Shown one piece after another: positions 1-20,000 of a stretch of 20,000 nucleotides of DNA. Position numbers and translations under genes: made by a program. The stretch is from Fonticula-like sp. SCN 57-25 (lineage: Eukaryota). Location of the stretch: contig MEDX01000009.1 of NCBI GenBank assembly GCA_001724245.1, positions 57,279 to 77,278 on the forward strand, written 5' to 3'. Position 1 is the first letter of the stretch. Every line of letters begins with the position of its first letter. The notes under the pieces are model-generated. The model ran no database searches and was not told the origin of the DNA. It worked only from the letters and a program-made list of their open reading frames with translations.

Positions 1-218
1 GCTCACGGGACCGCCGTCGTAGTCGCAGCCGCTCAAGAGACCGTCGTCGTAGCCGCAGTCGCTCGAGAGACCGTCGCCGCAGCCGCAGTCGGTCAAGGGA
101 CCGCCGCCGCAGTCGTTCAAGGGATCGCCGCCGCAGCCGAAGCCGCTCGAGGGACCGCCGGAGAAGCCGCTCGGGAGACCGGCGGCGCGACCGGTCCCGC
201 AGCCGCGATCGCCGTTGA
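1..218 (+). CDS. 3' end of an Arg/Ser-rich (RS-domain) protein, probably splicing-related; 5'-partial
   Basis: Frame starting at nt 3 reads SRDRRRSRSRSRDRRRSRSRSRDRRR...DRSRSRDRR then TGA at 216-218; imperfect ~30-nt tandem unit with synonymous variation; AT-rich 3' region with AATAAA at 256-261. Confidence 0.8.
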   Translation, partial: SRDRRRSRSRSRDRRRSRSRSRDRRRSRSRSRDRRRSRSRDRRRSRSRSRDRRRSRSGDRRRDRSRSRDRR

Positions 219-417
219 GTGTTGCCCTTGTAGGCGTTGAGCATAACAATTGTTTAATAAATACTGCATAATATCCATGAAGGAATATTGTGATGTAAAC
301 TCATGACATCATCATAAAAAAGGAATCCACATGTGAGCCTGAATGTATTGCGAATATGAATAACTTTATTTACGAAACATCAACAACGTAATAATACAAA
401 TAATACACGTCGGCCCC
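219..417. terminator. AT-rich 3' end region shared by two convergent genes, with a candidate poly(A) signal on each strand
   Basis: Lies between TGA 216-218 (+) and the stop at 418-420 (-). AATAAA at 256-261 on +; TTTATT at 365-370 is AATAAA on -. Confidence 0.5.
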
Positions 418-2140
418 TCACGCCTTTTTCGCCTCTGCCAACTTTGTCTTTAACCTCGCCGTCTCCATATCGAGATCGAGCAGCGACTGCCTCAAGCTCT
501 CGACCACGTCCGCGCGTCCCTCCTTCTTGTGCTCTGCAATGTACCGCACGACCTGCGCGCGCTGCACCTTGACAACGTCCATCTGATCAAGGATGGCGTC
601 CACTTCCTTATTGCTGCTCCCTTGGGCAGCGCGCGCGGGCAGCTCGGGCGGCGTGGCGTGCGTGTTGGCAATCCAACTGAACAGGTTGCTCCACCGGCGG
701 GTGTCGCCCGACTCGGAAGAAGCCTGCATGACCGGCGACGCGGCGGAAGTGGCGGGAGATGAGGCGGACACGGCAGGGGACGGCGGCGCCTTGAGGTCCT
801 CCTTGGTGAGGAGCGGGAGGGCAAGCATGTGCGTCTGAAGGTAGTCATTCGCGGCGGCATTCATCGTCCTAAAGTGGAAAATCAGTATCAGAAAGGTACA
901 AAAAGTGCCACAAATACACAGGAAAAAGTCAAAAATACACAAAAGGCATAAAAAACCCCCTAAAAGAGTCAACGTACTGGTGCAGTCTTCTCTGTGTATG
1001 GTCGTCGTCCGCCAATGGTATCGCATCAATTCGCCGCGCAACGGCGTCGTACGCGTGATAAATATCCATTATCTCCTTGCGCATCCGCTGCCCCTCGGCA
1101 AACAGCCGCAGCCGCTCCTTCTCCCCTGTCGTCGACCTGCACAATGTCAGTCAAAAATCAAGGGCAGAGTCAGGGGCATACTCGAGGGCGCGCAGGTGCG
1201 CCTCGTATGGCCCGCAGCGCAGGGCGGCCTGGCGCTGGAGCTTTTTCATGGCCTCGTAGATGAGCACGATGGGCGGCCGCGGCGGGTCGGCGTTGCGCTC
1301 CTGCTTGTGGCGGAGAAGGCCCCAACAGGCGGCACAGGCGCGCACGTGGGGGATGGAAGGGGCGGGGCTCTCGGGAACAACTACAAAGGAGTTTAGATAT
1401 CCGGAATTAATTGTCAACGATGAACATCAATGCAGGCAAGTATCATCATCATCAGCATCATCATCAAGACCAGCGCAACATCGACAAGTTAAGCGACTAT
1501 AGCCAAAACAAAGGCGCACCTCGTAGAAGCGGGCGCTGGTCCAAAGCGATGAGAATGGTGCACTTTGGCTTATTGCAGGTGACCGCCCCGCAGAGGCGGC
1601 AGTTGTGCTTGCGGCCGATCCCGCACGGGTCGTCGCAGACGCTGCACTTGCTGCCGTCCTGCCACTTGACTACCGACTGCTCCTTCTCATCTACATCAAA
1701 CGAATAAGCAAGCCAATGAAAAGGTAAAGGTAAAGGAAAGGAAAGAAAAGCGTACGTCGCTTGAGGGGGAGCGTGATCGTGCGGTCCTCCTGGATCTTTA
1801 GCAGCTAAGGATCGCAGGTTAGAAAAGGAATCAGCAGAAAGGAAAAAGCGCGCCTACCTTATCAATTCGCAATTCGAGTCGCGACACTTCCAGCTCGGCC
1901 CTCTCAAGCAGCGGCTTCCGCGCCCGCCGGAACGCCTTCCAATGGCTCCGGGTGATCCCCACTGTTCCCCGCAACCGTCGTCAGCACCAGACACACACAC
2001 ATGATCATCGCGTACGGTATGGATCGGACTCGATCTCCTCCCTATGCAAAGACGGCACAAAATTAAGTTCAAAGGGCGCTACGCGAGTGGAAAGGGCAGG
2101 AGGGGGCGTACGGCGGCCGTCGCTCGTCCGGGCTCGCCAT
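418..2140 (-). CDS. RBSN: Rabenosyn-5 / Vac1(Pep7)-like FYVE-domain endosomal Rab effector, 8 exons
   Basis: Exons (minus): 2140-2112, 2041-2016, 1961-1858, 1804-1756, 1690-1520, 1380-1182, 1136-978, 868-418; all GT-AG and in phase. Motifs: GITRSHWKAFRRAR..LELRIDKLL; FYVE EQSVVKWQD..CSVC..RKHNCRLCGAVTC...VRACAAC; AYDAVARRIDAIP..QRRLHQ..AANDYLQTHMLALP; C-terminal Rab-binding-type helices QVVRYIAEHKKEGRADVVESLRQSLLDL. Confidence 0.85.
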
Positions 2141-2217
2141 CGAAATCGCTGATGCCGTGTCGCTCGTCAGTCGAATCACGTGACAATTGCGTTTGCGTCA
2201 ACAGGCGAGAGGTAAAC
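2141..2217. promoter_or_regulatory. 77-bp bidirectional promoter region with a central E-box (TCACGTGAC)
   Basis: Between divergent ATGs at 2140 (-) and 2218 (+); TCACGTGAC at 2176-2184 is almost equidistant from both. Confidence 0.6.
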
Positions 2218-3183
2218 ATGGAGGGACGCCTGCGCGACAAGGTGATCATCGTGACTGCGTCGACGGACGGCATTGGTACGCGCTCTTACGGTACTATCAT
2301 GTGTTTATTTATGCCCGTGAATAGGCCGCGCGATTGTTGAGCGTCTCTGCCAGGAGGGCGCGCGTGTGGTTGTGAGCTCGCGCAAGGCCGCCAATGTGAC
2401 TCGCACGGTGAGCGATCTACAGGCGAAGGGGTACCGCGTCATTGGCCTTCCCTGCCACGTAAGGTGCGCTTTTCCTCTTTTTTCTCTCTTTACTGGAATG
2501 CTGATCCCACCGCAGCAATGCCGAACAGCGCAAGGCGCTTGTCGAGATGACGGTTCGCGAGTGGGGCGGGATCGACGGTCTCGTGTCGAATGCGGCCGTG
2601 TCGACGAGCATGGGCGCGATGCTCGACTTTTCCGAAAAGGAGTGGGACAAGATCTTTGATGTCAATGTCCGCGCTGCCTTTCTGCTTGCCAAGGAGGCCG
2701 TCCCGCACATGCGCCCCGGATCGTCCATCGTCTTTGTGTCGTCGATCGCCGGCTTCAACCCGAGCCCCTTCCTCGGCATCTACTCTGTGCGCCCTTTTTG
2801 ATGACCTTTGCGCTCTATTGGGCCTTGCTGACGCATGCGGGTGTGCACAGGTGAGCAAGACGGCGCTGCTCGGTCTGACGCACGCCCTCGCCATGGAGCT
2901 CGCGCCGCAGGGGATCCGCGTCAACTGCCTCGCGCCGGGGATCGTCAAGACGCGCTTCAGCGAGGGGCTCTGGAGCGACGAGCAGGGCGCATCGGAGCGC
3001 GTGCCGATGGGGCGGCTTGCTACAAGCGACGAGATGGGCGGTGCGATGCCGATCTTTGGCAGTTTACAGTGAACTGATGTTGGCGCGCTGATAGGAACCG
3101 TGGCGTACCTGCTGTCGTCCGACGCGTCGTATGTCACGGCAGAGACGATTGTCGTCGCCGGCGGCATGCCCTCGCGCCTCTAA
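2218..3183 (+). CDS. DHRS4: Peroxisomal short-chain dehydrogenase/reductase, DHRS4-like, 5 exons
   Basis: Exons 2218-2275, 2325-2463, 2516-2786, 2851-3040, 3095-3183. Cofactor motif VTASTDGIG, VVVSSRKAANV, VSNAA, catalytic YSVSK, IRVNCLAPGIVKTRFS, ends GGMPSRL* (PTS1 tripeptide SRL). Confidence 0.92.
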
Positions 3184-3254
3184 GCGCCCGTTCAGTAAAG
3201 GCTTTTTTGTACAATAAACTGATGCCGCGTCAAACCGCTATCACAGATTGACAT

Positions 3255-3274
3255 TTCCACGTGGCCACGTGGAA
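3255..3274. promoter_or_regulatory. Perfect 20-bp palindrome holding two CACGTG E-boxes upstream of MYG1
   Basis: TTCCACGTGGCCACGTGGAA is its own reverse complement and ends ~52 nt before the ATG at 3327. Confidence 0.55.
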
Positions 3275-3326
3275 GGGGATCGCAGGCAGGACGCTCCGCG
3301 CACTTTCGAGGCCGTTTTCTCAGAGG

Positions 3327-4629
3327 ATGGCGACAATCGTGACGCACGACGGCAGGTGCGTGTTGCCGTATTGGTACATGAACGCATGGCGCTGACGTCA
3401 TGTTGATGCCGGTAGCTTCCATGCCGATGAGGCGCTCGCGTGCTTCATGCTCGGTCGCACCGCCGCCTTCCGCGATGCCAGTGCGTTGGTGGCGATCGGC
3501 CGTCCCTTGTGCGCACGCGACTCACCCATTCAATTTGTATAGGCATTACGCGCACGCGCAACCCTGACGTGATCAATGCCGGCAGCATCGTCGTCGATGT
3601 CGGCGGCGAGTACGATGCCGCGCGGAACCGCTTTGATCACCACCAGCGCGGGTTTGCCGAGACCTTTTCGCCTGACTACAAGACCAAGCTGAGCAGCGCT
3701 GGTCTGATCTACAAGTGCGCCTCGATCTTTCGCGGCATCCCTGCTTGCTCACACGATCACCCATAGGCACTTTGGCCGCGAGGCCGTCGCTTCGGTCCTC
3801 GAGTGGCCCGTGACGGACGAGCGCATCGAGCGCGTGTACCAAAAGGTGTACCGCGATTTTATCGAGTCCATGGACGGCGTCGACAACGGCGTCAACGCCG
3901 TGGAAGGTGGCAAGCAAAACTACGAGAGCAGGACGTCGCTGTCGCACCGCGTCGGCCGCCTCAACCCGTACTGGAACGAGACCGTCGACATCATGGTGCG
4001 TGGCCGGACGGCCTATTTTTCGCTTTCTTTCGGACTCACATATTTTGCGCGGTTGCATAGGAGCGCTTCCAGCGCGCGGTCGCGATCACGGGCGAAGAGT
4101 TTGTGTCGATCGTCCGCTCCGTCGGCCTCAGCTGGCTCCCGGCGCGCGCGATCGTCGAGCGCGCCATGGACGAGCGCGACGACACGCCGCCGTCGAGCGG
4201 CCGCATCATTGTCCTCCCGCAGTACTGCCCCTGGACGGTGCGCTACCACCTTTGTCACCGTGCGCGGCTAACCCCGCGAGCAGGAGCACCTCTTTGAGCT
4301 CGAGGCCGAGCGCAACCTGCCCGAGGACCGTCGCATTGTGTACGTCCTGTACGAGGACCAGAGCAAGTCGTGGCGTGTTCAGGCCGTGCCCGTCAAGGCG
4401 GGCGCCTTTGAGAACCGCAAGGCGCTCCCGGAGCCGTGGCGGGGGCTCCGCGACGACGAGCTCGCAAAGTGCTCGGGCATCGAGGGCACCGTCTTTACCC
4501 GTGCGCTTTTATATTTATTATTTGTGTGACGCTGACGAAAGGGGCGGCGCAGATGCGGCGGGCTTTATTGGCGGCAACAAGACGCGCGAGGGCGCCATGC
4601 TCATGGCCCAAAAGGCGCTCCTGTTTTGA
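3327..4629 (+). CDS. MYG1: MYG1 (UPF0160) DHH-family 3'-5' exonuclease, 7 exons
   Basis: Exons 3327-3355, 3416-3480, 3543-3714, 3767-3995, 4061-4237, 4284-4500, 4553-4629. Motifs THDGSFHADEALACFML, TRTRNP, VVDVGGEYD, RFDHHQRGF, KLSSAGLIYKHFG, DGVDNGV, RVGRLNPYWN, WRVQAVP, RKALPEPWRGLRD, FTHAAGFIGGNKT. Confidence 0.95.
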
Positions 4630-4895
4630 GGTGGTGTTTGAAAGTGTGTGCTGGTTTCGCTTGTACTCTTATAGTGCCGGGAAAGAATACTCTTAATGTA
4701 TGTAGCAATTCCACTCTTTTAGAACGTTCTTTGCAAAGGAAATGTGCCACTTTTCGTGCTCCTTGGCACGGGATCAGCTAAATTACCCGGGTTTGAAGCG
4801 TAAAGATCCGACGATTGATTTGCCGAGCTTTGACCACGTGGCCCGATTGTGTGTTTGTCGGTGTTTGTCAGACCGACCCAAAACGGCCGACCAGG

Positions 4896-5834
4896 ATGGA
4901 GGAGGGCGACGTCTGGATCTTTGGATGTGCGCAGCGGCGCGCGGTCAGTTGTGATTCTCGGCGCTCACATTGTGGTTTTAGACGGTTCCCTTGTATGGCG
5001 CGCGGGTTTCGACTTTGCCGAGAGGTACGCGGCGTCCCCGAATCGCGATTGCTGACACTGAACGACCGCAGCCATGTCGCCTACATTGAGGGATACCAGC
5101 GGCGCTTTTGGCAGGTACGTTCTTAATCCCTCATTGCGCTCTGTTCCTGACGACCGCGCACAGTCGAGCACGGACCACCGCGGCACGGAAGAGTACCCCG
5201 GCCGCGTGGCAACCCTTGTTCAGACCAAGTCGCCGTCGGTACGTTTGGCTCGCCTACTTTGCGGTTGCTGACAGCATCGCCGCAGGATCGCACGTGGGGC
5301 AGGGCGTACAAAGTGCTGGCGGAGAACTGGCCCGACGTCCGTAACTACCTGGACTACCGGGAAAAGGTGCGCTAGGCGGTCGCTCACGTCTAGCTTGGCC
5401 TTAACCGACATTTAGGGCGGCTATTCGATTCACCGGGTGGCGGTCTTCCACTCGAACGAAAGCGAAATTGCCCAGGTGCGCTGCTCTGCTTCCCTTAGCA
5501 AATAATATCTTATTTTGGAACGTCGCGACTGACTGTGCTGCGCCAGGCGCTCGTCTACATGGGCACGTCGGACAACCCGCACTTTGTCGGCCCCGAGCCG
5601 CTCGACCAGCTCGCGCACCGCATCTCTGTCAGCCGCGGTACGCCTTTTCTCCCTGTTTTGCTCTCTTCTCACGCGCACTGAGCAGGGCCGTCGGGTGTCA
5701 ACTCCGAGTACCTTTTTGAGTTGTACGAGTGGATGCGGCAGCACGTCCCGCACGACAAGGACGACCACCTGGCTGAGCTATATGAGGCAGTGCGCGCTAA
5801 GCAACGCGTAGGCCACTCAGGGGAGCCCAATTAG
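4896..5834 (+). CDS. chaC: ChaC-family glutathione-specific gamma-glutamylcyclotransferase, 8 exons
   Basis: Exons 4896-4926, 4982-5024, 5072-5114, 5164-5238, 5286-5366, 5416-5475, 5547-5637, 5686-5834. Motifs [61 protein letters not shown]. Confidence 0.94.
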
Positions 5835-5948
5835 TCAAGTTGTGCTTTTCTCAGGAACAATTTTGAGGCGTTTGTACTATAGGTAGGGAGCACGTTTACT
5901 GTGCCCGGAAATGGAAACTGTGTGCGATGCTAAAAAACGTCGATCCTC

Positions 5949-6164
5949 TGAGTCACGTGACAAACAACCGAATTGGGCAATAATCGACATCGATCAACCA
6001 ATCCCGCTCTCTCGTTACCCTCGTCCCTATTTGGAAGACGGGGCAAGCTGCGACTTTCCAAATTAGGCGATCCATCGGTACAACTGGTAATTGCCAATTA
6101 GAACCCCTGCAACGACTGGTGCATCTCAATTGGAATGCAGCCGGGAATAGCAACAGTGGCCAAT
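5949..6164 (+). promoter_or_regulatory. Putative upstream regulatory region of the Rim4-like gene: overlapping AP-1 site and E-box plus several CCAAT boxes
   Basis: TGAGTCA 5949-5955 overlaps GTCACGTGAC 5952-5961; CCAAT or ATTGG at 5972, 5998, 6094, 6129 and 6160. Confidence 0.45.
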
Positions 6165-6252
6165 CGACGATTCGGAGGAGCGCGACCGCGATAAAATTCC
6201 AGTGAAGGAAAAGCCGTCCAGAGCACGCTCGACGCCCCCCCAACGAGGACCC

Positions 6253-6320
6253 GTGTGTGTGAGAGAGAGCGAGTGTTAGAGCGCGCGCGTGTGTGTGAAA
6301 GAGTGAGAAAGAGAGGACAG
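6253..6320. repeat. (GT)n/(GA)n/(GC)n dinucleotide-rich tract upstream of the Rim4-like ATG
   Basis: gtgtgtgtgagagagagcgagtgttagagcgcgcgcgtgtgtgtgaaagagtgagaaagagagg. Confidence 0.6.
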
Positions 6321-6513
6321 AATATCCCTCTGTTCGCCTTCCTCCGAGACGCCGGATTTACCCGAGAACCGACTGCCGCTCGTGGTCGCCCCTGCCCTTC
6401 CTGCCAATTGTTGTGCCAAACCTTCTTCTGCTCGTCGCCCGCTGTCCGAGCCCCCACCCTATTCAAACATTCCCTAGCCCTCTGTGAGCTTTTTCGTGAC
6501 CAACTACGACAAG

Positions 6514-8016
6514 ATGCCCCCCCGCCATACCGAGGAAGCCCCGGCGCCGCTCGAGAAGGAAGTCATCGCGGACACCCCTCCGGCTTCACCGATCTCAATC
6601 GCCTCGACCGAGACCGCCGCACTGCCTAGCGCGAAGGCGTGCCTCTTTGTGGCTGGGTACGGCACCGGTTTCCACTTTCCTGTTTTAGATTCTCACGATC
6701 CGTGGCGCGGTTTTTCCCCTGCCAAACAGCCTTCCCGCAAGCGTTTCGAGCAATCTTCTGGCCCAGAAGCTTCGCGAGATTTTCGAGGTCTACGGTCCTC
6801 TCCATGAGGTTAAGGTTTTGAACGACCGCCCTGGCGGCCCCTACTCGTTCGTGCACTTTGAGGTACGGCCGCCGTCCGCCGCCGCCTGCCGCGCTCCCTG
6901 GGGTTCCAACTGAGCTAACCTTTCTCGAATTTTGTAGAACGTTGCCGACGCCGCTACTGTTCTCGCCGACCGCAACCGCCCGCTTTGCATGGGCCGCGCC
7001 CTTCGTGTGGAAAAGGCCTACGTCAACCGCACACTGTTCCTGGCGCGCTTTCCTACTACGCTCACCGTCGAGGTACGCCGCGCCGCGCCGCGCGCAAACA
7101 GCCCCTGACAGCGTCGCTCTAGGAATTGACCGCCGCGATTGAGGCACACGCGCCCGTCGAGTCGGTGACCATTTGCAAGCACGTGGAGACGCAGCGCAGC
7201 AAGGGATGTGGCTTTGTCAAGTTTGCCAACCGGCCACACGCCAATCAGGCGTACCAGGTGCGTTCTGCTAGCAAGTCAGTGGCAGCCTTGATTCTAACAT
7301 TTGTGCAATAGGGCCTTCGCAACAGCTATCCCACATGGGTGGTGGAATGGTGTGCCCCCGCGCGCGACAAGGAAGCCGCGAATGCCAACCCTTATATGGT
7401 TTTCGTGGGTGGGCTGGATCCTGCCTATGTCACCAAGGAAATGTGCGCGCGCCTCTCCTAGTATACACATTCGCTCACCAACGTGTGCTTGCAGGCTCAA
7501 GGAGCGCTTTGCACCCTACGGCACCGTTGCATCCGCCGACGTGATCAGCAAGGGGAGCGGCAACCGCAGCGCCTTTGGCTTTGTTCGCTACGAGTCTGAA
7601 AGCTCGAGCGAGCTGGCCATCGACGCGCAGAACGGTACCGAGTGGTTCGGCCGCCGCATTCGCGTCCAGTACTGCGAGACCGACGAGGCAAAGATGCGCC
7701 GCAAGGAGATGGCCTCCCAGCAATTTATTCCCATCTCCGAGGTGCCGATGAGCCCGCCGCCGATCTACCGCATGATGCATTCCCCTCGGAGCATGCCCCC
7801 GCCGATTTACAGTGCGCACATCTGCCGACACCCTCTCCGACCATCGTTACTGACACATGATTTGTAGTGGAGCCCACGTCGCCGCACGCCTACGTATACT
7901 ACTCGTACCCGCCCCCTATGATGGCGGCACCGCCAGCAGTCTACTACGCGAACGATGTTCTCTACGCAGCGCCGCCGTCCCCCAGGGGGATGGGCATGGC
8001 TCCGATGCAGTATTAA
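6514..8016 (+). CDS. RIM4: Rim4/Msa1-like RNA-binding protein with three RRMs and a Pro/Tyr/Met-rich tail, 7 exons
   Basis: Exons 6514-6656, 6730-6862, 6938-7072, 7123-7257, 7312-7442, 7495-7811, 7868-8016. Blocks ACLFVAGL, VKVLNDRPGGPYSFVHF, GRALRVEKAYVNRTLFL, GCGFVKFANRPHANQAYQGLR..WVVEW, VFVGGL..VTKEMLKERFAPYG, AFGFVRYE..AIDAQNG..RIRVQYCE follow the motif order recalled for yeast Rim4. Confidence 0.8.
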
Positions 8017-8405
8017 GGTGTGTAGGCAGGCTGGCTCATTCCGTTGATCGGACGAGTCGGTTTGTGCCTTAGTATTTGGATTTCGTGGCGAGTTTGGTGA
8101 ACGCATGTTAGATTTGAGTATTTAGTAGTTGTTTGTTTTGTTGGTATCATATCATAGTACAAAGTATTTATTGATATTCGCAGACGTTGTTCCTTGACAT
8201 TCCTATCACAAAACTATTGATTTTTATTTTCCCCTAGTACCAATATAATATAGTACAGTAAAATAAACGTCTTGCGCGATACTATACCGCTCTTTGCGCA
8301 ACCAACATAAAACAATCTGCATCCATCGAATTATCGTCGAATCGTCAAATTTGACAATTTGTCAAATTTTCCATCTGTTGACTCTTTTGCCTCGCTCCCA
8401 ACAAG

Positions 8406-9347
8406 ATGCTGGCGGCATCTGGACGTGCTGCAGTTCGCCGCGTCGCCGGGCGGCGCGGTGCCTCGACGCATGCTTCCCACGGTCACGGCAGCGCGCACAC
8501 TGCTGCGCCCGCGCACCCGCCGGCCCAGCACGGCGGCCGCACTGCCCTCGCCCACGAGCTCGAGGAGGAGGCCCATGCCACCGGTACTATCACACATGTG
8601 CTGCTGCCGCTGATCTTTGTGCTAACTGTCTCCTACTTTAGCGAGCACGCTCACCTGGAAGCGCATTTCGTATGTCGTCGCGCTTCCCGCCGTCGGCATT
8701 TGCGCGTACAGCTCGTTGAGCGGCCCGGCCCATGAGCCGCCGCCGTTTGAGGATTACAGCACTTTCCGCAACATCCGCAGCAAGGTACGAGCGGCTATTG
8801 TCGCGCGCTTTCATTCACTTTGTCTAACTTTTCTTGTCTTTCTTTTTTCCTTCTCTGTCTCCTTTGCCTATTTAAAGCCTTTCCCCTGGGGCTCTGGCGA
8901 GCGCAGCCTTTTCTGGAACCCGCATGTGAACCACATGGCTGGCGAGGAGGCCCACGGCGGTGCGACTTTAAAGCGGCGATCTCGGCGCATTCTAACGCAT
9001 GTTGGTTTATTTTCTTTCCTTTTGCGCTACATAGAGAGCCACGAGGAGTACCTCAACCCGATCGCTGCCTGGATCGAGTACAACCTGAATAAGGAGGAGG
9101 AGAACAAGGAGATCGCCCACGAGCACCTCCGCACCACAAAGGCCAACGCAGAGGCCAAGTACGCATATTCTTTCTATTTAATTTCCTTGCTTATATATTT
9201 GTTTTGCAGCAAGCGCTCGGTGAAGGTCTTTACGACGGCAATGAAGATGAATCACGATAACAGGTGCGAAGGAGCGTGGTATTTTTCTTTTGCTAATTTT
9301 GTGTTATTTTACCCCTTTTTTCCCTCAATATCAGCGCTTCCGCCTAA
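8406..9347 (+). CDS. COX6A: Cytochrome c oxidase subunit 6A (Cox13) with a ~70-aa C-terminal extension, 6 exons
   Basis: Exons 8406-8583, 8642-8784, 8878-8959, 9035-9158, 9210-9263, 9335-9347. Arg/Ala-rich presequence, TWKRISYVVALPAVGICAY transmembrane segment, [23 protein letters not shown] signature, then further in-frame exons to TAA 9345-9347 (last exon least certain). Confidence 0.88.
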
Positions 9348-9602
9348 GCCAACTTTCCGAATACAAAGGGAGGCTTATTTTTGCCATGGGAACCTCTCGA
9401 TGGCGTTTTTACAGTAATGGTTGCGATTCGACAATATATGATTCAAAACAGCGATTGCCCTTTAATGAATTTCACATAAAGCGTCACTTTTTTATATGTT
9501 TTGTGCACGATTATGCGCGTTTGGGTGCCGTGAAAGCGCGTGACAAAGCGGAAATCCAATGTTTTGCATGTCAAGGTGACGCGTCAGAGCATTCCTTGCA
9601 AT

Positions 9603-9671
9603 CTGATTGGATGGATTTGGTTGTGACTCGGGCCTGATTGGACGGATCTGGGTTTGCCTTGATCTGATTGG
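9603..9671 (+). promoter_or_regulatory. Three phased inverted CCAAT boxes (CTGATTGG) upstream of the PAK gene
   Basis: CTGATTGG at 9603, 9634 and 9664 (31 and 30 bp apart); the last is ~50 nt before ATG 9722. Confidence 0.6.
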
Positions 9672-9721
9672 CTGCATCTGCCGCCAAAGTTTCGGAGTGC
9701 GACTGCAACACCGCCGCGGCC

Positions 9722-11776
9722 ATGCTGAGCGGCAAGTTCACCTCCAAGCTGCGGATGCGCAAGTCGCAGTCCACCTCTGATCTTATCAGCGGGCCATTCA
9801 ACTTTGAGCACGGTGTCCATATTCATTATGATCCGGTTGAGAAGAGCTACACGGTACGCCGAGATTGGTGCCCCACCTCCCGTCTCTAACGCGCGCTCCT
9901 TTCTGCGTGTTTTGCAGGGATTTCCCGATGTGTGGCACGAGGCGGTGCCGGAAGGGACAAAGGCCGAGCTCGCGAGCACGCAAGAGCTCAAGGTCGGGTT
10001 GGAGGTGCCAAAGTTTTCTGAAGGTACGCGTGCGCTCATGGCACTGGTCCGATCGTTGCTAAACAAGCCAGCAGCGACCAAGCGGCCAAAGGCATCCGGC
10101 GTTGGCCGTCTAAAGATCAGCGAGCCGTTCAATATGACACACAAGGTCCACGTCAACTTTAACGCGGAAACGGGCTTTCAGGTACTTTTCCTTCTTCCCG
10201 TGCTGATGTTTTGCTCATTGCCGTGTTTCAGGGGCTGCCCGACGACTGGCATCACCTGCTCAAAGGCTCCGGCGTTTCAGAGGACGAGATCGCCGCGACG
10301 AACCCGCGCGTGCTCGAGAGCGTAATGCGGCAGTTTCACAAGCGTTTTGAGAGCCAGGGCAGCGGCGGGACCGGCGAGCGCCGCTCCGCCACGCCGCCGC
10401 TTCCAACGACCGCGCCACCGCAGACCCTGCTGCCCACGTTGACAACGCTGCGGCGATCGCGCTCGGCAGAGATTATTGTGTACGCCACGATATTCTTTTG
10501 CATTGTTCGAAAGACGCCGAAAAAGTAACATTTGTTGTGATTTTAAGGCGTAATTTGGAGCTTGAGGCCGAGCAAGAATACCTCGACCTGGACGAAGACA
10601 CCCCCGACATGCCGCTCTCATCAATCCAGTTTAACGTAATGAACGACGCGTCCCTCCTTGGTGCGTGCATCTTTACTTGTGTTTCTGTGCTGACATGAGC
10701 GCTCTTTTTCAGACGGGCTCGTCATCAAGGCCGACCCGGCCGCCATTTACCACGACTGGGATAAGATCGGCGAGGGCGGGTCGGGAACCGTCTACCGCGC
10801 CTTTGACAAGCAAAAGAAGCCCGTACGTCTTTTGTGCAAAATATTACCCATTTTGGGGCCATTTTCGGATCATTTTTTGTGTTTATTCATGCTGTTTCCC
10901 GCGCCCAGGTTGCCGTCAAGGTGATCCCGATCAACAAGCGGTCCGAATTCCGCGTCATCCACAATGAGATCCAGGTGCTTCGGAGCAGCTGGCACCCCAA
11001 CATTGTCACCTACTACGACAGCTACCTTACAGACACTTCACTTAGCGTACGCCTGGTTGGAATAAAAGTCGGTTTCTGACGCTTGCTGCAGCTGGTTATT
11101 GAGTTTATGGACGGCGCCGTGCTGACGCAGCTGCTGTGCAATGGATGGATGCAGGAGCCGCAGGTCGCTTTTGTTTGCCGCGAAGTTCTCTCTGCGCTCG
11201 CCTACATGCACTCGTTCGACCGCATCCACCGCGACATAAAGAGCGACAACATCCTCGTGACCGCCCACGGCCACGTCAAGCTTGGTACGTATTTTTTTGC
11301 CATGTTTTTGCTCTGCTGACGCGCCGCCGCAGCCGACTTTGGGTACTGCGCGCAGCTGACGAACCTGACGCGGCAGCGCAACTCGGTCGTCGGGACGCCG
11401 TACTGGATGGCGCCCGAGCTGGTGCGCGGGCAGGACTATGGCCTCGCCGTCGATATTTGGAGTCTCGGCATCGCCGCCATCGAGATGGCCGAGAGCGAAC
11501 CGCCGTACCTCGAGCTTCCACCGCTTCGCGTACGACGTCTTGGATATTTTGTGTTTACTGACGCTTTTTTAGGCGCTGTTTCTTATTGCGACGAGGGGGA
11601 GCCCGACGCTCGAGGAGCCGTGCCGCTTCTCGGATTCGTTCCGCGACTTTGTCGGGCTCGCCACGAGCACGGACCCGTGCGCGCGGCCAGACGCGACGAC
11701 GCTGCTCAAGCACGCGTTCCTCGAGGGCGCCGGGCAGCCGGCCTGCATCGTGGAGCTGCTCGATATGCTAAAGTGA
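9722..11776 (+). CDS. PAK: p21-activated (STE20/PAK family) Ser/Thr kinase with two CRIB/PBD domains, 10 exons
   Basis: Exons 9722-9853, 9918-10023, 10072(or 10075)-10181, 10232-10479, 10548-10660, 10713-10822, 10909-11046, 11092-11284, 11333-11529, 11573-11776. CRIB1 [16 protein letters not shown]2 [18 protein letters not shown]; kinase [63 protein letters not shown]. Confidence 0.93.
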
Positions 11777-11985
11777 TGCGGGAGGGTCGCATCTCACCAA
11801 CAGAACAGACAGTTTAGCCACAGAATGTTCGCCTTTTTTGCCGACCATTTAGAGTCGTTTGTACTGCCCTTTTTGCACATGTTTCGCGCCTACCCTTTAT
11901 TGTGAGTATTTTGCACAATATATAATTTTTTGCATTGATCTTTTGCCGGAACTGTCCGGTTTTGCAGCCCACCTTGCGCACTTCG

Positions 11986-12043
11986 CACGTCATCACTGCT
12001 GATGTCATCACTTACGTCATCACGTGAAAATTCACGTGACGTG
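11986..12043 (+). promoter_or_regulatory. Cluster of CRE/ATF-like sites and two E-boxes upstream of the GATA gene
   Basis: cacgtcatcactgctgatgtcatcacttacgtcatcacgtgaaaattcacgtgacgtg: GTCATCAC three times, TTACGTCA, and CACGTG at 12021 and 12033. Confidence 0.5.
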
Positions 12044-12175
12044 CGCGCGTTTGACAAGGCTTGGAAACACAACTTGGCGCGACGATTCAGGGAACGGTGG
12101 CGAGCGATTAGACACGAGATCCCTGTTTTGGACCAGTACAGCTCGCTGCCTTTGTTATCTAGTTGATTCGACGCC

Positions 12176-14670
12176 ATGGCGCCGATCACGCTAAAGATCA
12201 AGGGCAAGAACTTTATGCCGTTCTTTGAGATGGACACGGAGGATGAGCTCCAGAAAACGTGGCGGGTTTGCACTCGTGTAAAGGACTCTCTCGAGAACGG
12301 CAGCCGGCTAGAGAACCTCAGCTGGCGGTTATGGCATCTTCACTACAAGCAGAAGCGCGATGTTATCTACAAGAACAAGTCGATAGCGGCCGTTCTGGCG
12401 AGCAAGTTTGACCCCATCCCGGAGTTGGCGGGAGACCGGCGAAAGAAGCCGCAGACCGCCGCCGCCACGTCAGAGGGCGCGCCAGTGCCCGCGGACGCTG
12501 CCGCAACGTTGGCCGCTGCGGGGAAAAGCACCGCCGCTGTACCACCGCAGTCGGTGCCGGTGCCCGCCGCGATCAATCCTCAGACATCTGCCGTGGTACG
12601 CATGATTCCCATCGCCTAATTGATGCTGACGTTTCCTTTTGATGCAGCAGGCCGAGGAGCGCCGCGACGACTCGCCGTTCCCGCACCAATTTAACTCTCA
12701 CCCCGGGAATGTAAATATCCATTTCACGTCGGACGGCGCCATCTCCGTGTCGGGCGAGGTCGAGGATCTTTTGGGCGGGCTCGGTAGCACGCTCTTTTCG
12801 GATCCGCTCACATTCGACTTTGAAATTCACCCGCACACAGAGGTACGCTTGTTATATGTTTTCTATGGCAAAATATCAAGTTTTGTATTGTTTATGTGGT
12901 CTTTTATGGTCACCTTGAAGAGTACTCTTGAGTTCTTTACTCTAAGTACTCTGTATTCTTGTCTTGGTTCCACTCTATGTTCTACTCTGTACTTTAACCA
13001 GCTGTTTACTCTATACTTTACTCTATGTTTCACTGTATCCCTGTTCCCTTTCCTAACTCTTCCTTAGCAAAACTACTGGCCAGACATGTCGAGCAGCCTC
13101 GCCGCCCCCCCCGCCCCCCCCGCCGCCCCCTCTCCCTCCTTCCTCGCCCCCGCTCGCCCGCCGCCGCCGCCGCCACTCCCGCCGCTTTCCATGATGACGT
13201 CACAGCAGCAGCCCACTGACGCGTCGTCAGCACTTGCTGCTGCCCAGGCGCCCATCGCGGCGGCGGCGCAGCCAATGGGAGGCGTTGATTTGTTGGCGCC
13301 GTTTATTTCGCCGGCGTTGCTCGAGGCGGCTGACGCGGCAGAAATTCAAAGAGTGCGTTGTTATATTGGTGTATATGTGAGTGTGTCATGTGTGAGTATA
13401 TTATCATGTATCATTTCATGTTGTGTGATCATGTCATGTTGTTTATCATGTATCATGTCTTGGTATCATGTGTGCCTCATCATGTGTGATAGTGTTCATG
13501 TACCTATGTTTTCCATTCATCTTGTTCACCCACTCACACGCTGACTCAGCAAATGAATGTCCCCGTGATGCACCGCTTCCGCCCCCACGACCTCTCCCTC
13601 CCCTCCTCCCCCTTCTACCTCCCCCAATCCCCCCAACAACAGCAGCAGCAACAAGCCCTCTACAACATGCAGGTCATGCACGCCAAGGACCCATCCTCCC
13701 CCTTCATGACGTCATCAACCAGCCCACGTGGCGCGCGCCTTTCCCTTGGCGGGTCACCGAAAGCGCCGCCATTGGACGGCTCGCTGTCGTGCGTCAACTG
13801 CGGCGCCACAACGACGCCGCTGTGGCGCCGCGCGACCAATGGCGGCGCACTTTGCAATGCGTGTGGACTTTACCAAAAGCAGCATCAGCAAGATAGGCCG
13901 CGTCAGTCGCCGTCGTCGCGGCGGGAAAAGGAAAAGGCCGAGGCGCAGACGGAGACGGCGGTGTGCTCGAATTGTAGGACGACGACGACGCCGCTGTGGA
14001 GGCGGAGTGAGGGGGGGAGTGGGGCAATGTTGTGTAATGGTGCGAAAATGAAGAGGGAAGGGAGGAAATATGTTATGTTTGTAGTGGGAAAAGGAATTAT
14101 TGTTGTGTTTGAAAGGGAAAAGGAAAAAATAGTGTAGTATTTGTAGAGGGAAAAGGAAAATATTGTTGTGTTTGTTGTGGGAAATTATGTTGTGTTATTA
14201 TTACTTTAGTGTTGGCTTGTCATGTTGTTGTGCTTGTAATGGGTAATTTTTTACGTTCTTGTAATGATGACTATCTTGTGATAATGACTATCTTGTGATG
14301 ATATTGCTTTCTTGATATGTTGATATTCCATCTTTTTCTTTTGTGTTGTTCGAATGCTGACGACTTTTCAGCGTGCGGACTTTACCGCAAGCTTCACAAT
14401 GACGACCGCCCAATCTCAATGAAGACTGACGTCATCAAAAAACGGCAGCGGTACGAGCCGGGTGGCGGCGGACCCGGTGGAAAGCGCGGGAAGCGCGAGG
14501 CATCATCTTCGCCCGTGCTCGCCGCCGACGCTGCCACGAATGGGAATCACCTTAGGAGCATAAGGCCGACGGGAGATGCGCATGTAAAGATGGAGCAGCA
14601 GTACATGGATGCGGCGATGGCGGTGGCGCCGCAGCAGGCGGCTGATGGCGCACTGCGGCCAGCATCATGA
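12176..14670 (+). CDS. GATA transcription factor with an N-terminal DUF1752 (AreA/Gat1-type) motif and two GATA zinc fingers, 5 exons
   Basis: Exons 12176-12595, 12648(or 12651)-12842, 13068-13352, 13550-14039, 14372-14670. [26 protein letters not shown]; finger 1 [22 protein letters not shown]; finger 2 [44 protein letters not shown], split by intron 14040-14371. Confidence 0.92.
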
Positions 14671-14831
14671 AGATGAGGATGTGACCATGTGTCGTTGAGC
14701 GTTAATATGATGAATGTAACTCTTTTGTACTCTTTTTTGTACCTTTCTTTGTTATAATACTACGCATTTGACATCACAGTTGCCTTTCTATATCATTTTT
14801 GGGTCCGTTTTTCATCAAAGCACAGCATTCA

Positions 14832-14891
14832 CTTGAGGGGCATTTGTTCGCTTGAGGGGCATCAGTTCAGCATCAAATCACTTGAGGGGCA
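14832..14891 (+). promoter_or_regulatory. Three exact direct repeats of CTTGAGGGGCA upstream of VPS33
   Basis: Copies at 14832-14842, 14851-14861 and 14881-14891; ATG at 14925. Confidence 0.55.
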
Positions 14892-14924
14892 GTTGCTGCT
14901 GACCTGCCGAGGTGTTGTTTGGGG

Positions 14925-17833
14925 ATGGCCCATCTTTCAACGGGAGCGATCAATGTCGGCATCATCCGCGACCTTGCGCGGCGCGCCTTGATAGATGCGC
15001 TGGACACGGTGCGTTCCGTTTTCTCTTTTTAATATATACGGCTTTTGCTGATGCTCGGCCGGGATTAGGTGAGCGGCAAGAAGGCCATGGTGCTGGACTC
15101 GCTGCTGAGCGGCCCGCTCGGCCTCGTCTCCGAGTACTCGATGCTCAAGGAGCACGGCGTCGAGAACGTGTACCACCTGCAGTCGGGCCGCCTGGACACG
15201 ACCCAGCGCAACATTGTCTACATTTGCCGGCCGGAAATGATCTACATGAAGTACATTGCCGGTACGCCCCTTTCGCCCTGGCAAGTGGCGATGACTGACG
15301 CGATGCCGCCGCTGCGCAGATCATATTCATATTCACAACAAGGCGGGCGACAATAGCAAAAAGTATTATGTTTTCTTTGTCCCCCGCCGCTCCCTCATCT
15401 GCGAGCGCGTGCTCGAGGAGGAAGGCGTGTTTGGCAACGTGACGATCAGCTCGCTCAACATGGATCTCTTCCCCATCGACAACGACATCCTTTCGCTCGA
15501 GCTCGACAGTTCCTTCCGAGAGCTCTTTTTGGTACATTTTATATCTAATTTTATGCTTTTTTGTTCATATTTTCTGACGGTGTTTTTTATTTCAGGATGG
15601 CGATCGGACGTCGCTGTACTACGTGGCGCGTTCTCTGATGAGCATGCAGTCACTGTACGGCGTGATCCCCAAGATCTACGGCAAGGGCCACTGCGCGCGC
15701 GTCGTCGCCGACATGATTTTGCGCATGCGGCGGGAAGTCGCGAGCGAGGAGAACGCGATCGCGCCAGAGATCGACTCGATCATCCTCATCGACCGCATCG
15801 CGGTACGCACCATTGGATCTCGCATCGCAGCGGCATCTCATATGGGAAATGATTATAGGACCCTATTACGCCGATGCTGCAGCAGCTCACTTATGAAGGC
15901 CTTATCGACGAAGTGTTTGGCATCCAAAACAGTGCGTGATCTTTTCTCTTTTCATGATCTTAAGCATGATCCCTTGCATGATCTTCATGATCTTGATGAT
16001 CTGCATGTGATCTCTTGACCATTTTCTTTCCTTCCTTTTCTTTCCCTTTTCTTTCCCTTTTCTTTCCCCTTTTCTTCCCATTTCCTCTGCTTACCCTTCT
16101 TTTCAGCCCATGTTGATCTTGAACCGGCGATCACTGGCCAAAAAGAGCGCCGCAAGATCCCCCTCAACTCTGGCGACTCCCTCTACGCCGACATCCGCGA
16201 CCGCAACTTTGCCGTCATCGGCCCCATCCTCAACAAGTCCGCCAAGCGCATCAACGCCGAGTACGAAGAGCGCCACTCGGCCAAGACGATCTCGCAGATG
16301 CGCGACTTTGTCGGCAAGCTCGGGTCGATCCAGCAGGAGCATCAGTCACTGAGGATTCGTGCGACATTTTTTTGAGTGGTTTGGAATTATGGGTTAATGG
16401 TATATTGGATAGATACGAATGTGGCAGAGCAGATTATGCTGCTGACGAGGGAGCCAGAGTTTCATCGCAGGTTGGAGGTTGAGCAGAGTACGTCATGAGA
16501 TGAATGGGAATTGGGAGTGTATGGGGAAGAATATGGGGATGAGAGTGAGAGTGGATATGGGAAAGAGTATGAGTATGAATGTGGATATGAGTATGAGTAT
16601 GAGTATGAGTATGAGTGTGGATATGAGTATGAGTATGAGTGTGAGTATGAGTATGAGTGTGAGTATGAGTATGAGTATGGGTATGAGTGTGGATATGAGT
16701 ATGAGTATGAGTGTGAGTATGAGTATGAGTGTGAGTATGGGTATGAGTATGAGAACATGTATGAGTATGAGTACATGTATGAGTATGAGTATGAGATCAT
16801 GTATGAGAACATGTATGAGTACATGTATGAGAACATGTATGAGTACATGTATGAGTATGAGTGTCTGTATGATTATGATGACCATCAGTGTTCCAGTTGA
16901 TGACCATGACTACCATGACTATTTTCTGTTCCTCTTCCCCTTACTAACCCCAATTCTTCCCACTAGACCTCCTCGCCGGCATTGACAGCAGCGTCAACAC
17001 CGACTACATCGAAGAGCTCATCCACCGCCAGACCCCCTTCCCCAAGATGATCCGCCTCCTCTGCCTCTACTCCTGCGTCAACAACGGCATCAAGCCCAAA
17101 GTACTCGACGCCCTCAAGCGCGACATCCTCCAAACATACGGCTATGACAAAATGTTTACCCTCAACAACCTCGAAAAGGCCGGCCTGGTAAAGAAGGCCG
17201 ACGCGCGCAATCCGTACCCGCAGCTGCGCAAGGCGTTCCGGCTGAGCGTCGACGACATTGACGAGAAGGAGCCGAATGATATTGCGTATGCGTACTCGGG
17301 GTATGCGCCGCTGTCGGTGAGGCTCGTGCAGGCGTGCTTTGGGAAGGGGGGGTGGAGGGGGCAGGAGGACGCGATGAGGTTGATTCCGGGGCCGGCGTTT
17401 GAGGAGGTGCAGCAGCTTCCCGCCGGACTTCAGCCAAAGAGTGCGTTGTGGGTAATTTGAGGGTAATTTGAGTCATTTTGTTTCATTTTGTGTGTTTTTG
17501 TGTCTTTTTTAACCCTTTTTGTGTCATTCGCCTGTCTTTTTTGACCCTTTTTGGGGTCTTTTTGGGTCATTCGTCTGTCTTTTTCTGCTCCTTTTTGTGC
17601 CTTTTCCCTTTTTAACCACCTTTTATACAGAGAACTTTGGGTCTGCGACGGGCACCAAGACGACCATTGTGTACTTTTTGGGCGGGTGCACGTACGCCGA
17701 GATCGCCGCGCTGCGCTTCCTCGAGACGCAGAGCGAGGGGCAGCGCGAGTTCATCATCGCCACGACAAAGCTCATCAACGGAAACACGCTCGTCGAGAGC
17801 ATCATTGAGCCCATTGACAACAAGCTCGTCTAG
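14925..17833 (+). CDS. VPS33A: VPS33A, Sec1/Munc18-family subunit of HOPS/CORVET, 9 exons
   Basis: Exons 14925-15008, 15069-15261, 15320-15531, 15596-15802, 15859-15931, 16107-16358, 16413-16487, 16967-17440, 17631-17833. MAHLSTGAINV, GPLGLVSEYSMLKEHGVE, FFVPRRSLICERVLEEEGV, IPKIYGKG, LIDR..DPITPMLQQLTYEGLIDEVFGI, YADIRDRNF, PNDIAYAYSGYAPLSVRLVQ, YFLGGCTYAEIAALRFL. Confidence 0.95.
16540..16865. repeat. Intronic (GAGTAT)n hexamer microsatellite with GAGTGT/GGATAT/GAGAAC/GAGTAC variants
   Basis: Tandem gagtat units inside the 479-nt VPS33 intron 16488-16966; explains the YEYE, MSMS, YSYS and ILIL ORFs. Confidence 0.95.
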
Positions 17834-18050
17834 TTATAGAGACTTTTATGCCATGTTTAATATACTTTTTTCACTGAGGACATCCAAAGATTAGATGGGC
17901 ATCTGTGGGAAAAGTTGGCCCCGCAAAAGTGGATTCGAGCGCTGTGATTGGTTGAAAAGGTCGGTTTGGGTCGGTTTTGTGCGCAGTCAGCGTGTTGTCG
18001 TCAGGAGCGGCACGTCACCACCCGCTGATTGTGATTGATTGGAGGCCGCC

Positions 18051-19849
18051 ATGTCGCTGGAGGAGGTGCTAGACTCGCTGGAGGAGGAGTTTGCGGTGCC
18101 CGCGTCGCGGCTTAACGCGAGCATGTATGCACGCTAAATGTGGTTTATTTAAGGCGATTGACGCGTGTTTGGTAGCGATGGCTTTCTGTCCGAGATGGCT
18201 GAGGGCCTTGCTGGCCGCCCGAGCTCGCTCAAGATGCTCCCTTCCTTTGTGACGCGCCGCTGCAACGGCAAAGAGACCGGCCGCTACATCGCGCTCGATC
18301 TCGGCGGCACCAATTTCCGCGCCGTCCTCGTGACGCTGCATGGCAACGGCCGCTTCACCTCGGTCCAGAAAAAGTTTGTCGTGTCGCCGGCGTACCAGAC
18401 GGGCGATGGCGAGCAGGCGCGCATCATTTTTCCTCTTTTTTGTCGCTTTATTAACACTTTATTATATTGTTTCTTTTAGTTGTTTGACTTTCTTGCCTCG
18501 TGCGTCGATGAGTTCCTGACCGAGCAAGACGTCAAGGGCGATCATCTCCAGCTCGGCTTCACCTTCTCCTTCCCCGTCGAGCAGCTCAGCATCAACAGCG
18601 GCAAGCTCATCAACTGGACCAAGGGCTTTTCCAGCGCCAACGTCGAAGGCCGCGATGTCGTGCAGCTCCTCAACGATGCCCTCCATCGCCTCGTACGCCA
18701 TCGCCTCGCCACTCTCTTTGCTGACTCAGCATTAGGGCATTAATGTGACGGTGGCCGCCATCGTGAATGACACGGTGGGAACACTCGTCGCGGCGTCGTA
18801 CGCGGACCGCGACGCCGTCTGCGGCGCTATTCTGGGGACGGGGACGAACGCGGCGTACGTCGAGCGCGTCGATCAGATCGGAAAGTGGACGGGTGGGGAT
18901 GCGGCGGGCGAGATGATCATCAACATAGAGTGGGGGAACTTTGGCCATGGCGACTCGCAAAAGGTGCGTTAAAATGAACATTTGTAGTATGTTTTATTGT
19001 ATTGATTTATTGTGTTGTTAAATTGTGTTGCTATATTGTCGTTTTTGATACATTTATCGGTCAATGTGTTGGTCATGTTGATACTTTTTTTTGCTTATTT
19101 TGATGGTCATTGTGACACATTTGACGTCATTTTGCCACTTTTTGCCATATTTTTGTCACTTTTCTGTCACTTTTATCGTTCAATTTTAACTTTCTCTCTT
19201 CCCAGTACCTGCCACTGAGCGCGTATGACATGTCGATTGACGCCGCGAGCATCAACCCCGGCGAGCAACCCTATGAAAAACTCATCTCTGGAATGTACTT
19301 GGGCGAGATCGCGCGCGCCATCATTGACGATCTTGTCCGTCGGCGGCTCCTTTTTGGTGGCCACGTGGTTGGGTTTAGTGAGCCGTATGCATTCGATACA
19401 AAGTACATGTCGGCCATCCTCGAGTACGAATATGGGTTGGTTTATGATTTATGATTGGTGGGAAGAGGGAAATGGGGTGTGCTGATTGGTGGAGAATGGG
19501 AATAATGTGTGCTGATTGGTGGAAAGTGGGCTTGTAAGTGGAGGAAAGTGAGATAAAATACATGTTCATGGGTTTCTTATGTGATTCACTTTGTGCTCAT
19601 TGGTGAAAAGCATGAGTAACCGTGTGCTGATTGGTGGATAATAATCATTAATTATATCTGATTGGTGGAAAATATTGCTAAACTACTTTTAGGGATGATT
19701 CGCCTTTGCTTGATGGCGTTGCGGCCACACTTGCTCAGTTTATTGGTTCAGTGGCGGTGTCGGCCGAGGACAGGCAGGCAGTGAGGCGCATTTGCCACTT
19801 TGTGGGAGTGCGCGCGGCGCGCTTGGCGGCAGTCGGAATCACTGCAGTG
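18051..19849 (+). CDS. HXK: Hexokinase (Hexokinase_1/2 family); 3'-partial, continues past the window
   Basis: Exons 18051-18124, 18176-18416, 18480-18692, 18736-18963, 19206-19423, 19693-19849, then an intron running off the end. LKMLPSFVT, ALDLGGTNFR, LGFTFSFPVEQ..INWTKGF, AIVNDTVGTL, ILGTGTNAAYVE, MIINIEWGNF, NPGEQPYEKLISGMYLGEIAR, RAARLAAVGI. Confidence 0.96.
19452..19670. repeat. Dispersed intronic repeat GTGTGCTGATTGGTGGA
   Basis: Exact 17-mer at about 19477, 19507 and 19622, with partial copies (TGATTGGTGG) at about 19452 and 19659, all in hexokinase intron 19424-19692. Confidence 0.8.
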
Positions 19850-20000
19850 GTGCGTTTTTGTAATGTTTTTGTCATATTTGTGTTATGTTTATGTCATGTT
19901 TATGTTATGTTTATGTTATGTTTATGTTATGTTCATGTATGGAGAAATGTGGTCCATGTATGATGTGATTGTGGTTTGTGTATGGAAATGTGTAGTTTAT

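Follow-up and report, generated by a model that had tools for sequence, protein, structure and literature searches.

A COX6A gene with a probable lineage-specific helical extension in a fungus-like soil eukaryote

The 20,000-nt stretch of DNA analysed here (hereafter, the window) contains, on its forward strand, what by its sequence is a genuine nuclear COX6A/Cox13 gene, the open frame of which runs on well beyond the conserved C-terminal motif of the family. We consider it probable (about 0.6 by our estimate) that the added part, about 70 residues long, is a helical extension located in the intermembrane space and specific to the lineage of this fungus-like soil eukaryote. In the extension, a short acidic linker would lead into a long helix, amphipathic where it begins, and the end would be more basic; the whole may act as an extra structural arm. 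Such an arm would pack either on complex IV, at its intermembrane-space face close to the cleft between COX1, COX2, COX3, and COX6A, or on a neighbouring complex; this putative landing cleft is the binding site of HIGD/Rcf and NDUFA4 and, in bovine complex IV, the site of dimerisation.

The product of the gene, 197 aa in length, is encoded in a single open frame by six spliced exons (8406–8583, 8642–8784, 8878–8959, 9035–9158, 9210–9263, and 9335–9347; all features described here are on the forward strand), from an ATG at 8406 to a TAA stop at 9345–9347. All five introns are of the GT..AG type, 51–93 nt long, with a GC content of 0.27–0.47, compared to 0.48–0.76 in the exons, and four of the five contain a CTAAY box. 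Exon 1, which extends from the ATG to the donor GT at 8584 and has a GC content of 0.76, encodes an N-terminal region rich in Arg, Ala, and His that has no Pfam match; from its composition only, it is presumed to comprise a mitochondrial presequence and the matrix part of the protein. Exon 2 (8642–8784) encodes the COX6A transmembrane helix and the conserved stretch after it, and aligns to the COX6A1, COX6A2, and Cox13 chains in the PDB; the hydropathy maximum of the 197-aa product, calculated in 19-residue windows, lies at aa 67–71. Exon 3 (8878–8959) encodes the COX6A C-terminal motif PFPWGSG...LFWNPHVNH, which is covered by both the PF02046 and the PDB alignments and corresponds to positions 91–110 of the 112 positions of the Pfam profile. 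The motif is followed by M-A-G and an acidic linker, such that the final 25 nt of exon 3 already belong to the extension: the ATG codon directly after NPHVNH has its A at position 8935, and the stop finishes at base 9347.

The remainder of the extension is encoded by three small exons. Intron 3 (8960–9034), 75 nt long, has a CTAAC box 42 nt before its 3' end and precedes exon 4 (9035–9158), which encodes the about 41 aa, with the amphipathic start NPIAAWIEYNL, that form the core of the tail. Intron 4 (9159–9209; 51 nt) separates exon 4 from exon 5 (9210–9263; 18 tail codons), and intron 5 (9264–9334; 71 nt) separates the latter from exon 6 (9335–9347), which contributes the last 4 codons and the TAA stop. 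Introns 2, 3, and 4 (8785–8877, 8960–9034, and 9159–9209) all have lengths divisible by three and contain no in-frame stop, and therefore the stop-to-stop frame 8626–9417 is open across them for 263 codons; consequently, with or without splicing of intron 3, the frame has no stop after the COX6A motif. Because this frame reads through introns, prokaryote-style gene callers have deposited two public ORF calls of the same locus, P0002 (160 aa) and P0003 (233 aa), in which exon and intron residues are mixed. No tandem repeats were found between positions 8000 and 10,000, and an Rfam scan of the entire window returned no families.

The assignment to COX6A draws on several lines of comparison. The read-through frame matches Pfam PF02046 with 34.4 bits against a cut-off of 25 (E = 3.2e-8), and 20 distinct COX6A/Cox13 sequences in the PDB were matched at E ≤ 1, with mouse COX6A1 as the best (E = 9.1e-10) and fungal Cox13 among the best matches. 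As in known members of the family, the product has a single hydrophobic segment, the membrane helix, followed by the motif FPWG.G..LF.NP.VN, here in the form FPWG.G...LFWNPHVN. What sets it apart is the continuation past this motif. In 18 of the 20 PDB chains, the motif is the best-matching stretch and the chain ends 2–16 residues beyond it, in agreement with the statement in the initial annotation that known COX6A proteins end shortly after this point; the remaining two chains total only 84 and 100 aa. Here, by contrast, 71 residues follow the motif, encoded by the three additional small exons together with the end of exon 3, and both the proposed run-on of about 70 aa through canonical splice sites and the very peptide given in the annotation are reproduced by our gene model. 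The solved chains span 72–131 aa (n = 20), against 197 aa for the product, a comparison in which the PDB chains may lack the N-terminal end of the natural precursor, the C-terminal count being unaffected. The 71-residue tail is a variation of architecture and no ground for placing the protein outside the COX6A family. None of the 20 solved COX6A/Cox13 sequences bears such a tail, and among the open-access articles retrieved by full-text search, judged by title and the start of the abstract, we found no description of an extended COX6A or of a COX6A–NDUFB5 chimera.

Transcription and splicing of the tail are documented by a 151-nt contig from a soil metatranscriptome that is 100% identical to positions 9074–9158 and 9210–9263 and skips the 51-nt intron 4. 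The exon 4–5 join (9158|9210) is thus seen in processed RNA, with 0 mismatches across exon 5. After position 9263, the contig bears 12 extra letters that equal 9335–9346, the start of exon 6; the exon 5–6 join is indicated by this 12-letter overhang only. The contig begins within exon 4, and so covers two of the three tail junctions, leaving out 8959|9035. It comes from one RNA run, which contains 7% of the sampled words and in which exons 1–3 are uncovered, a circumstance that is uninformative either way. The spliced tail that had been proposed from the DNA is therefore borne out in RNA for the join of exons 4 and 5 and for 12 letters of exon 6, the junction of exons 3 and 4 being outside the covered part.

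This uncovered junction has a peculiarity of its own. Intron 3 finishes in a tandem acceptor, TAGAGAG (window positions 9028–9040). Splicing to the first AG, which has the best pyrimidine tract (0.80) and lets the exon begin at 9035, preserves the tail frame; were the exon to begin at 9037 or 9039, the frame would shift and the protein would stop 16–18 residues later. The tandem acceptor could provide a tail-less COX6A isoform.

To identify relatives of the tail, the 75-aa read-through of exon 4, intron 4, and exon 5 was used as the query in an exhaustive HMMER search of 1.84 billion representative sequences. Only three proteins were detected at E ≤ 0.001, namely, the locus itself, the homologous tail exon P0005, and a repetitive 308-aa protein (E = 7.4e-4), and we set the last of these aside as apparently spurious. 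P0005 shares 28 identical residues out of 57 aligned with the window's tail (49%; E = 1.5e-8). The ORF call comprises 101 aa, on a contig of 1,537 nt, and the likeness ends where intron 4 of the window begins. The tail frame is conserved at the protein level in P0005, and therefore the tail is translated. In another relative, the COX6A portion is represented by two cluster mates, P0004 and P0007, called as ORFs on contigs that measure 1,685 and 4,936 nt; they score 41.7 and 42.5 bits, respectively, against PF02046, and read past the motif with the same H-M-A-G and acidic run. The COX6A part (P0004 and P0007) and the tail part (P0005) are on different contigs from different sources, and the fusion of the two in relatives is, on this evidence, probable.

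Two sequences of the tail are known, so its conservation is that of one pair. The detection of only three proteins in the exhaustive search fits a tail sequence that would be young and restricted to a lineage. Word-index searches for further relatives of the tail or of the COX6A part yielded only P0002, P0003, P0004 (with P0007), and P0005. A pattern scan of metagenomes produced 72 matches, none of which was confirmed, and the metagenome scan with a degenerate DNA pattern for W-N-P-H-V-N-H-M-A produced none. Searches of the ESM Atlas gave no usable match for the window's exon 4 and, for the P0005 tail, only bacterial hypothetical proteins at 0.79–0.81, which is chance level.

The tail is hydrophilic (GRAVY -1.0), has a pI of 5.4, and contains neither a cysteine nor a second hydrophobic segment. 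Given the alignment of the two sequences, AlphaFold2 models exon 4 as one helix (residues 8–39) with a mean pLDDT of 87.9, rising to about 94 within the helix. The hydrophobic moment is 1.1–1.2 over the first ~10 residues of the helix and about 0.35–0.75 thereafter, and the only clear amphipathic stretch of the tail is the start of exon 4, around NPIAAWIEYNL. In solved complex IV, COX6A spans the inner membrane once and its C-terminus is located in the intermembrane space, so the tail would be expected to project there. A review, in the passages concerned with COX6A1, places this subunit on a cleft formed with COX1, COX2, and COX3, to which HIGD2A and NDUFA4 bind and through which the crystal dimer forms, and mentions contacts between Rcf2 and Cox13 in yeast (PMC12894743). 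Given the position of COX6A1 on this cleft, the intermembrane-space face of complex IV would be the simplest landing site for the tail.

Two other features of the linker region attracted attention and were discarded. The Met after NPHVNH might be taken for the relic start codon of a once separate gene; it aligns with the conserved hydrophobic residue that mammalian COX6A has at this place. A His/Glu metal site in the linker was likewise dismissed, given that the relative carries D, S, or A at the respective positions.

The initial annotation went further than the extension itself, reading the tail as akin to the complex I subunit NDUFB5 and the protein as a chimera that docks on complex I. According to this explanation, which we regard as unlikely, the tail has its origin in the intermembrane-space helices of NDUFB5 (NUUM), or imitates them, and, by sitting against the ND4/ND2 face of the membrane arm, ties complex IV covalently to complex I. 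The likeness noticed by eye is indeed recovered by HMMER, and better in P0005 than in the window, but it never becomes significant (E = 0.69 to 4). A profile built from the two tails and compared with the 177,635 distinct PDB sequences has a single match, to residues 109–148 of mouse NDUFB5 (E = 4; 10.8 bits). When the tail part of P0005 (42 residues), a sequence that the annotation had not seen, was searched against the PDB, five sequences were listed; the best natural match was human NDUFB5, which appeared twice (E = 0.69, 13.7 bits, and E = 1.3), with 15 identities over 38 aligned positions (query positions 4–41) and one gap. Among the positions at which one tail departs from the other, 5 have the NDUFB5 residue in the relative and 2 have it in the window, by our own count from the printed alignments. 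The shared elements amount to a short pattern, E-x-aromatic-K-x-P-I-S-x-W-I-x-x-N, and a later EKAE, and in NDUFB5/SGDH (NUUM in Yarrowia) these lie past the membrane helix. From the portions of the review PMC8762328 that deal with this subunit, NDUFB5 has a membrane helix of its own between ND4 and ND5 and a matrix N-terminal coil, and on the intermembrane-space side, where the matched segment sits, it has a short helix that lies over NDUFB11/ND4 and, after it, a long one that follows the membrane arm. The same portions describe plant P2 as providing the long helix with no membrane anchor, and therefore the long-helix element can exist apart from the NDUFB5 membrane helix (PMC8762328). Plant P2 is thus a precedent for the supply of the long helix by another polypeptide, and it differs from the present case in being a free subunit that is not fused to a complex IV subunit.

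The same searches furnish the arguments against a link to NDUFB5. All the E-values for this subunit exceed 0.1, and the P0005 tail matches an unrelated Legionella Dot/Icm effector twice (E = 1.4; 12.7 bits against 13.7 bits for NDUFB5) and a de novo designed repeat protein above NDUFB5 (E = 0.036). The window's own exon 4, compared with the 177,635 PDB sequences, does not retrieve NDUFB5 at E ≤ 10, and its only match is a designed helical repeat protein (E = 4e-4, summed over repeats). The strongest PDB score of the tail is that of the designed helical repeat protein 7ue2_A, which shows that the tail reads like an idealised helix and that weak matches to helical segments carry little weight. 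The initial annotation had named the lack of a significant profile match as grounds for refutation, and by this rule its proposal fails: the Pfam family NDUF_B5 (PF09781) was not matched at E ≤ 10 by any of the four tail-bearing queries (exon 4, the 263-aa frame, the 109-aa tail read-through, and P0005), with the proviso that the HMMER filters hide most matches above about 0.1–0.3, so that a very weak likeness may escape. The PDB contains NDUFB5 chains from Yarrowia, insects, and other organisms. Fungal, insect, and plant NDUFB5 chains are nevertheless absent from every search result, and matches to mammalian chains alone are odd for a fungus-like organism. With respect to architecture, the only membrane helix of the protein is that of COX6A, and the tail has neither a membrane helix, nor a matrix part, nor the proline turn that separates the two helices of NDUFB5; the gap in the HMMER alignment falls at this proline-containing turn, where AlphaFold2 gives an unbroken helix. 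Moreover, COX6A is not known to face complex I in the mammalian respirasome. Overall, real relatedness to NDUFB5, or mimicry of it, seems doubtful to us, and a tie between complex IV and complex I through the tail is to be considered improbable. The most specific version, in which the COX6A C-terminus supplies or duplicates the short and long helices of NDUFB5 and leashes complex IV covalently to the complex I arm, in a respirasome unlike the mammalian one, likewise has the odds well against it. The shared intermembrane-space side and the function coincide, and for this reason the NDUFB5 proposal stays alive as a lead. Two chance hits from these searches were rejected: IDO1, with E of about 1.3 in the comparison of the 75-aa read-through with the PDB, in which a designed repeat protein was also listed, and DUF5752, with E = 0.03 on the tail read-through, which scores below its cut-off and matches partly on intron-coded residues.

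Alternatively, the tail might make contact from one complex IV monomer to another or from complex IV to complex III, a role that we view as possible but rather unlikely. The position of COX6A1 on the dimer-forming cleft that binds HIGD2A and NDUFA4 and the Rcf2–Cox13 contacts in yeast, as given in the relevant passages of PMC12894743, are in keeping with such a role, as is the prediction of a long helix. Against it, this helix has an amphipathic character in its first ~10 residues only, shows no regular heptad pattern by eye, and has no PDB match to any chain of complex III or IV. A more mundane possibility is that the tail is an artefact of the gene model, such that the mature COX6A mRNA lacks an in-frame tail, either through use of an acceptor 2 or 4 nt downstream or through exons 4–6 belonging to another transcript. 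The position of the exon 3–4 junction outside the RNA coverage and the frame-breaking acceptors of TAGAGAG leave room for this explanation, but it appears highly improbable: the in-frame acceptor is the first AG past the branch box and has the best pyrimidine tract, exons 4–6 have no start codon until the last 10 codons of exon 5, the RNA shows these exons spliced in the tail frame through to the stop, P0005 conserves this frame as protein, and the relative's COX6A likewise continues beyond the motif. We favour a lineage-specific helical extension of COX6A, against which one result must be counted, namely, that the best natural PDB match of the P0005 tail is a complex I subunit and not one of complex IV.

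Extensions of accessory subunits are the main route by which respiratory complexes acquire lineage-specific contacts, and the arm of about 70 residues that COX6A carries here, conserved and predicted to be helical, has no counterpart among the 20 solved sequences. If the arm binds complex I, a fused subunit module would for the first time be seen to join two respiratory complexes, and the function of the supercomplex would become genetically testable through truncation of the tail. If it packs on complex IV only, the extension would be an ordinary lineage-specific embellishment. Among complex IV subunits known to tether supercomplexes, the closest parallel is COX7A2L/SCAF1, a paralogue of a complex IV subunit that links complexes III and IV physically. 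It differs from the present protein in subunit family and in partners, and it makes the connection through two binding regions of one small protein, with no domain appended from a subunit of another complex.

The genes around COX6A are ordinary housekeeping genes, and no complex I gene is present within the 20,000-nt window. The neighbours encode a Rabenosyn/FYVE protein, a short-chain dehydrogenase, MYG1, an RRM protein, a PAK-type kinase, a GATA factor, a Sec1-family protein, and a hexokinase. The gene downstream of COX6A (9724–11820) encodes the kinase, which is of the PAK/Ste20 type and apparently has two CRIB/PBD motifs followed by the protein kinase domain; one of these motifs has a PBD match in Pfam (E = 3e-7), and the other was seen by eye only. 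The GATA factor gene (12167–14137) combines two GATA fingers with an AreA-type N-terminal motif (PF08550; E = 2.9e-13), a motif typical of fungi. This motif is the best clue in the window to the affinity of the organism and, taken with the CTAAC-type boxes of the introns, suggests a fungus or a close relative. Finally, the region of the Sec1-family gene contains a long, imperfect microsatellite of the (CA/TG)n type (16434–16909), which is probably intronic and would read as His-Thr or Tyr-Ser/Glu-Tyr repeats in several frames.

Follow-up and report, generated by a model that had tools for sequence, protein, structure and literature searches.

The window, a single 20-kb stretch from an uncultured microbial eukaryote, contains three adjacent genes, encoding a GATA factor, VPS33 and a hexokinase (HXK), which carry its nine long introns (defined here as at least 150 nt). 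It also holds genes with short introns only, among them PAK, and a FYVE/Rabenosyn gene on the minus strand. Exon models were obtained with a dynamic-programming script followed by hand curation; the introns are predicted from these models. The models are supported by single-exon Pfam matches, with Sec1 profile positions 1-59, 66-129, 143-210, 247-323, 358-502 and 528-575 distributed over the VPS33 exons, and Hexokinase_1 and Hexokinase_2 profile positions running in order across those of HXK. The hexokinase intron 18417-18479 begins with GC rather than GT. In the GATA-factor gene, the reading frame is continuous across the canonical GT..AG sites of intron 12843-13067. The GATA protein is of low complexity, with runs of Pro and Gln, and its two paralogous fingers (exon 13550-14039) encode the same residues with different codons.

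Features of the three long-intron genes and of the minus-strand block. C:G values are counts at four-fold degenerate sites in the first and second part of an exon or block, G:C values are intron base counts before and after the compositional switch; positions are counted from the first letter of the window.
Coordinates	Strand	Feature	Evidence or composition
978..1380	-	FYVE/Rabenosyn, two exons between introns of 139 and 109 nt	four-fold C:G 25:10 vs 3:15 (p 3.3e-4), read in the sense direction
12843..13067	+	Long intron, 225 nt, joining AreA-domain exons to GATA exons; mostly pyrimidine-rich	G:C 14:6, then 18:42
13068..13352	+	GATA-factor exon, C-ending then G-ending codons	four-fold C:G 19:9 vs 5:14 by halves (p 0.0077)
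13353..13549	+	Long intron, 197 nt, G/T-rich then C-rich	G:C 36:15 then 6:18; switch 55 nt before 3' splice site
13550..14039	+	GATA-factor exon, zinc finger 1 and first half of finger 2	Pfam GATA E 3e-22; four-fold C:G 29:10 vs 9:29 by halves (p 1.1e-5)
14040..14371	+	Long intron, 332 nt, rich in purines and almost without C over most of its extent	G:C 79:13 ahead of the switch; switch 49 nt before 3' splice site
14372..14670	+	Last GATA exon, C-to-G gradient, no intron after it	four-fold C:G 10:7 vs 4:14 by halves (p 0.041)
15932..16106	+	Long VPS33 intron, 175 nt, pyrimidine-rich throughout, without a G-rich part	G:C 14:50 after position 7
16107..16487	+	Two VPS33 exons with a 54-nt intron between them	Sec1 positions 247-323; four-fold C:G 23:5 vs 5:8 by halves (p 0.01)
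16488..16966	+	Longest intron, 479 nt, C-free array of 6/12-nt units then C-rich tail	G:C 139:10 then 9:29; switch 86 nt before 3' splice site
16967..17440	+	VPS33 exon with the sharpest switch	Sec1 positions 358-502, E 2.6e-24; four-fold C:G 31:1 vs 6:29 by halves (p 7.4e-12)
17441..17630	+	Long intron, 190 nt, G/T-rich then C/T-rich	G:C 19:3 then 18:31
17631..17833	+	Last VPS33 exon, exception, no gradient	four-fold C:G 8:10 then 8:3 (p 0.25)
18176..18963	+	Three hexokinase exons, separated by two short introns	codon strings
18964..19205	+	Long intron, 242 nt	G:C 32:11 then 8:23
19206..19423	+	Hexokinase exon between two long introns, no gradient	four-fold C:G 6:6 then 7:6
19424..19692	+	Long intron, 269 nt; stays rich in G until the last 15 nt	G:C 82:17
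19850..20000	+	First part of a 371-nt intron continuing beyond the window	completed from locus L001

Codon choice in the exons beside long introns

Codons in the three neighbouring genes end in C just after a long intron and in G just before one. The seven blocks for which an earlier note had described this switch, including the VPS33 exon 16967-17440, all turned from C to G when the four-fold degenerate sites of one half were compared with those of the other (p from 0.041 to 7e-12). In the hexokinase gene, codons end in C over 18176-18692 and lean towards G over 18736-18963, and the counts for 18480-18963 were 29:3 and 15:23 (p 1.4e-5). The codon strings also bear out that the short introns at 16359-16412 and 18693-18735 leave the trend un-reset. 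The protein encoded by exon 16967-17440 is 53-57% identical to its relatives over the whole length, with similar numbers of Pro and Gly; since the protein is conserved, the codon switch is synonymous. This exon has a quadruplex-type G-run motif (17341-17361), 80-100 nt ahead of its donor splice site at 17441. One run-of-C motif lies shortly past a 3' splice site (13105-13136), another in FYVE/Rabenosyn when read in the sense direction (1348-1375).

Over distances of up to 100 bp, the autocorrelation of the C/G choice at four-fold sites in the three long-intron genes was 0.177, which none of 300 within-family shuffles reached; the shuffle null was -0.004 (sd 0.011). For six short-intron genes, the autocorrelation equalled that of the null (-0.008 in both cases; 144 of 300 shuffles reach it), and five of six control blocks with short introns only were not significant, the sixth being PAK (10909-11776, p 0.045). 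The codon switch is confirmed as real and far above chance. It is not uniform: no gradient was found in four exons adjoining long introns that the earlier note had not listed, 12648-12842 (p 1), 17631-17833, 19206-19423 (p 1) and 19693-19849 (p 1).

Two further points of the earlier note concern the strands and the protein sequence. The pattern had been called the same on both strands, and the minus-strand block shows the polarity in its own sense direction; the remark itself is uninformative, because a gradient from C to G reads identically after reverse complementation and the minus strand contributes a single gene. The proposed bias in protein sequence, with Pro at exon starts and Gly at exon ends, is due largely to the GATA protein and its low complexity: Pro:Gly was 48:24 versus 25:32 with this gene included (p 0.012), and 23:16 versus 18:22 without it (p 0.26).

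Composition of the long introns and the effect of their length

The long introns consist of tandem-repeat arrays, such as a 31-nt unit repeated 3.9 times at 14066-14184, 26 copies of a 12-nt unit at 16565-16878, units of 11 and 22 nt at 16026-16084, several units at 17446-17605 and a repeat at 13410-13451. Their bodies contain G, C and T at fractions of 0.28, 0.07 and 0.42; compared with the exons, C falls from about 0.30 and T rises from about 0.20, while G is unchanged. The GC skew of the bodies ranges from +0.59 to +1.00 (+1.00 at 16501-16700, in the longest intron) and the AT skew from -0.08 to -0.33. The last 40 nt have a different composition (G 0.10, C 0.30, A 0.17, T 0.43; GC skew -0.50). 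In seven of the nine long introns, the 5' part is rich in G and poor in C while the 3' tail is rich in C and poor in G, and the repeat units at the two ends of an intron are not mutual complements. The 48 short introns showed no GC skew (-0.08 and -0.04).

Of the 13 introns examined, 9 have their switch from G to C 15-91 nt ahead of the 3' splice site. It falls at 82-94% of the length in three of the four longest introns and at 78% in the intron starting at 19850, for which completion from L001 gave G:C values of 73:15 and then 13:22, the next exon beginning with a four-fold C:G of 8:1. The late position in the longest introns ties the switch to the 3' splice site and not to the centre of the tract. 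Locus L001 is 99.5% identical to the window over 1566 nt, two long introns included. One intron repeat differs in length between strains, run X4 having 12 nt inserted behind position 1739.

Exon flanks of 120 nt were scored on each side of the introns. For introns of at least 150 nt (8 introns), the four-fold C:G was 35:76 upstream and 97:42 downstream (p 1.6e-9); for those of 85-149 nt (5 introns), it was 42:41 and 52:24 (p 0.025), and the 48 shorter ones showed no jump. The jump in skew rises with intron length (Spearman rho 0.51, p 2.7e-5, n=61 introns), so that the dependence on flanking intron length foreseen in the earlier note is present within this window. In a separate count of four-fold sites that left out the GATA gene, C:G was 88:44 after long introns and 38:65 before. 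The one long intron of eight without the expected exon jump is 19424-19692 (skew jump -0.45). This intron contains four copies of CTGATTGG, three more of which lie just upstream of the PAK gene (8 matches, compared with 0.77 expected).

Coding sequence next to intergenic AT-rich tracts, at the two ends of genes, had no gradient at its four-fold sites, the C:G being 108:112 for the first 50 codons (10 genes) and 93:102 for the last 50 (9 genes; p 0.84). Pooled, the 150-nt stretches ahead of the ATG codons had a GC skew of 0.00 (range -0.33 to +0.26) and those beyond the stop codons one of +0.12; the UTR skews in this window are weak and mixed. The intergenic tract 8073-8387 flips its skew, from +0.27 to -0.33. 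Replication-associated skew was considered and rejected, as the sign changes every 200-500 bp, tracking the exon/intron structure.

Codon families, pairing and folding

The exon domains use every degenerate choice: whether a four-fold site carries C or G, whether a two-fold site takes T or A, and which of their two codon families Arg, Leu and Ser draw on. The AGR share of Arg codons was 12/34 before long introns and 9/188 elsewhere (35% vs 5%; p 2.9e-6), the TTR share of Leu codons 10/41 and 17/222 (p 0.003). After long introns, the AGY share of Ser codons was 8/40, compared with 86/210 elsewhere (p 0.013). Two-fold codons ending in a pyrimidine gave C:T values of 71:19 after and 44:36 before long introns (p 0.001); at two-fold sites, T is raised on the left of long introns and A on the right. 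The share of A/T at four-fold sites did not rise (0.19, 0.21, 0.18). The intron bodies show the composition that deamination would leave (C 0.07, T 0.42), whereas the four-fold A/T share is only 0.21 versus 0.18. The shift of Arg from CGN to AGR, which needs a transversion, and the flat four-fold A/T share argue against simple cytosine deamination.

Pairing of G-rich with C-rich arms across the introns had also been proposed, and this holds at the level of composition and fails for specific sequences. Predicted duplex energies of the arms were -44 to -101 kcal/mol, but the arms paired no better than their own shuffles: z lay between -3.0 and +1.1 over 24 tests, in most of them within 2, and between -2.10 and +0.60 for the intron arms. 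Arms taken from different introns paired as stably as matching ones. Within exons, comparison with shuffles gave nothing sequence-specific either (z from -2.7 to +1.2). In predicted minimum-energy folds, the two halves of an exon pair together (62-68 pairs) as readily as the arms across an intron, so that the folds favour neither geometry. The local folding of exon starts is weaker after long introns: the first 100 nt had a mean MFE of -20.0 kcal/mol, compared with -33.2 kcal/mol in the controls at equal GC (0.62; p 0.003). Exon ends before long introns were not less folded than controls (-31.0 vs -29.9 kcal/mol).

Possible causes of the pattern

The cause of the pattern looks tied to splicing. 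The best reading, to which we give somewhat less than even confidence, is selection on the composition of the pre-mRNA around the splice sites of long introns; we infer that selection rather than mutation is the cause and that splicing is the function served. On this reading the pattern is a property of the transcript. Each long intron lies between two composition domains. On the donor side, C is scarce over some 120-200 nt at the end of the upstream exon and over almost all of the intron; on the acceptor side, G is scarce over the final 15-90 nt of the intron and about the first 160-200 nt of the next exon. These domains, like their dependence on intron length, their anchoring on splice sites and the weaker folding of exon starts, are observed. 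In favour of selection are the length dependence, the absence of a gradient away from introns, the anchoring on splice sites in the sense direction, the use of all degenerate routes at an unchanged four-fold A/T share, the weak folding of exon starts after long introns, the large duplex energies of the arms and the conserved protein of the sharpest exon. Normal introns of this organism measure about 45-75 nt, and selection would act on the rare long ones. A G-poor stretch should fold weakly on itself, which may keep the branch site, the 3' splice site and the exon start open. The domains, complementary in composition without a fixed register, could also zip loosely and draw together distant splice sites or both ends of an exon. 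Several observations speak against selection. Near-total codon choice over 200 nt demands strong selection on many synonymous sites, the last GATA exon turns G-rich although no intron follows, and four exons beside long introns and one of the eight long introns lack the effect. Moreover, the real arms pair no better than composition-preserving shuffles, predicted folds join exon halves as readily as arms across introns, and exon ends before long introns fold like the controls. The whole pattern comes from nine long introns in three adjacent genes.

The codon pattern beside long introns is strong and apparently undescribed, and related asymmetries are known. In unicellular fungi, the sense strand is C-biased at gene starts and G-biased at gene ends, with effects on four-fold sites and amino-acid usage, a cause given as unknown and both mutational and adaptive ideas (McLean and Tirosh 2011, PMC3315797). 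The polarity, the affected sites and the disfavouring of simple C-to-T deamination are shared, but the fungal skew spans whole genes as a modest average over many of them, whereas here it belongs to exon blocks lying between long introns, no gradient is seen at gene level and codon choice is near all-or-none in the best cases (31:1, 6:29). Bridging introns, defined in part by splicing that relies on the structure and not on U2AF2, carry (AC)m-(GT)n repeats in fish and GGG/CCC in humans (Lin et al. 2016, PMC4691745); shared with them are simple-repeat expansions and ends of complementary composition, a G-rich 5' part facing a C-rich 3' part. In the window, unlike in that system, the arms gain no stability over shuffles of equal composition, the C-rich portion of the intron takes up just 15-90 nt and the domains extend 150-200 nt into coding exons. 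Splicing-coupled strand asymmetries and the discrimination of exons from introns by skew (Touchon et al. 2004 and Zhang et al. 2008, as reviewed in PMC10030826) resemble the long introns in that the sense strand has G>C and T>A, placed relative to splice sites. Those are small genome-wide averages; in the window, GC skew is nil in the short introns and reaches +0.6 to +1.0 in the long ones, and it changes sign within the exons. Vertebrate exons are reported to have more splicing signals beside longer introns (Dewey et al. 2006, PMC1713244), and the signal at exon edges grows with flanking intron length in both cases; those are short enhancer motifs within some tens of nt, in contrast to a broad composition shift that covers 120-200 nt and takes opposite signs at the start and end of an exon.

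The main rival to selection, which we consider unlikely, is a mutation process that is specific to one strand and acts locally where long introns are unstable and prone to R-loops. G-rich repeats on the sense strand would form R-loops or other single-stranded states when transcribed, the exposed non-template strand would lose C, and the resulting skew would strengthen the R-loop and let the effect spread to the upstream exon. The loss of C and gain of T at constant G in the intron bodies resembles sense-strand C-to-T change, and the tandem arrays, an intron repeat of variable length between strains, the raised T at two-fold sites before long introns, the G-run motif upstream of 17441 and the unevenness among introns, as for a history-dependent process, also agree with it. 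Such a process covers the C-poor half only: the G-poor exon starts need a mirror process on the template strand, but the G-poor intron tails are rich in T and not in A. Nor does it account for the flat four-fold A/T share, the C-to-A transversion from CGN to AGR, or the retention of sense-strand C in short introns and at other four-fold sites of the same genes. Immunoglobulin class-switch regions are likewise intronic tandem repeats with a G-rich non-template strand, prone to R-loops and targeted by a dedicated deaminase in vertebrate B cells; the four-fold data argue against deamination here. The earlier note had proposed a DNA-level process anchored on AT-rich tracts, and its link to long introns is upheld by the length dependence, while the extension to AT-rich tracts in general is not supported, for four reasons: coding sequence beside intergenic AT-rich tracts lacks a gradient, the switch inside the four longest introns is tied to the 3' splice site, four-fold A/T does not rise, and C is avoided in part by the transversion from CGN to AGR in Arg. 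A strand-symmetric process centred on such tracts, for example recurrent double-strand breaks whose resection exposes opposite strands to the left and right, or a replication-type asymmetry, is very improbable. Resection proceeds 5'-to-3', and G-rich sequence on the left with C-rich on the right of a tract, on either strand, would fit it, as would the two-fold T and A and the flip of the intergenic tract. However, the coding flanks of intergenic AT-rich tracts have no gradient, skew is nil upstream of starts and slight downstream of stops, the switch is off-centre in the longest introns, the tails are not the mirror image of the bodies and four-fold A/T is flat; blocks of 300-500 bp are also far too small for replication units.

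The long AT-rich introns might instead act as internal gene boundaries, through polymerase pausing, termination or internal initiation, and so repeat the fungal gene-level skew inside genes. The fungal polarity is the same and CTGATTGG is common to an intron and the PAK upstream region, but we regard this as improbable, because no gene-level four-fold gradient was seen here, skew in the UTRs is weak and mixed, the exon effect is missing at just the intron that holds the promoter-like motifs, and the effect far exceeds the average skews of the fungal study. Chance, a low-complexity protein or an assembly artefact is close to refuted and has next to no probability. The GATA protein is of low complexity and the window derives from metagenome data, but no shuffle matched the autocorrelation, the sharpest case is a conserved Sec1-family exon and the counts persist without the GATA gene. 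In addition, L001 is an independent assembly and contigs of run X2 span 13972-14332, 15835-16528 and 18947-19491.

It is possible, though doubtful, that long introns are marked by a two-part code, with a C-free donor side and a G-free acceptor side that override normal codon preference for 150-200 nt of the flanking exons. Coding sequence would then carry a second layer of information, one that a machinery for splicing short introns would need in order to handle rare long ones. If present genome-wide, the code would represent a new kind of signal for exon/intron definition and would be among the strongest known cases of position-dependent synonymous codon choice.

Gene models and nearest relatives

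The window is nuclear-type eukaryotic DNA with a G+C content of 55% and numerous short GT..AG introns. Genes were predicted with a dynamic-programming script followed by hand curation, and a Pfam scan was applied to single exons. Ten genes were predicted, one on the minus and nine on the plus strand. The single-exon Pfam matches stay in order across the predicted introns; the successive exons of VPS33, for instance, match positions 1–59, 66–129, 143–210, 247–323, 358–502 and 528–575 of the Sec1 profile. Given this order, VPS33, hexokinase and the second GATA finger would, on these models, have to lose their internal AT-rich tracts from the message.

Predicted genes in the window, with positions and strand
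Gene	Positions	Strand
FYVE/Rabenosyn-type gene	418–2140	minus
Short-chain dehydrogenase, MYG1, ChaC-like, RRM protein, COX6A-like and PAK-type kinase genes		plus
AreA-type GATA factor	12176–14670	plus
VPS33	14925–17833	plus
Hexokinase	18051 to past the window end	plus

The GATA gene is longer than the earlier note had assumed. Two upstream exons (12176–12595 and 12648–12842) were added, which encode a GATA-like domain of AreA type (Pfam PF08550, E 2.6e-13) and join in frame, via a 225-nt intron (12843–13067), to the exon that starts at 13068. With this junction, the exon start at 13068 and the ATG at 13086 are both predicted to be internal. The hexokinase intron 18417–18479 appears to start with GC instead of GT, this being the only junction that fits the reading frame and the Hexokinase_1 profile (22–101, then 103–178). 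A reversed CCAAT-type motif, CTGATTGG, was found 8 times against 0.77 expected; three copies (9603–9671) directly precede the start of the PAK gene and four (19482–19665) are within hexokinase intron 19424–19692, where the cluster may represent an enhancer or a promoter of internal or antisense type. Positions 1–190 hold tandem 24-, 30- and 54-nt repeats in a GC-rich stretch (TRF scores 99–162), which probably represent the start of a minus-strand gene whose protein would be repetitive and rich in Arg/Ser/Leu or in Gly.

The sequence is known from metagenome runs only, the best of which contains 0.94 of the sampled words. An exact 31-mer search returned a single match, contig L001 (1834 nt), which overlaps the hexokinase end of the window and extends 268 nt past it. 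In protein searches the closest relatives were 53–64% identical, which suggests that the organism is unsampled and has no close genome for a comparison of orthologous introns. The VPS33 exon 16969–17439 is closest to vertebrate VPS33A, Balamuthia and Dictyostelium proteins (53–57% identity in the alignment); there was no fungal protein among the 120 matches listed, and searches of metagenome_contigs and genome_contigs found no relatives of the exon. Unlike this likeness, the AreA-type GATA domain points, by domain similarity, to fungi.

Synonymous codon choice beside long introns

Intron length correlates positively with the difference in skew at four-fold degenerate sites between the 120 nt before and the 120 nt after an intron (Spearman 0.51, p 2.7e-5, n = 61). 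The skew jump was positive in seven of the eight introns of 150 nt or more, the exception being 19424–19692.

C- versus G-ending four-fold degenerate sites (C:G) on either side of introns, by intron length
Intron length	n	Upstream C:G	Downstream C:G	p
150 nt or more	8	35:76	97:42	1.6e-9
85–149 nt	5	42:41	52:24	0.025
60–84 nt	15	112:79	142:90	0.62
under 60 nt	33	276:210	252:247	0.055 (weak reverse trend)

Within exons, the earlier note had named seven blocks running from C-ending to G-ending codons, and all seven do so at four-fold degenerate sites. From the first to the second half, C:G went from 31:1 to 6:29 in VPS33 exon 16967–17440 (p 7.4e-12) and from 29:10 to 9:29 in exon 13550–14039; the remaining five blocks gave p-values of 0.041 to 1.4e-5. 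The VPS33 exon has 67 four-fold sites with C or G, 60 of which obey the long-intron position rule, and its protein aligns over the full length with relatives (53–57% identity), so that the switch in this exon is synonymous. Among six control blocks from short-intron regions, five showed no switch and one gave p 0.045. Four exons adjoin long introns and have no gradient (12648–12842, 17631–17833, 19206–19423 and 19693–19849). In PAK (11092–11776), two exons beside introns of 48 and 43 nt go from G-ending to C-ending codons, the reverse polarity.

The autocorrelation of C/G choice over 100 bp was 0.177 for the three long-intron genes (GATA factor, VPS33 and hexokinase), compared to −0.004 (sd 0.011) for the null, and was matched by none of 300 shuffles within codon families. 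The six short-intron genes showed no autocorrelation (observed value reached by 144 of 300 shuffles). L001, an independent contig with 99.5% identity to the window over 1566 nt, completes the intron that runs off the window; it is 371 nt long with G:C of 73:15, then 13:22, and the exon behind it opens with a four-fold C:G of 8:1. The measurements come from nine long introns of three neighbouring genes, all in this single 20 kb window, on predicted gene models.

The same shift is made through other codon positions. For introns of at least 100 nt, the four-fold C:G was 131:58 in the 120 nt after and 52:104 in the 120 nt before (p 2.5e-11). Two-fold codons ending in a pyrimidine lean to T before long introns (C:T 44:36, versus 71:19 after; p 0.001), and purine-ending codons lean to A after them (A:G 16:41, versus 58:407 elsewhere; p 0.004). 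Codon positions 1 and 2 are mildly shifted (C:G 266:191 versus 208:224, p 0.003). Before long introns, AGR codons are used for 12 of 34 Arg (9 of 188 elsewhere, p 2.9e-6) and TTR codons for 10 of 41 Leu (17 of 222 elsewhere, p 0.003), while after them AGY codons are used for 8 of 40 Ser (86 of 210 elsewhere, p 0.013). Purine:pyrimidine counts at four-fold sites were 90:191 after long introns, 159:87 before and 654:809 elsewhere; the A/T share was unchanged (0.19, 0.21 and 0.18). The paralogous GATA zinc fingers of one exon (13789–13830 and 13963–14004) are a built-in control for the position effect: the downstream finger, nearer the long intron's 5′ splice site, encodes the same residues with C-avoiding codons, with differences at Asn, Cys and Arg. 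The bias of the protein proposed in the earlier note (Pro-rich exon starts, Gly-rich ends) is weak: Pro versus Gly was significant when the low-complexity GATA gene was included (p 0.012) and not when this gene was left out (p 0.26); Pro and Gly counts of the VPS33 exon resemble those of its relatives.

Composition of long introns

The long introns are tandem arrays with repeat units private to each intron, such as a 12-nt unit (×26) at 16565–16878 and a 31-nt unit (×3.9) at 14066–14184. A mobile element common to the long introns was rejected, as they have no repeat family in common and each has its own repeats; no Rfam family at gathering scores and no tRNA was found in the introns. On the sense strand, the long-intron bodies contain G 0.28, C 0.07, A 0.23 and T 0.42, with C going to zero deeper in; the last 40 nt contain G 0.10, C 0.30 and T 0.43. 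Short introns (n = 48) have no GC skew. Of the 13 introns examined, 9 turn from G excess to C excess 15–91 nt ahead of the 3′ splice site; in the four longest, the turning point lies at 78–94% of the length. Intron and exon composition and the turning points thus define two domains, each centred on splice sites: a C-poor domain that begins ∼120–200 nt ahead of the 5′ splice site and takes in most of the intron, and a G-poor domain that covers the intron tail and the first ∼160–200 nt of the following exon. The 20 kb contain three quadruplex-type run motifs; each is found at an exon edge of this kind and has the expected polarity. Short, low-depth contigs of four DNA sequencing runs were aligned to the window. 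Among the differences listed, intronic length changes, each in a single contig, were a 12-nt insertion behind 1739 and a 3-nt deletion at 19675 (sequencing run X4) and 38 extra letters between 972 and 973 (run X6); such differences between strains fit unstable intronic repeats.

Proposed selection on pre-mRNA composition and its rivals

A process anchored on AT-rich tracts generally does not hold, as the coding flanks of intergenic tracts have no four-fold gradient (C:G 108:112 versus 93:102) and the pooled skew in the 150 nt around genes was 0.00 upstream and +0.12 downstream. Specific pairing of G-rich and C-rich arms across long introns does not hold either: the duplex energies are large, with z-values of −3.0 to +1.1 against self-shuffled arms (24 tests), and the arms were no different from these or from the arms of other introns. 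Specific pairing between the two halves of exon blocks was likewise rejected (z −2.7 to +1.2 against shuffles). Predicted minimum-energy folds gave 62–68 pairs between exon halves and 47 pairs between intron bodies and their own tails, and both kinds of pairing arise about as easily as that of the arms across introns. The nearest published relative of the pattern is the gene-level 5′ C/3′ G skew that PMC3315797 records for unicellular fungi; the lack of a gradient beside intergenic tracts or gene ends argues that the pattern is not simply that skew. In the open-access literature, no report was found of a C-to-G switch in exons that varies with intron length.

We favour selection on pre-mRNA composition over cytosine deamination, because the domains are anchored on splice sites and run in the direction of the transcript, the effect depends on intron length, every synonymous route is used (transversions included), and A/T is not raised at free sites. 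Specifically, in an organism built for ∼50-nt introns, the rare long ones may require a donor side poor in C and an acceptor side poor in G, a tentative proposal to which we give somewhat less than an even chance. The G-poor side would keep the acceptor region open, and the two domains would supply complementarity without a fixed register. One effect that can be measured is that exon starts after long introns fold weakly (mean MFE of the first 100 nt −20.0 versus −33.2 kcal/mol at equal GC, p 0.003), and exon ends before them show no folding difference (−31.0 versus −29.9 kcal/mol). In spirit, the arrangement would resemble the fish introns bridged by repeats and the human GGG/CCC introns described in PMC4691745.

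The main rival is a strand-specific mutation process that reinforces itself at intronic repeats which are unstable, G-rich and prone to R-loops. It is consistent with the loss of C, gain of T and unchanged G of the intron bodies, as well as with the unevenness of the effect among introns, but leaves the G-poor half and the codon-family switches unexplained, and we consider it rather unlikely. Lower still is the probability that long introns behave as internal gene boundaries. A strand-symmetric break or resection process is slightly less probable again, and chance or artefact is hardly credible.

Synonymous sites are commonly regarded as nearly free. Here, most of those in one exon of a conserved protein obey a position rule set by long introns. 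If splicing is the cause, the rule reveals how an organism with ∼50-nt introns handles introns of 200–500 nt, and would offer a clean system to test whether composition governs the pairing or accessibility of splice sites. If it is due to mutation, the local strand asymmetry would be a very strong one, tied to unstable intronic repeats, with relevance for the unexplained 5′ C/3′ G skews of fungal genes. Under either cause, gene finders, codon-usage measures and selection tests can be misled on metagenome-derived eukaryotic contigs.
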